Part shown: positions 1 to 64,000 of the stretch, in pieces
Numbering within the stretch: the first letter of the stretch is position 1
Layout of the letters: each line of letters opens with the position of its first letter
Origin: Candidatus Aenigmatarchaeota archaeon
Lineage (GTDB): Archaea > Aenigmatarchaeota > Aenigmatarchaeia > Aenigmatarchaeales > Aenigmatarchaeaceae
Reading direction: 5' to 3'
Assembly (NCBI GenBank): GCA_043802485.1
Contig: JAZDKZ010000001.1
Coordinates: forward strand, 32,001-96,000
DNA length: 64,000 nt
Translations under genes and position numbers: made by a program
Notes under the pieces: generated by a model
What the model was told of the DNA's origin: nothing
Seen by the model: the letters and a program-made list of their open reading frames with translations, nothing else
The model's database searches: none

Positions 1-1
1 C

Positions 2-382
2 AGGGTGACCAAAGGTCTGCAGGTAGGCAGCTACATCGACTGTACTGACAACAGCGGAGCCAGTCAGCTTCAGATAATATCAGTAAAGGGCTATCATGGT
101 GTAAAGTCAAGATCGCCTCCGTGCGGAGTCGCTAGTTGGGTCATGTGCGCTGTGAAACAGGGAGAACCAAAGCTGAAGCACGAGGTGGTTTTCGCAGTCA
201 TCGTAAGGCAGAGGAAGGAGTACAGAAGAAAAAACGGGATGAGAGTAAAGTTCGAGGACAATGCTGCTGTACTAATAAATGAAAAAGGAGAGCCTAGGGG
301 AACAAAGATAAAAGGACCGATAGCAAAGGAAGTTGTCGAGAGATTTTCCCTGGTAGGCAAGATAGCAAGTATGGTGTTATGA
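2..382 (+). CDS. rpl14: 50S ribosomal protein uL14 (5'-truncated by window edge)
   Basis: DNSGA and FEDNAAVLIN motifs; first gene of the spc operon; frame is open to the window start. Confidence 0.97.
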   Translation, partial: RVTKGLQVGSYIDCTDNSGASQLQIISVKGYHGVKSRSPPCGVASWVMCAVKQGEPKLKHEVVFAVIVRQRKEYRRKNGMRVKFEDNAAVLINEKGEPRGTKIKGPIAKEVVERFSLVGKIASMVL

Positions 383-762
383 TGGTAACAAAAAAACCTA
401 GCAAACAGAGAAAGGCCTTGTATCAGGCGCCTTTGCACAGGAAGCACAAGCTGCTTTCTGCGCATGTGTCAAAAGAAGCAAGGGGTGTTGTCAAAAAAAG
501 GTCTTTGCCTGTCAGAAAAGGTGATGAGGTAAAGGTCATGAAGGGCAAGTTCAAGGGAACTGTTGGCAAGGTGTCAAGGATCAACATGAAGAGGCTGAAG
601 GTTTACATCGAGAATGTAAAGACCAAAAAGGCTTCGGGCGAGGAAGTCGCTGTTCCCATCAGGCCTTCAAACCTGTTAATACTTAATCCTGTCATGGATG
701 ATGGCAAGAGGATAAAGAGAAGGAGTGAAAAGAATGAAGATAAAAAGAATGTCAGCGCCTAG
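379..762 (+). CDS. rpl24: 50S ribosomal protein uL24
   Basis: KPSKQRKALYQAPLH, RKGDEVKVMKG KOW motif; synteny. Confidence 0.97.
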   Translation: MMVTKKPSKQRKALYQAPLHRKHKLLSAHVSKEARGVVKKRSLPVRKGDEVKVMKGKFKGTVGKVSRINMKRLKVYIENVKTKKASGEEVAVPIRPSNLLILNPVMDDGKRIKRRSEKNEDKKNVSA

Positions 763-1399
763 ATGGTGGCCTATCAAGAGAAAGGAGAGAAAGTTTGTAA
801 TCTCTGTTAGGGGCGCCCATCCAAAAGAGTTTTCACTGCCGCTATTGGTCTTGGTAAGGGACGTGCTGAAACTAGCAGAAACAAACAGGGAGGCAAGGAA
901 GATAATCAAGGAAGGACAGGTGCTGGTTGACAAGAAAAAGAGAAAGGACCCAAAGTATGGCATAGGCCTCTTTGATGTAGTGGACATACCTGCCACGAAA
1001 AAATCCTGGAGAGCTGTCCCGATAAATGGTCTCAGCTTCATCGAGATACCTGAGAGCGAATCCAAGCTGAAGATATGCAAGATAGTCGACAAGAAAACTC
1101 TGAAAGGCAACAAGAACCAGTTGAACCTGAATGACGGCAGAAACCTGTTGACAGACAAAAAATATGCCACTTATGATTCGTTAGTATTGGAAATGCCAGA
1201 GCAGAAGGTTGTCGACCACCTCAAATTCGAAACAGGTTCAACAGTGGTGGTTGTCGGGGGAAGCAATGCTGGCAAGACCGCAAAGATAAAGACGATAGAG
1301 AAGGATAGGCTCTGGCTTGACAATGGAAGCGTCTTCGAGATACCAAAGGACTTGGTTGTTGTTGTCGGCAGAGAGGAGCCGCTGATAAAGATAGAGTGA
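734..1399 (+). CDS. rps4e: 30S ribosomal protein eS4
   Basis: KRMSAPRWWPIKRK, GPH-like GAHPK, S4 domain; AGGAG SD before ATG 734. Confidence 0.96.
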   Translation: MKIKRMSAPRWWPIKRKERKFVISVRGAHPKEFSLPLLVLVRDVLKLAETNREARKIIKEGQVLVDKKKRKDPKYGIGLFDVVDIPATKKSWRAVPINGLSFIEIPESESKLKICKIVDKKTLKGNKNQLNLNDGRNLLTDKKYATYDSLVLEMPEQKVVDHLKFETGSTVVVVGGSNAGKTAKIKTIEKDRLWLDNGSVFEIPKDLVVVVGREEPLIKIE

Positions 1400-1404
1400 T
1401 GATT

Positions 1405-1905
1405 ATGAACGCTATGAGGAATATCAGAATTGAAAAAGTGACCATAAACATAGGCTGTGGAGAATCCGGGGAAAAACTAGACAAGGCCATAATGCTGCTT
1501 GGACAGCTGACCAGCAAAAAGATTATTTCCACAAAGACACATGGAAGAACAACTTTTGGTTCTGCCAAGGGAAGGCCGATAGGCTGTAAGGTCACGCTGA
1601 GAGGAAACGGCGCCAAAGAGTTTTTGGTAAAGGCTTTCGAGGCAGTAGAGAACAAGCTTTCGAAGAAAGTTTTCGACGCAACAGGCAACTTTTCCTTCGG
1701 CATAAAGGAGCACATTGACATTCCTGGGATGGAGTATGATCCTGAGATCGGCATCTGGGGCATGGACGTCTGCGTCACTTTGGAAAGGCCAGGATACAGC
1801 GTGAAGAGAAAGAGGCTTTCCAGAAAGGTCGGTAAGAAACATCTGATAAAGCCGGAAGAATCCTTGGAATGGGTCACAAAGAATTACAAGGTTGAGATTA
1901 TATGA
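1405..1905 (+). CDS. rpl5: 50S ribosomal protein uL5
   Basis: IEKVTINIG, IGCKVTLRG, FDATGNFSFGIKEHIDIPG. Confidence 0.97.
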   Translation: MNAMRNIRIEKVTINIGCGESGEKLDKAIMLLGQLTSKKIISTKTHGRTTFGSAKGRPIGCKVTLRGNGAKEFLVKAFEAVENKLSKKVFDATGNFSFGIKEHIDIPGMEYDPEIGIWGMDVCVTLERPGYSVKRKRLSRKVGKKHLIKPEESLEWVTKNYKVEII

Positions 1906-2270
1906 GCAACGTAGTTTTCATTTCAATAATACTTATTGTAATCGGTATAGTTTTTGTCATACAAGAGTTTAGTATGAAGGAAGACGAGAAATATGAATTC
2001 TCGTTTACAGATAGTATAGAACCAGAGGAGCGCTTTGTGGCATGCGACAATGTTGACGATTGCTTCAAGTTCAAGGGATCAGCATGCCCAGCATATGCTG
2101 GCGGTACAGAGGTTTGTATCAACAAGAACTTTGTACAGGAATACAACTCGGTGATAGAGGAAAAGACAGGGCTGAACCTTGAGATAAAATGCCCTGGAAC
2201 AGACCTTTCAACCGACATGATATGTGAGTGCATAGACAAAAGATGCGTATTGACTGATGTGATATTATGA
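1902..2270 (+). CDS. hypothetical membrane-anchored Cys-rich extracellular protein inserted between rpl5 and rps14
   Basis: N-terminal hydrophobic helix, 8 Cys; ATGA overlaps with both neighbours. Confidence 0.75.
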
Positions 2271-2419
2271 TAAAGAAGGAAAGAAAATTCGGCAGAGGAA
2301 GCAGGTCCTGCAGACGCTGCGGTAGGCACGGAGGCCTTATAAGAAAATACGGCTTGCTCTATTGCAGGCAGTGCTTTAGAGAAGTCGCCAAGGAGCTAGG
2401 GTTTAAAAAATATTCGTGA
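2267..2419 (+). CDS. rps14: 30S ribosomal protein uS14 (zinc type; not in ORF track)
   Basis: manual translation [50 protein letters not shown]. Confidence 0.97.
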
Positions 2420-2424
2420 TAATT

Positions 2425-2811
2425 ATGAAATTCGATTTACTATCAGACGTCATGTCTGCAATAAAGAACGGGGACAAGGCTGGTAAGAGCAAGACTATCA
2501 TGCCTTCATCAAAGTTGGTGAAAGAAGTCTTGCTTATTTTGCAAAAGCACAAGTACATCGGGGACTTTGAGTACATCGATGACAATTATGGAGGCAGATT
2601 CCAGATACAACTTATCGGAAAGATCAATGACTGCAATGCCATAAGGCCGAGGTACTATGCAAAGGTCGAGGACTATGAAAAGTTCGAGAAAAGATTTTTG
2701 CCAGCTGCAGGCATGGGCTTCATCATAGTCTCTACGTCAAAGGGCATGATGATACATTCTGATGCAAAGGAGAAAAACCTTGGAGGAACACTCCTTGGTT
2801 ACATATACTAG
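2425..2811 (+). CDS. rps8: 30S ribosomal protein uS8
   Basis: DLLSDVMSAIKN, IVSTSKGMMIH, GGTLLGYIY. Confidence 0.97.
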   Translation: MKFDLLSDVMSAIKNGDKAGKSKTIMPSSKLVKEVLLILQKHKYIGDFEYIDDNYGGRFQIQLIGKINDCNAIRPRYYAKVEDYEKFEKRFLPAAGMGFIIVSTSKGMMIHSDAKEKNLGGTLLGYIY

Positions 2812-2818
2812 TGATTTT

Positions 2819-3343
2819 ATGGAAAAAGCAGTAGAGATACCAGAAAAGATAGAAGTTGAGATTGAGAACTTCAAAGCAAACGTAAAGGGACCAAAGGGTT
2901 CCATGGAAAGAGACTTTTACAGCCCTCTTTTCAAGAAGGACATCACGATTAAAAAGGAAGACAGAGTGATAATCATAGCCACGGATTCCAAGAGAAGAAA
3001 AGTAAAGGCAATGCTCGGGACGATTGAATCGCATTTGAAGAACATGTTCGAGGGCCTGACTGACGGCTATACCGTTAAATTGAAAATAGTCTACATGCAC
3101 TTTCCGTTTACGATGAAGATGGAGGGAAAGGAAATATACGTGAACAACTTTTTGGGAGAGAAAAAGCCCAGAAAGACTAATATTGTTGGCGACTGCAAGG
3201 TCGAGATAAAGGGAGACGAGGTGACTGTGACAGGCATTAACAAGGAGGACGTTGGCCAGACCTCAGCAAATCTGGAGAGAGTAACCAAAATAAGGAAAAG
3301 AGATAGGAGAGTCTTCCAGGACGGCATTTTCAGATTAAAGTGA
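2819..3343 (+). CDS. rpl6: 50S ribosomal protein uL6
   Basis: VKGPKG, YMHFP, NFLGEK, RDRRVFQDGIF. Confidence 0.97.
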   Translation: MEKAVEIPEKIEVEIENFKANVKGPKGSMERDFYSPLFKKDITIKKEDRVIIIATDSKRRKVKAMLGTIESHLKNMFEGLTDGYTVKLKIVYMHFPFTMKMEGKEIYVNNFLGEKKPRKTNIVGDCKVEIKGDEVTVTGINKEDVGQTSANLERVTKIRKRDRRVFQDGIFRLK

Positions 3344-3347
3344 TTTT

Positions 3348-3770
3348 ATGAACAAACTAAAACTCAGGACAAAGCTAAAGAGAAAAAAGCCAAAGTTCGA
3401 GAGGCCGGGCGAGAAGACGTTCAAGAGGGTAAAGCATGGGTGGAAGAACCCGCACGGCAACCAGTCAAAGCTCAGAAAGCACAAAAAGTCTAGGGGCTAT
3501 TTGCCAAGGCCTGGTTACGGCTCGCCGAAGGAAGTTAGGAACCTTCATCCTTCCGGTTTCGAGGAAGTGCTAGTGCACAATGTAAAGGAATTAGAAAAGA
3601 TAGATACAAAGAAGCAGGCATGTAGGATTGCGTCCAAAGTCGGCAAGAAGAAGGGCTTTGAGATAATGAAAAAAGCCGGAGAAATGAAGATTAAAGTTTT
3701 TAACCCTTTGAAGCAAGAAGCTAAAAATGTCGAGAAGAAAGAAACAAAGAAGGAAAAGAAAAAGGTGTGA
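3348..3770 (+). CDS. rpl32e: 50S ribosomal protein eL32
   Basis: KPKFER, WKNPHG, GYGSPKEVRNLHPSG. Confidence 0.96.
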   Translation: MNKLKLRTKLKRKKPKFERPGEKTFKRVKHGWKNPHGNQSKLRKHKKSRGYLPRPGYGSPKEVRNLHPSGFEEVLVHNVKELEKIDTKKQACRIASKVGKKKGFEIMKKAGEMKIKVFNPLKQEAKNVEKKETKKEKKKV

Positions 3771-3772
3771 TT

Positions 3773-3934
3773 ATGTACCTTGTCGGTAAAAAAAGATGCC
3801 CGCATTGCGGTGTAAAGGGGAACTCCTGGAAGAAAGGTCTAGATGTTCTTGTATGCCCGAGTTGCAGCGTCTTTTTCAACGAGTTCGGTATAGTGCTTCA
3901 GCCCGAAACCAGCAAAAGGAGTTTATTTTTATGA
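3773..3934 (+). CDS. small zinc-ribbon protein, 53 aa (not in ORF track)
   Basis: MYLVGKKRCPHCGVKGNSWKKGLDVLVCPSCSVFFNEFGIVLQPETSKRSLFL; fills the rpl32e-rpl19e gap, ATGA overlap with rpl19e. Confidence 0.8.
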   Translation: MYLVGKKRCPHCGVKGNSWKKGLDVLVCPSCSVFFNEFGIVLQPETSKRSLFL

Positions 3935-4350
3935 ACGTCCAAAAGAAGCTTGCTGCAAAGGTAATGAAATGTGGGGTTGAAAAGGTGTGGCTAGACCCGA
4001 AGAATGAGAAAGTAAAGCAGGCCATAACCAGAAGGGACATTAGGAGATTCATAAAAGAGGGAGCAATCAAAAAGCTGCCATCAAAAAAGAAAAAGAAGTT
4101 GTCCTCAACGTCCCAGCAAAAGATGGGCAGCAGAAAGGGGGCAAAGGGAGCAAGAAGGGGTAAGAAGAGCGCTTGGTTAAGGGTTATCAGGCCGCAGAGG
4201 AAGCTTATCCGAGAACTCAAAGACCAAAAGAAACTCGAACCCAATACTTACAGAAGGATTTACAGGCTTGTCAAGGGAGGCATGTTCAGAAGCAAGACAC
4301 ACTTGACAAACTATTTGAAGGATAAAAAAATGCTAAGGGGAGAAAAATGA
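3931..4350 (+). CDS. rpl19e: 50S ribosomal protein eL19
   Basis: QKKLAAKVMKCG.KVWLDP, GSRKGAKGAR, YRLVKGGMF; start at ATG 3931. Confidence 0.96.
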   Translation: MNVQKKLAAKVMKCGVEKVWLDPKNEKVKQAITRRDIRRFIKEGAIKKLPSKKKKKLSSTSQQKMGSRKGAKGARRGKKSAWLRVIRPQRKLIRELKDQKKLEPNTYRRIYRLVKGGMFRSKTHLTNYLKDKKMLRGEK

Positions 4351-4838
4351 AAAGATCAAGATACCTGATGCCTTTCAAAAGGAGAAGGGAAAAGAAAACA
4401 GACTACAAGAAAAGGCTAGCCCTGCTAAAGTCAGGCAGCACCAGGCTTGTTATCAGGAAGAGCCTGTCGAACATAACCGTTCAGTTCGTCAGCTATGTGC
4501 CAGAGGGTGACAAGACGCTTGTCTGTGCCTTTTCAACCGAGCTCAAAAAGTTCGGATGGGAGAAGAACGGCAACGTTCCGGCTGCCTACCTTACAGGTCT
4601 GTTGGCAGGCAAGAAGGCAAAGGAGAAAAAAATAGAAAGCGCTGTATTGGATACTGGTTTGCAATCATCAACAAAAGGCTCGAGGATATATGCTGCACTA
4701 AAGGGCGTTTTGGATTCAGGCGTGTCTGTTCCTCATTCGGAGGAAATCCTTCCAAGCGAGGACAGGATAAAGGGACAGCACATATCAGATGATACTGTTA
4801 AAAAATTTGAGGAAGCAAAAAAGAAGATAGTTGGTTAA
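4347..4838 (+). CDS. rpl18: 50S ribosomal protein uL18
   Basis: RRREKKTDYKKRLALL, NVPAAYLTG. Confidence 0.97.
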   Translation: MKRSRYLMPFKRRREKKTDYKKRLALLKSGSTRLVIRKSLSNITVQFVSYVPEGDKTLVCAFSTELKKFGWEKNGNVPAAYLTGLLAGKKAKEKKIESAVLDTGLQSSTKGSRIYAALKGVLDSGVSVPHSEEILPSEDRIKGQHISDDTVKKFEEAKKKIVG

Positions 4839-4839
4839 C

Positions 4840-5799
4840 ATGGCAGAAGAAAAAACAAAAGAAAAAGAAGAGAAACCCAAGGCAAAGTCTGAAGTAAAGA
4901 AAGAACAAAAGGCTGAGAAGAAAGCCGAACCTAAACCTGAAAAGGCAAAAGCTAAAAAGCCAGTTGAAAAGAAAGAAGAACAAAAGGTCGAAGCTCCTAA
5001 AGAAGAACCAAAGAAAGAATATGTGCCGTCGGGTAGAGGTGGTAGGGACAGGAGAGGCAGAGGAAGGAGCAGAGGTAAAAGGGAGTATGCCAAGGAAGAG
5101 GTCAACTACACTTCGTGGAAGCCAAAGACTGTGCTGGGCAAGAAGGTACTGTCAGGCGAGATAAAAGACATAAACATGGTCTTTGCAGAGGGTATGAAGA
5201 TTCTCGAGCCTGCTATTGTTGACATACTGCTTCCTGATCTGGAACAGGATGTCATATTCATTGGTGGTTCAACTGGAAAGGGCGGAGGCATAAGGAGAAC
5301 CCCGTTCAAGAGGACTTCAAGGATGCACAAGAGCGGAAGAAGGTACAGGATGTCTGTTATGGCCGTAGTCGGCAACAAGAACGGCTTTATTGGGATAGGA
5401 GTGGCAACAAGCCCTGCAGGAAAACACAGGGAAGCCATACAAAAGGCCACGAACAAGGCAAAGCTCAATATAATCCCCATAGCAAGAGGCTGCGGTTCTT
5501 GGGAATGTTTATGCGAGACAAGACACTCGATACCGTTCACAGTGGATGGCAAGAGAGGTTCTGTCATAGTAAACCTGATTCCTGCGCCAAAGGGAATCGG
5601 CCTTTGCGTTTCCAACGAAATAAAGAAGGTGATGAAACTTGCCGGCATAAGCGACATATGGTGCAAGTCCAGGGGAAACACCAAGATGAGGATAAACTTT
5701 GTAATGGCAGTCTTCAGCGCGCTCAAGAAGCTTAATACTTACAAGATAAAGCCAGAGTTCGAAAAGAACGTCGGTATGACAGTAGGAAAGGTAGAGTAA
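4840..5799 (+). CDS. rps5: 30S ribosomal protein uS5 with long K/E-rich and RG-repeat N-terminal extension
   Basis: WKPKTVLG, RGCGSWEC, LIPAPKGIGL. Confidence 0.96.
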   Translation: MAEEKTKEKEEKPKAKSEVKKEQKAEKKAEPKPEKAKAKKPVEKKEEQKVEAPKEEPKKEYVPSGRGGRDRRGRGRSRGKREYAKEEVNYTSWKPKTVLGKKVLSGEIKDINMVFAEGMKILEPAIVDILLPDLEQDVIFIGGSTGKGGGIRRTPFKRTSRMHKSGRRYRMSVMAVVGNKNGFIGIGVATSPAGKHREAIQKATNKAKLNIIPIARGCGSWECLCETRHSIPFTVDGKRGSVIVNLIPAPKGIGLCVSNEIKKVMKLAGISDIWCKSRGNTKMRINFVMAVFSALKKLNTYKIKPEFEKNVGMTVGKVE

Positions 5800-5800
5800 A

Positions 5801-6226
5801 ATGTACGCTATAATCAGACTAAGAGGCTCGATAAATCTGAGAAATGAAGTCAAGGACACCTTCAAGATGATGAGGATGCATAGGAAGATGCATTGTGTTG
5901 TCCTGAAGGAGACTGACATAGTCAAGGGCATGCTACAGAAGGTAAAGGACTGGTCTACATGGGGAGAGATAGACGATAATGTTTTCAAGCATCTTGTCGA
6001 GAAGAGAGGCAGAAAGGTTGGTGATGTTCGACTTTCAAAGGAAGACGCTGCGAACGTAATAAATACTCTGAAAGAAAAAGGCAAGGTTCCAGAGGGAATA
6101 AAACCTGTCTTTAGATTATCACCGCCGTCCAAAGGTTTCAAAAAATCGATAAAGCAGCACTATCCCAAAGGCGAGCTTGGCTACAGGGGCAAGGAGATCA
6201 ATGCTTTGTTGAAGAGGATGATTTAG
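5801..6226 (+). CDS. rpl30: 50S ribosomal protein uL30
   Basis: AIIRLRG, FRLSPPSKGF, GELGYRG. Confidence 0.97.
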   Translation: MYAIIRLRGSINLRNEVKDTFKMMRMHRKMHCVVLKETDIVKGMLQKVKDWSTWGEIDDNVFKHLVEKRGRKVGDVRLSKEDAANVINTLKEKGKVPEGIKPVFRLSPPSKGFKKSIKQHYPKGELGYRGKEINALLKRMI

Positions 6227-6640
6227 ATGGTTGTAAGAAGAGACAGGAAAATCAGAAGGCAAAGAGCCACAAGAACGTGCGGCTACGGCAGCACCAAGAA
6301 GCACAGAGGAAAGGGCTCAAGAGGCGGAAGAGGAAAGGCAGGTCTGCACAAGCAGAAGAAGACATGGATGATTAACAACGATCCCAACCACTATGGCAAG
6401 AAGGGCTTTATCATACACACAGACGCAAGGAATGCGGTAAGGTCCATAACGCTGAGGGACTTGGACGTCCTTGCAAGGAAGATGAAGAAGACCGAACTTA
6501 ATGTTTCTGAATTGGGTTTTGACAAGGTGATTTCAAAGGGCAGTTTAACTCAGCCTTTGACGATAAAGGCAAACAAGATAACAGAAAGGGCAAAGCAGAG
6601 GATTGAGGAGTCAGGTGGAAAGGTGATCGTGGATGTTTGA
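6227..6640 (+). CDS. rpl15: 50S ribosomal protein uL15
   Basis: RTCGYG.KKHRGKGSRGGRGKAG. Confidence 0.97.
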   Translation: MVVRRDRKIRRQRATRTCGYGSTKKHRGKGSRGGRGKAGLHKQKKTWMINNDPNHYGKKGFIIHTDARNAVRSITLRDLDVLARKMKKTELNVSELGFDKVISKGSLTQPLTIKANKITERAKQRIEESGGKVIVDV

Positions 6641-8165
6641 TTGGGTCGGACTTGCAGAAATGATACCAACAGTCATTAGTCCTACAGGAAAACTGACTTT
6701 CAGAGAAAAGGCCAAATGGACGCTGATAATACTTGTCATGTTCTTCGTTTTAGGCTCCATAACCGTATGGGGCATAAACCCTGACGCAGTCGCCCAGTTC
6801 GAGTTTCTGGAAATCGTCTTCGGTTCTAAATTCGGTTCGATAATAACGCTCGGTATCGGACCAATCGTAACATCATCTATAATACTTCAGCTCATAGTGG
6901 GCAGCGGCATAATAAACTGGAACCAGCAGACAGAGGAAGGCAAGAAAAAGTTCAGCGCAGCGCAGAAGATATTGACTATTTTATTCTGTATTATACAGGG
7001 AATCGCATATGTTGTCGCAGGGGCAGTGCCTCCGGTAAGCCCCGACATGGTCACTACTGCTTTCGTCATACTGCAGCTAACAGTGGGTGGAATAGTGATA
7101 ATGTACATGGACGAGGTCGTGTCCAAGTGGGGCTTTGGCTCAGGAGTTTCCCTGTTCATAGCAGCCGGTGTGGCCAAGACGATAATGCTCAGGACTTTCA
7201 ACCCGTTGAGCCAGGCCGGAGCCTTTCCAGACCTGAGCATCGGCGAGATTCCTGCAGGGATAATACCTGGTTTCATAGCGTCTTTCATGGACGGCAACCC
7301 GGCATTCCTGTCGCTGCTACCTCTGGTAGCTACTCTAGTGGTCTTCATTGTTACTGTCTACATACAGGACGTGAGGGTAGAGGTGCCCATGGCATTCTCA
7401 ATGCCTTTCGGCAAGTTTGCGGCAAGAAGATGGCCCTTGAAATTCCTTTACACGTCCAACATACCGGTCATTCTTGCGGCTGCTGTGATTGCCAACATGC
7501 AGGTGCTGGGCAAGATACTTTCCCAAAGAGGCATCACTATTTTAGGAACATATGACGCGCAGGGCTCTGCCACAGGAGGCATGATGTATTACCTGTCCGC
7601 GCCTTCTGGCGAGGTCGGATTAATCATAGTCACAGTATTGGCAAGCATATTCGCGCTGGTTTTCGCCATAATGGCAATAAAGAACCTGAAAAAGTACACA
7701 AAGAGGATGAGCGCTCTGGGCGCCATTACAGGCATAGTCCTAGGATACATCCTGATTTCATACATGGGCATGTCAATACCTGCCACAACAGTTGTCAGAG
7801 CCATGACATACATGATGGTTTTCATAATAGCTTCGGTCATATTCTCGATATTCTGGACCAGCACTGCCGGGATGGACGCAAAGTCTGTGGCAGAACAGTT
7901 CAAGTCATACTCGATAATGATTCCAGGCTTCAGGCACGACCCAAGAATATTCGAAAAGGTCCTGAGCAGGTACATACCTGTTCTTACAATTCTAGGCGGA
8001 GCATTCGTTGGGTTCCTAGCCACGTTTGCAGACCTGACTTCTGCCATAGGCTCTGGTACAGGTATCCTGCTTACAGTTATGATTGTCTATCAGTTCTATG
8101 AGCAGATAATGCAGCAGCACGGCGACGACATACCGCCTTCAATAAGGAAATTCCTAGGTGCCTGA
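6633..8165 (+). CDS. secY: preprotein translocase subunit SecY
   Basis: LGIGPIVTSSIILQL, SKWGFGSGVSLFI, LYTSNIPVIL, GSGTGILLTV. Confidence 0.98.
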   Translation: MFDWVGLAEMIPTVISPTGKLTFREKAKWTLIILVMFFVLGSITVWGINPDAVAQFEFLEIVFGSKFGSIITLGIGPIVTSSIILQLIVGSGIINWNQQTEEGKKKFSAAQKILTILFCIIQGIAYVVAGAVPPVSPDMVTTAFVILQLTVGGIVIMYMDEVVSKWGFGSGVSLFIAAGVAKTIMLRTFNPLSQAGAFPDLSIGEIPAGIIPGFIASFMDGNPAFLSLLPLVATLVVFIVTVYIQDVRVEVPMAFSMPFGKFAARRWPLKFLYTSNIPVILAAAVIANMQVLGKILSQRGITILGTYDAQGSATGGMMYYLSAPSGEVGLIIVTVLASIFALVFAIMAIKNLKKYTKRMSALGAITGIVLGYILISYMGMSIPATTVVRAMTYMMVFIIASVIFSIFWTSTAGMDAKSVAEQFKSYSIMIPGFRHDPRIFEKVLSRYIPVLTILGGAFVGFLATFADLTSAIGSGTGILLTVMIVYQFYEQIMQQHGDDIPPSIRKFLGA

Positions 8166-8807
8166 ATGAGACTGATTCTTTTAGGGATAAGATGTTCTGG
8201 CAAGGGTACTTGCGCCTCAAGGCTGAGCTCCAAGTTGGGAATACCCCACATATCAACAGGCGAGATATTCAGGTCCAACATAAGTAAGGGAACCCTCTTG
8301 GGGAAGATGACAAAGGAAATTTACAACAAGGGAGGGCTCGTGCCGGATGACATAACGCTTGAGGTTGTTGGGAAAAGGCTGAAAGAACCTGACTGCAAAA
8401 ACGGCTTCATACTGGACGGTTTTCCAAGGACAGTTAATCAGGCCAAAGGTCTAGAGGAGATGGAGAAGATAGACCATGTAATCTATCTTGATGTTGATGA
8501 GGACATTGTTTTGAAGAGGCTCTTGTCAAGAGTTGTGTGCAAGGAATGTGGTGATATTTACAACACTGAACTGATGAAGCCCAAAAAGGAAGGCGTGTGC
8601 GACAAGTGCGGAGCCGAACTGCACCAGAAGGCTGACGACAAGCCAGAAGCAGCAAAACACAGGATTGAAGAGGATGATAAAAATTTAAAACCCTTGATGG
8701 AATACTATAAAGACAAGGGAATACTTAGAATCATCGGATGCGAGAAGGTGGATCTGGACCCTGATATTTTAATAAGCAGAATAATGGAAAAAATAAAGGT
8801 GGAATGA
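8166..8807 (+). CDS. adk: adenylate kinase (bacterial-type fold, zinc LID)
   Basis: GxxxSGKGT, HISTG, GFILDGFPRT, CKEC...CDKC; follows secY. Confidence 0.92.
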   Translation: MRLILLGIRCSGKGTCASRLSSKLGIPHISTGEIFRSNISKGTLLGKMTKEIYNKGGLVPDDITLEVVGKRLKEPDCKNGFILDGFPRTVNQAKGLEEMEKIDHVIYLDVDEDIVLKRLLSRVVCKECGDIYNTELMKPKKEGVCDKCGAELHQKADDKPEAAKHRIEEDDKNLKPLMEYYKDKGILRIIGCEKVDLDPDILISRIMEKIKVE

Positions 8808-8808
8808 T

Positions 8809-9378
8809 ATGGAAAGAACATTTGTGATGGTAAAGCCTGACGGCATGAGAGGCAAGCTTGCAGGCGATATAATAAAGAGATATCACGAGGCCGGTCTGAG
8901 GATAGTTGGCATGAAAGTCGTTTTTCCTGACAGGGAACTGGCAGAAAAGCACTATCCTTGCCATGACGCGCAAATCATTGGCATGGGCAAAAGAACGAAA
9001 GAGTCTCTGGAAGAATTAGGCAGGACAGAGGACATGTATGACATGTTCAACAGCGACAATCCAAGGGAGATAGGTCTTATCCTCCGCCAGTGGCTGATAG
9101 AGTATGTGACATCCCATCCTGTAATTGCGATGGTTCTTGAGGGGGACAATGCGATAAAGTCGGTCAGGAAGCTTACAGGTTCCACCATACCGGCAAAGGC
9201 GGAGAAGGGAACCATTAGGGGCGACTTGGGATGCGACACAGCCGAAAAGGCCAACGATGAAAGGCGCGCCATAGAAAACTTGGTCCATGCATCAGGAAGC
9301 CTTGATGAAGCGCAAAGGGAAATAGATTTATGGTTTAGGGAAGAAGAGATAATAAGCTACGAGGGTGCAAAAGAATGA
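8809..9378 (+). CDS. ndk: nucleoside-diphosphate kinase
   Basis: ERTFVMVKPDG, GTIRGD, NLVHAS. Confidence 0.95.
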   Translation: MERTFVMVKPDGMRGKLAGDIIKRYHEAGLRIVGMKVVFPDRELAEKHYPCHDAQIIGMGKRTKESLEELGRTEDMYDMFNSDNPREIGLILRQWLIEYVTSHPVIAMVLEGDNAIKSVRKLTGSTIPAKAEKGTIRGDLGCDTAEKANDERRAIENLVHASGSLDEAQREIDLWFREEEIISYEGAKE

Positions 9379-9809
9379 GTCTTATAGGTTTGCCGGTCGC
9401 GATAGAGGAGCTTTTGCTAGTTGCTGGCATACTTTTCATGTCATCATTGATTTACAAGTTCCTTCTGGATCATGAAAAGCTGAAGGAGCTAAAGACCAAG
9501 CAGAAGGAAAAGCAGGACAGGCTGAAGGAGATTCAGAAGACCAATCCCGAAGAGGCTAATCAGGTCATGAATGAGATGCTGAAGCTTTCGCAGAAGCAGA
9601 TGAAGATGACGATGAAGCCCATGATAGTGAGCCTTGTGATATTCATAATCGTGCTTCCGGTGATGCCCAACCTTTTTCCAGGTATTGTGGTCAACCTGCC
9701 GTTCACCCTGCCCTACTTTGGTAGCGATTTCGGTTGGATGGCATGGTATTTTATACTTTCATTACCATTAAATTCAATCTTCAGAAAGATGCTGGGTGTT
9801 GAACTATGA
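9375..9809 (+). CDS. EMC3/TMCO1 (DUF106, Oxa1 superfamily) membrane protein
   Basis: TM, coiled-coil, MKPM, GWMAWYF; conserved position before rpl34e. Confidence 0.88.
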   Translation: MSLIGLPVAIEELLLVAGILFMSSLIYKFLLDHEKLKELKTKQKEKQDRLKEIQKTNPEEANQVMNEMLKLSQKQMKMTMKPMIVSLVIFIIVLPVMPNLFPGIVVNLPFTLPYFGSDFGWMAWYFILSLPLNSIFRKMLGVEL

Positions 9810-10051
9810 GAAACAACAAATCGATTAGAAAGATAAGCAGAAAGGCTTCAGGCGGCAGGACAGTCGTGCACACGAAGAAGAAAAAGCCAGAGTATGTGCT
9901 GTGCTACAAGTGTGGGGCAAAACTCAACAGGCCCAAGCTGAACAGTGCAGAGATAAAAAAGCTGCCCAAGACCAAGAGAAGGCCGCAGAGGCCGTTCCCA
10001 GAGTTATGCTCAAAGTGCATGAGGAACAAAATAAAGAGTATGGTGAAATAA
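9806..10051 (+). CDS. rpl34e: 50S ribosomal protein eL34
   Basis: GGRTVVH, CYKCG, RRPQRPF.LCSKC. Confidence 0.93.
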   Translation: MRNNKSIRKISRKASGGRTVVHTKKKKPEYVLCYKCGAKLNRPKLNSAEIKKLPKTKRRPQRPFPELCSKCMRNKIKSMVK

Positions 10052-10366
10052 ATGCTGAACGAAGGAAGGATTGTACTAAAGATAGCAGGCAGGGAAGCCG
10101 GCAAATATGCTGTTATAGTTGAGAATTCTAACGACGGTTTCGTCATGATAACCGGGCCAAAGGCCGTCACAGGCGTGAAGAGAAGGAAATGTAATGTCGA
10201 ACACATCGAGCCGACCGAGCATGTTTTGGAAATCGGGGCAAAGGCTGATGACGCTTCTGTTGAAAAGGTCTGGAGGAACTCTGAGCTGATAAAGACGCTG
10301 GAGATAAAGATTCCGGAGAAGAGAGAGTTCAAGAAGAAAGAGAAGCCTGTTGCGAAGAAGAAATAG
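10052..10366 (+). CDS. rpl14e: 50S ribosomal protein eL14
   Basis: GRIVLKIAGREAGK, ITGPK.TGVKRRKCN. Confidence 0.95.
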   Translation: MLNEGRIVLKIAGREAGKYAVIVENSNDGFVMITGPKAVTGVKRRKCNVEHIEPTEHVLEIGAKADDASVEKVWRNSELIKTLEIKIPEKREFKKKEKPVAKKK

Positions 10367-10378
10367 AAGTTTTTAATT

Positions 10379-10894
10379 CTAAACTTTTGTTAGTATCTGT
10401 TTTATTGATGCTTCTAATAATTTTCTATGTATTTTCATATACTGACTTTCCAGTGCGTTATATTCTTTATGATATTTTGTTGAGATTCCATTTTTCTTGT
10501 CGATGAAAAGAGAGAAATTGCCATCTATATTCATTATGTTCACATTATTCGGACAATAATCCTCTTTAAAATACAATACATTTACTTGATGGAAGGGGGC
10601 CACGTCTACTCTCGGAATAATAACACCTTTTACAAGTTGCCATCTATCTTCAAGTATGAAGCCAGGTCTCCAACTTAGGTTATAAGGATAACATATCATT
10701 TTTCCTGCATATTCAAAATTTTCTATTTCTTTCTCATCAAACATGTGTTTATTTTTTAAAGCAAAGTCATTTAATACTTTTTTGGCTAGTCCCATTTCTT
10801 GATTTTGTGAAAGCTCCTGTGCTACATTGAGTACAGGTTCTAGTCTAGGATATATTTCTCGAGTAAACTTTGAATAGTATTTTTCATCTGCCAT
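10379..10894 (-). CDS. hypothetical protein (AT-rich)
   Basis: 171-aa ORF filling the gap; no recognised motif. Confidence 0.6.
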   Translation of the reverse strand: MADEKYYSKFTREIYPRLEPVLNVAQELSQNQEMGLAKKVLNDFALKNKHMFDEKEIENFEYAGKMICYPYNLSWRPGFILEDRWQLVKGVIIPRVDVAPFHQVNVLYFKEDYCPNNVNIMNIDGNFSLFIDKKNGISTKYHKEYNALESQYMKIHRKLLEASIKQILTKV

Positions 10895-10947
10895 AAAAAG
10901 TATAAGTTAGAAAATAATTTAAATGGATACAAATTGATAGTTCTATT

Positions 10948-11163
10948 ATGAAGTTCGAAGAATTCGAAAAAAGGATTCGAGAGATGGGCTACGGCATAGC
11001 CGCCATGAACCATTACATTTTTGGAGGCAAGAATTATACTTATTGCGTTGTTCTCGGCAAGAATGACAAGGCCTTCCAGGCCGAGGGCGAGAGTTCTGAA
11101 AAAGTTTTTGAAATGATAATCAACAAGATAATGAAACACAGAGAATCTACAAAACTGAATTAA
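10948..11163 (+). CDS. hypothetical protein
   Basis: 71-aa ORF with TATA-like TTTAAA about 25 nt upstream. Confidence 0.6.
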   Translation: MKFEEFEKRIREMGYGIAAMNHYIFGGKNYTYCVVLGKNDKAFQAEGESSEKVFEMIINKIMKHRESTKLN

Positions 11164-11186
11164 TCTATTGGAATTAAACAACGTGC

Positions 11187-12710
11187 TTACAACCCATTCT
11201 TCGCATAGTACCGGTTCAGCATTCTTTCTGTTGCCTTTAGAGCTGAATTTGTTTGGTCGGGATCCACCCCGGTAGTCTTGAGTATAACACCACTGTTGTC
11301 TTTCCATGTTATCAAGGTCTTGACCAATGCGTTTGTGCTCCCACCTTTTGGTATGGAGGATGAATAGTCTACGAGCTTTGGCATCTCCCCCAGGTTAAAG
11401 GGTTCCAAGGCTTTTTTTAATGCGTTCATCATTGCGTCAAAGCCACCGTTCCCTTCCCCATATTCGCTCAAATCATTTCCATCATAATTGAGATTCAATA
11501 CACCCTCGGCTGTAACACCCTTGCCTGTAACAGTCATGTTAAAATATATATCGAACATCTTTTTCTCGGGCTCGCCGATGACGTCGTCCAATATGAAAGG
11601 GAGGTCGTCTTCGGTGACATTCTCCTTCCTGTCAGATATATCTTTTACCTTCTCAAGTATCTGGGACACTAGCCTTTTGTCTGGGTCAACGCCCATTGAC
11701 TTTAGGTGCATCTCTATTGTGGCCTTGCCACTGTGCTTGTCCAGAGCGTAACCATATTCCCTGCCGAATCTTTCGGGGCCGAGTTCGCTTGCATAGAGGC
11801 CTTTCTTTGCCATGCCGTCAGCATGAACGCCGCAATCGTGCATAAAGGCGTTCTTCCCGACAATAGGCATGTTCCTTGGTATCTCGACCTGCGACAGTCT
11901 GGACACCAGCTTGCTCAGAGGGTAGAGTTTTTTCTCGTCAACGCCTGTCTCCTTTTTGGCAATGTCGTGAAGGCCTACAACAACCTCGTGCAGTGGGGCG
12001 TTTCCCGCCCTCTCGCCCATGCCGTTGACAGTGGTGTGGACGCCGCTGCAGCCTCCCTCCACTGCCGCCAATGCGTTCGCGGTCGCAAGGCCATGATCGT
12101 TATGTCCATGATAGTCAAAAAATAATTCAGGATATTTTCTGGCCATACTCTTGGCGTTTCTCTTTGCGGTGGCCGGGCTGTCTATGCCAAGGGTATCGCA
12201 GAGCATTATCCTGCCCGCTTTTCCTTTCACGTTTTTGACAAGGCTGTCAATATAAGCCGGGTTCTCTTTTATGCCGCTGCTAAAGTGCTCCAGGTAGAGA
12301 TTTGTTTTCATGCCGCTGTCTTCCGCATAGTCGAGGACCTTGAGCACGCTTTGCTCGTGCTCGTCCGGCGTCATGTTTAGCTGCGAGAGCTGCCTTTTCG
12401 AGCCCTTTGACAGTACGTTGACTGTCTCGAGTCCGGCATCATTTGCCCAGTCCACTGAATCCTTTGACAGAAGGACCAGGCACTCCAGCTTGTTGACGGG
12501 ATACGACATGTCCTTGAATTTTTTCACAACGTATCTTGCCGCCTCAAACTCGCCCCTGGATACATTGGCGCTTGCTATCTCCTCCCTGTCCACTCCCGCG
12601 TCTATCGCTGCCCTAGCTATCGCGAGCTTGTCCTTCGGGTCGTACGAGACGCCCTGCATCTGCTCGCCGTCTCTGAGGGTGGTGTCGATGATAGTTATCC
12701 TGCTTTTCAT
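11187..12710 (-). CDS. cimA: alpha-isopropylmalate/citramalate synthase family, CimA-like (Leptospira/Bacteroidota type) with C-terminal allosteric domain
   Basis: DTTLRDGEQ, HGHNDHGLA, NGMGERAGN; EIASANVSRGEF and IPKGGSTNALVKTLITW...GVDPDQ resemble bacterial CimA. Confidence 0.75.
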   Translation of the reverse strand: MKSRITIIDTTLRDGEQMQGVSYDPKDKLAIARAAIDAGVDREEIASANVSRGEFEAARYVVKKFKDMSYPVNKLECLVLLSKDSVDWANDAGLETVNVLSKGSKRQLSQLNMTPDEHEQSVLKVLDYAEDSGMKTNLYLEHFSSGIKENPAYIDSLVKNVKGKAGRIMLCDTLGIDSPATAKRNAKSMARKYPELFFDYHGHNDHGLATANALAAVEGGCSGVHTTVNGMGERAGNAPLHEVVVGLHDIAKKETGVDEKKLYPLSKLVSRLSQVEIPRNMPIVGKNAFMHDCGVHADGMAKKGLYASELGPERFGREYGYALDKHSGKATIEMHLKSMGVDPDKRLVSQILEKVKDISDRKENVTEDDLPFILDDVIGEPEKKMFDIYFNMTVTGKGVTAEGVLNLNYDGNDLSEYGEGNGGFDAMMNALKKALEPFNLGEMPKLVDYSSSIPKGGSTNALVKTLITWKDNSGVILKTTGVDPDQTNSALKATERMLNRYYAKNGL

Positions 12711-12746
12711 AGAATCACTTTCGAAAAGAAGAGAGCAATGGAATTT

Positions 12747-12806
12747 CTACTGTATAATAATGCGTCTGGTTGTTTCAAAGAAGGTTGGTATTATTGCTGT
12801 CTTCAT
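12747..12806 (-). CDS. putative Ile/Thr-rich leader peptide MKTAIIPTFFETTRRIIIQ
   Basis: 19-codon ORF ending 36 nt upstream of the cimA ATG; 5 Ile and 4 Thr codons; TATA box 22 nt upstream of its ATG. Confidence 0.6.
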   Translation of the reverse strand: MKTAIIPTFFETTRRIIIQ

Positions 12807-12828
12807 AATGAAATATTGTAGGGAAAAG

Positions 12829-12836
12829 TATTTATT
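12829..12836 (-). promoter_or_regulatory. TATA box for a leaderless leader-peptide/cimA transcript
   Basis: AATAAATA on the minus strand, with an A-rich run upstream, spaced to start transcription near ATG 12806. Confidence 0.5.
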
Positions 12837-12970
12837 GATAGTTTTTTGGTTATATGAAAATAACCCTATATAACATCCGGATAGTCTTAACTGGGTTCTG
12901 AAAAGTGCCAATTGACTGGAATTTTATACAAATTTGTGGGATTTTTAAGGTGTGTTCACAAAGTCTGTTT

Positions 12971-13641
12971 ATGAGATTACTAGTAGTTTTTATGGTTTTA
13001 TCAGTGCTTCTTGTTTCTGGTTGTATCTCGTCAAACGATAAGGCATATTATGATAAGTTCAAAGACCAAACTTGAGTTATTCTTGGGACTTTAATGAGAC
13101 TCTTTGTAATGATTGTGGAGGTTACACGATTAATTCTACATATTTTCAATTAAAAAAGTATAACAAAATAGATGAATTTGGAATGTATTTTTATAATTGG
13201 TTTTGCGGGAAAGTTCCTTATAAAATACAATACAAGCATGAAGAAGGACATATCTATACTAATCAACTGTTAAATGTAGAGAATTATGTTGGTACTTCTG
13301 AAAATCCCCTAGACAATTTTTGTGAATTTCAACATGATAATTCTAATCTTTCTATTACTACTAATGATTTTTTAACAAATTTTTGTGTACCTGTTTCAGA
13401 AGGTATAGCAGATTATCACTTGAAAACATATTTCAACAATAGCACAAGTGATGATTATTTTAAGTGTATTGAAAAAATATACAAACAACATTACCAAGGG
13501 CTCAGGTTCGTTGAATATGCCTTGGATAAAAAGCTATACTCTAATCTTACTGATTTAATTCTGGACTTGTTCTCAGTTATACAATACGACTATTATAAAG
13601 AATTTACGAATACTCTTCCAGACAGTCTTACTATATACTAA
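12971..13641 (+). pseudogene. frameshifted lipoprotein with gluzincin-like metallopeptidase motif
   Basis: lipobox signal MRLLVVFMVLSVLLVSGC stops at 13075; the shifted frame continues with HEEGH and a downstream EGIADY. Confidence 0.6.
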
Positions 13642-13723
13642 TTCCAACACCTTCAACCTTATTCTGCCCTAGGCGGAGGCAGTGAGAAATCAAGCATATA
13701 AAAAACAAAGATAATTCTATATC

Positions 13724-14650
13724 ATGGGCTGGCTGATAAAAAAGCACGAGGCGTCCCTGACCGATTATGGATGCTATCCTGGCGCAAGGCCGTTGAAGGA
13801 ATACGTAAACAACGGCATAACAGTTCTTGACAAGCCGTCGGGTCCGACGTCCAACCAGGTAGATACTTGGGTCAAGGAGATTCTGAAAATAGATAAATGC
13901 TCCCACGCCGGCACCTTGGATCCGAGAGCGACGGGCGTCCTTGTCATTGCATTGGAGAACGCGACAAAATTGATGCCCATTATGCTTTCGGTCAAAAAGG
14001 AATACGTCGGCATAATGTATCTGCACGAGGACGTTGATGAGAAGAAGATAAGAAAGGTCTTCAAGGACTTTGTAGGAAAGGTAAAGCAGCTGCCGCCACT
14101 GAAATCGGCGGTCGCAAGAAGAGTAAGGGAAAGGGAAATTTATTATCTTGAGATTCTGGAAATAGACGGAAGGAACATACTCTTCAAGGTCGGTTGCCAA
14201 GCAGGCTTCTACGTGAGACGCCTGGCAGTGGACGTGGGGGAGAAGCTCGGCGTAAAGTCCCATCTCAAGGAATTGAGAAGGACCAAGAGCGGCAACTTCT
14301 CGGAAGATGCTGCCATAACCTTGCAGGACCTGCTCTATGCTGTTGAAGATGACAGAATCAAGGAAGTGGTCCAGCCCATGGAGATAGCCATGGAGTCGGT
14401 CGGCAAGGTAATTATTTCTGACACTTCCGTCGACAACGTGTGCAATGGATCGCCGCTATACACCGGCGGCATAACAAGGCTGGAGGACAGCATCAGGAAG
14501 GGTGACTGGGTCGCTGTTTTCAGTTTGAAAGGGGAGTTAATTGCAATAGGAAAGTCAACAATGAATTCCAAGGACATGGCCAAGAAAAGAGGATTAGCCG
14601 TCAAGATAGACCGGGTGCTGATGAAAATGGGAACCTACCCTAAAGCCTGA
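13724..14650 (+). CDS. cbf5: RNA-guided pseudouridine synthase Cbf5 (TruB family)
   Basis: LDKPSGPTS, HAGTLDP, ELRRT, C-terminal PUA domain. Confidence 0.96.
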   Translation: MGWLIKKHEASLTDYGCYPGARPLKEYVNNGITVLDKPSGPTSNQVDTWVKEILKIDKCSHAGTLDPRATGVLVIALENATKLMPIMLSVKKEYVGIMYLHEDVDEKKIRKVFKDFVGKVKQLPPLKSAVARRVREREIYYLEILEIDGRNILFKVGCQAGFYVRRLAVDVGEKLGVKSHLKELRRTKSGNFSEDAAITLQDLLYAVEDDRIKEVVQPMEIAMESVGKVIISDTSVDNVCNGSPLYTGGITRLEDSIRKGDWVAVFSLKGELIAIGKSTMNSKDMAKKRGLAVKIDRVLMKMGTYPKA

Positions 14651-14906
14651 AAAGCTCGAAAGCGCTGAAAACCCATTGTAACAACAATACGACCGAGGAC
14701 ACAAGCACGATAGCCAGCCATATGTAGAATATTATCCTGTAGTTGATATTCTTGTCAAGTACGTAGATGGTTGACGAAAAGCCTAGAGTTATTAGAATGA
14801 ATACAAAGCCGATATAATAGTCCTCGGTAAAAACCGCGAGATACGAGGAATACAGCAGCCCGAAAACAACTAGGAACAATATCAGGATTTTTTCAATGGT
14901 TTTCAT
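14640..14906 (-). CDS. small membrane protein (3 TM)
   Basis: hydrophobic ORF, GGTGA SD, directly downstream of the surface protein gene. Confidence 0.65.
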   Translation of the reverse strand: MKTIEKILILFLVVFGLLYSSYLAVFTEDYYIGFVFILITLGFSSTIYVLDKNINYRIIFYIWLAIVLVSSVVLLLQWVFSAFELFRL

Positions 14907-14910
14907 CTCA

Positions 14911-16911
14911 TCACCCATCCTTGGTATAGACGTAGACAACCTTATGCGTACGCCTTGGTTGGTCTTTGTACATAAGGAATACAACGACAGCTGCTATTAT
15001 AGCGACAATCACTATTATCAAAGGAACCGTGTAGTCTAAACCGACTTCTGACCTTATTTCCATAAAGTTCTCTCTGGATTCCGACCATGCTCCGTTCGTG
15101 TCGTTGGAGTAGACCTTCCATGCGACTACTCCGTATGCGTTGTTGACAGCATCCTTCATAACGTCTATGCTTCCGTCCGTTCCTTCGAGGGAAATCCATG
15201 AGTCGTTCACCCAGCTTCCTGTGTCGTTCATGGAGAATATGTAGCCGGAAAGCCCCCTGTCATCAGACAGGACGAATGAAAACACGACAGGCTCATCCTC
15301 CTTTACTGGAGACGATGAAAAGTCATAATATGAAGGAGGCTGGTTGGCAGCAGGCTCGGCTTTGTTTATCGACAGAGGCATTTTGCCTGTGGCTGATACA
15401 GTCCCGTTGGCAGTCTTTCCATTAACCTTTATCAAGACATCAATGTATTCTGGATTGCTTTCAGATGGGATGTCAAAATTTATTTTGATTATCACGTAGC
15501 CTCCCTTGAGAAGTGCGCTAGGCACGCCCTTGACCGAGTACCAGCTTGTCTGTACATTCTCCACGACAACTTCAAAGTTGGTGACAGTCTCGTCCAAGGT
15601 GCTTGACAGGTTGAAAGTCCCCTCTGCGCTCTGGCCGAGCTTCACATAGACCGAGGACACGTCGGTTATCTTGAACTCCTTCTTTGCTTCAGTCGGCTTC
15701 TTTTTATACTCTGTCACGACAGTCAAGTTTTTTCTCAACGTCTGGTTGGTGTAGTTCTTGTTGCCGTCCGTTTTGCATATGTACTCGTAATAACCGACCG
15801 GCAGCATTGATACATCCATCCTTTCAGACATGCTGGTGTTTTCTATCTTGGTGGAGTTCCTGTGGAAATCGAAATTCTTTATGGATATCTGGTCCGTCAG
15901 CGACCAGCAGTTCACAACTGAAGTCGTGCCGTTGAGTATCTCATCAAAAGGAGCGTAAAGATTCAGCGCGAAGGCTTTGAACAGCCTGTAAGACCTTTGT
16001 TCTGTACCTGTCCAGCTGCCTGAATCATCCTTGGCGTACCATCTGTAGACAAAATTTGCTGGGAATATATCTGTCAGATTTATCCAGAATGTGCCTGATT
16101 GGTTGTAAACTTTGGGGTTGGTGCTTGTCGTATAGTTCTTTTTGCTGCCCGTATGGTTGGATTCAAACCTGACTTCTGTCAGGGTCACGTCTGTCCAAGA
16201 TATGTTGAAATAGTATGACTGGTTGGGTGCATAGGTCGCATAATCTAACGGATTCGTGTTGATGTTGTAGTATTGCGGTGGGGTGCTGTCGAAATAGAAC
16301 GCCTTCCATGCTGCATTATAGAAATCATCCCCGTTCCATGAAGCGTTCAGAACAAATACGCCTTCGTAAGTCAGGTTCGCCAAAGCGTATATGACAGAAC
16401 TGTCATTTTGTACATCCAGACCAGGATAGTCTGAATCAAGAAAAACGGTTTTTCCAGGGATATTTAGTTTTGCAGTGAAATTCGCGGCAGTGTTCTTGCT
16501 ATAGCTTCGATTGCCCTCTGTACCGTTCAGATACAGGCTGAAAGCAGCAGAAGTGTTTTTGGTCACGCTGTACGGAAAGTAATCGGTAACATTGGTATTA
16601 GACTCATTATCAACGGCAAACCATCTGTAGGAATAATCTGTTGGAAATAAGCCGGTAAAATTTATGAAATAAAGATTCATGACATTGGAAACTGTCGAGT
16701 TGACAATGGTGCCGGATGAGTGATTGGTCAGCTCGAAGAGGACACCTGAAATCAACTTTCCATCACCGTTCCATGTTATTCGAAAGTCGTAGCTTCTCTC
16801 AGGGCTGTACTGGGTTCCAGAAGTTGGTGAAGCGTAAGCATCCGACCATGACAATGCATATGCGTTCGTAGACAAAAGTAACAGAGCAATAATTACAATC
16901 GACAATTTCAT
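14911..16911 (-). CDS. large secreted, C-terminally anchored surface glycoprotein with repeated beta-sandwich-like modules
   Basis: signal peptide, many N-x-S/T sequons, repeated YxFxIxW...YRW[F/Y]AxD modules, C-terminal TM and basic tail. Confidence 0.8.
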   Translation of the reverse strand: MKLSIVIIALLLLSTNAYALSWSDAYASPTSGTQYSPERSYDFRITWNGDGKLISGVLFELTNHSSGTIVNSTVSNVMNLYFINFTGLFPTDYSYRWFAVDNESNTNVTDYFPYSVTKNTSAAFSLYLNGTEGNRSYSKNTAANFTAKLNIPGKTVFLDSDYPGLDVQNDSSVIYALANLTYEGVFVLNASWNGDDFYNAAWKAFYFDSTPPQYYNINTNPLDYATYAPNQSYYFNISWTDVTLTEVRFESNHTGSKKNYTTSTNPKVYNQSGTFWINLTDIFPANFVYRWYAKDDSGSWTGTEQRSYRLFKAFALNLYAPFDEILNGTTSVVNCWSLTDQISIKNFDFHRNSTKIENTSMSERMDVSMLPVGYYEYICKTDGNKNYTNQTLRKNLTVVTEYKKKPTEAKKEFKITDVSSVYVKLGQSAEGTFNLSSTLDETVTNFEVVVENVQTSWYSVKGVPSALLKGGYVIIKINFDIPSESNPEYIDVLIKVNGKTANGTVSATGKMPLSINKAEPAANQPPSYYDFSSSPVKEDEPVVFSFVLSDDRGLSGYIFSMNDTGSWVNDSWISLEGTDGSIDVMKDAVNNAYGVVAWKVYSNDTNGAWSESRENFMEIRSEVGLDYTVPLIIVIVAIIAAVVVFLMYKDQPRRTHKVVYVYTKDG

Positions 16912-17018
16912 ATATAATAGATATAACAGTCGAATTAAAATATCTAATCTAATTTTTCTTGTTCAATGCCAAAATAAACTTAATAAGCAGGTAATACAAT
17001 TTAGTAGCAGGTGATTAA

Positions 17019-17258
17019 ATGGTATTTGGAATAGGAAGAAAAAAGAAAACAACGAAAAAGAGAACAGTAAAGAGAAAAGTAACAAAGAAAAAAACAGCAA
17101 AAAGAAAGTCAGCCAAGAAGGGCAAGGCTTTCGGTGGTTACATGATAAGGCCAAACGCAGACTTGGCAAAGATAATCGGCAACAAGCCGGTTTCACCTTC
17201 TGAGATGACCAAGAATATCTGGACCTATATCAAGAGAAGAAAACTTGCGGGCAGATAA
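17019..17258 (+). CDS. small basic SWIB/MDM2-domain protein
   Basis: PNADLAKIIG.PVSPSEMTKNIWTYIKRRKL matches the N-terminal half of SWIB; Lys/Arg-rich N-terminus; AGGTGA SD. Confidence 0.8.
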   Translation: MVFGIGRKKKTTKKRTVKRKVTKKKTAKRKSAKKGKAFGGYMIRPNADLAKIIGNKPVSPSEMTKNIWTYIKRRKLAGR

Positions 17259-17331
17259 TTGTTTTTTTCAGCACAAGATAGAGCATGATTTCTATAAGCT
17301 TTAAAAGGTTAAAAACATTTAAAGAGTTTAT

Positions 17332-17486
17332 GCCGACGTGGCAGAACCAGGTTAATGCGCTAGACTTGAGGACATATGATTAGATGGCTTGACTCCGAAT
17401 GCGGCGAAATGAGGAATGATAGGCGAAATGATGTCTAGAAATCTAGTGCCCGCAAGGGCTTGCAGGTTCAAATCCTGCCGTCGGCG
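17332..17486 (+). tRNA. tRNA-Ser(TGA) with 70-nt intron (17371-17440) at position 37/38
   Basis: GCCGACG/CGTCGGC acceptor, CTAGA/TCTAG anticodon stem, long variable arm, G discriminator, relaxed BHB. Confidence 0.93.
17371..17435 (+). ncRNA. box C/D guide sRNA embedded in the tRNA-Ser intron
   Basis: C ATGATTA 17376-82, D' CCGA 17395-98, C' ATGAGGA 17409-15, D ATGA 17428-31, two 12-nt guides, terminal stem GACA/TGTC. Confidence 0.75.
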
Positions 17487-17522
17487 CTTTTTCTTTAAGA
17501 AACTCAAAAACCAATAAGGTCT

Positions 17523-17813
17523 ATGAAGAAAAAATGTAGACATGATATCAAGATAGAAATTATGGTAAAACTTTTCAAGCCTATGACAAGCGGTTCTCTA
17601 AATCAAGAGGTGAGATTGAGTTCCATTAAATTGAAAAAAAATCTGGACGAACTCAAAGAAAGAATGTTGATAAGTGAGCTCAGGAACAAGGACGGCACAG
17701 TCCTCTATCACACGACCCCAAAAGGTAGGAAGCTGGTCAAGTTCTATAAGGATTTGTCAGACCATCTCGAAGGCAAGGATGCACTTCCCCACATTTTTGG
17801 CGTTTATAGATAG
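17523..17813 (+). CDS. winged helix-turn-helix protein
   Basis: HTH followed by YHTTPKGRKL wing motif. Confidence 0.75.
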   Translation: MKKKCRHDIKIEIMVKLFKPMTSGSLNQEVRLSSIKLKKNLDELKERMLISELRNKDGTVLYHTTPKGRKLVKFYKDLSDHLEGKDALPHIFGVYR

Positions 17814-17844
17814 ACTTTTTTATCAGTTAAACGAATAGAAATAT

Positions 17845-18192
17845 ATGGTGTTTTTAGCTCAAGTGTTGCCGTTCTCGGTTGGTAACATAGTGCCTATAGT
17901 CATCAGCATCTTGTTCGGAGCAGTCACTGCATGGATAAGCGCTCAGATAGTCAGCAGGCATGCCTCATTGCAAGGAGCCTTGTTGTTCTCTGTTGTGTCG
18001 TATGTTGTTATCATGATATCAGTCTTCATACCCACCATAGCAATCCCTTTCATCAGCACGATGTTCGCGATAGAAGCTGTGATAAAGAGCTTGCTTGCGA
18101 TGAAATTCTTCAATACAGACTTTCGCAGTGGCTTGGCGATAACAGGCGTCCAGATGCTTCTGGGCATGATTTTAATAATTCCCTATTTCTAG
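17845..18192 (+). CDS. hypothetical membrane protein (about 4 TM)
   Basis: hydrophobic ORF. Confidence 0.7.
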   Translation: MVFLAQVLPFSVGNIVPIVISILFGAVTAWISAQIVSRHASLQGALLFSVVSYVVIMISVFIPTIAIPFISTMFAIEAVIKSLLAMKFFNTDFRSGLAITGVQMLLGMILIIPYF

Positions 18193-19442
18193 CTCTTTAT
18201 GCTGGACAGCTTCTTGGATGCCTTCTTGTCCACACTTTTCAGCTCGCTGTCGCACCTTTTCATCCTTCTTCCTATGACAGAAACACCCAAAGTGGATACC
18301 ACAACGCTGGAGATTATCACCACAATTATCGTGTCTGATAACAGCGAGGCCCCTATTATGTTGGAGGACCTTATGATCTCTGCAAGAACAGCTGCTGCCA
18401 GACCCCTTCCAAGAACAATGCTCATAACCATCTTGTTGCTTCCTAGAATCTTGTCCTTGAATGAAATCAGGGTGACAGACATATACCTGCCCACAAAAAG
18501 TATCAGGGTTATCACAATTCCGTATATGACCGGCTGATAGCTGTTGACAGCGAATATCAGGCCTATGAAGACGAAGAAGAACGTCCTTATGAAGAAGGAC
18601 ATCTGAGAGTGGAACTTTTTCATGACCTTGCTTGCCTCTATCCTCTCCTTTATGCCTATCACCCTCAGTATCCTTATGCCGTTGCCAAGGACAAGCCCGA
18701 AGGTCAGGGCGAATATGGCACCGTTGCCTCCAAGCATCTCTGTTATCGAATACAGCAGAAGCACTATAGCCAAGGTCAGTATGTCATCGTATATCTCCTT
18801 CTTTATCAGCTTTAGCACCTTCAGCCAGAGAATGCCTGCCGCCAGGCCGATGACTATAGCTATGGAGAAAGCTGCGGCTATCCTGTTGCCTGCCTCATAC
18901 ACGCCACTGGACAAGGGGCTGATGAGCAGTTGCAGAATGGTCAGGCCGAAAACGATGACCAGAGCATCTGTAAAGGCCGACTCTAGACTGAGAACCGTGG
19001 AAACCTTTTCACTTATCTTGAGCCTGCTTATCAGCGGTATCACAACAGAAGAGCTTATGCCTCCCAGCACAGCTCCAAGCAGCAGGCCGTTGAGAAAGTC
19101 CCACCTTAGCACAAAGTAGGTGAAAGACGCTATGAATATAACTGAAACGAAGAAGCTTGTCAGCGTGAGGGCGGTTGCTTTCGGACTGTCCTTTAGCACT
19201 TTTTTTATGTCCAGGTTCAGGCCGGCATCAAAAAGTATTATCAGCAATGCCAGGGCGGAGAACAGCTCTGAAATGGGCATCAGGACGTCCGGGTCAATCA
19301 CTCCGAAGAGCGGTCCTAGGACAATACCCAAAGCCACCAGAATCAGGATGTCTGGTATACTTGTCTTTTTAAATAGATAATTTCCTATAAAACCTAAGAT
19401 AAGGATTAACGATGCTAGGGCAAACGTTAAAACAACAGACAT
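18189..19442 (-). CDS. cation:proton antiporter (CPA1/NhaP-like)
   Basis: IILFDAGL, LSLESAFTD, RGLAAAVLA; about 12-13 TM. Confidence 0.9.
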   Translation of the reverse strand: MSVVLTFALASLILILGFIGNYLFKKTSIPDILILVALGIVLGPLFGVIDPDVLMPISELFSALALLIILFDAGLNLDIKKVLKDSPKATALTLTSFFVSVIFIASFTYFVLRWDFLNGLLLGAVLGGISSSVVIPLISRLKISEKVSTVLSLESAFTDALVIVFGLTILQLLISPLSSGVYEAGNRIAAAFSIAIVIGLAAGILWLKVLKLIKKEIYDDILTLAIVLLLYSITEMLGGNGAIFALTFGLVLGNGIRILRVIGIKERIEASKVMKKFHSQMSFFIRTFFFVFIGLIFAVNSYQPVIYGIVITLILFVGRYMSVTLISFKDKILGSNKMVMSIVLGRGLAAAVLAEIIRSSNIIGASLLSDTIIVVIISSVVVSTLGVSVIGRRMKRCDSELKSVDKKASKKLSSIKS

Positions 19443-19528
19443 AAATAAAATATCAAGTGATTAACTTATAAATCTTGATTTTATAAAGATTTATAAACAT
19501 TGATTTTTATAATGAAAAAAGTGATGAT

Positions 19529-20137
19529 ATGGGTTCAAAGAGGTTAAAAGAAGCAGGCAAGCAAAAAAAGCCAGAGGAAGAAAAGAAGGCAGAAACTCCT
19601 AAACCTAAAAAGGCCAAGAAAAAGATAGAGGGCATGAGGGAAATAGTCAGAGTTTCTGAGGTCAACCTTGACGGAAACAAGAAGCTGGGAAACGCATTGC
19701 TGGGAATCAGCGGGGTTGGCAAGACGCTGGCGAACAAGATAGCTATTGCAGGCGGCTTTGACCCCAACAGACCGCTCGGGTTTCTGAAGGAGGAAGACGT
19801 AAAGAAGCTGGAAGACGCGATAAACAACCCTTCAAAGTACGGAATACCGACATTCATGCTTAACAGAAGGTCAGAACTCCTGACAGGGGAGGCTCATCAT
19901 CTTGTCAGCTCCAAGCTGAGATTCGCAGTAAAGTCTGACATCGATGCGATGAGGAAGATGAGAAGCTACAAGGGCATCAGGCATGAGACAGGCCTGCCTG
20001 TAAGGGGGCAGAGGACAAGGACAAGCTTCAGAGGAGGAAGGGCTGTCGGTGTCGCAAAGAAGAAGGAGCAGAGGAGCGCTGCAAGAAAGGACGCTGCTGC
20101 GGCACCTGTGGAAAAGTCAGCAAAAGGTAAAAAGTGA
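19529..20137 (+). CDS. rps13: 30S ribosomal protein uS13
   Basis: ISGVG, RSYKGIRH.GLPVRGQRTRT. Confidence 0.97.
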   Translation: MGSKRLKEAGKQKKPEEEKKAETPKPKKAKKKIEGMREIVRVSEVNLDGNKKLGNALLGISGVGKTLANKIAIAGGFDPNRPLGFLKEEDVKKLEDAINNPSKYGIPTFMLNRRSELLTGEAHHLVSSKLRFAVKSDIDAMRKMRSYKGIRHETGLPVRGQRTRTSFRGGRAVGVAKKKEQRSAARKDAAAAPVEKSAKGKK

Positions 20138-20295
20138 TTGAATGGCAATAAAACCTATATGTGATAAATGCGGTGACGAATTGAAAGAATTTGGGGGAAT
20201 ATTATTATCTCCGCCAGACGATGACATGGTAAAAAAATGGCATTTATGCAAGTCATGCTGTGAGAGTATAATTGATGATTTAGAGTGATTGAATG
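20133..20295 (+). repeat. perfect 12-bp direct repeat AGTGATTGAATG (20133-20144 and 20284-20295) flanking an inserted ORF
   Basis: read directly from the sequence; each copy contains stop, SD-like GTGA and start. Confidence 0.85.
20142..20288 (+). CDS. small zinc-finger protein, 48 aa (not in ORF track)
   Basis: MAIKPICDKCGDELKEFGGILLSPPDDDMVKKWHLCKSCCESIIDDLE; fills the rps13-rps4 gap. Confidence 0.8.
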   Translation: MAIKPICDKCGDELKEFGGILLSPPDDDMVKKWHLCKSCCESIIDDLE

Positions 20296-20772
20296 AGAAA
20301 ACAAAATAAAAAATACGACATGCCGCTAAAGCCTTGGGACAAGACAAGGATTGAAGACGAGAGAAAGCTTGCCCAGGAATACGGACTCAGGAGAAAAAAA
20401 GAGATATGGAAGACAGAATCGGTCCTGAGAAACTACAGGAGACTGGCCAGGGGCTTGGCAGCAAGGTCGAACAAGGATAATGAAAAGATACTTTTAGACA
20501 AGCTCTTCAAGATAGGCCTTATCGGCAAGGATGCTGATCTGGACGATGTTCTGGCATTAACAATAGAGAAACTGCTAAACAGGAGGCTGCAGACACTTGT
20601 CTTCAAGAGAGGCATATGCCCGACAGTGAAGCAGGCAAGGCAGATGATTGTCCATGGCCACATAGCGGTCGACGGCAGAAAGGCGAGATGGCCTAGCACG
20701 ATTGTAACGATAGCAGAAGAGGACAAGATTTCTATTTACGAACTAAGCAAAATGAAGGGTGGAAAACAATGA
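20293..20772 (+). CDS. rps4: 30S ribosomal protein uS4
   Basis: [27 protein letters not shown]. Confidence 0.97.
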
Positions 20773-21170
20773 GAGGGCCTAGCCAGAATTTGAGATGGGG
20801 AATAGCGCACATATTCAGCTCTTCGAATAACACCATCATCAAGATAACTGATATCACTGGTGCGGAGTCGATAGCAACGATATCCGCAGGAATGATGTCC
20901 GACAAGGACAGGGAAGGGGGTTCTCCCTATCCGGCTTTGTTGGCTGCATCAAAGGCCGCAGAGATTGCCATGGAAAAGGGCATAACCGCCGTTCATGTAA
21001 GGATCAGAGCCCCTGGCGGGATAAAGTCAAAGAATCCTGGGGCAGGAGCGCAGCCAGCGATAAGGGCCTTGGCCAGAGCCGGTCTAAGAATAGGCAGGAT
21101 AGAGGACACGACCCCTATCGGTCATGGTTTTATGAAGTCAAAGGGCGGAAGAAGAGGAAGAAGAATCTGA
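20769..21170 (+). CDS. rps11: 30S ribosomal protein uS11
   Basis: [33 protein letters not shown]. Confidence 0.97.
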
Positions 21171-21218
21171 GGGAAATCTTAATAAACAACCATTACAATT
21201 GATTACTAAAGTGATGAC

Positions 21219-21998
21219 TTGAAAATAAAAATCTTGAAAAAAACAGACAGGGAAATGGAATTCTTATTGGAAGAGACCAACCCCCAGTTCGCCAACGCCC
21301 TGAGAAGGATAATGATATCTGAGATACCTGTGCTGGCAATCCAGACAGTCGACTTTTCAACCAATGACTCTGTTCTATACAACGAGATGCTTGCCCACAG
21401 GATGGGTCTGATACCCATCATGTTCAAGTACAAGGACTTTCATTTCAAGGACAAGCATGAGGAAGGCAAGACATGCTCTGAATGCGAAGTGGCTTTTGCC
21501 ATAAACAAAAAAGGACCATGTATGATCTACACGAAAGACATGAAGTCCAGCAATCCTGACGTAAAGCCACTCTTTGATGACATACCGGTAGTCGAGCTGT
21601 TCAAAGGTCAGAACCTGAAGTTTGAGGCATACGCTTCTTTGGGAGTGGGCAAGGACCATGCAAGGCACCAGGGAGCCATAGCAGCCTACAAGTACTTTCC
21701 GACTGTAAAGGTCAGCGGCCTGAAGAATGCTGATGAATGCGTCAAGGTCTGCCCGAAGCATGCCTTGAAGACAGACGGCAAGAAGGCGTCCGTTGAAACG
21801 ACATGCGACCTTTGCGGCGAGTGCGTCAAGACGGCTGATCCAAAGGGAAGCCTTGAGATAACAGGCGACCCGACAAGCTTCATATTTTCTATCGAGTCTG
21901 TCTCGGGGCTTGATGTAAAGGACTTGGTGATGCAGGCGGTCGACATCCTCAAGAAGAAGGTCAAGGACTTTGAGAAAGAAGCCAAGAAGATAAAGTAA
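21219..21998 (+). CDS. rpoD: RNA polymerase subunit Rpo3 (D) with ferredoxin-like domain
   Basis: ANALRR, LAHRMGLIP, CVKVCP...CDLCGEC; TTG start. Confidence 0.96.
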   Translation: MKIKILKKTDREMEFLLEETNPQFANALRRIMISEIPVLAIQTVDFSTNDSVLYNEMLAHRMGLIPIMFKYKDFHFKDKHEEGKTCSECEVAFAINKKGPCMIYTKDMKSSNPDVKPLFDDIPVVELFKGQNLKFEAYASLGVGKDHARHQGAIAAYKYFPTVKVSGLKNADECVKVCPKHALKTDGKKASVETTCDLCGECVKTADPKGSLEITGDPTSFIFSIESVSGLDVKDLVMQAVDILKKKVKDFEKEAKKIK

Positions 21999-22031
21999 AG
22001 CTTAAATTCTTTTCTTACTATATTTATTTTT

Positions 22032-22500
22032 ATGTCGACTATAATGTTCAAAAGCGATGAAATAAGTCTGACAAAGAACAAAGAGGTTTATAGAATAAAG
22101 GTAGCTGATAGTGCTAAATATCGTGGTATTGAGCTTCCTATAAGTTTCGATGGAAAAGAGTTGTCACAATTCTCAGAAGAAGTTAAAAAACTTTACGATA
22201 ATATAAAAGTTGGTACATGGTTTGGTGTTTTGGAAGTTGAAGCTAAGAAAGGTGTTTTTTCCCTTTCAAAAGAAAGCAAAATATGGGTTGTTATCCAAAA
22301 ATGGTAAATTAACTATAAGGTCTGAACGCTCGATAACAAATAGAGCTAAACCATATGATTTATGTTTTATTGATAAAACCCTAAGAGAAACTATATTAGG
22401 TAAGAAGTTAAAGGAATACTGGATAGTCAATGATGAGATTTCTGTTGATGAAGCGCAAAAAAGGTTAGAAAAAATAACACTATCTCCAAACGTGTTTTGA
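22032..22500 (+). pseudogene. hypothetical AT-rich gene, probably frameshifted at an A5 run near 22297-22301
   Basis: two overlapping ORFs that join if one A is removed from CAAAAATGG. Confidence 0.45.
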
Positions 22501-22541
22501 AATAGTAAATTTATAAGCTTCTTAACATATTTTTTAATCAC

Positions 22542-22673
22542 GCGGAGGTAGCCAAGTCTGGTCAAAGGCGCAGGACTTAAGATAACTTAAGTTTTGATGC
22601 AAGTTCGTCTTGCGGTGATAAGAAATCCTGTCTCTTAGTGGGTTCGTCGGTTCAAATCCGGCCCTCCGCACCA
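22542..22673 (+). tRNA. tRNA-Leu(TAA) with 43-nt intron (22582-22624), CCA encoded
   Basis: GCGGAGG/CCTCCGC acceptor, CAGGA/TCCTG stem, BHB core CTTA/TAAG, conserved position before rpl18e. Confidence 0.93.
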
Positions 22674-22680
22674 TTTTTTT
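22674..22680 (+). terminator. oligo-T archaeal terminator after tRNA-Leu
   Basis: T7 run immediately after CCA. Confidence 0.55.
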
Positions 22681-22721
22681 CCAAATAATAAGAATTTAAG
22701 TTTTAACCTACAACTATATTC

Positions 22722-22982
22722 ATGCCAGAAGAGGTATTAAAAATCAAGTTCAGAGGAAAGGCCGCAGAAGACTTGGAAGAACTCAGAAAAGCTAGAGGAT
22801 TTTACTCAAACACCCAGGTTGTTGGCGCAGCTCTCAAAACATACAATGCTCTTCTAGAATATGCAGAAAAGGACCCATGCGGCACAAACCTTCTTACAGT
22901 AAAGGTTGTCAAGCCACAGACCTTATTGGACAAGATAATGTCTAGGGAGTATACAGTGGAGTTACCACTTAATTTGAGATAA
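22722..22982 (+). CDS. hypothetical protein, possible ribbon-helix-helix domain
   Basis: beta-strand, helix, helix pattern (LKIKF...LEELRK...SNTQVVGAAL). Confidence 0.55.
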   Translation: MPEEVLKIKFRGKAAEDLEELRKARGFYSNTQVVGAALKTYNALLEYAEKDPCGTNLLTVKVVKPQTLLDKIMSREYTVELPLNLR

Positions 22983-23077
22983 AGAAAAAAACGTTTTGCT
23001 AATTTCTGTCATCGGAAATACTATTAGAATTAAAAAGAAAGAAAGCTTTAAAAGTTTGAGAAATAAAACTGATTAAC

Positions 23078-23443
23078 ATGTCTAAACCAACAGGGCCTAC
23101 AAACCCTTTGATGAAGAAGCTGATAGAGGACATCCGCAGCCAGGGCTACAATGAGAAGATACCCTTCCTGCTTGAGATGGCCAAGAGACTTGAAAAGTCA
23201 AAGAGGAAGAAGCCAGAGGTTAATCTGTCCCAGCTTAACAGGGTCTGCAAGGAAAATGAGACTGTTGTTGTTCCGGGCAAGGTGCTTTCCTCAGGGGTTC
23301 TGAAAAAGACCCTGTTCGTTGCCGCGGCAAGCTTCTCGATGACAGCTGTCGAGAAGATAAACGAGGCAGGCGGAAAAACTTTATCAATAAAGGAACTGAT
23401 AAAGAATAATCCGAAAGGAAAGGATGTCAGGATAGTGGTTTGA
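23078..23443 (+). CDS. rpl18e: 50S ribosomal protein eL18
   Basis: TNP, VNLSQL, VVPGKVL. Confidence 0.96.
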   Translation: MSKPTGPTNPLMKKLIEDIRSQGYNEKIPFLLEMAKRLEKSKRKKPEVNLSQLNRVCKENETVVVPGKVLSSGVLKKTLFVAAASFSMTAVEKINEAGGKTLSIKELIKNNPKGKDVRIVV

Positions 23444-23718
23444 TGAATAATTCAATGTTATTAAGAACTGCTTTACAACTTACAAATGCTAAAATAGAAA
23501 TTGTTAGTGCTTCAACACACGAAAGAAGTGCCGATTTTCGTGTTTATACTAAAACAAAAATACCACAGAGCGTAATAACGGAAATACGGATGAAAGAAGG
23601 AATTTATCTGGATACTCATCCCATAAAAGCGAGCAGATATCCAGATTGTTTTAAATATTCGGGCGTTTCTGTGACTAGATATAGCCCGCTAGGCAATTGT
23701 GAGGTATTAGGTGATTAA
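23443..23718 (+). CDS. hypothetical AT-rich protein inserted between rpl18e and rpl13
   Basis: TGATG overlap with rpl18e; stop abuts the rpl13 ATG. Confidence 0.65.
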   Translation: MNNSMLLRTALQLTNAKIEIVSASTHERSADFRVYTKTKIPQSVITEIRMKEGIYLDTHPIKASRYPDCFKYSGVSVTRYSPLGNCEVLGD

Positions 23719-24123
23719 ATGATAATCGATGCTACAAACGCAATACTGGGCAGGCTCTCGTCAAAGATTGCCAAAGAAGTCTTAAAGGGCCAGCCAGTGA
23801 CTGTGATAAACACCGAGAAGATCGTGGTTTCAGGCAATCCCAAGGCTGTTATAGCCAGGTTTGTCGAGAAGAGAAGCAGGACGGATCCGCACAAGGGACC
23901 CTTCTTTCCAAGATACCCGGACAGGATACTGAAGAGGACTGTCAGGGGCATGCTGCCGTACAAGACCGACAGGGGAATGAAGGCCTTTCGAATGTTAAAG
24001 GTCCATATCGGCAACCCCAACAACCTCAAGGGAGAGCCGCTGGGAAAGACTGCTGATGATTTAAGGTTCAAATACATAACATTGGAAGACGTATGCAAAA
24101 AACTGGGTGCTAAAATTGACTAA
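23719..24123 (+). CDS. rpl13: 50S ribosomal protein uL13
   Basis: IIDA..ILGRL, RTVRGMLP. Confidence 0.97.
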   Translation: MIIDATNAILGRLSSKIAKEVLKGQPVTVINTEKIVVSGNPKAVIARFVEKRSRTDPHKGPFFPRYPDRILKRTVRGMLPYKTDRGMKAFRMLKVHIGNPNNLKGEPLGKTADDLRFKYITLEDVCKKLGAKID

Positions 24124-24526
24124 GAAAAAAGGACTGCTTCAGGAAACAGGCAAGAGAAAGAGGTCTGTAGCCAGGGCCTTTGCCAAAAAGGGAAGCGGCA
24201 AGATTTTGATAAACAAAAAACCTTTGGATATAGTCACACCAGAAATGGTAAGACTTATGATAAAGGAGCCTCTGATCATAGGAGGCGCTGCTGCCAACAA
24301 TCTTGACATAACGGTTAACGTAAGCGGCGGTGGCGTTTTCGGCCAGGCATCCGCTGCAAGGCAGGCGATAGCAAAGCTCCTTGTTGATCATGACAAAAAC
24401 CTGAAGGAAAAGTTTTTAAATTACGATAGGTCATTATTGATAGCTGACTCCAGGAGAACCGAGCCGCACAAGCCTTCACGAAGCAGCGCCGGACCCAGGA
24501 GACACAAGCAGAGATCGAAGAGATGA
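24116..24526 (+). CDS. rps9: 30S ribosomal protein uS9
   Basis: GKRKRSVARA, GGGVFGQA, YDRSLL.D.RR.E; TTG start inferred. Confidence 0.96.
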   Translation: MTKKKGLLQETGKRKRSVARAFAKKGSGKILINKKPLDIVTPEMVRLMIKEPLIIGGAAANNLDITVNVSGGGVFGQASAARQAIAKLLVDHDKNLKEKFLNYDRSLLIADSRRTEPHKPSRSSAGPRRHKQRSKR

Positions 24527-24530
24527 AAAA

Positions 24531-24725
24531 ATGATTATACCTGTTCGTTGCATGAGCTGTGGAAAACCCGTTGCCCAGCTATGGGAAACCTTCCAGAAGA
24601 GGGTTGGTCTGGGCGAGGATACGAAAAAAGTCCTGGACGAACTCGGCCTGAAAAGGTACTGCTGCAGGTCGTTGTTCTTGACGCATGTTGACACCTACAA
24701 GCAGATAGCAAAGTACAAGAGATAA
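24531..24725 (+). CDS. rpoN: RNA polymerase subunit Rpo10 (N)
   Basis: MIIPVRCMSCG...RYCCR. Confidence 0.97.
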   Translation: MIIPVRCMSCGKPVAQLWETFQKRVGLGEDTKKVLDELGLKRYCCRSLFLTHVDTYKQIAKYKR

Positions 24726-25474
24726 TGATGATTGAGACCTGGGTTTACAGCCTGATGAGCGTTTTTCTAATAAGCCTTATTTCCTTTGTCGGTGTTGCGA
24801 CCGTTCTTTTCAAGCAGAGAGGTCTGAACAGGATAGTTCTCTATCTGGTAAGCTTTTCCGTTGGCGGCCTTCTCGGCGACTCGTTCATACACATACTGCC
24901 GGAGGCTATCGAATTGAACACCAGCCTGACTTTGGGTTCTTACATACTTTTAGGTATTATGACATCGTTTGCAATAGAAAAGTTCATTCACTGGAGGCAC
25001 TGTCACGTGCCGACTTCAAAGAGGCATCCACATCCGTTTGCCCTGATGAATCTGATAGGCGACGGCGTCCACAACTTTATCGACGGCATGATAATAGGTG
25101 CAAGCTATCTGACATCCTTCAATGTGGGCGTTGCCACCACATTAGCAGTGATGCTGCACGAGATACCCCAGGAGTTCGGGGACTTTGGCGTGCTTTTGCA
25201 TGGCGGCTTCAAGAGAAGGAAGGCTTTGTTCATGAACTTTGCCACAGCCCTTATGGCTGTTGTGGGCACCTTTACCTCGCTTCTGCTGTTTTCGGTTGTC
25301 GACGGCTTGACAGCTTTCCTGCTGCCCTTCACGATAGGCAGCTTCATTTACATCGCTTCCTCTGATTTGATTCCAGAACTACACAAGGAAACAGACCCAA
25401 AGAAATCTTTGATAGAGTTGTTGATGATTATTGCAGGTATTTCTTTCATGCTGCTGATACTGCTTATCGAGTGA
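24725..25474 (+). CDS. ZIP family metal (zinc) transporter
   Basis: HNFIDG, HEIPQEFGDF, His-rich loop. Confidence 0.93.
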   Translation: MMIETWVYSLMSVFLISLISFVGVATVLFKQRGLNRIVLYLVSFSVGGLLGDSFIHILPEAIELNTSLTLGSYILLGIMTSFAIEKFIHWRHCHVPTSKRHPHPFALMNLIGDGVHNFIDGMIIGASYLTSFNVGVATTLAVMLHEIPQEFGDFGVLLHGGFKRRKALFMNFATALMAVVGTFTSLLLFSVVDGLTAFLLPFTIGSFIYIASSDLIPELHKETDPKKSLIELLMIIAGISFMLLILLIE

Positions 25475-25507
25475 ATAACATTTAAAGCTTATTTTCTAAA
25501 TATTCCC

Positions 25508-25963
25508 ATGAAATTAGATGTCATGAAGCCTAATATCGTGGTAAGGAACACAAAAACAGGAGAAATAGGCGTTCTATATACAGGCTTCCCATATCCTGAA
25601 GGAGGAATAAAAGCGTCGGAATGTGATGGATTCTGCATAGTGTATCAAGGTGATGATAATAATCTTAATTTGACAATGTCATTTGATACTGTTAAATTTA
25701 CAGATGTTGAAGAATACAAGTTAAGACCGGAGGATTTGCTGACCCCAAAACACAGAAAGGAAGTTTGTAAGAAGGGTCAGGACGGAGCGTGTAGATATCT
25801 GATTAACCATGAGGATTACGGCCACGTATGTGCCAAAGTCTTAGGAAATCCTGATACGACTAGACAAATAGACTTTAAAACCTTTGTCAATAAAGATCCA
25901 CACTACAAAGCGAGAGGAAACAATTGTGGTGGAAGATATAACAAGAGGGCTTTAAACATCTAG
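25508..25963 (+). CDS. hypothetical protein with Cys-rich C-terminus
   Basis: 151-aa ORF with its own TATA box. Confidence 0.65.
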   Translation: MKLDVMKPNIVVRNTKTGEIGVLYTGFPYPEGGIKASECDGFCIVYQGDDNNLNLTMSFDTVKFTDVEEYKLRPEDLLTPKHRKEVCKKGQDGACRYLINHEDYGHVCAKVLGNPDTTRQIDFKTFVNKDPHYKARGNNCGGRYNKRALNI

Positions 25964-25984
25964 GTTCAGAATATTATAACAGTT

Positions 25985-26206
25985 ATGAAAATAAACGTTT
26001 TCGTCAAACCGAACTCGAAATATTCTCAGGTAGAGAAAATTTCCGACTATGACTACAAAGTGAGGGTCGACGCCCCTGCCACAGATGGCGACGCGAACGC
26101 ACGCCTGATAGAGATACTGGCAGAGCATTTTGAGGTTGCAAAGACATCTGTTTCTATTGTAAAGGGTTTTAAGAGCAAGAGAAAGATTGTCAGCATAAGC
26201 ATGTGA
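25985..26206 (+). CDS. DUF167/YggU family protein
   Basis: VKPNS...APATDGDAN...GFKSKRK. Confidence 0.9.
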   Translation: MKINVFVKPNSKYSQVEKISDYDYKVRVDAPATDGDANARLIEILAEHFEVAKTSVSIVKGFKSKRKIVSISM

Positions 26207-26262
26207 TATGAAAGGTCCTTTGGATATCTATTAATAATATTGAGAACATAAAGGAAAATTGA

Positions 26263-26336
26263 GGGCCCGTAGTATAACTTGGTCAGTATTTACGCTTGGG
26301 GTGCGTAAGATCGGAGTTCAAATCTCCGCGGGCCCA
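26263..26336 (+). tRNA. tRNA-Pro(GGG)
   Basis: GGGCCCG/CGGGCCC acceptor, TACGC/GCGTA stem around TTGGGGT, GTTCAAATC T-loop. Confidence 0.92.
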
Positions 26337-26365
26337 CTTTTTTATTCTTAAAACTAATTATTCTT

Positions 26366-27088
26366 ATGAAGTTGATATCATTTTCTCTGGGCACACTACA
26401 TAAATGGATGGACTGTGTAAACAGGGCATCCCTGCTAAAGTTTGTAAAAAAGTTAGACATTCAAGGATTGGAGATTACTCTTGCAACATGGGAACAAGTC
26501 TACAATCTAAGTTTTTCCAAGGCTGATTTGAAATACATCAAAGGTCTGGAATATGTGTCAATCCATACACCCTTTAAAATAACAAGAAGGAGCACTGATA
26601 GAAACGAAATTAAAAACCTTCTCACAAGAATAGAAAAAATATACAATGAGACCAATTCAAAGGCAGTCGTCATTCACCCGGCGGACATTCCAGAACCTAG
26701 AATTTTGGAGAAATACAGCTTCAAAATTATAACAGAAACAGTTCCACAATCTCACAAAGAATACAGAAATTTAAAACTTAAGAGTGTGTTCAAGAAATAT
26801 CCGAAAGTCGGCTTGTGTTTGGATGTTGCACATTCCTATAGGAATTCAAAAACAGAGACTGAATACGTTGTTAAAAATTTCAAGAAAATAATAAAGCAAA
26901 TACACCTTAGCGGCGTCTACAGAAACAGAGACCACATATCTTTGAACTCTGCTACAGAGGATTTTATGAAGTCGATAGAGCCAATAAAGTCTTTAGATGT
27001 TCCTATAATAATAGAAGAAGGATTTGAGAAAGGTAGCATAGAAAGTATAAGAAGGGAAATCAAGCTTGTTAGAAAATTATTTTTTTAA
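26366..27088 (+). CDS. sugar-phosphate isomerase/AP endonuclease 2 TIM-barrel protein
   Basis: SIHTP, VIHP, CLDVAH, IHLS, DH motifs. Confidence 0.75.
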   Translation: MKLISFSLGTLHKWMDCVNRASLLKFVKKLDIQGLEITLATWEQVYNLSFSKADLKYIKGLEYVSIHTPFKITRRSTDRNEIKNLLTRIEKIYNETNSKAVVIHPADIPEPRILEKYSFKIITETVPQSHKEYRNLKLKSVFKKYPKVGLCLDVAHSYRNSKTETEYVVKNFKKIIKQIHLSGVYRNRDHISLNSATEDFMKSIEPIKSLDVPIIIEEGFEKGSIESIRREIKLVRKLFF

Positions 27089-27997
27089 AAGAACGACCCT
27101 GCTTTCTTTTTTCTCGTCAGCAATCTTATAATCAGAGCAGTCTGCAATCTTCTGAGAGAATTCCTTTATCTCTTCATGTGTTGGCATCGCAGAATAAGGA
27201 AGCCTGTTTCTTGAGAAACCTACAGACATGAAAGCTTTGCACTCTACAAAGTTGGGCGAGGCTTTCTGGATAAGCTCCGCATATTTTTCAGGTTCGATCA
27301 TGTTCAGACCTTTGACCATAGTAAGTCTTATTGCCCTTCTTGTCTTGATTGAAGGCAACAGTTCCAAAGTTCTCTGGTATCTTTCCCAAGAGTTCTTTAT
27401 CATGGGTCTGTTGACCTTGTCCATCATCTCTTTGCTGAAGGAAGACATTGAAACGTAAAGCTGAGTTGGCAAGTTGTCTAATGATTCTATAGCCTCAGGA
27501 AAAGTGCCGTTGGTAACCACAAACGTTTTCATCTTTCTTTTTTCAAAAACTCCCAGCAAGTCGGACATTCTGCTGTAACATAATGGATCTCCGCTCAGGG
27601 ACAGCGCAACGTTGGAAGGTGTCTGCGCCTCCTTCAGATACTTTTCATCATGGGGCACACCGCCCAATCCAGTAAGCAAAACTCTTTGCGCATCTAAAAG
27701 ACCCTCTACCAATTCCTCTGGCTCGTCTTCATTAGGAATCTTCTGGCCTAGTGTAAGCTCGGTCGCCCTCCAGCAGAACTGACAGCCCAGCGAACACCAT
27801 GAAACAGCTGGCGTGCACTGTAGACAGCGATGTGACTTTATGCCAATGTCCTTGTAGAACTGCTCCTTGTAGCAGTGCTCCCTGCCGCTGGTCTTTATCG
27901 ACCTTCTTGTCCATAGACAGAGCTTGGCAGCCGAGTGGTTGCCCACTAGCTTGTACCTCTGCCTCTTCAGAACCTTTTGCACATTTTCCGGGAGCAT
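27077..27997 (-). CDS. taw1: 4-demethylwyosine synthase (radical SAM, Taw1/TYW1)
   Basis: HSAAKLCLWT, CYKEQFY, CSLGCQFCWR. Confidence 0.95.
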   Translation of the reverse strand: MLPENVQKVLKRQRYKLVGNHSAAKLCLWTRRSIKTSGREHCYKEQFYKDIGIKSHRCLQCTPAVSWCSLGCQFCWRATELTLGQKIPNEDEPEELVEGLLDAQRVLLTGLGGVPHDEKYLKEAQTPSNVALSLSGDPLCYSRMSDLLGVFEKRKMKTFVVTNGTFPEAIESLDNLPTQLYVSMSSFSKEMMDKVNRPMIKNSWERYQRTLELLPSIKTRRAIRLTMVKGLNMIEPEKYAELIQKASPNFVECKAFMSVGFSRNRLPYSAMPTHEEIKEFSQKIADCSDYKIADEKKESRVVLLKK

Positions 27998-28039
27998 TTA
28001 ATCACAAACTTTAATAAACGGTTTGACCAATAAATCCTT

Positions 28040-29542
28040 ATGTCTAAGGATATTAAAGTTCCTGATGATAAAAAAGGTTTAAAATACACGCTGGTTTCTC
28101 CGTTCGTCGAGATAAACATAAAGTGGGAACCCAAAGAAAACGAGTTCATGTACCTTGTTAGCGAGCCCAAGCTTACCAAGGAGGACGAGAAGATAAGGGA
28201 GAAGATTGTCAACGGGCTTTTAGAAATCCTTGACATTGAACTATCTTCAATAAAGAAGAGGAGTGAGGCTCTGGATTATCTGAGGAAGCAGGTCAAAAAA
28301 ATCCTGGACGAGTACGACATCAAGCTTCCGGAAAGCAGGCTCTCGAAAATAATATATTACATCTACAGGGACTTTGTCGGTCTGAATGACATAGAGCCGA
28401 TGATGCAGGACCCGAACATAGAGGACATATCATGCGACGGTATTGGTGTCCCTCTTTTCATAATCCATAGAAAATACGGATCGATAAAGTCGAACGTAGT
28501 ATTCAAGGATGAGAAGCGTTTGAAGGATTTTGTCGTGAAACTTGCCGAGAGGTCTGGTAGGTTCGTTTCATACGCAGAGCCTCTTTTGGACGGGACCTTA
28601 CCTGGGGGCTCAAGAGTTCAGGCAACCTTCTCAGGGGATGTCACAACCAGAGGTCCCAGCTTTACCATAAGGAAGTTCGTACCAGAGCCCTACTCGCCGG
28701 TCGACTTGATGAACAAGAAGACTGTGACTCCGGAGATACTTGCCTACCTCTGGTTAGCTGTGGAGAACGGAGCATCAATCCTGATATCAGGCGGTGCTGG
28801 CACAGGCAAGACCACTTTGTTAAATGTCATGCTCATGTTCGTGCCCTCACAGGCAAAGATAATTTCCATCGAGGACACCAGGGAATTGAACATACCACAT
28901 GAGAACTGGGTACCGTCTGTGACAAGAGTGGGCTTTGCCAAAGGCTACGGTGAAGTTACCATGTTCGATTTATTGAAAGAGTCGTTCAGGCAGACTCCTG
29001 ACTATGTTGTAGTTGGAGAAGTCAGAGGCAAGGAGGCTTATGTGATGTTCCAGGGCATGGCCTCGGGAATTCCGGCCATCGGTACCATGCACGCAGGGAG
29101 AGTCGAGGATGTGATATACAGGCTTGAGACCCCACCCATCAATCTGTCTCCGTCCCTGATTGATACGTTGGATATGATCATAGTGATGATACATGCCAGG
29201 GAGAAGGGCGAGTCAGCCAGAAGGGTCAAAGAGATAGTTGAGATAGAGGCTGTTGTCCAAGAGACTGGCAAGGCCAGGACTAATGCTGTTTACAGATGGG
29301 CGCCAAAGGAGGACAAGTACAGCTTCAAGGGCGTTTCATGGTACCTGCAGCAGCTGGCTGTGCAAAAGGGCCTAGAGACCAGCGACCTTCTGAAAGAGCT
29401 TGACAGGAGAAAGCAGCTGCTGGAGTTCATACAGAAAAAAGGGATATCGAACTACAAAAAAGTCGTGTCTCTGATATCAGAATACAGAAAGAACCCTGCA
29501 GAGGTTATTGAGAAGATAAAATCAGAGGCCGAAAAACTTTAG
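28040..29542 (+). CDS. type II/IV secretion or pilus assembly ATPase
   Basis: IEDISCDG, GGAGTGKTT, IEDTRE, GEVRG. Confidence 0.93.
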   Translation: MSKDIKVPDDKKGLKYTLVSPFVEINIKWEPKENEFMYLVSEPKLTKEDEKIREKIVNGLLEILDIELSSIKKRSEALDYLRKQVKKILDEYDIKLPESRLSKIIYYIYRDFVGLNDIEPMMQDPNIEDISCDGIGVPLFIIHRKYGSIKSNVVFKDEKRLKDFVVKLAERSGRFVSYAEPLLDGTLPGGSRVQATFSGDVTTRGPSFTIRKFVPEPYSPVDLMNKKTVTPEILAYLWLAVENGASILISGGAGTGKTTLLNVMLMFVPSQAKIISIEDTRELNIPHENWVPSVTRVGFAKGYGEVTMFDLLKESFRQTPDYVVVGEVRGKEAYVMFQGMASGIPAIGTMHAGRVEDVIYRLETPPINLSPSLIDTLDMIIVMIHAREKGESARRVKEIVEIEAVVQETGKARTNAVYRWAPKEDKYSFKGVSWYLQQLAVQKGLETSDLLKELDRRKQLLEFIQKKGISNYKKVVSLISEYRKNPAEVIEKIKSEAEKL

Positions 29543-30274
29543 GGCCTCTTCTACGTTCCTGACTTCTATGACAGCAATGCCAACATCCTTGCCTATGTTG
29601 ACTGTTACCTTATCGTAAGTTGTCTCACAGAAGATAAAGCCGTCCCTTCTTGTGCATTTCTCATTGGGCTTTAGGTAGGTCTCTTCTCCTTGGCCGAAAG
29701 GCACAATGAATATCTCTGCGCCCACATCCTTTGCAGCCTTGGCCTTTTCCAATATGCCGCCCACCTCGCCTATAGTACCGTCGCTTTCCACTGTGCCTGT
29801 TATTATCACATTCTCATTTACAGTCTTGTTCTGTAGAGCTGCTATGGTTGCTATCGCGATGGCTGCTCCTGCTGACGGGCCGCCTATAACAGATGCGTTG
29901 GACTTTATGCTGTACATCAGGTCATAGTTGCTCAGGTCTATGCCGGTCATGTTCATTGCCACATACCTTGCAGTCTGTATCGAGAACTGCGTGTCAGTCC
30001 AGAACAGGGGCTTGTCGATGTCCACAAGAACCTTGCCGCTGCCAGGCTTTGCCTCCACAATGAGGGGCGTCATCACTCCGTTGCCGTCCTGGTCTACTGC
30101 CACAAGGCTCAGCTCTGAATAGAACGGCTTCAATGACGACTCAGTGTACACTATGGTCCTTACCTCGGGTTCTGCTGTCTGCATAATGCCCAAGGAAAGG
30201 CCGATCAAAATTCCCAAAAGAAGAACGAATACGTAAGAGCTGTAGTTGGTCTTTCTGTAGCTGTATCTTGCCAT
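29522..30274 (-). CDS. membrane-anchored S16 (Lon-like proteolytic domain) serine protease
   Basis: N-terminal TM, GPSAG, IGEVGGILEK Ser-Lys dyad. Confidence 0.9.
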   Translation of the reverse strand: MARYSYRKTNYSSYVFVLLLGILIGLSLGIMQTAEPEVRTIVYTESSLKPFYSELSLVAVDQDGNGVMTPLIVEAKPGSGKVLVDIDKPLFWTDTQFSIQTARYVAMNMTGIDLSNYDLMYSIKSNASVIGGPSAGAAIAIATIAALQNKTVNENVIITGTVESDGTIGEVGGILEKAKAAKDVGAEIFIVPFGQGEETYLKPNEKCTRRDGFIFCETTYDKVTVNIGKDVGIAVIEVRNVEEALKFFGL

Positions 30275-30292
30275 AGTTATCATCTAAAAATA

Positions 30293-30568
30293 TGCAGAGG
30301 AACGCCTTCAGTGGGTGCCAAGAAAACCATGAAGCTAACCCCATCAATCTTCTCCACTTCGCGACCCTATAAACGTCACTACCATAACTTAGTAGTGCTC
30401 GGTTCCCCGCCTCCTACGGTTCGCTATAACAGTAACTCTACAGGACGAAGCTTCTCAGTCGATCGACAGGACCTCACGGATCCTTGACATCGCCTTTAGG
30501 CTTCGATTGCGCCATGAACCGGATTTGCGCTTATAGGGAACCGGTAGCTCCCCAATCTATCCCCTGCA
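30293..30568 (-). ncRNA. ffs: signal recognition particle (7S) RNA, lacking helix 6
   Basis: terminal helix TGCAGGGGA/TTCCTCTGCA, Alu-like 5' domain, helix 8 motif GAGG-CGG-GGAA-CCG-AGCA, TATA box at 30590-30597. Confidence 0.88.
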
Positions 30569-30610
30569 AAAATAGTTAGAATTCGAATGTATTTAAAACT
30601 TGAAGAACTG

Positions 30611-31348
30611 TCAGATAACAAATCTGTATATAGTACGCAAACCTTGCCTCACACCTTTTATGTTTGGTTCATATGTCTGGAGCAGCTTTTCTATTGAAGA
30701 TCTTACACCTGGCCTCATTTCTATAAACGAGGGGTACTCTAGTTTTTTTATGACGTTTTCTTTATCAAGATGCTTCAAGTCGTATATGGTAGTGCATGTT
30801 CCCACTTGCTTTGCTGTTTTTGCGTCACTGAACCCTACAAAAGGTGTTCCTTTCTCCTTTGCCCACTTTATGTTCCTTAAATGGTGCAGTCTAAAAAAAG
30901 GAACACTATCTACTGCCCCTGTTACAGCGTCTACTGCTACTATTTTTTTGTTCCTGTACAGGTCATGAACCTGCTTCTTTGACAACGAGCCTGGAATGCT
31001 GGGATGAGTTGCGACCGCCTTGCCTCCCTATGCTATTATCTCATCAGCAGCCTCGTAGCAGCTTAACTTTTTAGGATTTTTAATGACCTCAGTAATATCA
31101 ATACCAAGCATGTCACCATCCCTACTTGTTACTTCCTGTACAGGAAAGGTGACCATGCCATATTCTTCACACAGATTTTTTATCATCCTATAAGCTTCTA
31201 TTGGTTTTTCCTTTTCTGATAATGCAAATATGCTGATTTCTTTTTTCTTTGCTGCTTCGACCATCTGTTTCGGACTAGAATTGTATGGAAAGTGGCTGCT
31301 GCTGCCGTTCAGACTGTGCGCATGTAAATCAGCTCTATATATTGCCAA
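30611..31348 (-). pseudogene. PHP-domain phosphoesterase interrupted by an in-frame TAG (31028-31030)
   Basis: ADLHAHS...QEVTS.DGD...EIIA*GGKAVATHP...GFSDA read in one frame. Confidence 0.8.
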
Positions 31349-31473
31349 AAAAATCACTTGTGATTCGAGAACAAGAGTCTCGAGCGATGTTGATACCTTT
31401 ATTGGTACCAATGTCTGTACTTATATTGTAACTAACATATTTAAATATTCCCACAAAAATAAGAGTAGATAAC

Positions 31474-31743
31474 ATGAAGAACCTAAATGTAATCAAAAGC
31501 TTGGCTGAGAACAAGACCATAAAGAACATTTTCAAGGCGCTTTTCAAGGAAAAACAGGAAGGAAAACTAGGGGTATCTATAACGAAACTTTCGGAAAAGA
31601 CGGGTATTGAAAGACATAGGTTGGTTGGTATACTCGAGGTTTTGGTTGTGCTAGGAATTCTAGTTGCATTTGACATAGGTATGGCCAAGGCATTTGCACC
31701 ATCTCCTATGTTGTTAAAAGTAAAGAACCTAATCAGATTATAG
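31474..31743 (+). CDS. winged-helix DNA-binding protein
   Basis: SITKLSEKTGIERHRLVGILEVL...IGMAK. Confidence 0.75.
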   Translation: MKNLNVIKSLAENKTIKNIFKALFKEKQEGKLGVSITKLSEKTGIERHRLVGILEVLVVLGILVAFDIGMAKAFAPSPMLLKVKNLIRL

Positions 31744-31843
31744 AACAGTTACATACAAGCTATTGCAGTGACATTTCTTCTATTTTTTGTTAGAAAGCAA
31801 AAATACCGTCAAATTTATATAGCTAAATGCAAAACTCATAATC

Positions 31844-32050
31844 ATGGCAGACCCAAGGTCGATAACATTCTGGATTATAGGGGCTATATGCGTCTTTGTA
31901 GGGGCGTTGATAGCAGGTAGTGTCGATCCGTCTGTTATTGGAGCAACCACGACTTCTGTGGCAGTGTCCTACATAATATCATTCGTCCTGATACTGATAG
32001 GCGGCATGTTTTGGATATCCACTGCCATAATACAGGTGGAAGAGTCATAA
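31844..32050 (+). CDS. small 2-TM membrane protein
   Basis: hydrophobic hairpin; TTTATATA box upstream. Confidence 0.7.
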   Translation: MADPRSITFWIIGAICVFVGALIAGSVDPSVIGATTTSVAVSYIISFVLILIGGMFWISTAIIQVEES

Positions 32051-32434
32051 GCGAATCTCTTCATAGCACATTTTCTTGAAAAATCTCTCAACTATGACAA
32101 CATCGTCCTCGCTGTTCAGGCTTATGGTGGTTATTATAGAACCGCCTTCTGGGTTAGTCAGGTTCTTGAAAAAAAGTTCCTGACCGTCCTTTGCGGTTAT
32201 GCTCATGCCGTAGTACTCTAGCCTGTTCCTCGACGAAGAGATTATGAACCTGTATATCCTGGTCTTGCCGTACAACGATCCGTCCGGTTCGAACTCATAT
32301 TCTATATTGCTCATCACGTCACCGAAGGAGTACTCCACGTAGCAGTCGAACGAACCCATGTTTTGGTAGATATAGATAAAGCTTGTTGCAAGTATTATCA
32401 GAAACAGAACCAAAAATATGTCTCCCTTATCCAT
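32045..32434 (-). CDS. hypothetical membrane-anchored protein
   Basis: N-terminal TM, Cys pair. Confidence 0.65.
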   Translation of the reverse strand: MDKGDIFLVLFLIILATSFIYIYQNMGSFDCYVEYSFGDVMSNIEYEFEPDGSLYGKTRIYRFIISSSRNRLEYYGMSITAKDGQELFFKNLTNPEGGSIITTISLNSEDDVVIVERFFKKMCYEEIRL

Positions 32435-32557
32435 AAAATGATATGGAATCGGAAAATTATAATACTTTTGCTTTGTAATGTTTGAAGAATAAAATAAAAC
32501 AAGGGAAAAATCCCTTAAACTTGGATATCTATATTGAACTGTTAATCAAGCACGCTT

Positions 32558-32824
32558 TCAGAATCTTCTGGGTTTGTGCTTTCTGTAACAATCTTTGCAA
32601 TAGACAGGTCTGTCTGCTGCAGGCTTGAATGGAACTTCACACTCATTTCCGCAGTCGCTACATTTTGTCTTGTGCATTTCTCTATCAAAACCAGTGCTTG
32701 CTTCTGCCTTTGGCTCTTCAGCGACTTCTTCGTCTGTGTCCTGATCTTCTTCTACTTCTTCATCAGACGTTTCTTCTTCAACTGGTTCTTCTTCTATCTG
32801 TTCTTCTGTTTTTGTTTCGTCCAT
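32558..32824 (-). CDS. CxxC-x17-CxxC domain protein with acidic N-terminus
   Basis: REMHKTKCSDCGNECEVPFKP...RPVYCKDCY. Confidence 0.92.
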   Translation of the reverse strand: MDETKTEEQIEEEPVEEETSDEEVEEDQDTDEEVAEEPKAEASTGFDREMHKTKCSDCGNECEVPFKPAADRPVYCKDCYRKHKPRRF

Positions 32825-32912
32825 AATATTATCTCCTTAACAATCTTTTAACATAATCCTCTAGTCTTTAAATAAACGACTGAAAAGTGATATTTCAGGT
32901 CTATATAATTTT

Positions 32913-33467
32913 TTAAGCCTGAGTGACTTCTGTCTTCCTGAACTCAAAGAACCTCAGAGGATACACCTTGCTGACACTCTTCTTTATCTTCATCTGTAGC
33001 TTGCCGTCTATTATCTCCCTGATGAACTCTTCCGTCTTCAGTTTCTGGACTTCACTTATTATCATTTCCCTTACTATCCTTCTGACCTTGACCGCGACAG
33101 GATGGCTCACCCTTCTGTTAGAGATGGCTATTGACTTTATCCTTATCTCGTTGTCCTGGAGCTTTATTACATCGTTCGTGTCTATTCTTGTTTTTCTTCT
33201 GCTCACAATCCTTGATAAAAAGTCCTTTGTGCAGTCATGACCCACAAACTTTGTTACAGCCCTCTTGTCCTTGACATCGTCTATCTTGAAGTAGAACTTT
33301 AGATAGTACTTGTTCGGGTCTCCTGTTATGTCGGTCAGGCTGGTCTCTATGACTCTGCCCTTCAGCAGGGCCTGCTCAAGCGCCAGAGTCTCTCCTATGA
33401 CAAAATCTCCGAAAAACTTTGGTGCTGTTATCTCGTACCAGTCTTTGCCCTTCAGCTTTGAAGCCAT
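32913..33467 (-). CDS. rps3ae: 30S ribosomal protein eS1 (S3Ae)
   Basis: KDWYEITAP, GRVIETSL.DITGD, KVYPLR. Confidence 0.96.
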   Translation of the reverse strand: MASKLKGKDWYEITAPKFFGDFVIGETLALEQALLKGRVIETSLTDITGDPNKYYLKFYFKIDDVKDKRAVTKFVGHDCTKDFLSRIVSRRKTRIDTNDVIKLQDNEIRIKSIAISNRRVSHPVAVKVRRIVREMIISEVQKLKTEEFIREIIDGKLQMKIKKSVSKVYPLRFFEFRKTEVTQA

Positions 33468-33597
33468 AGAGATTAAATACCATTTATAACTTTATAAATC
33501 TTAACGAAACGGCTACATGCTATCTACAAGAACAAGGTCTATCCAATAATCTGTACTGTTTTCTCTTGTTAGATTGTTTGTGCCTTGGTATACGCCA

Positions 33598-33996
33598 TCA
33601 TGGTACAGACTTTTCTGCTATCGCTCCCTGTACTGTAGTTACCTTGATGACAACGCCCGAACCTGGGAGTGATGAAAGAGTTATTGTTCCAAGCTGGCCT
33701 GGGGAAATTGATGGGGGAACTGTTGCTCCGTTGTCTAATGCGCCGTTGACAAAAACAGCAAACTGTGACACGTCCACCTTTCCGCTGTTCCTGACAGAAA
33801 CCTCGCCGGTGACAGGAGAAATGGTCTCTATTTTTATTTTTGAAAGTATTGATGTTGAAGCCTGGTCAACTGCCTCTGAACCTGTTTCCGTTGTCTCTGT
33901 TATCACCCGTCCGAAGAAGCTGTATGCAAGTGATACCAGAGAGACTGATATCAATGTTAGCAATATTACAACAATGATGGCAGATACTCCCTTCAT
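33598..33996 (-). CDS. archaeal type IV pilin
   Basis: class III signal peptide KG|VSAIIVVILL; VRNSG motif. Confidence 0.85.
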   Translation of the reverse strand: MKGVSAIIVVILLTLISVSLVSLAYSFFGRVITETTETGSEAVDQASTSILSKIKIETISPVTGEVSVRNSGKVDVSQFAVFVNGALDNGATVPPSISPGQLGTITLSSLPGSGVVIKVTTVQGAIAEKSVP

Positions 33997-34030
33997 ACAC
34001 TTTAATTCGGTTTCACAGATAAAAAATCTA

Positions 34031-35314
34031 TTAGTTTATCATACTTTTGCACGTTTCTATGAATTTTTCCTTTGCATCTATCGGTATGGTTGCGCCTGCC
34101 GCGAACTCGTGCCCTCCACCCCTTCCGTTGCACACTTTCGCTGCTTCCATCACAACCTTCTGGACATCAAAGTCCTTGGACCTGACAGATATCTTTATGC
34201 CGTCCTCGGCGTTCGCAAAGCCGAATAACGTCTTTTCCTTTGGCTTGAAAAGCATCGAGACTATGGTGCCAATCAAATTCTCGTTTATGTTGTCGTCTGC
34301 TATCAAGTAATCAGCATTATCAGTCTTCTTGATGCTTTCCGGATTGCTCTCTACCCATCTCATGTAGTTTCCTATCAGCCTTCTGTAGCCACGGAGGACG
34401 CCCCTAGCCGCCTTTAGTGCCTTTTCACTTCCCATACACAGCGCCAGACCAACAGCAGGCTCGTTCATATTGGCGCAAGCATTTAGAATGGTGGCAAACT
34501 CTTTCGGATCCCTCAATTCCTCCTGGAAGCCATTGAGGGTTAGGTTGTTGCTGAAAAGAGAATGTGCCTTGAACTTTTCTGATTTCAATCCCTCTTTGAT
34601 AATGGCGTCTGTCAGCTTTTTCTTATCGTTTTCATTGAGATCGTTGAGCGTAACCCATTCTCCATCTTTCTGTGGGCTGATGCCTATCTCGGACAAGAAC
34701 TGTATGGCCTTGGAAGAATCGTTGATACTTGCTATGCCAGAATACTCTAGGGACTTGTACAAGGGCCTAGTATACCTGCCGAACAGGTTCAGGCCCATCT
34801 CCGCCTCTATGAAAGGGTTTTCGAATATCTTCGAATCTGTGGAGTAGCTCACATCTCCTATTGTTCCCACGACAGCCAAAGGCGCCAAATAATTGTTCTG
34901 CAAAATCTCCTTTGCTAGCAGGTATGTTATTCCTGCGCCTGAAAGTTCCAGGTCAAAATCCAGTGGGTTTATGTGTATCATCCTTTCTGTCAGAGTTCCT
35001 TCTATTTCGTGGTGATCAAGAATTATGATATCAGAATCTATCTCCTTCAGAACATCCAGATAACCTGAGCCGACGTCAGTGAATATAGTGAGTTTGGGCC
35101 CTCTTTCGTTTAATGTTCCAACTATATCAGGTTTTATCATCTTGACGAAGGTTACCTGAAAGTCCTTCTTCAATTGGTAGAGCACAGAAGCTATTATCGC
35201 GGCAGAGCTCACGCCGTCAGCGTCCAGATGCGACACCACCTGTATCATACTATCAGTGCCTTTGATCTTTTCAATGGCACTTTCAAGAAGATTTGCAAGC
35301 TCTTTCATTAGCAT
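34031..35314 (-). CDS. recJ: DHH/DHHA1 RecJ-like exonuclease
   Basis: HLDADG, FTDVG, LDHH, GGGHEFAAG; rps15-linked. Confidence 0.9.
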   Translation of the reverse strand: MLMKELANLLESAIEKIKGTDSMIQVVSHLDADGVSSAAIIASVLYQLKKDFQVTFVKMIKPDIVGTLNERGPKLTIFTDVGSGYLDVLKEIDSDIIILDHHEIEGTLTERMIHINPLDFDLELSGAGITYLLAKEILQNNYLAPLAVVGTIGDVSYSTDSKIFENPFIEAEMGLNLFGRYTRPLYKSLEYSGIASINDSSKAIQFLSEIGISPQKDGEWVTLNDLNENDKKKLTDAIIKEGLKSEKFKAHSLFSNNLTLNGFQEELRDPKEFATILNACANMNEPAVGLALCMGSEKALKAARGVLRGYRRLIGNYMRWVESNPESIKKTDNADYLIADDNINENLIGTIVSMLFKPKEKTLFGFANAEDGIKISVRSKDFDVQKVVMEAAKVCNGRGGGHEFAAGATIPIDAKEKFIETCKSMIN

Positions 35315-35333
35315 ATAATGTAGCTAACATAAT

Positions 35334-35795
35334 TTATTGCTTTGTGGTCTCTACCAACAGCTTGGCCTTGTCAGGTTCGTACTTGAAGCCTTTTGGCAGC
35401 TTGTTGTTCTTGGCATAATACTTTATCAGCCTTCTTATCTTGCTTTCCAGCAATTCAAGGCCGTGCTTGGAAGTATAATCCTTCTTGTTCTTTCCCATAT
35501 GGTCCCTGAGGTTCACCGCCCTTTCATAGAGATTCAGCAGGTCCTCAGGTATCTTTGACAAGAGGTTGTTTTCCTCGATTATCTGCATGACAGTCTTGCT
35601 CGTTATATCCTTGACAGAAGGTATGCCGTACTGGTCCCTTAGAAGCAGGCCTATTTTTGAAGCCTCCATACCCTCTTTCCTGAACTTTACCACCAGTCTC
35701 TCCACTTCCTTGTCGCTCAGAGTGACCCATTTAGCTGGCGTTGCCGGCTTCTTGGAGCCAGACCTTCCCCTTTTCCTGGAGTGCATCTTAGCCAT
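35334..35795 (-). CDS. rps15: 30S ribosomal protein uS15
   Basis: MAKMHSRKRGRSGS, LRDQYGIP, ESKIRRL. Confidence 0.97.
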   Translation of the reverse strand: MAKMHSRKRGRSGSKKPATPAKWVTLSDKEVERLVVKFRKEGMEASKIGLLLRDQYGIPSVKDITSKTVMQIIEENNLLSKIPEDLLNLYERAVNLRDHMGKNKKDYTSKHGLELLESKIRRLIKYYAKNNKLPKGFKYEPDKAKLLVETTKQ

Positions 35796-36051
35796 TGTTA
35801 GCACCTATGAACTGTGATACGATGTAAACGGTTATACCTACCATTACAAACATTGAGCCGAACGAGGCTATGAATATCGTTCCCTGTATGAAGCTTCCTA
35901 GGAATATGCCAGAAGCCACCATCACGCTTGACAGAACTATAATCATGAAGCTTATGTTCTCTATGTATTCCTTTCTGCTGTTTCCCTTTATCCTCTTGTG
36001 AATACCACTCTTATTTGTTGTTGGCTTTTCCTCTTGTATTGTTTCATTCAT
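35788..36051 (-). CDS. small membrane protein between bud32 and rps15
   Basis: 2 TM; overlaps both neighbours. Confidence 0.65.
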   Translation of the reverse strand: MNETIQEEKPTTNKSGIHKRIKGNSRKEYIENISFMIIVLSSVMVASGIFLGSFIQGTIFIASFGSMFVMVGITVYIVSQFIGANNG

Positions 36052-36661
36052 TCCTTCTCACATACCTTCCTCGTTTTTCTATATCATTTAAGGTCTCCAA
36101 GACCTTATTAAAATTATCGTTGGTTTGCTTATAACCTTTTATAAAACTGTCCCATAAAAGATTTAAATGTTTAAAATGGGTTGATTTGAAGGCTTCCTTC
36201 AGGACAGACAGGTCAGTTGCCAGGTTTTCTGCTCGTTTGGTGTTCTCTCCTAGACCAAAGTCGATGAAAAACACTTTTTCATCCTTGAGAATCATGTTGC
36301 TTGTCGTCAGGTCCCCGTGGGCAATGCCGTTCGTATGCAAAAGGCCTATTGACCTGCCAACAAGCTCCGCCACACCTTCCATTTCTTTTTCTTTAGCTTC
36401 GTTGAAGAACTCTTTCAGTCTCTTGCCTTCGATATAGTCCATCTTTATCTTAAAATTCGATTCAGACACAATTGTGACATCAGGTGTATTCACCCCTATT
36501 CTCTGCGCTTCCAGAAGCAGCTTGCCCTCTTTCCTTGTTCTGTACTTTCTCAGCTTCTCGTCTATTTCCGGGAGCCTGTAGCCTTTCTTGATTCTTTCCT
36601 TGACTACTTTGCTTCCGTCAAGCCAGATTATGGCTTCCGCGCCGCGCTTTATTTCTTTCAT
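36044..36661 (-). CDS. bud32: KEOPS kinase Bud32
   Basis: RGAEA, HGDLTTSN, FIDFGL, RGRY. Confidence 0.96.
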   Translation of the reverse strand: MKEIKRGAEAIIWLDGSKVVKERIKKGYRLPEIDEKLRKYRTRKEGKLLLEAQRIGVNTPDVTIVSESNFKIKMDYIEGKRLKEFFNEAKEKEMEGVAELVGRSIGLLHTNGIAHGDLTTSNMILKDEKVFFIDFGLGENTKRAENLATDLSVLKEAFKSTHFKHLNLLWDSFIKGYKQTNDNFNKVLETLNDIEKRGRYVRRNE

Positions 36662-36740
36662 CTTTTATTCCTCTCATTTTTTAGATGATCATAAATCTTA
36701 CCAAATTCTATAACTTTTTCGTTGTCCATAAAAATCAGAG

Positions 36741-36835
36741 TGGGCGGGAGGAGATTCGAACTCCCGACCTCCACGTTATCAGCATCGCCTAATCAGATGA
36801 TTATGTGGCGCTCTACCAGGCTAAGCTACCCGCCC
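36741..36835 (-). tRNA. tRNA-Ile(GAT) with non-canonical 21-nt intron at 30/31 (36784-36804)
   Basis: GGGCGGG/CCCGCCC acceptor; perfect BHB AG-CGCC-ACA...GGCG-ATG-CT; spliced stem CCACG/CGTGG. Confidence 0.92.
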
Positions 36836-36873
36836 ATGAAGATAAATATTGTAAGAAGACTTTTAAATAATAT

Positions 36874-37215
36874 CTAGGCCTTGCCATTTGTCTTTATCCT
36901 GGACAGGAAGTAGGTTATGACCACGGCCATGATGGTGACAGACACGGCCACATAGAATTTGTACACCACGTCGCTTTCTGTCGGGAACAGTGCCGCTATG
37001 GCCGATTTTATGGCGTCGTTCCAGCTAAGGGCCGCCACAAGACCCATGGCGGAGATAATCAGGGTTATAAAGTTCTCCTTGAAGGCTCTTGTGAACTTGG
37101 TCATTTCGTTGTTCAATATTATGTTCCTCCTCTGCTGTCTCCAGCCTACAGGGCTCTTGTACTTTGCAGGACTGTTGTGGGAGTCTTTTTTGACCATCAT
37201 AGAATCACGGTTCAT
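36874..37215 (-). CDS. DUF5654-like membrane protein
   Basis: SAMGLVAALSWNDAIK motif. Confidence 0.8.
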   Translation of the reverse strand: MNRDSMMVKKDSHNSPAKYKSPVGWRQQRRNIILNNEMTKFTRAFKENFITLIISAMGLVAALSWNDAIKSAIAALFPTESDVVYKFYVAVSVTIMAVVITYFLSRIKTNGKA

Positions 37216-37285
37216 CTAATTTGACGAGCCTACTCTTAAAGATTCATCTATGCCAGAACGAGAAAGTATAAGAATGGACATAGCC

Positions 37286-37702
37286 TCATATTCCGTTGAA
37301 ATGAAGAAGGACGTCATTTAAGAACTCTTTCAGCTTCGGGCTCTTCTCAGCGTCTTTTTCAAAATTATGTCTAGGTGAATGTATAAGTTCTTGCGGATCA
37401 TAGAACCCAAAACACCTATGATTTCCATTTCTGGTTGTCTTGCTTATACACATGTAGGTTATTCTAGTCGGGTCCTTATCCGTTCCATTGTATCCTTCTG
37501 AAGTTGGCCAACTTTCTCTTCTGAGAGAGGCTTCATAATCACCCCTCTCCACTTCAACAAAAGCTCCTGACTGACCATAGTTTCTACTATACCGTACGAA
37601 ATCAAAAATGCCCCTTTCTTTAACTTCTCTACATATACCAATCGTTGACCGGCCTTTCATCTTTGTATATCCTTTTATATGCTTTCTCCTTCTTCTTGGC
37701 AT
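37286..37702 (-). CDS. hypothetical protein downstream of tRNA-Ala
   Basis: 138-aa ORF; no recognised motif. Confidence 0.55.
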   Translation of the reverse strand: MPRRRRKHIKGYTKMKGRSTIGICREVKERGIFDFVRYSRNYGQSGAFVEVERGDYEASLRRESWPTSEGYNGTDKDPTRITYMCISKTTRNGNHRCFGFYDPQELIHSPRHNFEKDAEKSPKLKEFLNDVLLHFNGI

Positions 37703-37731
37703 AATTGAATTATGTTAAAAAAGAATAAGAA

Positions 37732-37803
37732 TGGACTGGCTGGGAATTGAACCCAGAATCTCTGCTGTGCGAGAGCAGCGTCTTACCGTTCGACTACCAG
37801 CCC
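37732..37803 (-). tRNA. tRNA-Ala(CGC)
   Basis: G3:U70 pair, CTGCT/AGCAG stem around CTCGCAC. Confidence 0.95.
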
Positions 37804-37836
37804 TTATTATAAATTATAATCCAAAAGATATTTTAT

Positions 37837-38547
37837 ATGATTATCTCTGCTATATCAGACCTCGATATTCTGGGTGTTGACCTGGAACCGCTGTGGGACA
37901 TCTTCAAAAAAGCCCAAGAGCCAGACCTTCTGCTGTTTGCAGGCGATATGTACGATTTCAGGACACCTGAGACATACGGCTTAATACTAGATTTCATCGA
38001 GATGATAAAGTGGAAGTGCCCGATAGTCGCGGTTTTCGGCAACCATGAGTTTGACGATGAGATAAAGGACATAAAGAAAATAACTAAAAAAAGAATAAAA
38101 TTTCTTGAAGACGACAGCACTGTCTTGAATATAGGGGGAAAGAAGGTTGGTATTGTCGGTTCCACAGGCATTCTTGACTCTCCTACTTGGTGGCAGTTCA
38201 ATAATAGTCCTGATATGGACGATGAGTATAAAAGTCTGAAGGAGAACATAAGGAAGATGATGCTTGCCTTGAAGGGTGACATAAGAATTCTCTTGACCCA
38301 TTACGCCCCCACATACAAGACTCTGAAAGGCGAGAATAGTAGATACTATTCTGTCATAGGTTCCAAGAAGATGGAGAAGGTAATCAAAGAGACCAAGCCC
38401 ACTTTTGCTGTTCATGGCCATGCACACTACGGTCTGCCGCTTGCATTTGTTGGTTCAGTGCCAGTTTTTAATGTCTGTTTTGAGGTAAATAAGAAAATAA
38501 TCGAGATAGACACTGACAAGCTTCCTAGACGGAAAAAGACCAGATAA
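37837..38547 (+). CDS. calcineurin-like metallophosphoesterase
   Basis: SDL, AGD, GNHE, THYAP, HGHAH. Confidence 0.9.
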   Translation: MIISAISDLDILGVDLEPLWDIFKKAQEPDLLLFAGDMYDFRTPETYGLILDFIEMIKWKCPIVAVFGNHEFDDEIKDIKKITKKRIKFLEDDSTVLNIGGKKVGIVGSTGILDSPTWWQFNNSPDMDDEYKSLKENIRKMMLALKGDIRILLTHYAPTYKTLKGENSRYYSVIGSKKMEKVIKETKPTFAVHGHAHYGLPLAFVGSVPVFNVCFEVNKKIIEIDTDKLPRRKKTR

Positions 38548-38593
38548 GACAAAGCAAAAACATTTATCTATTTACAATCATAAAAATCCTTCT

Positions 38594-40990
38594 ATGCAGA
38601 AGAAGTATGACCCAAAGGAAGTCGAGCCTAGAATACTAAAGTTCTGGGAAGACCAGAAAGTATTCGCTTTTGACAGAGATTGTAAGAAAACCATATTTTC
38701 CATTGACACGCCACCGCCTTACGCGTCTGCAGACCATCTTCACGCGGGGCATGCGATGCACTACGCTCAGTTCGAGTTTGTTGCTAGGTTCAAAAGAATG
38801 AGAGGATTCAATGTTCTTTTTCCGATGGGCTTTGATGACAACGGGCTTCCTACTGAAAGGTTTGTTGAAAAAAAATACAACGTCAACAAGTCAAAGACAA
38901 CTAGGTCCGAGTTCATAAAACTGTGCTTGGATGAGACCAAAAGAATGGGCAAGATATACAGAGAAATGTGGACCAAAGTCGGTCTGAGCGTTGACTGGTC
39001 CCTGCTTTATACTACGATAAGCCCTTTCTGTCAGAAGTTGGCACAAAAATCTTTCATCGAACTTTATAAAAATAAGAGACTGGAAAGGGTAGAGGACCCG
39101 ATAATGTGGTGCATTCAGTGCCAGACCGCCATATCGCAGGCTGATCTGGAAGACCTTGAAAAGAGCTCCATGTTCGTTGATGTAAAGTTCAAGTTCAAGG
39201 AAGACGGTTCAGACATAATAATTGCGACAACAAGGCCAGAGTTGATTCCTGCTTGCGTTGCATTGTTTGTTAATCCCAATGATGAAAGGTACAAGAATCA
39301 TGTGGGAAAGAAGGCCGTCATACCATTATTCAATTACGAGGTTCCCATATTGGTAGATGAAAGCGTTGCCATGGATGTTGGTACAGGCTTCATGATGGTC
39401 TGCACATGGGGGGATGTAGAGGATGTTGAGAAATGGAGAAAATACAAACTTGACACGAGGCTTGTCATCAATGAGAAAGGAATAATGAATGAACTGGCAA
39501 GAAAATATGAGGGCATGCATATCAAAAAGATGAGGAATGCCATTCTGGAGGATTTGGAAAAGGAAGGCCTGATAACTGGCAAGAAGGACATAACACATGT
39601 CACTAATGTTCACGAGAGGTGCGGCACTCCGATAGAGATATTCAAGACTCCCCAATGGTTTATCAAGATTCTTGACAAGAAGGAAGAACTGATCAAGCAG
39701 GTCAATAAGGTGAACTGGTATCCTGACTATATGAGAATAAGGGCAGAGCACTGGATACAAAACTTGGGTTGGAACTGGTGCATATCCAGGCAGAGATTCT
39801 ATGGCATTCCTTTTCCTGTCTGGTACTGCAAGAAATGTAACAGCGTGATTCTTCCGGACGAGAAGGACCTTCCGGTGAATCCGGTCGAGCAAAAACCCGG
39901 TAAGAAATGTGTTTGTGGTTCGGAAGATTTCGAGCCAGAGATGGACGTCATGGACACTTGGATGACTTCATCGCTCACGCCCCAGATAGTTCTCAGATGG
40001 GGTGAGAAGGACAGCTTGATGGAAAAGGAGTTCCCGATGTCTCTGAGACCGCAGGGTCATGATATAATAAGGACATGGGCCTTCTATACAATTGTCAAGG
40101 CCTATTACCACGAGGACAGCGTCCCGTGGAAAGACATAATGATATCAGGTCATGGCCAGGACCCGAAAGGAAAGAAGATGTCGAAGAGCAAGGGAAACAT
40201 TGTTACAGTAAATGAAGTTATCGATAAATATTCTGCAGATGCTTTGAGATTCTGGGCGGCTTCGGTCAAGCTAGGGAACGACCTGCCCTACAGCGAGAAG
40301 GATGTCGTTACCGGTCAGAAGCTCTGTACAAAGCTATGGAACGCCTCCAAGTTTGTGAGTCAGTTCATATCAAAGATTGAAAAACCAGAATTGGAAATAA
40401 TTGACAAGTGGCTGCTGAGCAAGTTGACTAACCTTGTTGAAACCTCTACAAAAAGCTTTGAAATTTATGAATATTCTGACGCGAAAAGGGAAATAGAAAA
40501 TTTCTTCTGGCACACCTTCTGCGACAACTATCTTGAGATGGTGAAGCACCGCGCGTACAACGGCGATGAGTCTGCAAAGTATACGCTGTATAAATCACTG
40601 CTGACTGTTCTCAAGCTGTTCGCACCAATAATACCTTTCATTACAGAGGAAATCTACCAGAACCTTTTCAAGGAGAATGAAAAAGATAATTCTATTCATA
40701 TATCATCTTGGTCTGTTGTCGAGAAGGAATTGATTGACAGTGAGACAGAGAGCACAGGCGACATGGCGGTCGCCATAGTATCTGCCGTCAGGCAATATAA
40801 GAGCAGCAACGGTTTGGCGCTCAACTCAGAGGTTCAGAAACTTGTGATAGAATGCGAAGATAAGGAGACGCGGCAAAAGGTGGAGCTGGTTTCGGAAGAC
40901 ATAAAGGGAACCATGAACGTCAAAGAGATTGCTTTTGAAAAAGGCGACGTGGAAGTGGAAGGATACAAGATTAAAATCAGTGTAAAATAA
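38594..40990 (+). CDS. valS: valine--tRNA ligase
   Basis: IDTPPP, HAGH, WCISRQR, KMSKSKGN. Confidence 0.97.
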   Translation: MQKKYDPKEVEPRILKFWEDQKVFAFDRDCKKTIFSIDTPPPYASADHLHAGHAMHYAQFEFVARFKRMRGFNVLFPMGFDDNGLPTERFVEKKYNVNKSKTTRSEFIKLCLDETKRMGKIYREMWTKVGLSVDWSLLYTTISPFCQKLAQKSFIELYKNKRLERVEDPIMWCIQCQTAISQADLEDLEKSSMFVDVKFKFKEDGSDIIIATTRPELIPACVALFVNPNDERYKNHVGKKAVIPLFNYEVPILVDESVAMDVGTGFMMVCTWGDVEDVEKWRKYKLDTRLVINEKGIMNELARKYEGMHIKKMRNAILEDLEKEGLITGKKDITHVTNVHERCGTPIEIFKTPQWFIKILDKKEELIKQVNKVNWYPDYMRIRAEHWIQNLGWNWCISRQRFYGIPFPVWYCKKCNSVILPDEKDLPVNPVEQKPGKKCVCGSEDFEPEMDVMDTWMTSSLTPQIVLRWGEKDSLMEKEFPMSLRPQGHDIIRTWAFYTIVKAYYHEDSVPWKDIMISGHGQDPKGKKMSKSKGNIVTVNEVIDKYSADALRFWAASVKLGNDLPYSEKDVVTGQKLCTKLWNASKFVSQFISKIEKPELEIIDKWLLSKLTNLVETSTKSFEIYEYSDAKREIENFFWHTFCDNYLEMVKHRAYNGDESAKYTLYKSLLTVLKLFAPIIPFITEEIYQNLFKENEKDNSIHISSWSVVEKELIDSETESTGDMAVAIVSAVRQYKSSNGLALNSEVQKLVIECEDKETRQKVELVSEDIKGTMNVKEIAFEKGDVEVEGYKIKISVK

Positions 40991-41085
40991 AAAATCATTT
41001 ATATAGTTTGATAATAAAATCTAGTTGTGAGAGAAATGGAAGCTTCAAATCCGACCAATTGACTAGTTTCTTTATAGTGATTTAA

Positions 41086-42168
41086 ATGGTAGACCAAACT
41101 ACATACAAACTGAAAAAACTGCTTGACCAACTTGACGAGATCAGGGGAAGGCACACAGAGATGGTCAGTGTCTTTATTCCTGCAGACTACAACCTTCAGG
41201 AGATAGTCAACATGCTCAAACAGGAATATACCCTGACAGAGAATGTCAAGAACAAGACGGTTAGGAACAACGTGCTTGGCGCCATTGATAAGATTCTGTA
41301 CGAGCTAAGGTCATACAAAAAGACGCCAAAGAACGGTTTGGCTCTTTTTGCTGGCAATGTTTCTGAGAACGAGGGCCAGACAGACATACAGCTCTGGTCG
41401 ATAAATCCTCCTGATAAACTGAATGTCAAAAAGTACTGGTGCGACAAAAAGTTCGAGACAGAGCCGTTAAGGGAGATGGTCGCGGAGAAGGAAGTGTACG
41501 GGCTATTGGTTCTTGACAACAAGGAAGCTGCCATCGGTATTTTGAAAGGAAAAAAGATAGAAATGCTAAAGGAGATGGGATCCATGGTTCCAGGCAAGTT
41601 CAGAAAGGGAGGGCAGAGCGCATCCCGTTTCGAAAGGGTCCGTGAGGGTTTGATTAACGACTGGTACAAGAAGATCGCCCAGACTGCAAGAGAATATTTT
41701 GAAAAGACCCCGAATCTGAAGGGAATACTTGTTGGAGGTCCTGGTCCTGCCAAGAACGACTTTCTTGATGGTGCTTATCTTTTGACTGAATTGGGAAAGA
41801 AGGTGCTGGGGTTTGAGAATACTGGTTACACAGACGAGCAGGGCTTGGAGGAGCTGGTGCAGAGGGCCGAGAGCATACTGGCAGAGGCTGCTGTGGCAAA
41901 GGAGAAGGCCCTTGTGCAGAAATTCTTTGAGGAATTAAAGAAGAGCAGCGGCTTGGCTGCATACGGCAAGGATAAGATAATGAAGTTCATGCAGATGGGC
42001 GCTGTTGACATTGTCTTGATTTCAATGGGAAGCGAGGACGACGAGATAATAGAAACAGCAGGCAACTATGGCACTACTGTAGAAATAATATCAACAGAGA
42101 CCAGGGAAGGCGAGCAGCTAAACAGCCTGGGCGGCACGGCCGCCATTCTAAGATGGAAAGTGCAGTAA
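41086..42168 (+). CDS. prf1: peptide chain release factor aRF1
   Basis: RGRHTE, YWCDKKF, KGGQS. Confidence 0.97.
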   Translation: MVDQTTYKLKKLLDQLDEIRGRHTEMVSVFIPADYNLQEIVNMLKQEYTLTENVKNKTVRNNVLGAIDKILYELRSYKKTPKNGLALFAGNVSENEGQTDIQLWSINPPDKLNVKKYWCDKKFETEPLREMVAEKEVYGLLVLDNKEAAIGILKGKKIEMLKEMGSMVPGKFRKGGQSASRFERVREGLINDWYKKIAQTAREYFEKTPNLKGILVGGPGPAKNDFLDGAYLLTELGKKVLGFENTGYTDEQGLEELVQRAESILAEAAVAKEKALVQKFFEELKKSSGLAAYGKDKIMKFMQMGAVDIVLISMGSEDDEIIETAGNYGTTVEIISTETREGEQLNSLGGTAAILRWKVQ

Positions 42169-42651
42169 TCATTTCAGCAGTTCCACATGGTCTGATGCGT
42201 GCCTCAATGATATCGCAAGCCCGCTATCAACTGCTATCAATAATGTTACTTTTCCCTTTTCCTTTGCCTTCTGAATCAGGGGAAGAAAGTCCGCGTCCCT
42301 TGACGACAGGGCTATTATGTCTATCTCAGGGTTGTATATGGCTTCCATGGCATGGACTGCCACCGAGACATCGACGTCAGTCTTCTGCTCAGGGTCTCCC
42401 AAAGCTATCACAGTTTCAAAGCCCTCGTTGGCAACAGCCTCTATCAGCTTTTCTGAGGCGAACTGGTTGAGAAACACCTTGCCAATTGTGATTCTTCCAT
42501 ATTTTTCAATCCTTTTTCTCAAGTCCTTGAGATTAAGGTTGAACTCCTTTCTTATCATGTTGGGCCCGTCTATGAAAAAAGCCACCTTGGGCCTTTCAGC
42601 CATCTTGCTCCTTATTTTTTCCAGACCGTCTTTAACCCCGCCGAAAACCAT
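42169..42651 (-). CDS. NYN domain protein (TIGR00288-like)
   Basis: FIDGPN, DVDV, SRDADF. Confidence 0.92.
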   Translation of the reverse strand: MVFGGVKDGLEKIRSKMAERPKVAFFIDGPNMIRKEFNLNLKDLRKRIEKYGRITIGKVFLNQFASEKLIEAVANEGFETVIALGDPEQKTDVDVSVAVHAMEAIYNPEIDIIALSSRDADFLPLIQKAKEKGKVTLLIAVDSGLAISLRHASDHVELLK

Positions 42652-42695
42652 AAATTCACCTACCCTTACTGTTTGTCTAATCTTTTTAAGTGATG

Positions 42696-43028
42696 CTACT
42701 TGCCGTCCCCGATTTCAGGCAACTTGGGAGTTGGGGGAGGATTTTGCGCAGATTTGTCCGGTGTAGGCGGATTTTCAGAATATCTAGTGTTCTTAGAAGA
42801 CATCTCCTTCTCGATTGAGCTTCTAATCACAGGAGAAAACCTTATGCTTTTGAGCAGAAACCTTACCTCTTCCAATTGCAGGGTCAGGTCCCTTCTCAGC
42901 TTTCTCAGATCCCTGAGTTCTATCATTGAAAAAATTATGTAAAACAACATAGCAATGTTCAAAAACAAAAGAAATTCTGCTACAGGCAACTCGAATCCCA
43001 ATACTTCAAGACCTAGCACAAAAACCAT
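42696..43028 (-). CDS. hypothetical membrane protein
   Basis: TM, coiled-coil, Pro-rich tail; AGGTG SD. Confidence 0.65.
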   Translation of the reverse strand: MVFVLGLEVLGFELPVAEFLLFLNIAMLFYIIFSMIELRDLRKLRRDLTLQLEEVRFLLKSIRFSPVIRSSIEKEMSSKNTRYSENPPTPDKSAQNPPPTPKLPEIGDGK

Positions 43029-43069
43029 CTAAACACCTATACCTTAATTGCATGAAGGGGTTAATAAAA

Positions 43070-43846
43070 TTAGCCCATGTCCAAATTGAAGAATTTTATC
43101 GCGTTTTCCCCACATTGCTTCCAGACCTGCTCGAAAGGGATGTTTTTTACCTCTGAAACCTTTTCAGCGACTGTTTTGATTGATAGCGGGGTGTTCCTGA
43201 CATCCAATCCTTCCAATAGCCTTTTAGGAGCCAGCCATGGCGAGTCTGTTTCTAGCATCAGTCTTTCCAGGGGCGTTTCACTGACTATTTTCTTGTGCTT
43301 CTTGCTCCTGAGCATGATTGTATTCATGGATATGTTCCAGCCGTTCTGTAAAATTCTTCCTACCAGCTTATCCGCCCCCCACATGTGAAAATTGACGTTT
43401 TTGGCGTCCTGGCCTTCCAAAATCTGGATGGTCCCTTCAAACACTTCCCTTGAATGGATGATCAAGGGTTTATCCAGTTCCTTTGCCAGCTCTATCATCT
43501 GTATGAACAAATCCTTCTGCTTCTTTCTCCAGACCTCTTTTCTAATGTACCAGTAATCAAGACCAGTTTCTCCTATGGCTGTTATTTTATCCTTATTTTT
43601 AACAATAAGGTCCAAAAAGTTGTCCCTTTCTTTTATTGACATTTCTTTGACATGTTCTGGGTGTATTCCACATGAGGCGAACACAAAGCCCTTGTAATCG
43701 TCAACCATCCTCATCGTGAGCTCAAAATCCCTTGGATGGGCGCAAGAAGTTATAACAGCCTTTAGTTCCTTTCTGCAGGCCTCTACCACTTCATCCCTGT
43801 CATTGTCATAATCCTTCTGCTCAAGATGGCAGTGTACATCGATCAT
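43070..43846 (-). CDS. tatD: TatD family DNase
   Basis: DVHCH, GIHP, IGETGLDY, ETDSP. Confidence 0.95.
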   Translation of the reverse strand: MIDVHCHLEQKDYDNDRDEVVEACRKELKAVITSCAHPRDFELTMRMVDDYKGFVFASCGIHPEHVKEMSIKERDNFLDLIVKNKDKITAIGETGLDYWYIRKEVWRKKQKDLFIQMIELAKELDKPLIIHSREVFEGTIQILEGQDAKNVNFHMWGADKLVGRILQNGWNISMNTIMLRSKKHKKIVSETPLERLMLETDSPWLAPKRLLEGLDVRNTPLSIKTVAEKVSEVKNIPFEQVWKQCGENAIKFFNLDMG

Positions 43847-43893
43847 AAGAATTATTTACAGTTGTAATATTTGAAAATAACACAAGAAGATAA

Positions 43894-44346
43894 TCAAGAA
43901 AACTTGTACCTTTCACAGACGTACTTTAGCGCATTCTTTTGGTTCTTATGGGTAAGTATCTCCAGAGCCTCTTCCTTGCTTACCCACATGTACTTGTCGT
44001 GCTCCCTCTTATCCAGCTTGATACTCTTGCTGAATGCTTCGATAACGAATACATACCCCTTTGCTCCGTGGTAAATGTGTTTGTCCTTGACAAAGCCTTT
44101 AGGGAACTTGAACCTTATGTAATGCCTTGTCTTGGCAATTATCTTAAACTTCTTTTTTCCAGTCTCCTCTCTAATTTCCCTTTTCAGGCAATCTATGATA
44201 TTCTCATTATCCTCCTTGCCGCCTTTGAGCAGCTCCCAGCCATTCCAGTTCTTTATTCTGTGGAGTATCAGAAACTGCGGATACTTTCTCCTGAGAAAGA
44301 CCACACCAAAGATGCATCTCCTGTACTTTCTCTTCATGTTTCTCAA
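43894..44346 (-). CDS. NUDIX hydrolase
   Basis: KGGKEDNE...REIREETG Nudix box. Confidence 0.92.
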   Translation of the reverse strand: MRNMKRKYRRCIFGVVFLRRKYPQFLILHRIKNWNGWELLKGGKEDNENIIDCLKREIREETGKKKFKIIAKTRHYIRFKFPKGFVKDKHIYHGAKGYVFVIEAFSKSIKLDKREHDKYMWVSKEEALEILTHKNQKNALKYVCERYKFS

Positions 44347-44379
44347 CTATTTTTATGTGCAAACTGATATGTATAATTT

Positions 44380-44739
44380 ATGAGGGTTGTTCTTGACACC
44401 AATTTTTTTGTTTCAGCTGTGAATTTCAAGATGGATTTGTTTTCAGAGCTGAGAGGACATGAGATTTATGTCACAGAACCTGTTCTAATTGAATTGGAGG
44501 AGATTGCAAAAGGGAACGGCAAGGACGCCTTTTCTGCTAGAGTATCCCTGAAACTGGTCGAGGAAAAGGGTTTAAAAGTATTGGAACCCAAAGAAAAGGA
44601 AGCTGATGTCTCCCTTCTGGAGCTGAGTAAGCAGGGATATGCCATAGCAACGCAGGACAAGAGGCTCAGGGAAAAGCTTAAGAGAACTGGGTCAAAGATT
44701 ATATTTATAAGACAGAGAAAATATGTTGTTTTTGAGTGA
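44380..44739 (+). CDS. PIN domain protein (Fcf1/Utp24-like)
   Basis: VLDTNF, IATQD, FIRQRK; linked to the rpoE cluster. Confidence 0.9.
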   Translation: MRVVLDTNFFVSAVNFKMDLFSELRGHEIYVTEPVLIELEEIAKGNGKDAFSARVSLKLVEEKGLKVLEPKEKEADVSLLELSKQGYAIATQDKRLREKLKRTGSKIIFIRQRKYVVFE

Positions 44740-44743
44740 TTTT

Positions 44744-45241
44744 ATGGATATTTCAAAACTAGAGCCGGGAACAAAGGATTTGGTGAATGTTTTCGTCGAG
44801 TCAGAGAAAGGCTCGAAGAGCTATTACAAGTACGACCAGAAGACAGGCTTTTTCAATCTGGAAAAGGTCCTCAAACTGCCGTTCACAGGCTCGTTCGGTT
44901 TTGTGCCCAAGACGCATCATGTTGACGCCAATACATTGGATGTCATGATACTGGCTTCAGACTCGATAAAGCAGGGCATAGTCGTGCAGGCAAGGCCTAT
45001 CGGCATCGTGAGGCTAAAAGCCCAGATACCTGATGATGTGCTGATTGCAGTCTCCATAGCAGACAAAGAGTATGAAAAACTTAAGGACATCTCGGAAGTG
45101 GATGACGATACGGTGAAAAATTTAAAAGCCTTTCTGGAAGAATTTAAAGAGCTAAAGGTGGAGAACGTCCTTGACTCGGTCCATGCCAAGAATTCGGTGA
45201 GAAGGTCCATGGAGCTCTACCAGAGGAGCGTAAACAGATGA
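44744..45241 (+). CDS. ppa: family I inorganic pyrophosphatase homolog with degenerate active site
   Basis: overall pattern VE...GFVPKT..D...LDV...RPIG...DD; position before rpoE. Confidence 0.8.
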   Translation: MDISKLEPGTKDLVNVFVESEKGSKSYYKYDQKTGFFNLEKVLKLPFTGSFGFVPKTHHVDANTLDVMILASDSIKQGIVVQARPIGIVRLKAQIPDDVLIAVSIADKEYEKLKDISEVDDDTVKNLKAFLEEFKELKVENVLDSVHAKNSVRRSMELYQRSVNR

Positions 45242-45588
45242 TATTGAAATCATTTTCGCCGAGCGGCGGAAAGATACTCGGGCTTATCATAATATTCGCC
45301 TTGGTTGCGTCATATGCCTTTGTTCCTGCGTTGACAAACCCGCAGGCATGTACTAGTGGCTGCACAATAGAAATAGGATACCCGTTAAAGTTCCTGTTTT
45401 ACGAGATGGGAACGCAGACACAAGGCTTTATGAATTACAATATCGTTAATTTTATAATCGATTTAGTTATTGTTTATTTTTCATTATGCTTATTGTCGTT
45501 GATTTTAAACTTAGGGAGGAGAAAAAATGTACCAAATAATAACAGCGGAGGACGAGGTAGCAGTCCCGCCGACCAAATTGGGATCTAA
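45238..45588 (+). CDS. hypothetical 2-TM membrane protein inserted between ppa and rpoE
   Basis: ATGA overlap with ppa; two TM around a C..C..GYP loop. Confidence 0.65.
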   Translation: MILKSFSPSGGKILGLIIIFALVASYAFVPALTNPQACTSGCTIEIGYPLKFLFYEMGTQTQGFMNYNIVNFIIDLVIVYFSLCLLSLILNLGRRKNVPNNNSGGRGSSPADQIGI

Positions 45589-46114
45589 CATAGAAAAGGC
45601 TGTCAAAGAGTCCATAGAGGAGAGTTTTGAGGGCAGGATAGACAACACTGTAGGCGTCGTGCTCTCTGTCACAGAAATTGATGATATCAAAGAGGGAACA
45701 ATCATTCCAGGCAATCCTTCTGTTCTTTATCCTGTTCGCTTCAAGATGCTGACATGGATGCCCAAGCAGCATGAGATTGTCGAGGGAGAGGTGGTTGACA
45801 TAACAGAGTTCGGCGCCTTCATCAGGTGCGGCGCTTTGGACGGCTTGGTGCATGTCTCCCAGATAATGGACGACTTTGTCAGTTACGACGAGAAGAACGC
45901 TCAGCTTGTCGGCAAGCAGACCAGGAGAGTTTTGAAGGAAGGTGACAAGGTCAGGGCAAGGATAATTTCCGTTTCTTTCACAGAGCAGAGCAAGCTCGGC
46001 TTGACAATGAGGCAGCCTTTCCTAGGCAACATAAAGTGGCTCACAGATGAGAAGAAGGAAGAGAAGAAAGCTGCTCCAAAGAAGGTCGCGAAGAAGAAGG
46101 CAAAGAAAAAGTGA
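45527..46114 (+). CDS. rpoE1: RNA polymerase subunit Rpo7 (E')
   Basis: EGEVVDITEFGAF, DGLVHVSQI, GLTMRQP. Confidence 0.97.
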   Translation: MYQIITAEDEVAVPPTKLGSNIEKAVKESIEESFEGRIDNTVGVVLSVTEIDDIKEGTIIPGNPSVLYPVRFKMLTWMPKQHEIVEGEVVDITEFGAFIRCGALDGLVHVSQIMDDFVSYDEKNAQLVGKQTRRVLKEGDKVRARIISVSFTEQSKLGLTMRQPFLGNIKWLTDEKKEEKKAAPKKVAKKKAKKK

Positions 46115-46118
46115 TTAG

Positions 46119-46301
46119 ATGGTTGAAAAAGCGTGCAGGGTCTGCAGAAGGATTGTAAAGGGAAGCATGTGCCCCATGTGCAAGAGCACGGATCTTACAA
46201 AGAGCTGGAGAGGCTCCCTGATAATCATAAACGCAGATTCTGATATTGCAAGGGAAGCCGGCATTACTGCTCCTGGCAGGTATGCTGTGAGAGTAAAGTG
46301 A
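46119..46301 (+). CDS. spt4: transcription elongation factor Spt4
   Basis: ACRVC...CPMC...W.G...PGRYAVRV. Confidence 0.96.
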   Translation: MVEKACRVCRRIVKGSMCPMCKSTDLTKSWRGSLIIINADSDIAREAGITAPGRYAVRVK

Positions 46302-46967
46302 TTATTTCTTCTTTACTTTCTTTAGAACCATTCTTTTCTTTGACCATCTTATTGCGTATTCTGCTACCACAAGAGCAACGCCTATCGCTATAAGGGCTAT
46401 TGATATCAAGGCCATCTTCTCAAGGCCGCTGCCAAGATATTTGGATATCATGTTCTCGGCAGAAGCGCCTGAGAACATCAGAACAAGCTCAGGAGTTAGC
46501 AGGGAAATAAGAAGCGTTATCGATGAAATCGATATGATGTCCTTGCCAAGGGTTGACAGCGGGCTCTCTGAGACCACAAGTATCATCGCAGCCGAGACGA
46601 CCGTCAAAGCAAAGAATAGAAACGTTTGGTTCATTAGGGAGACAGCGTCGTCCATTGACTGGCCCATAATCTCTCTCTCGTAGAGATGGTCGATAACGTT
46701 GCCAGTCTCGTTAATCCTCAGTTCCACGCTTTCCATGCATTGGTCGACGCACCTTTCAAGCACATCCTCTGTTATCCCCTCAAAGTTCTGGCACTGCGCC
46801 CTGCACTCGGGCTCCATTATATCAGGCCCCATTGTTGATTGGGCAAATGCCTTCAGGTTCTCCTTTTGCAGGGAATCACCTATGGTCTGCGTTGTAACAA
46901 GGGTCAGAAGCGCAAAAGTGAACAACGACGAAAGCAGGAAAACTCCCACTCCTCTAAGGATTGACAT
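46302..46967 (-). CDS. hypothetical membrane protein with Cys-containing extracellular loop
   Basis: 4 TM segments; CxxxC twice. Confidence 0.7.
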   Translation of the reverse strand: MSILRGVGVFLLSSLFTFALLTLVTTQTIGDSLQKENLKAFAQSTMGPDIMEPECRAQCQNFEGITEDVLERCVDQCMESVELRINETGNVIDHLYEREIMGQSMDDAVSLMNQTFLFFALTVVSAAMILVVSESPLSTLGKDIISISSITLLISLLTPELVLMFSGASAENMISKYLGSGLEKMALISIALIAIGVALVVAEYAIRWSKKRMVLKKVKKK

Positions 46968-47005
46968 AAATTTATATAGATTGCTTATATAAAATAAGTG
47001 TGATT

Positions 47006-47416
47006 ATGATGGACTTCAAGGTACTTGAGGAAAAGGACAATCCTGTCCTGAAAAGGAAAGAGATAATTGGTTCTTTGGACTATGGCAGGGGCTGCACGCC
47101 CAGCAAGGCGGCTCTGCAGAAGCTTCTGGCAGACCAGCTGAAGGCCAACATAGAGAACATTGAGATAACAAAGATACTTTCCGAGTCAGGTATGGCAAAG
47201 GGAACTGCTTGGATAAAGGTGTGGCAGGAGAAGAAGGTGCCTTTGTACAAGACAAAGAAGGAAGCCGAAGAAAAGGTAGAGGAAAAGCCAATAGAACAAT
47301 CAAAAGAAGCTCCAAACGAGGAAGCAAAAGTGCAAGAGAAACCGGCTGAGCAGCCAAAAGCAGAGGCTGAGCCAAAGAAAGAGGAAACTCTATCAGAAGA
47401 GAAAGGTGAGCAATAA
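47006..47416 (+). CDS. rps24e: 30S ribosomal protein eS24 with acidic C-terminal extension
   Basis: NPVLKRKEI, TPSK; synteny. Confidence 0.93.
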   Translation: MMDFKVLEEKDNPVLKRKEIIGSLDYGRGCTPSKAALQKLLADQLKANIENIEITKILSESGMAKGTAWIKVWQEKKVPLYKTKKEAEEKVEEKPIEQSKEAPNEEAKVQEKPAEQPKAEAEPKKEETLSEEKGEQ

Positions 47417-47631
47417 TGGGAAAGAAGAAGAAGTCAAAGGAAAGAAAAGGAAAAAGAGCTCCAAGCAAGAGCAAGCACAAAAAAATTGTAATGCACAAGA
47501 GATATAATGGTGCAAAGATAAAGGGAAAATGGTGTCCCAGATGTGGACCAGGTGTTTTGCTAGCTAAGCACAAGAATCGCGTGACATGCGGCAAGTGCAA
47601 CTATTCTGAGATTGAAGTTGTGAAGAAATAA
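47416..47631 (+). CDS. rps27ae: 30S ribosomal protein eS31 (S27ae)
   Basis: CPRCGPGVLLA.H..R.TCGKC. Confidence 0.96.
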   Translation: MGKKKKSKERKGKRAPSKSKHKKIVMHKRYNGAKIKGKWCPRCGPGVLLAKHKNRVTCGKCNYSEIEVVKK

Positions 47632-48045
47632 TTAATTATTATTTAACTTATATTTCTTTAATTCTCCCATCTGTTTTATTACAGAAGGCAGATAATGTAT
47701 TTCTCCTTTGTCTATGCCAAATTTATCATTCATCCATGTTATAATATTTTGTTCGTCGTCTTCTTCACAACTTTCCCTTCTTTTATTACAGAAAGAGCAA
47801 ATATCATCTATGTTTTCCACAGTTTCCAACCAACCATCCCCATTATTCACAACTTCTTTACAATATTCTATTACCTTGTTTACAGTTTCTTCATCGTATT
47901 CTACTTGTTCAGAATCATTTTTTTGATCTAACTTGGATAGATAAGGTTCATTAATTTTTTTTCTTATTGTTTCCTCCCCCTCTAGAATAAAACCATATAA
48001 AAAATTTATATGATGAGGTCTCAACCTATAGAGCTTGGCTTCCAT
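47632..48045 (-). CDS. DUF1284-like protein (AT-rich)
   Basis: RLRPHH and DDICSFC motifs. Confidence 0.7.
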   Translation of the reverse strand: MEAKLYRLRPHHINFLYGFILEGEETIRKKINEPYLSKLDQKNDSEQVEYDEETVNKVIEYCKEVVNNGDGWLETVENIDDICSFCNKRRESCEEDDEQNIITWMNDKFGIDKGEIHYLPSVIKQMGELKKYKLNNN

Positions 48046-48163
48046 TTTAATATATTGAACAAAAAACTTTAAATTCTTATTTTTAAACACAGTTAAAAAA
48101 ATAATAAAGAAAAAGATAAATTAAAAAATCATCTTCTCCTTCTCTTAGGTTTTCTTCTAGCCT

Positions 48164-48514
48164 TTATTTGGAACTCGGGTTGTTCTTCATAAGACCAAAT
48201 GTGTTTCCTTGCGGGTCTTTGAAATAAGCCAAGTAACCTACACCTGGAACAGTCATCTTTTCTGTCAATAATGTACCTCCAGCATTCTTTACATTTTCCA
48301 AGGCCTTGTCAATGTCATCAACGTCTATCGTATTGATTGCAGGATTGTTCTCCTTGTTCAGACCGCCGTCAATTCCAGGACCTTCGCCCGTTTTAATCAT
48401 CCAATAATTCATTGGTCCCCATTTTTCAAATTTCCAACCAAAAACCTTACTGTAGAAGTCGATTAAATTCTCAGGTTCCTTGCCAAATATTTCGAAATGT
48501 ACTACTCTACTCAT
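48164..48514 (-). CDS. VOC/glyoxalase family protein
   Basis: VVHFEI, FYSKVFGW, FKDPQGN. Confidence 0.92.
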   Translation of the reverse strand: MSRVVHFEIFGKEPENLIDFYSKVFGWKFEKWGPMNYWMIKTGEGPGIDGGLNKENNPAINTIDVDDIDKALENVKNAGGTLLTEKMTVPGVGYLAYFKDPQGNTFGLMKNNPSSK

Positions 48515-48560
48515 CTTACCACCCCATATCTTAATAAATTTTGATTTTATTTATATCATT

Positions 48561-49526
48561 ATGATCTGCTTAGGTATTGAATCAACTGCACATACTTTTG
48601 GCGTAGGTATTGTCAAGGATAACGAGGTTATAGCAGACGAGAAGATGATGTACATCCCTCCAAAGGGTTCTGGTATAATTCCAAAGGAGGCTGCTCAGCA
48701 TCACATTGAAAATTTCTCTTCTGTTCTGGAGAAATGTCTGGAAAGTGCAAACATGAAGATGAGTGACATTGATACTGTCGCCTTTTCTCAGGGACCTGGA
48801 TTACCACAATGTCTGAGGGTAGGTGGTGTTGTTGCAAGGACTCTGGCACTAAAGCACAAAAAACCTCTTATAGGCGTCAACCATTGCCTTGCGCATATTG
48901 AGGTTGGAAAGATATGTACCAGTTGTAAGGACCCTGTTGTTCTTTACCTTTCAGGAGGCAACACACAGGTGATAGCCTTTACAGAAGGCAGGTACAGAGT
49001 CTTTGGTGAGACGCAGGACGTGCCTATCGGCAATGCTCTTGATATGATAGCCAGGAGCTTTGGTCTGTCGATGCCAGGCGGCCTACACATCGAGCGCCTG
49101 GCCAAAGACGGAAAATACATCGAGCTTCCCTACGTTGTGAAGGGAATGGACCTTTCATTCTCCGGTCTGGCTACAGAGGCCATAAGGAAATACAAGCAGG
49201 GTGTAAGCAAGGAGGATGTTTCTTATTCTTTCCAGGAGACGTGTTTTGCCATGCTGGCAGAGGTTGCTGAAAGGGCAATGGCCCATACAGGCAAGGAGGA
49301 GCTGCTTCTGGTTGGTGGTGTTGCCGCCAATATACGATTGCAGGAAATGCTCAAGATAATGTGCGACGAGCGCGGAGCGAAATTCTTTGTTGTTCCTATG
49401 AAATACTCCGGGGACAACGGCTCCATGATAGCTGTGACAGGGGCGATATACAACAGACCCATAAAGATCGAAGACAGTGACGTCAGGCAGAAGTGGAGAG
49501 TGGACGAGGTCCAGATAGACTATTAA
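48561..49526 (+). CDS. kae1: KEOPS t6A synthase Kae1
   Basis: LGIESTAHT, NHCLAHIE, SGGNTQ, DNGSMI. Confidence 0.97.
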   Translation: MICLGIESTAHTFGVGIVKDNEVIADEKMMYIPPKGSGIIPKEAAQHHIENFSSVLEKCLESANMKMSDIDTVAFSQGPGLPQCLRVGGVVARTLALKHKKPLIGVNHCLAHIEVGKICTSCKDPVVLYLSGGNTQVIAFTEGRYRVFGETQDVPIGNALDMIARSFGLSMPGGLHIERLAKDGKYIELPYVVKGMDLSFSGLATEAIRKYKQGVSKEDVSYSFQETCFAMLAEVAERAMAHTGKEELLLVGGVAANIRLQEMLKIMCDERGAKFFVVPMKYSGDNGSMIAVTGAIYNRPIKIEDSDVRQKWRVDEVQIDY

Positions 49527-50133
49527 TATTTCTCCTTGTCATATCAACAATTTGAAACGGACTAAACAATATAATTTCTTTATCATGACTTGTTCTGTAG
49601 CTTATGATAAGATCTTTTCTGAAGGCTTCTTCTATCATATTATCCCCTTCCATGATTAACTCGCCTGGGTTCTTCATTAAAATCCTTGCGCACTTTGTTG
49701 ACAAGAGATTATTTTTAGAAGCTATAGTTGTTGAAACGGACAAATTAGATGATTTTAATCTGTTCTGTAGAAATCCATCTAACGAATCATGGTGGGAATA
49801 TACATTGACACGATCATATCCTCTTTTGTAGCTAGCAACTCTTGAATAGTTCTCTGGTTTTATTTTCAACCTTTTAGAATAGTCCTCCAAATCTTCCAAA
49901 GGCACGGTTTTGTTGAAACCTTTTGGCTTGCCCCCAAAAAATATATCCTCATAAATATCGCTATAATATTGGTTAATTTTTGCGGTATCACCAACTTGTT
50001 TAAATCCCTTACAATCATGTAGCAAAAAATACATTCCCATCTGAAAATTCCTAGCCGATAACGCTTCAGGTTTACTTGATGCTATCATTTCAAAGTTTCT
50101 TTCTACCTCTTCTATCTTTTGATTAAAGTCCAT
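49483..50133 (-). CDS. hypothetical protein (AT-rich)
   Basis: 216-aa ORF; 3' end overlaps kae1. Confidence 0.6.
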   Translation of the reverse strand: MDFNQKIEEVERNFEMIASSKPEALSARNFQMGMYFLLHDCKGFKQVGDTAKINQYYSDIYEDIFFGGKPKGFNKTVPLEDLEDYSKRLKIKPENYSRVASYKRGYDRVNVYSHHDSLDGFLQNRLKSSNLSVSTTIASKNNLLSTKCARILMKNPGELIMEGDNMIEEAFRKDLIISYRTSHDKEIILFSPFQIVDMTRRNINSLSGPRPLSTSA

Positions 50134-50157
50134 GAAACTATTAGAAGAGAAAACAAT

Positions 50158-50547
50158 TTAAGCAGTTTGAACATTGATCATTTTCTTCAGCTGCTTTCTA
50201 TCTTCAAGGAGCTTTTTATAGTCGTCATAGTTCCTCACCGCCCTGAGGAAAACGATATTCCTTTCCTTTGTCACACAGTAGACGATATGCTTTTTGCCTC
50301 TTTTTGCCCTGAATATCAAGTTGTCATTGATGTTCTCCTCGAACTTGTGCAGTTCGTGGAACTCTGTATGTGAGCAGTTCAGGACATCCTTTACTATCGA
50401 GTCTATCTCCTCTTGGTCCTTCAGGTCCCTTTCAAAGTGCTTTGATATCACAACTTCTTTCAGCAGGGGTCTTACTCTCATGAAGTGGCTGTTGCAGCTG
50501 TCGCAGAAATCCTTTCTTACAGAGCATGAGTTTTCCACCTTGTGCAT
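50158..50547 (-). CDS. RelE/ParE-like fold protein with Cys/His-rich N-terminus
   Basis: VVISKHFERDLK...FRAKRGKKHIVYCV pattern. Confidence 0.55.
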   Translation of the reverse strand: MHKVENSCSVRKDFCDSCNSHFMRVRPLLKEVVISKHFERDLKDQEEIDSIVKDVLNCSHTEFHELHKFEENINDNLIFRAKRGKKHIVYCVTKERNIVFLRAVRNYDDYKKLLEDRKQLKKMINVQTA

Positions 50548-50598
50548 AAACTGAATAATGAGGCTTGAAATTTAAGTCTTCTTGTCCAATATTTTACA

Positions 50599-51120
50599 AT
50601 GGGTGTGTCTGACATGGAAATTGAAAAAATGGATAAAGATATAGAAGATTTGTCTTATGTAGTAACATTTAACGAAGAAACAAGAGAGCTGGCCAAGCAT
50701 TTCAAAAGGAAGCCCAACCGAGCGATAGAAGTTGTATATCTTAGGAAACTTTAATGAATTACGTAAAGACTACAACTTCATTCTTAAATATTTAATAAAT
50801 GAAAAATGTTCTATGAAACACAAGAAAGAGAACCTTGTTGTTCTAAAGTACGCAACAAATGAATGCTACACAAATGTTGTAAAAGTCGATAAAGTAGATC
50901 CCAAAGATTTTTCGATAGACCTAGAAAAAGGCACTTGGTCTTTTGATGAATGGAAAAATAATAAAATCGGGAGTATGAGAAGCCTTTACGGTAATCCTTT
51001 GGCTGTTCAAAAAGAACATATGGTGTGATAGGTGTATATGACAGAACAATCACAAAACACCTTGACAGAATGGTTCATGCTTCTAAAGAAGCAACGACTG
51101 ACTACAGTAATGCAGATTAA
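50599..51120 (+). pseudogene. hypothetical AT-rich gene in three fragments
   Basis: overlapping ORF pieces 50599-50754, 50732-51028 and about 51013-51120, joinable by single-base frameshifts. Confidence 0.4.
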
Positions 51121-51169
51121 ATTTAAAATCAATAAATGTGTTTAAATCTTTTTCTAACCCTTTATTGAT

Positions 51170-51400
51170 ATGGTGAGAAGAACAGCATGGTCCGAAATAT
51201 ATAAGACGACAAAATTCGTGGAAAGCATTGTTGACAATGTTCTCAAAAACAAAAAAGTGCAGATGAGCAGAAGGGATGCCACTAAAATATTGTATTCCAT
51301 AGTTAATTCAGGAAATCAATATCAGAACTTTGCTAAGATTGTAAGAGGAGACGTGCAATACAAAGAACATGTAAAGGAAGAATTCTTCAACAGAAAATAG
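51170..51400 (+). CDS. hypothetical protein
   Basis: 76-aa ORF with upstream TTTAAA. Confidence 0.5.
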   Translation: MVRRTAWSEIYKTTKFVESIVDNVLKNKKVQMSRRDATKILYSIVNSGNQYQNFAKIVRGDVQYKEHVKEEFFNRK

Positions 51401-51421
51401 CAAAAACTTCCTGATAGTAAT

Positions 51422-53305
51422 TTACTTCAGCCTGATTGTTTCCAGATTCTTCGGGCACAGTGTCTCTGTTCTGAAGAACTTGTGTAGAGTCTTTGAAAGG
51501 TCCAAGCACTTGGAGCTTTCTCCATGATCAACGATTATCCTCTCAGGCTTCTGTTTCAGCCTTGACAAGTAATTCAATATCTGTTTGTGATCAGAGTGGC
51601 CGCTCAGGCCGCGCACGTTGAATATCTCTAGGTTGACTGGCACGGCAGTGTTCCTGCCGTTCTTGCTTTCCATAGGCACTTCCTTCCAGCCTTTCTGTAT
51701 CCTCCTTCCAAGGCTTCCCTCTGCTTGGTAGCTGACAAAGACTAGGCCGTTCTTCTCGTTCTCTGCCAGGTTCTTTAGCCACCAGACGCTAGGCCCGCCC
51801 ACTAACATTCCAGAGGTTGCGATGATGGCGCACGGCTCGCCTGCTTCCAGTATCTTCTTTCTCTCCTCTGCAGAACCGATCCTCTTGAATATCGGGTTGG
51901 TGAAAGGGTTCTCTCCTTTCTGAAGGATTAGAGTTTGCAGCTCCCTATTAAAGTACTCCGGATAGGCTGTGTGAATAGCGGTCGCGTCCCACACCATGCC
52001 GTCAATGTAAATAGGATAATTGAAGCCTGATCTTGACAGCATTGCCATGACGTCCTGTGAACGCTCGACAGCAAAGCTGGGAACAAGAACAATGCCTCCC
52101 CTGTCGCATGTCTTCTTGCACGCTTCAACTAGTTGCGCCTCAGACTCTGCCCTTTTCGGACTAATGTCTTCCCTTGCCCCGTAAGTCGATTCTGTTATAA
52201 CAGTTTCAGCCCTTGCAAAGTTGGTGCTTGCTGGCTCGAACAAGGCTGTTCGATCGAACTTGTAGTCAGAAGTGTAAAGCACGTTGTGGAAGCCGTTGCC
52301 CACATGAATATGAATCAGAGAGCTTCCCAGTATATGTCCAGAGTTCAACAAGGTAAGACGCATGTCAGGAGTGATGTCGGAAACTTCGCCATAGTTCAGG
52401 CATATCGAATGCTTCACAGCTTCCTTTATTCCCTTTGTTGTGTAAGGCGGCGTCTTGCCTTCCCTCTGTGTCAGCTCGATATAGTCCATGCACAGAAGAA
52501 CCATCAGGTCCCTTGTGGGAGCTGTCAGGTATAGAGGGCCGTCAAAGCCCATCTCGTACAGCAAGGGGACCATGCCGCAGTGGTCCAGGTGCGCGTGAGA
52601 AAGAACTATGGCATTTATCTTTGAAAGGTCTGCCTCGGAAACTGTCAGATACGGAAACTCGTTTGAACCAGGCTTTATGCCGCAGTCCATCATGACCCTG
52701 CTTTCTGGCGTCTGAAGTATCAGGCACGACCTGCCAACTTCCCTGAAGCCGCCCAATGCTGTCAGTCTGACCCATTCTGTCTCCTTCCAACCGCTGTGTA
52801 TGTGCTTGCCCACCTTGTCCAGGAAATCCTTCCTGAAATCAGACTCTTTGTACATCAAGTCCCTCAGGACTTTGACAATGTCCGACGGTATGACCGGAGC
52901 CCTCTTCACTATCGGGAGCCATGAAGTTTGCTTCCTTATCTCCCTCAGCGTCTCTCCGCCTTTGCCTATCACCAAGCCAGGTTTTTCTGCCTCTATGGTG
53001 ATAGAACCGAAAGCAGGCTCAAAGTCCATGTCCACCAGTCCTGCTTCTTTGGGAACCAGCTTTTCTATTATTATCTTTGAAGCCTCGGCGTCCAGGCATA
53101 TGGAAGGGTCAGGTCTTAGAATCACCCTCTTCTTGAGAGTAGAGACAAGCCTCTTTATTTCCGGCGGGTCTGACGTGAAAAAGTCCTTGTTCTTTGTGTA
53201 AAGGACTATCTCGCATCCTTCATACCTTATGTCAGATATGTCCGCGTTGCTTGGCAGACTCTTTTTTACTTTTTCGAATAGTTCACTTGTTTTTTCCTCA
53301 ACCAT
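51422..53305 (-). CDS. fttA: beta-CASP ribonuclease aCPSF1 (FttA)
   Basis: two KH domains, HAHLDH, GHILGS, SGHSD; linked to psmB. Confidence 0.96.
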   Translation of the reverse strand: MVEEKTSELFEKVKKSLPSNADISDIRYEGCEIVLYTKNKDFFTSDPPEIKRLVSTLKKRVILRPDPSICLDAEASKIIIEKLVPKEAGLVDMDFEPAFGSITIEAEKPGLVIGKGGETLREIRKQTSWLPIVKRAPVIPSDIVKVLRDLMYKESDFRKDFLDKVGKHIHSGWKETEWVRLTALGGFREVGRSCLILQTPESRVMMDCGIKPGSNEFPYLTVSEADLSKINAIVLSHAHLDHCGMVPLLYEMGFDGPLYLTAPTRDLMVLLCMDYIELTQREGKTPPYTTKGIKEAVKHSICLNYGEVSDITPDMRLTLLNSGHILGSSLIHIHVGNGFHNVLYTSDYKFDRTALFEPASTNFARAETVITESTYGAREDISPKRAESEAQLVEACKKTCDRGGIVLVPSFAVERSQDVMAMLSRSGFNYPIYIDGMVWDATAIHTAYPEYFNRELQTLILQKGENPFTNPIFKRIGSAEERKKILEAGEPCAIIATSGMLVGGPSVWWLKNLAENEKNGLVFVSYQAEGSLGRRIQKGWKEVPMESKNGRNTAVPVNLEIFNVRGLSGHSDHKQILNYLSRLKQKPERIIVDHGESSKCLDLSKTLHKFFRTETLCPKNLETIRLK

Positions 53306-53353
53306 AGAGTCACTTTAGAATTCTGTCAATAATCAAATAATATGAAAATAAAA

Positions 53354-53962
53354 TTACATGTACTTTTTGAGTTCCTGCTCGCTCAGTTCTCTGAAGCCGC
53401 TCTTGTCAATTACGGCGACCTGTAAGCTGTCTCCGCCGGATGCGATGTCCCTCTGTATTGCGGCTTTTACTGCTCTTACTGCCAAGGCGATTGCCTCTTC
53501 AACAGTCATGTTCTCCTTGAACTCTGCTTCCAAAACACCGTAGACGAAAGGCGAACCAGAACCTGTTGATTGATAGCTATCGTTGCAGTCATAAGCACCG
53601 ACCGGATCAAAAGAATAGATACGCGGTTCTGTATCAAAACCAGCCATTATGAACTGGTTCATATAAGGATAATACTTGGAACCCTGCAGAATGTTTGACA
53701 AAAGGGCTGCAGCTGCCTTTAATGTTATCGGACCCCTTTCCAGTTTGTACAGTTTGAATTGGGCCTTTAGCAGCCTTACCATTGCCTGTGCGTCCCCTGC
53801 CATGCCTGCTATTGTGAAGCCGATGTGGTCGTCCAGTTGGAAGAGCTTTTGAGACCTTTTCGAAGCTACCATGTAGCCCATGCTGGCCTTTCTGTCCGTA
53901 GCCAAGACAACAGCGTCTTTAGCAATCATTCCCAGTGTTGTTGTTCCTTTTTTTGTTTCCAT
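53354..53962 (-). CDS. psmB: proteasome beta subunit
   Basis: KG|TTT, TGSGS, RDIASG. Confidence 0.97.
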   Translation of the reverse strand: METKKGTTTLGMIAKDAVVLATDRKASMGYMVASKRSQKLFQLDDHIGFTIAGMAGDAQAMVRLLKAQFKLYKLERGPITLKAAAALLSNILQGSKYYPYMNQFIMAGFDTEPRIYSFDPVGAYDCNDSYQSTGSGSPFVYGVLEAEFKENMTVEEAIALAVRAVKAAIQRDIASGGDSLQVAVIDKSGFRELSEQELKKYM

Positions 53963-54024
53963 TAGTTCACCAGAATTTGACAATTATGATATTATAGAAT
54001 AAATGTATATAAAGATTATGGTGA

Positions 54025-55479
54025 TTAGTATGATTTCGCCATGTAGACGACTTGATTTGCCTTTTTGCCGCATAGAGCGCAGTTTCCCTTGGCTTGCTCT
54101 TCTTTGCCGAAAACAGTTCCTCTTATCGTTCCCCCACTGGTCTCTGCCTTTGCCGCATCTGCGCATTCTACGTTGCCGCACCAGCTGACTTTTACAAGCC
54201 CGCCCTTGTTTTCCAAAATATCCTTCAGTTCTTTCATGTCTTTGGCTTCTCTTATGTTCTCCTTGAATAGTTTGTCCGCTTTCTCTGTTAGATACTTCTG
54301 CACAGAATCCAATAATTTGTCTATCTCTTTCTTCATTTCCTTCTGCTTTACCATCAATTTCTTGCCAGTATCTCTTCTTACCAGAACAACCTGCTCCTTC
54401 TCAATGTCCCTTGGGCCAATCTCTATCCTTATCGGAACTCCCTTCAATTCCCAGTAGTTGAACTTCCATCCTGGCGTGTACTCGTCCCTTTGGTCGAATG
54501 TTATTCGGAAAGATTTTTCAAGTTCTTTCAGAACATCCTGGCATTTCTTGTAAACGTTCTCCTTTTCCTTGTCCTCGTAATATATCGGAACTATGACAGC
54601 TTGCTGTGGCGCTATGGCAGGTGGTAAGACCAAACCCTTGTCGTCTCCATGTATGGCTGCCAGCGCTCCCAGTATTCTCCAAGCGGCAGGGCCGTAGCAT
54701 GTCTGCCAGCCGTGCTTCTTCTTCTCGTCCTTGTCTAGGAATTCTATATTAAAAGGCTTGGAAAAGTTCTGGCCCAGCAGGTGGGTTGAAGGCAGTTGTA
54801 TCGTCTTTCCGTCAGGCATAAGCGTGTCTGCCGCGAAAGTGTCAACCGCGCCTTTGAACTTGTCATGCTGGGGCCTTTTGAAGAATATGAATGGAATGGC
54901 GAATTTCTCATGCAAGGTCTTTTTCGTTGTTCTCATGTCCTCCACCACCTGTTTTTCTGCCTCCTCCTTGGTGGCGAAAACATCATGAGCCTCTATCCAG
55001 AAGAACTCCCTGCCTCTTAAGAAAGGTCTTGTATAGCTCTCGTATCTCCAGACCTGGCAGTTCTGATATGTTTTCAAAGGCAGGTCCCTCCAGCTTCTCA
55101 CCCAGATGGAGAACATGGTGTACATGGCCGTTTCCGAGGTAGGCCTTAGAGCCAGCTTTTCTTCCAGTTTGTCATAGTTGCGGCCGCCCTCTGTTATCCA
55201 GAAAACCTCTGCTGAGAACTTTGCATGCTCCTTCTCCTTTTTCAAGAAAGACTCAGGAATGACAGCCGGGAACCAGACAGGCTCGTGCCCGTTCTTCTCC
55301 AGCTCCTCCTCTATGAAGCTGTTCATTAATTTCATTATCTTCACAGACCACGGCCTATGAACAAGAAAGCCCTTTATGTTGTACCTCATGTCTGCCAGTT
55401 CTGACTTTTGGACTATCTCTGTGTACCACTCTGAAAAGTTATCCTTCTTCTTGAATGTTATTCCCAGTTCCTCAGACAT
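54025..55479 (-). CDS. proS: proline--tRNA ligase (archaeal/eukaryotic type)
   Basis: FSEWY, LRPTSET, WELKGVP, terminal Tyr. Confidence 0.97.
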   Translation of the reverse strand: MSEELGITFKKKDNFSEWYTEIVQKSELADMRYNIKGFLVHRPWSVKIMKLMNSFIEEELEKNGHEPVWFPAVIPESFLKKEKEHAKFSAEVFWITEGGRNYDKLEEKLALRPTSETAMYTMFSIWVRSWRDLPLKTYQNCQVWRYESYTRPFLRGREFFWIEAHDVFATKEEAEKQVVEDMRTTKKTLHEKFAIPFIFFKRPQHDKFKGAVDTFAADTLMPDGKTIQLPSTHLLGQNFSKPFNIEFLDKDEKKKHGWQTCYGPAAWRILGALAAIHGDDKGLVLPPAIAPQQAVIVPIYYEDKEKENVYKKCQDVLKELEKSFRITFDQRDEYTPGWKFNYWELKGVPIRIEIGPRDIEKEQVVLVRRDTGKKLMVKQKEMKKEIDKLLDSVQKYLTEKADKLFKENIREAKDMKELKDILENKGGLVKVSWCGNVECADAAKAETSGGTIRGTVFGKEEQAKGNCALCGKKANQVVYMAKSY

Positions 55480-55527
55480 TTGACTCACTTTAAATTTCAT
55501 TTGATACAATTTAAATCTTTTAAGAAA

Positions 55528-56133
55528 TCACATATTTTTTATTATTTCATAAAGCTCTGTAAAATTACTTGCTATCCTGTCGTTATTAATACTTCTCAAT
55601 ACGCTTGGTTTTTGACATCCCCAACTAACGCCCACAAATTTCATGCCTATTCTTTTAGCAGCTATGGCATCCGCATCAGTATCCCCTACGTAAACACAGT
55701 TTTCTATTTTTGACCCCAATTTTTTAACAGCTAGAAGTAAACTCTCTGGGTCTGGCTTTAGTAATTTGACATCGTCTGAAGAGATTATTACCTTAAACGT
55801 TTCCGACAGACCATTCTTTTTGATTTCACAATCTACAATATCGAATCCAGTGGATGTGACAATTGCCAGCTTGTAACCATCGGCTTTCAATTTTTTAAGG
55901 TAATCTTTTGTTCCTTTAAACAGTTCTGTGCCAAACTTTTCTATAAGACCTTTCCATACACCGTCTTCAGGTTCTTCCTTGCCCTCTTTTTTCAAGAACG
56001 CCCTCCAATCAGAATCATAGTTCTTTATCACATATCCCAACGGTTTGCCAAGGATCACCGTATACGCATTATAGACTGCTTTCATGCTATTTACGAGAGT
56101 TCCATCATAATCATGAATAACACATGTGATCAT
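55528..56133 (-). CDS. HAD family hydrolase (AT-rich)
   Basis: DYDGTL, KPDP, VGD. Confidence 0.9.
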   Translation of the reverse strand: MITCVIHDYDGTLVNSMKAVYNAYTVILGKPLGYVIKNYDSDWRAFLKKEGKEEPEDGVWKGLIEKFGTELFKGTKDYLKKLKADGYKLAIVTSTGFDIVDCEIKKNGLSETFKVIISSDDVKLLKPDPESLLLAVKKLGSKIENCVYVGDTDADAIAAKRIGMKFVGVSWGCQKPSVLRSINNDRIASNFTELYEIIKNM

Positions 56134-56206
56134 AAGTAAAGTTCGATGGTTCAGAAATTTAAACCTTTATTAATTTTTAGTTACATTAACTATTATTCGT
56201 GGTTCT

Positions 56207-57409
56207 ATGCAGATAGGTATATTTTCTGACTGCCACTGTGGCTACAAGTACGGTGAGGAGAGAGGTGAGGACAGCTTTATCGCTTTAGAAGAGGCCATCG
56301 ACAAGACTCTTGATTGTGACCTTATTCTAATAGCCGGTGACCTGTTCGACACGAGGATACCAAAGCCGGAGGTTTTTGCCAAGACTGCGAGGATACTGAG
56401 CAAGGCCCAGCACTTTCCGTCAAGAACGAAATTGGTGGAGATAATAAACAAGGAGAAACATGAGCTTTCTCCGCTGGCTTTCAGGGGCATACCCGTCGTG
56501 ATGATACATGGCACGCATGAGAAGAGGAGCAAGTACACCATAAATCCCATACAGACACTGGAGAATTCGGGTCTGATAGTCCATCTGGACTGTGCCACAG
56601 CTGTCTTTGACATTGATGGCGAGCGCGTGGCAATACACGGCATGAGCGGCGTCTCAGACAGGTATGCCATGGACAGATTGAAAGAATGGGACCCAAAGCC
56701 TGTGGAAGGCGCAAAGAACATATTCATGATACATCAGTCCATTGACCCGTACATCTACTCGCCGCTAGAACCACCGACCATAAAGATAGAAGACCTGCCC
56801 AAAGGCTTTGACATCTACGTTTTAGGGCACATGCACTGGAACGAGATAAGGGACCTTCATCAGGGCAGGCTTATACTTTGCGGCAGCACGACGCCGACTT
56901 CATTGCACAAGATAGAGGCTGACCAGCCCAAGTGCATCTTCAAGTACGACGGCAACATCATAAACAAAATAGAGCTGGAGAAGCAGAGGAAGATATTCTG
57001 GAAGGAATTCGACTTTGAGCCCAACATAAAGGAGAACATAGAGAACTATGTCCAGACCATCTCGATGACAGACAAGAAGCCAATAGTGAACATAAAGGTG
57101 AAAGGTCTGGTGAGGAAGGAGAACATGCTACCCAAATTCTCCGAGATAGAGGAAAAGTTCGGCGGCAAGTCAATCCTTAACATAAACAAGAACCTGGATG
57201 TGGAGGGACTGCAGGAGCAGATCGAGATGCTGAAGACTTTCAAAAGCAACAGGCTTTCACCCGAGGAGCATGGCTTGAACATACTCCAGAAGAACCTGGA
57301 GCAGATGAACTGCAAAATCAAAATTGATGATATTTTCGAATATCTGGTCGAAGGTAATATTGATATGATATTCAATCTTTTAACAGGCAACCAAAAGAGA
57401 TTAGAATGA
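56207..57409 (+). CDS. mre11: DNA double-strand break repair nuclease Mre11
   Basis: SDCH, AGDLFD, HGTHE, LGHMH; upstream of rad50. Confidence 0.93.
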   Translation: MQIGIFSDCHCGYKYGEERGEDSFIALEEAIDKTLDCDLILIAGDLFDTRIPKPEVFAKTARILSKAQHFPSRTKLVEIINKEKHELSPLAFRGIPVVMIHGTHEKRSKYTINPIQTLENSGLIVHLDCATAVFDIDGERVAIHGMSGVSDRYAMDRLKEWDPKPVEGAKNIFMIHQSIDPYIYSPLEPPTIKIEDLPKGFDIYVLGHMHWNEIRDLHQGRLILCGSTTPTSLHKIEADQPKCIFKYDGNIINKIELEKQRKIFWKEFDFEPNIKENIENYVQTISMTDKKPIVNIKVKGLVRKENMLPKFSEIEEKFGGKSILNINKNLDVEGLQEQIEMLKTFKSNRLSPEEHGLNILQKNLEQMNCKIKIDDIFEYLVEGNIDMIFNLLTGNQKRLE

Positions 57410-59790
57410 TAACCAAAGTAAAGCTGAAAAACTGGAGAACGCATTTGGACAGCGAGATCAAATTCGCGGAAGGCACCAACTGCTTTGTCGGGCCGATGGG
57501 CTCTGGCAAGACCTCTGTTATGGATGCCATATGCTTCGGTCTTTTCGGCACGTTCCTTAATCTGCAGCAGAGGAAGGTGAAGCTCGAGGACGTTGTCATG
57601 AAAAAGCCTGTGAAGAAGGACAATGCAAAGGTCACCATCAACTTTGACATCAACGGCTCAGAGTATAGTGTAAAGAGAAACATAACGAACGGCAGGTCTA
57701 CCGCAGAGCTAAGGAAGAACGGTGAGCTCATAGAAGGTCCTCAGGCCACCAAGGTGACAAAAGAAGTGGAGAGAATCCTGAAGATGGATTATGACCTGTT
57801 CACCAGGGCCATATATTCTGAGCAGAACCAACTGGATATGTTTCTTACTATACCCAAAGGGCAGAGGATGAAAAAGATAGACGAGCTGCTTGCGATAGAC
57901 AAGTTCGAAAAGGCAAGGCTGAACACAAAATCGCTGATAAATAGATTTTCGGACCTAACGAAGGAAAAGAAAAGGCTGATAGAGTCCTTGAAGAATGATG
58001 AAGGCTTGATGAAAGTCGATACAATAAAGAGAGAGTTCTCCGAGCTCAATGAGAGAGGAGCCAGGATGAGGCAACGGCTCAAAGAGGTCATAAGAAATAA
58101 AGAGATTATAGAGAAGGAATTGGCTAATTTAAAGGGGCAGCAGAAGGCTGTACAACAAATAGATGAGGATGTCAAAAAGTACAAGGCGCTTCTTGAGGTA
58201 ACAAATAGTGACATTGACAAACTGAAAGAGGATCTGATGGAGTTTGCGGAGGCGACCCCTGAGCAGATGCGTAAAGATTATGATTCTGTAACTGAAGAAA
58301 TAAAGAAATACTTTTTCCAGATAGACGCGGAGAAGAAGAACTTTGACGAATTGAAGGGCGAGTATGCAGAGGACAATGCCAAGATAATTCTAATAGAGAA
58401 GGAGCAGCTGCCCAAGCTGGAGAAGGATGTCGAGGAGTTGGCAAGAATAACAAAGGACATCAAAGCCAGTCCATTGAAGAAGCTGCAGTCCCAGCTTGAA
58501 AAGGACAAAAGTAATCTGGAGAAAAAGCAGCTGAAGCTGCAAAAGGCCAGCATTAAGATTTCTGAGTTAGAAGAGTCTATCAAAGAGCTGGACAATGTTG
58601 GTAATGTGTGTCCCATTTGCGACGGCAAGATGACAGAGAAGAAAAAGGCTAATCTCTTGACAAAGAGGAAGGAAAGCATCAAGGACATGAAGAAGGAGAT
58701 AAAGACGCTCCAGCCGGAGATAATCAAGATGCGCAAGTCGATAAACAATTTGGAAGAAAGGATAAGCAACGCGAGAGTGATGGAGCAGAGACTTGAAGAG
58801 ATAAAGGATTCTGAGAAGAAGCTAAAGACTCTATGTGACGAGCTTGGAAAGTCCAAAGCAAAGACCGCTGTTTTTGAGAAGCAGAGAAGGATGTTTGAAA
58901 AAAATCTGGAGATGCTTGAAGCAAAGCACAGGGAAATGCAGGAAAAGCAGAACGATATCAGGCAGATACTTTCCAAGGAGGAGGAGGCTAGTGAGAAGCT
59001 TGCAAGGTCAAAGGATTACGAGCAAAAGATATTTTTGTTGAGGAACGAGAGGGAGAGATTCGTCTCGTTCTCGCCCTCCATACTGGAAAAGTACGAGTCA
59101 GATTACAGCTCTGCTATCGGCCTCAAGGCTGAGGTCGAGACCAACATAAAGAACTTTTCCGAGATAGCTGACGAGAAGAGAAAGCTGTTGCAGGAGATAG
59201 AGAGCAAGATGAAGATGCTGAAAAAGAGCAGGCAGGAGATTGAAATTGTCGAGGGAACGTCAAGGCAGCTGGAGATGCTTGCCAGTGCTCTGTTGGTCAC
59301 GCAGGAGCAGTTGAGAAAGGACTTTGTAGAGTCTGTCAACAAGGCGATGAGCACCATATGGTCCGAACTCTATCCTTACAAGGACATCTACGACATAAGG
59401 CTTGGCATAGAGGACCGCGACTATGTTCTTCAGATGCAGGACTCCACTGGTTGGATTGCTGCTGACGGTATCGCATCGGGTGGTGAGAGGTCGATGGCCT
59501 GCCTGGCCCTGAGAATCGCCTTTTCGCTAGTGCTTGCTCCGCAGTTGAAATGGCTGGTTCTTGACGAGCCGACCCATAATCTGGATTCAAGGGCTGTTGA
59601 TGAATTATCTAACGTACTAAGGGAAAGGATAGCCACGTTCGTTGATCAGATATTCCTAATAACACACGACCCTTCATTGGAGAACGCCGTGTCCGGCTAT
59701 CTTTACAGACTGGACAGAGATAAGGAGAAAGACGGGCACACCAAAGTCAGTCTTGTTTCAGGGCCTGATGACTATGAAAAAAATATTTGA
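57406..59790 (+). CDS. rad50: DNA double-strand break repair ATPase Rad50
   Basis: GPMGSGKT, coiled-coil with CPIC zinc hook, SGGER, LDEPT. Confidence 0.95.
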   Translation: MITKVKLKNWRTHLDSEIKFAEGTNCFVGPMGSGKTSVMDAICFGLFGTFLNLQQRKVKLEDVVMKKPVKKDNAKVTINFDINGSEYSVKRNITNGRSTAELRKNGELIEGPQATKVTKEVERILKMDYDLFTRAIYSEQNQLDMFLTIPKGQRMKKIDELLAIDKFEKARLNTKSLINRFSDLTKEKKRLIESLKNDEGLMKVDTIKREFSELNERGARMRQRLKEVIRNKEIIEKELANLKGQQKAVQQIDEDVKKYKALLEVTNSDIDKLKEDLMEFAEATPEQMRKDYDSVTEEIKKYFFQIDAEKKNFDELKGEYAEDNAKIILIEKEQLPKLEKDVEELARITKDIKASPLKKLQSQLEKDKSNLEKKQLKLQKASIKISELEESIKELDNVGNVCPICDGKMTEKKKANLLTKRKESIKDMKKEIKTLQPEIIKMRKSINNLEERISNARVMEQRLEEIKDSEKKLKTLCDELGKSKAKTAVFEKQRRMFEKNLEMLEAKHREMQEKQNDIRQILSKEEEASEKLARSKDYEQKIFLLRNERERFVSFSPSILEKYESDYSSAIGLKAEVETNIKNFSEIADEKRKLLQEIESKMKMLKKSRQEIEIVEGTSRQLEMLASALLVTQEQLRKDFVESVNKAMSTIWSELYPYKDIYDIRLGIEDRDYVLQMQDSTGWIAADGIASGGERSMACLALRIAFSLVLAPQLKWLVLDEPTHNLDSRAVDELSNVLRERIATFVDQIFLITHDPSLENAVSGYLYRLDRDKEKDGHTKVSLVSGPDDYEKNI

Positions 59791-60247
59791 CGTAGTAAAA
59801 TTGATAGAATCTGTTCTGAGGAAAGAAAATATAGAATGGGTAATAGGCGGAAGCACTAGCCTGCTGCTGCAGGGCATCGAAATAAGTGTTAGTGATATAG
59901 ACATACTCACCGATAGGGAAGGCGCTTTCAGGATATACGAGATACTTGGAGAGTACGGCACAAAACCTGTCGCCTTCTCAGAGAAGGAAAGAACTAAATC
60001 CTATTGGGGCAAGCTTTCGATAGACGATGTTGAGATAGACCTGATGGGAGACTTTTGCAAAAAGGTCGATGGTGAATGGGTCAACTTTTCCATGAAAAGG
60101 ATAAAAGACAAAGAGACTGTTAATCTAGATGGTGTCAATCTTCCTGTCACAAAACTAGAGAGTCATCTGGAACTATACAAAATAATGAAAAGGGAAAAGG
60201 ATATAGAGAAGATTAAACAAATAGAAAAGATACTTTCAAACAAATAG
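59774..60247 (+). CDS. nucleotidyltransferase-fold protein
   Basis: IGGSTS...SDIDI motif. Confidence 0.75.
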   Translation: MKKIFDVVKLIESVLRKENIEWVIGGSTSLLLQGIEISVSDIDILTDREGAFRIYEILGEYGTKPVAFSEKERTKSYWGKLSIDDVEIDLMGDFCKKVDGEWVNFSMKRIKDKETVNLDGVNLPVTKLESHLELYKIMKREKDIEKIKQIEKILSNK

Positions 60248-60301
60248 TAAACAATAAATTCTTGTATTTGGTTTAAAAACTTCTGTAAAGCAAATAATTT
60301 T

Positions 60302-61042
60302 ATGAAGATGAAATTTCTCACTGAGCCTGCCTTGCTTTTGGATAGGACTCTTGTTATAACGGATTTGCATATAGGGCTTGAGCACGAGATATACAAGTCG
60401 GGAATAACCGTGCCTTCCCAATTGGAGAAATTGAAGGAAAGACTGGATAAAATCATAACGCGGACAAAGGCAAAGCATCTAGTCATCCTAGGTGATGTAA
60501 AGCACCAGGTTCCCTCAATCTCTGTGCAGGAGCACAGAGAGATACCAAAGTTTTTTGAGCACTTTTCCAAAATAAAGATTTCCATTGTAAAGGGCAACCA
60601 CGACGGTGGTATAGAGAGGATTGTTCCGAGCAAGGTCAATGTCTATGAGCCAGCGGGTTTCAAAATGGGTGACTTTCTGCTGACGCATGGTCAGGCATGG
60701 CCTGACAAAAACGATTTGGATGCAGAACATCTTGTGATGGGGCACGTCCACCCGGCAGTTGAGTTCTGGACAGGCAACTTCAGATCCATCGAGCCGTGCT
60801 GGCTGAAATGTGACATTGACACGAAGAAGCTTCAGAAAAAATACAAGACTGAAACAAATCTTGAACAAGGAATAGTTATGCCGTCTTTCAACCATCTCAT
60901 AGGCGGCATGGCCTTTAATTCAAAGGATTTTAAGCCGATAGGTCCACTTCTGAATAACAATATTCTAAAATGGAAGAAATCAGAAATCTATCTACTAGAT
61001 GGAACATTTTTAGGCAATCTGAAAAATTTGAAGAAAAGTTAG
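60302..61042 (+). CDS. metallophosphoesterase (SbcD/Mre11-related)
   Basis: DLHIG, LGDVKH, GNHD, GHVHP, MPSFN. Confidence 0.9.
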   Translation: MKMKFLTEPALLLDRTLVITDLHIGLEHEIYKSGITVPSQLEKLKERLDKIITRTKAKHLVILGDVKHQVPSISVQEHREIPKFFEHFSKIKISIVKGNHDGGIERIVPSKVNVYEPAGFKMGDFLLTHGQAWPDKNDLDAEHLVMGHVHPAVEFWTGNFRSIEPCWLKCDIDTKKLQKKYKTETNLEQGIVMPSFNHLIGGMAFNSKDFKPIGPLLNNNILKWKKSEIYLLDGTFLGNLKNLKKS

Positions 61043-61380
61043 ACGTATTGTGTAGGCATTACTAAACTTTGGAATTCATGGAATTCTTTCGGTACATTCC
61101 TTTGTGTCAGATCCGCTTCTACGACTTTATAGTCGCTCTTTATTACTTCTAGTGATTTTTTCTTAAACTCTTTCTCAGCAGCATCAGAAGCTTCTTTTAA
61201 ATTCTCTATGTTTTGTAAAAGAAAATCGAGTATTTTAGCATCTTTTTTATTGAGCTTTTCCCCGAGCCTGTATCCGGCTTCTAAATCAAATTTAGTTAAA
61301 TCTATTTCAGGATGTCTTTCATCTGTAATCTCTCTTAAACCAGGATCAATCCTGAGCCTCATAACATATATGTCTGCCAT
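61039..61380 (-). CDS. hypothetical protein (AT-rich)
   Basis: ORF with GTGAT SD. Confidence 0.55.
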   Translation of the reverse strand: MADIYVMRLRIDPGLREITDERHPEIDLTKFDLEAGYRLGEKLNKKDAKILDFLLQNIENLKEASDAAEKEFKKKSLEVIKSDYKVVEADLTQRNVPKEFHEFQSLVMPTQYV

Positions 61381-61444
61381 TTTAATCACTATAATAAAAT
61401 AACAGAAATTAAATATTTAAACTTAACCCAAGAGAACGAGTAAA

Positions 61445-61738
61445 CTACTCTACTGACTTTGCTGAGCCGCCCTTGCCGATTCCGAGTTGAATGACGTCCC
61501 TGAATTCCTTGGTAAAGGCGTTGGTTACCTCGACTTCTGTGCCGTTCTTTATTTCCTTAGACTGGTCTCCCCAAAGAACTAACTTTATGGAACCCGAGTC
61601 GTCTTCCAGGTTTGCCTCGGTTAGAGTCGTGACAGACCCGAACTTTGTCATGATTTCTCTAGGCTCTGTTAAATCGGTAACTTTTGCTTTCAGATTTATG
61701 CCGTTCATACCGGTTTTCAATTCACTTATTTTTACCAT
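61445..61738 (-). CDS. ssb: single OB-fold ssDNA-binding protein
   Basis: KISELK, LEDDSGSIKLVLW. Confidence 0.85.
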   Translation of the reverse strand: MVKISELKTGMNGINLKAKVTDLTEPREIMTKFGSVTTLTEANLEDDSGSIKLVLWGDQSKEIKNGTEVEVTNAFTKEFRDVIQLGIGKGGSAKSVE

Positions 61739-61768
61739 GCTATCAATTGTCAACTATTATTTATAAAT

Positions 61769-62182
61769 CTATATAATGCCCCCGACCCAGTAAATCATGA
61801 TCAGCAGAATTAGGATTATCAGGTACTCACCGAAACCACCGGTCTTCACAGGTCCGTTGAATTTGGGCCTCTCCAAAGGCCAGAGAGGCATTATTCCCCT
61901 GTGCGTCAACGAATCGGCAATCAGATGGCTTATAAAGCCGATGGAGAAAACGATTGCAGTCATCCTGTCGAACAAGAAAAACCTGAAACCTATGAAAAGC
62001 AATATCATCAGGAACCATATGTTGTGAAAAACCTTTCTGTGGAACTTTTTGAACTTTGTGTCTATATCGGGTATGAGCACTCCCACGAATGCAAATAGCG
62101 ACATGTAAACGGGAAAGTTGAGAATGAAACCAAATATCAGCAAGATGAAGAAAGCGAATATGAGATGCGTCACTTTTTGCAT
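61769..62182 (-). CDS. membrane-bound metal-dependent hydrolase (YdjM/DUF457)
   Basis: TH, PDID, HRKVFH, SHLIADSLT. Confidence 0.88.
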   Translation of the reverse strand: MQKVTHLIFAFFILLIFGFILNFPVYMSLFAFVGVLIPDIDTKFKKFHRKVFHNIWFLMILLFIGFRFFLFDRMTAIVFSIGFISHLIADSLTHRGIMPLWPLERPKFNGPVKTGGFGEYLIILILLIMIYWVGGII

Positions 62183-62217
62183 AAGAATATATGTTGAAAC
62201 CCATAAATCAATTTAAC

Positions 62218-62853
62218 ATGAAGCCCAAAGCCATACTTTTCGACGTCGACGGTACCTTGGTTCCGTTTGACGGGATAATAAAGCACATACAGAAAGCTTG
62301 CAGGCATTTCAATGTCCGCGTACCTTTGAAGAAAGAGCTTATGGACAATATAATGGGGTACAAGATAAGGGAAAGCATTCCTAAGCTGATTCCAGAGACA
62401 AAGAGCATAATCAAAGAGTTTGAAAAGTATTATGGAGAATCCTACAAAAAGGATGTGGAATCAATAAAGCCCTTTCCCTATGTCAAGCCTATTCTGGACT
62501 GGGTTGAGAGTGAAGGCATGAAAATAGGCATAGTAACCACAAAATCCAATCTCATGGCTAAAACAACTCTTGATCATTACAAGATTCCTTATGACGTTAT
62601 CATAGGTTTTGATGACGTGAAGAACAGAAAGCCGCATCCTGAGCCTGTTATCAAGGCTTGTAAATTATTGAAAATCAAACCAGATGAAAGCATGTTTTTG
62701 GGCGATCATCCGTTTGATATACAATCTGCGAAAAGTGCTGGTTCTGTTGCCGTGGGAGTTCTGGATGGATGGGGCAACGAGACCAATCTGAAGGAAGCCG
62801 GGGCAGACTTTGTTGTGGAAGATTTAAGAAGCTTGAAAAAATTATTAGAATAA
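62218..62853 (+). CDS. HAD family hydrolase (PpaX/Gph-like)
   Basis: FDVDGTL, VTTK, KPHPEP, GD...D. Confidence 0.9.
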   Translation: MKPKAILFDVDGTLVPFDGIIKHIQKACRHFNVRVPLKKELMDNIMGYKIRESIPKLIPETKSIIKEFEKYYGESYKKDVESIKPFPYVKPILDWVESEGMKIGIVTTKSNLMAKTTLDHYKIPYDVIIGFDDVKNRKPHPEPVIKACKLLKIKPDESMFLGDHPFDIQSAKSAGSVAVGVLDGWGNETNLKEAGADFVVEDLRSLKKLLE

Positions 62854-62854
62854 G

Positions 62855-64000
62855 GTGATAAGGTTCAAAAAATTTTACGTGACAACGGCAATAGACTATC
62901 CTAATGCAAAGCCTCATTTGGGCCAGGCCTACGAGAAAATTATCGCAGATGTCATTGCAAGATTTCATAGAGCTAGATGTGAAGATGTCTTTTTCCTGAC
63001 AGGTATGGACGAGCACGGTCAGAAGATAGAGAACGCTGCGAAAAAGTCAGGCAAGTCACCGCAGGAGTTCGTTGATGATATGTCCGTCTTCTTCAAAGAT
63101 TTGTGTGAGAAGCTAAACATAAGCAACGACGACTTTATCAGGACAACAAATAAAAATCATGAAAAAAATGTGACTGAAATACTTGAAAAAGTTTCTGAAA
63201 AAGAAGATATATACAAAGACCATTATGAAGGTCTTTATTGTATTTCTTGTGAAGCTTTCTATACTGAGAAGGACGCTGTCGATGGAAAATGTCCTGTTCA
63301 TAAATCGAAGTTAGAAGTACTAAGAGAAGAGTCGTATTTCTTTAGATTGAGCAAATATAGGGAAAGTATAATAAAATATATAAAAAACAATGAAAAATTC
63401 ATAATTCCAGAATTTAGAAGAAGTGAAATTCTAAACAGACTTCAAGAAGACCTGAGAGACCTTAGCATTTCAAGAACCAACTTCAGTTGGGGAATAACAT
63501 TGCCAGAGAAAATAACAGGAACAGAAAAAGGTCATGTTATTTATGTTTGGTTTGACGCACTAACAAACTACGCTACAGCTCTTTGTGAAGGAGCTTCTTT
63601 TACCCCGTCTAAATTCCAAGCTACTCAGCCGAATGAAGGAAGTAAAAACGAAAAATACTGGCCTCCTGATGTGCAAGTCATAGGAAAAGACATTTTGTGG
63701 TTCCATACTGTTATCTGGCCCGCAATTTTAATGTCTCTTGGTATACCTTTGCCAAAAACAATTCTTGTTCACGGTTTCATAAATATCGGCGGAGAAAAGC
63801 TTTCAAAAACAAGAGGGATTATTGTAGACCCAGATAAAATTGTAGATAAATACGGGGTTGACAGCTTGAGATATTTCCTAATGAGAGAAATTCCTTTCGG
63901 AGAAGATGGAAACTTTTCAGAAGAATCTCTGATAAACAGGCATAATTCAGAGCTGGCAGACACATTAGGAAACTTGGTTAACCGTGTATTGGTTCTTGTC
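62855..64000 (+). CDS. metG: methionine--tRNA ligase (3'-truncated by window edge; not in ORF track)
   Basis: manual translation FYVTTAIDYPN.KPHLGQ, GMDEHG, YVWFDAL, GKDILWFH, KLSKT; open to the window end. Confidence 0.95.
   Translation, partial: MIRFKKFYVTTAIDYPNAKPHLGQAYEKIIADVIARFHRARCEDVFFLTGMDEHGQKIENAAKKSGKSPQEFVDDMSVFFKDLCEKLNISNDDFIRTTNKNHEKNVTEILEKVSEKEDIYKDHYEGLYCISCEAFYTEKDAVDGKCPVHKSKLEVLREESYFFRLSKYRESIIKYIKNNEKFIIPEFRRSEILNRLQEDLRDLSISRTNFSWGITLPEKITGTEKGHVIYVWFDALTNYATALCEGASFTPSKFQATQPNEGSKNEKYWPPDVQVIGKDILWFHTVIWPAILMSLGIPLPKTILVHGFINIGGEKLSKTRGIIVDPDKIVDKYGVDSLRYFLMREIPFGEDGNFSEESLINRHNSELADTLGNLVNRVLVLV

What the first reader, a model, noticed from the sequence alone, without database searches (positions are those of the whole stretch)
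17371..17440. tRNA-Ser intron is a complete box C/D guide RNA, probably targeting rRNA in trans
Seen: stem GACA/TGTC closes C (ATGATTA), guide GATGGCTTGACT, D' (CCGA), C' (ATGAGGA), guide ATGATAGGCGAA and D (ATGA), with both guides exactly 12 nt. The departures from consensus are compensatory: a T-A pair in C/D and a G-C pair in C'/D'. Neither guide matches the host tRNA. Known: the established case is the euryarchaeal tRNA-Trp intron, which guides methylation of tRNA-Trp itself. Inference: the D guide is complementary to UUCGCCUAUUA, which I recall from the archaeal 23S A-loop helix, so the N+5 rule would give about C2558 in E. coli numbering. The D' guide could pair with an AAGCCAU element near an rRNA 5' end. 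This would make the tRNA a host gene for an rRNA-modifying sRNA, like eukaryotic intronic snoRNAs.
Basis: partly seen in the sequence, partly recalled or inferred. Interest (0 to 1): 0.8.

Follow-up and report, generated by a model that had tools for sequence, protein, structure and literature searches.

The report
Circular ribosome-methylation guide inside tRNA intron
The 70-base intron of this tiny archaeon's serine tRNA gene is cut out as a small RNA circle that looks like a guide for adding methyl groups to two nucleotides of the ribosome's decoding site, so the tRNA gene doubles as the carrier of a ribosome-modifying RNA.

Summary
The intron (17371-17440) of tRNA-Ser(UGA) in an Aenigmatarchaeota genome has C, D', C' and D boxes whose K-turn pairs covary in relatives. 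Three metatranscriptomes from three studies hold it as a circle joined exactly 17440->17371. Fibrillarin, Nop5, L7Ae, EndA and RtcB are present. The D' guide pairs 10/10 with 16S helix 44 and points at A1408 (E. coli numbering); it covaries with 16S, occurs in 143 of 371 genomes of the phylum and matches Nanoarchaeum sR13, whose Am1408 was measured. The D guide cannot use the 23S A-loop (sequence differs). It belongs to a guide family that best fits 16S C1402 (rival: C240) and is free-standing elsewhere, so this intron is a chimera of two sRNAs. Methylation itself was not tested here. I found no paper on a tRNA intron guiding rRNA methylation, but this scan found the same intron family before on other genomes (e1-5716356, e1-7003069, e1-7655263). 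New here: the circle in RNA data, the C1402 guide and its origin, and no RsmA in this lineage.

The parts
17300..17306 (+). TATA-like box TTTAAAA about 26 nt upstream of the tRNA
   Evidence: sequence; promoter role inferred from the N. equitans tRNA box A position described in PMC3491384
17332..17370 (+). 5' exon of tRNA-Ser(UGA); anticodon TGA 17367-17369, G37 at 17370
17365..17441 (+). Relaxed bulge-helix-bulge: helix 17365-68 with 17435-38 (one U.U), bulges 17369-71 and 17439-41
   Evidence: junction confirmed
17371..17440 (+). 70-nt intron, excised and circularised box C/D RNA
   Evidence: 100-nt contigs 17371-17440 going back 70 in runs X2, X4, X5
17371..17374 (+). Terminal stem 5' strand GACA; pairs with TGTC 17432-17435, leaving a 5-nt loop that holds the ligation junction in the circle
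   Evidence: sequence; circular fold
17376..17382 (+). Box C (ATGATTA)
17383..17394 (+). D' guide; +2..+11 pair with 16S nt 1359-1368 (E. coli 1405-1414); +5 = A1362 = E. coli A1408
17395..17398 (+). Box D' (CCGA)
17401..17406 (+). Conserved GCGGCG in the D'-C' loop; probable extra rRNA-pairing element, partner unresolved (helix 18, helix 27 or 1399-1403)
   Evidence: precedent PMC3116282
17409..17415 (+). Box C' (ATGAGGA)
17416..17427 (+). D guide (core TGATAGGC); best fit 16S C1356 = E. coli C1402; rival 16S C217 = E. coli about 240
17428..17431 (+). Box D (ATGA)
17441..17486 (+). 3' exon with long variable arm; no CCA encoded; T-rich stretch 17488-17496 follows

Best explanation
The tRNA-Ser(UGA) gene is the host gene of a dual-guide box C/D sRNA. 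The precursor is cut by EndA at the bulge-helix-bulge and the intron is closed into a 70-nt circle (circle shown; EndA and RtcB as the enzymes inferred). L7Ae, Nop5 and fibrillarin bind the two kink motifs (inferred from boxes, covariation and gene presence). The D' guide pairs with 16S 1405-1414 and directs 2'-O-methylation of A1408, and the D guide pairs with about 1400-1408 and directs Cm1402; the two targets overlap, so they would be served one after the other (targets inferred from pairing and covariation; both methylations measured only in N. equitans). The RNA is a chimera: its 5' half is the sR13-type A1408 module, its 3' half comes from a second sRNA that elsewhere is free-standing and pairs the C1402 guide with a helix-27 guide. 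Odds by step: functional C/D RNA 0.95, A1408 0.9, C1402 0.78.
For: Circle: 3 of 4 runs laid (X2, X4, X5; three studies) hold a contig that spans 17371-17440 and joins back, 0 mismatches, depth 117.6, 5.2, 14.6, not reaching the exons. Machinery. D' guide: best of 8770 nt of stable RNA, 2 of 300 shuffled guides reach 10 WC. In 29 genomes with both intron and helix 44, guide +11 vs 16S 1414 is A-U 19, U-A 4, C-G 1, A x A 5; G096 has guide U(+7) with its own A1410; G185 has G(+6) where six genomes of its genus have C1409. In the order, 12 of 18 genomes with GTCAAGCC carry the guide, 0 of 9 with a changed helix 44. Neq sR13 carries the same guide core and Am1408 was measured. D guide: the TGAYRGGC family is in 33 of 371 genomes, control 0; of 22 copies inspected outside this family of genomes, 7 have C at +8 (WC to G1405, mismatch at the C240 site) and 20 sit beside a helix-27 guide. 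G034 has a free sRNA with our 3' half; its helix 44 pairs (-13.4) while its C240 site reads GCGGCTGATTAG and breaks at +7 (by hand). G008's C240 site mismatches +4. A at +7 goes with U1404 in this order.
Against: No methylation or protein binding was measured. In G000 alone the D guide pairs as well with C217 (9 WC) as with C1402 (both -13.8), and +8 is U in 28 of 28 intron copies, a wobble at G1405. Five free-standing copies have A at +7, and three of those genomes with a read helix 44 (G087, G088, G090) have C1404, a mismatch. 11 of 300 shuffles match the D guide's 9-WC run. The D guide has decayed in G013 and several metagenome copies. 5 of 29 genomes mismatch at +11, G055 also at +7; G080 and several others mismatch at +10. 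Invariance of the D' guide is partly imposed by my patterns. Kin are not independent. G004 and G023 have an intronless gene and no guide was found in them. The circle is seen in assembled contigs only, with no DNA-run control.
Confidence: 0.78

Rival explanations
1. Same RNA and same A1408 target, but in this lineage the D guide directs methylation of 16S C217 (E. coli about 240, start of helix 11), alone or in addition to C1402.
For: Longest perfect match in G000: 9 WC; U at +8 in 28 of 28 intron copies pairs WC there; the site reads CCTATCA in G000, G001, G002, G006; two Methanopyrus guides were predicted for the same position (alignment C250).
Against: Family members with C at +8 cannot pair there; G034's site is broken and G008's mismatches +4 while the guide is unchanged; +3 is a purine in 28 of 28, which fits Y1400 and never pairs with G239.
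Confidence: 0.12
2. The RNA acts mainly as an assembly chaperone that holds helix 44 open (a stand-in for the RsmA/Dim1 checkpoint), with methylation at one or both sites secondary or absent.
For: The two targets overlap; an extra conserved GCGG element could grip a second helix; no full-length RsmA in G000 or in any of the 7 TGATAGGC-type and 11 anti-SD-type genomes searched, against 26 of 58 overall; this role was proposed for Neq sR13.
Against: Guide-to-box spacing keeps +5 on A1408 throughout and both kink motifs are conserved; the same intron family is kept in RsmA-containing genomes (13 of 15 U39-type, 6 of 7 helix-27-type); the RsmA pattern rests on two or three lineages and incomplete genomes. 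Not exclusive of the best explanation.
Confidence: 0.06
3. One reading: D guide to 23S C2558 and D' guide to the AAGCCAU near the 16S 5' end.
For: A 7 WC + 1 G.U match of the D' guide at 16S nt 46 exists.
Against: The 23S sequence is absent here and in 5 of 5 relatives' own-type 23S; the invariant +2..+4 bases of the D' guide do not pair WC at the 5' site.
Confidence: 0.01
4. A relic: an old sRNA trapped in an intron, stable because circular, no longer used.
For: Lost in some relatives; archaeal tRNA introns circularise as a by-product.
Against: Boxes and guides stay fixed while loops and flanks drift, with compensatory changes in boxes and against 16S; no second A1408 guide with boxes in G000.
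Confidence: 0.03

Closest known systems
Nanoarchaeum equitans sR13 (Dennis 2015, PMC4644070: passages, supplement files 1 in part and 3 whole; Seistrup 2017, PMC5389701: passages, supplement not read)
   Same: Same D' guide core TGGCTTGACT before the D' box, same 16S target 1405-1414/15 and A1408. 25 of 104 cores here also keep sR13's anti-Shine-Dalgarno D guide.
   Different: sRNA13 is described as having its own promoter and terminator (taking the numbering as shared); here the RNA is a tRNA intron released by splicing, and its D guide is the C1402 type.
Box C/D RNA in the euryarchaeal pre-tRNA-Trp intron (Haloferax, Pyrococcus sR50; seen only as described in PMC7994747 and PMC4090602, passages)
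   Same: C/D RNA nested in a 37/38 BHB intron of about 65-70 nt, able to act in trans after excision.
   Different: Host is tRNA-Ser, and the targets are 16S rRNA, not C34/U39 of the host. 15 relatives do add a U39 self-guide in a permuted layout.
N. equitans tRNA-Met intron C/D-like RNA (Randau 2012, PMC3491384: passages)
   Same: Stable, abundant tRNA intron with C/D elements in a DPANN archaeon.
   Different: One box C and one box D were described and no target named in the passages seen; here four boxes and two rRNA targets.
Eukaryotic intronic snoRNAs with extra base-pairing (van Nues 2011, PMC3116282: passages)
   Same: Guide RNA released from a host intron; conserved D'-C' loop element that may pair with rRNA.
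   Different: Protein-spliced BHB intron of a tRNA, whole intron kept as a circle, no exonucleolytic trimming needed; the loop's partner is not established.

Membership tests
Archaeal box C/D sRNA | C/D and C'/D' motifs able to form kink-turns | tested here: met
   four boxes, covarying C5/D2 and C'5/D'2 pairs
Archaeal box C/D sRNA | 10-12 nt guides upstream of D and D' | tested here: met
   12 and 12 nt
Archaeal box C/D sRNA | D' guide complementary to a stable RNA, WC pair at +5 | tested here: met
   10 WC to 16S 1405-1414; null 2 of 300; covariation
Archaeal box C/D sRNA | D guide complementary to a stable RNA, WC pair at +5 | tested here: met
   9 pairs (7 WC + 2 G.U) at C1402 or 9 WC at C240; which site rests on comparison
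Archaeal box C/D sRNA | L7Ae, Nop5 and fibrillarin encoded | tested here: met
Archaeal box C/D sRNA | Exists as a discrete RNA | tested here: met
   circular contigs in 3 of 4 RNA runs laid; contigs only, no DNA control
Archaeal box C/D sRNA | Binds the core proteins and methylates the target | not testable with these tools
   Am1408 and Cm1402 measured only in N. equitans
Archaeal box C/D sRNA | Matches a curated Rfam family | tested here: not met
   0 matches up to E 5; not a defining need, guides are lineage-specific
tRNA-Trp-intron guide (sR50 type) | Host is tRNA-Trp(CCA) | tested here: not met
   host is tRNA-Ser(UGA)
tRNA-Trp-intron guide (sR50 type) | Guides aim at C34 and U39 of the host tRNA | tested here: not met
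   no conserved self-match in G000; U39 guide present in 15 of 56 relatives' introns
tRNA-Trp-intron guide (sR50 type) | BHB intron at 37/38, excised and circularised | tested here: met
Neq sR13 type | D' guide for 16S A1408 | tested here: met
Neq sR13 type | D guide for the anti-Shine-Dalgarno (A1534) | tested here: not met
   replaced by the TGATAGGC guide; kept in 25 of 104 related cores

The most novel reading that the evidence does not exclude
In Aenigmatarchaeota, BHB introns of stable RNAs serve as the general vehicle for C/D guides: guide modules move between free genes, tRNA introns, tRNA leaders and 16S introns and swap halves. In this RsmA-less lineage the tRNA-Ser circle puts both decoding-site methylations (Cm1402, Am1408) on one RNA and takes over the RsmA/Dim1 checkpoint, tying 30S maturation to tRNA splicing. 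Its D-guide family would also name the missing guide for Cm1402 in N. equitans (sR18 D guide).
Probability: 0.3. Interest if true: 0.85.

Novelty: new variant of a known kind. Interest (0 to 1): 0.68.

Why it matters
Reviews read here give tRNA-Trp as the unique archaeal tRNA intron with a guide function, and its target is the tRNA itself. An rRNA-directed guide in a tRNA intron, kept across much of a phylum, gives archaeal tRNA introns a second job and is a prokaryotic parallel of intron-hosted snoRNAs. The targets flank the A and P sites; A1408 faces A1492/A1493. The RNA is 70 nt and its substrate 25 nt, so the claim is directly testable in vitro. It also offers a test of the idea that an sRNA replaces RsmA/Dim1, and a candidate guide for a measured but orphan archaeal Cm1402. 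Since the scan already reported this intron family on other genomes, the added value here is the RNA evidence, the C1402 half and the chimeric origin.

Tried and rejected
23S A-loop target: absent. 16S 5'-end target: weaker and not covarying. Alternative parse with TTGA as D box and U39 as target: fits G000 by 7 nt, not kept in G003 or G008. D guide on a tRNA (7 WC at C7:53115): depends on +1..+3, which vary. My first argument for C240, that G013 and G007 had lost the site, was a regex artefact and was withdrawn. A genome-wide scan for single C-guide-D matches gave mostly coding-region noise and no second credible A1408 or C1402 guide (output partly cut); no separate helix-27 sRNA was found in G000. 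16S was not found by Rfam search in G003, G008, G016, G017, G020 (0 of 5). The C240 site could not be read in 9 of 10 genomes tried. Metagenome contigs could not be searched for their 16S. X1 holds only the unspliced gene, which may be DNA. Thermodynamic folding of the circle is weak (-5.4) and ignores kink-turns. G020 holds foreign 23S copies, so its rows are doubtful. G283's GACAGGC after C' is a hairpin arm, not counted as a guide.

Full report
Setting. The window is G000:C1:32001-96000 of a 769-kb, 89% complete archaeal genome. Records that share the intron are titled Aenigmatarchaeota or uncultured archaeon, so I take the genome to be of that DPANN phylum. It encodes fibrillarin, Nop5, L7Ae, EndA and RtcB, one 16S (C6:221220-222700, minus) and one 23S gene.

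Observation. The tRNA at 17332-17486 has anticodon TGA and a long variable arm. A 70-nt intron follows G37, framed by a relaxed bulge-helix-bulge. I laid 4 of the 10 runs listed. X2, X4 and X5, from three studies, each hold a 100-nt contig that covers 17371-17440 without a mismatch and joins 17440 back to 17371; these contigs do not reach the exons. That is what a 70-nt circle gives in such assemblies (inference), and it fixes both splice sites. X1 holds the unspliced gene. Contigs show presence, not level, and no DNA run was available as control.

Conservation. A BLAST-type search found the gene or part of it in 32 of 41 genomes. Of the Ser(UGA) genes read, 17 carry the module, G034's intron has lost the D' guide, and G004 and G023 are intronless. 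A pattern scan of species genomes gave 70 stretches, 55 of them in tRNA-Ser(UGA) genes by my reading and 15 chance hits. A metagenome scan gave 95 stretches, 80 returned, 67 distinct. Without requiring the tRNA, the C-guide-D' module is in 143 of 371 phylum genomes (control 1). Of 40 of these hits that I fetched, 20 lie in tRNA-Ser(UGA) introns, 17 in insertions at the 16S 3' end and 3 in unrelated DNA; this confirms the claim of e1-7003069. Box covariation is given in the observation check. Positions fixed by my patterns are not evidence of conservation.

D' guide. Its best match among 8770 nt of rRNA, SRP RNA and tRNA genes is 16S 1359-1368, 10 WC pairs from +2 to +11, +5 on A1362; 2 of 300 shuffles do as well. 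By the E. coli row of the Dennis alignment and the numbering in Seistrup 2017 this is A1408. In 29 genomes with both parts, all five guides that changed at +11 are matched by 16S (U-A 4, C-G 1), while five unchanged guides mismatch. G096 (+7) and, by genus, G185 (+6) add compensations. Mismatches at +10 or +7 occur in some genomes. N. equitans sR13 has the same guide core; Am1408 and Am1409 were measured there by mass spectrometry and RiboMeth-seq and assigned to sR13.

D guide. Two 16S sites tie in G000: C217 (E. coli about 240; 9 WC) and C1356 (C1402; 7 WC + 2 G.U), both -13.8 kcal/mol. I first leaned to C240, on an argument that proved to be an artefact. A note on Cm1402 guides elsewhere (e1-7534901) led me to search the guide family phylum-wide: 33 of 371 genomes, control 0. 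Outside this genome's family the 22 copies inspected are not in tRNA genes, and 20 sit in a four-box RNA with a helix-27 guide. Position +8 is U in 15 and C in 7, as expected opposite G1405 and not opposite A243. G034 holds a free sRNA whose 3' half (loop TGCGGCTGA, C', ATGATAGGC, D) is that of our intron; its helix 44 pairs and its C240 site is broken. Against: A at +7 faces C1404 in G087, G088 and G090, and U at +8 never reverts in 28 intron copies. I put C1402 at about 0.78. N. equitans has Cm1402 with no known guide; the D guide of its sR18 resembles this family by eye, one base further from the box; untested.

Modular history (inference, no tree built). The A1408 half is constant. The second guide is anti-Shine-Dalgarno in 25 of 104 cores (as in sR13), C1402-type in 28, helix-27-type in 9 and other or absent in 42. 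The helix-27 type covaries with 16S in G025 and G035. In 15 of 56 genome introns a permuted layout adds a guide for the host's U39. The simplest reading is an sR13-like RNA resident in the Ser intron that took over one or the other guide of the C1402/helix-27 sRNA.

Loop element. GCGG or GGCG lies before C' in 78 of 104 cores and is missing mostly where the anti-SD guide is present. In 77 loops scored, the longest WC run is longer to helix 18 than to 1399-1403 in 62, equal in 10 and shorter in 5; helix 18 is repetitive and offers more registers, and helix 27 (CCGCAA) is a third candidate that I did not score. Extra pairing from this loop is known in yeast. Unresolved.

RsmA. A full-length PF00398 match (E below 1e-25) is in 26 of 58 genomes, not in G000 nor in any of 7 C1402-type or 11 anti-SD-type genomes. 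This fits the proposal that sR13 stands in for RsmA/Dim1 but rests on few lineages and incomplete genomes.

Literature. [quoted passage not shown] The library lacks most subscription papers, bioRxiv supplements are closed, and the Seistrup supplement was not read; any of these could hold a prior description. The original tRNA-Trp papers were seen only as cited. The scan's own notes report this intron family on three other genomes, C/D RNAs in rRNA introns and self-guiding tRNA introns; I had derived A1408, U39, the anti-SD guide and the self-guides before reading them.

Verdict. Real and conserved; works like, and meets every testable feature of, an archaeal box C/D sRNA; not a member of the tRNA-Trp-intron type; half an sR13. 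New variant of a known kind. Interest 0.68.

Noticed in passing
window 22582-22624 (intron of tRNA-Leu(UAA), 22542-22673, +): Minimal guide: antisense to the own anticodon loop, D-like box, hairpin, C-like box, with +5 on U34. Six more introns of this genome do the same for position 34: Gln-UUG, Glu-UUC, Met-CAU, Trp-CCA, Arg-UCU and Lys-UUU (degenerate box). Noted before by the scan on other genomes.
   Followed up: partly
L016, L017, L018, L041, L144, L146 (second intron in the anticodon stem); L109, L110, L114, L117, L125, L127, L132, L138, L148 (5' leader): A mini guide for U34 of tRNA-Ser(UGA) sits in a second intron in 6 and just upstream of the gene in 9 of 56 genomes; none credible in G000.
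   Followed up: partly
L332-L353: A free-standing four-box C/D sRNA with C1402 and helix-27 guides, mostly in family f12, flanked by a conserved CCTCAAA...GAGG stem.
   Followed up: partly
L284-L304 (17 loci): sR13-like RNAs inside insertions at several different sites of 16S helices 44-45.
   Followed up: partly
L001; G000:C6:6456-6683: The 23S gene has an insertion of about 230 nt after the A-loop region; content not analysed.
   Followed up: no
G000 whole genome: No full-length RsmA/KsgA found; 16S has U1400 and U1404, and the 23S A-loop helix reads TTCACTGG.
   Followed up: partly
window 36741-36835 (-): A tRNA with a short intron that holds CTGA and a C-like ATGCTGA; my script found no canonical split.
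   Followed up: no
window 17019-17258 (+) and 17523-17813 (+): A small lysine-rich ORF upstream that resembles a SWIB domain and a 96-aa ORF downstream that resembles a winged helix (both resemblances recalled, not tested); flanks are otherwise housekeeping genes.
   Followed up: no
PMC4644070 supplement, NeqsR18: Its D guide resembles the C1402 family and may explain the orphan Cm1402 of N. equitans; by eye only.
   Followed up: no
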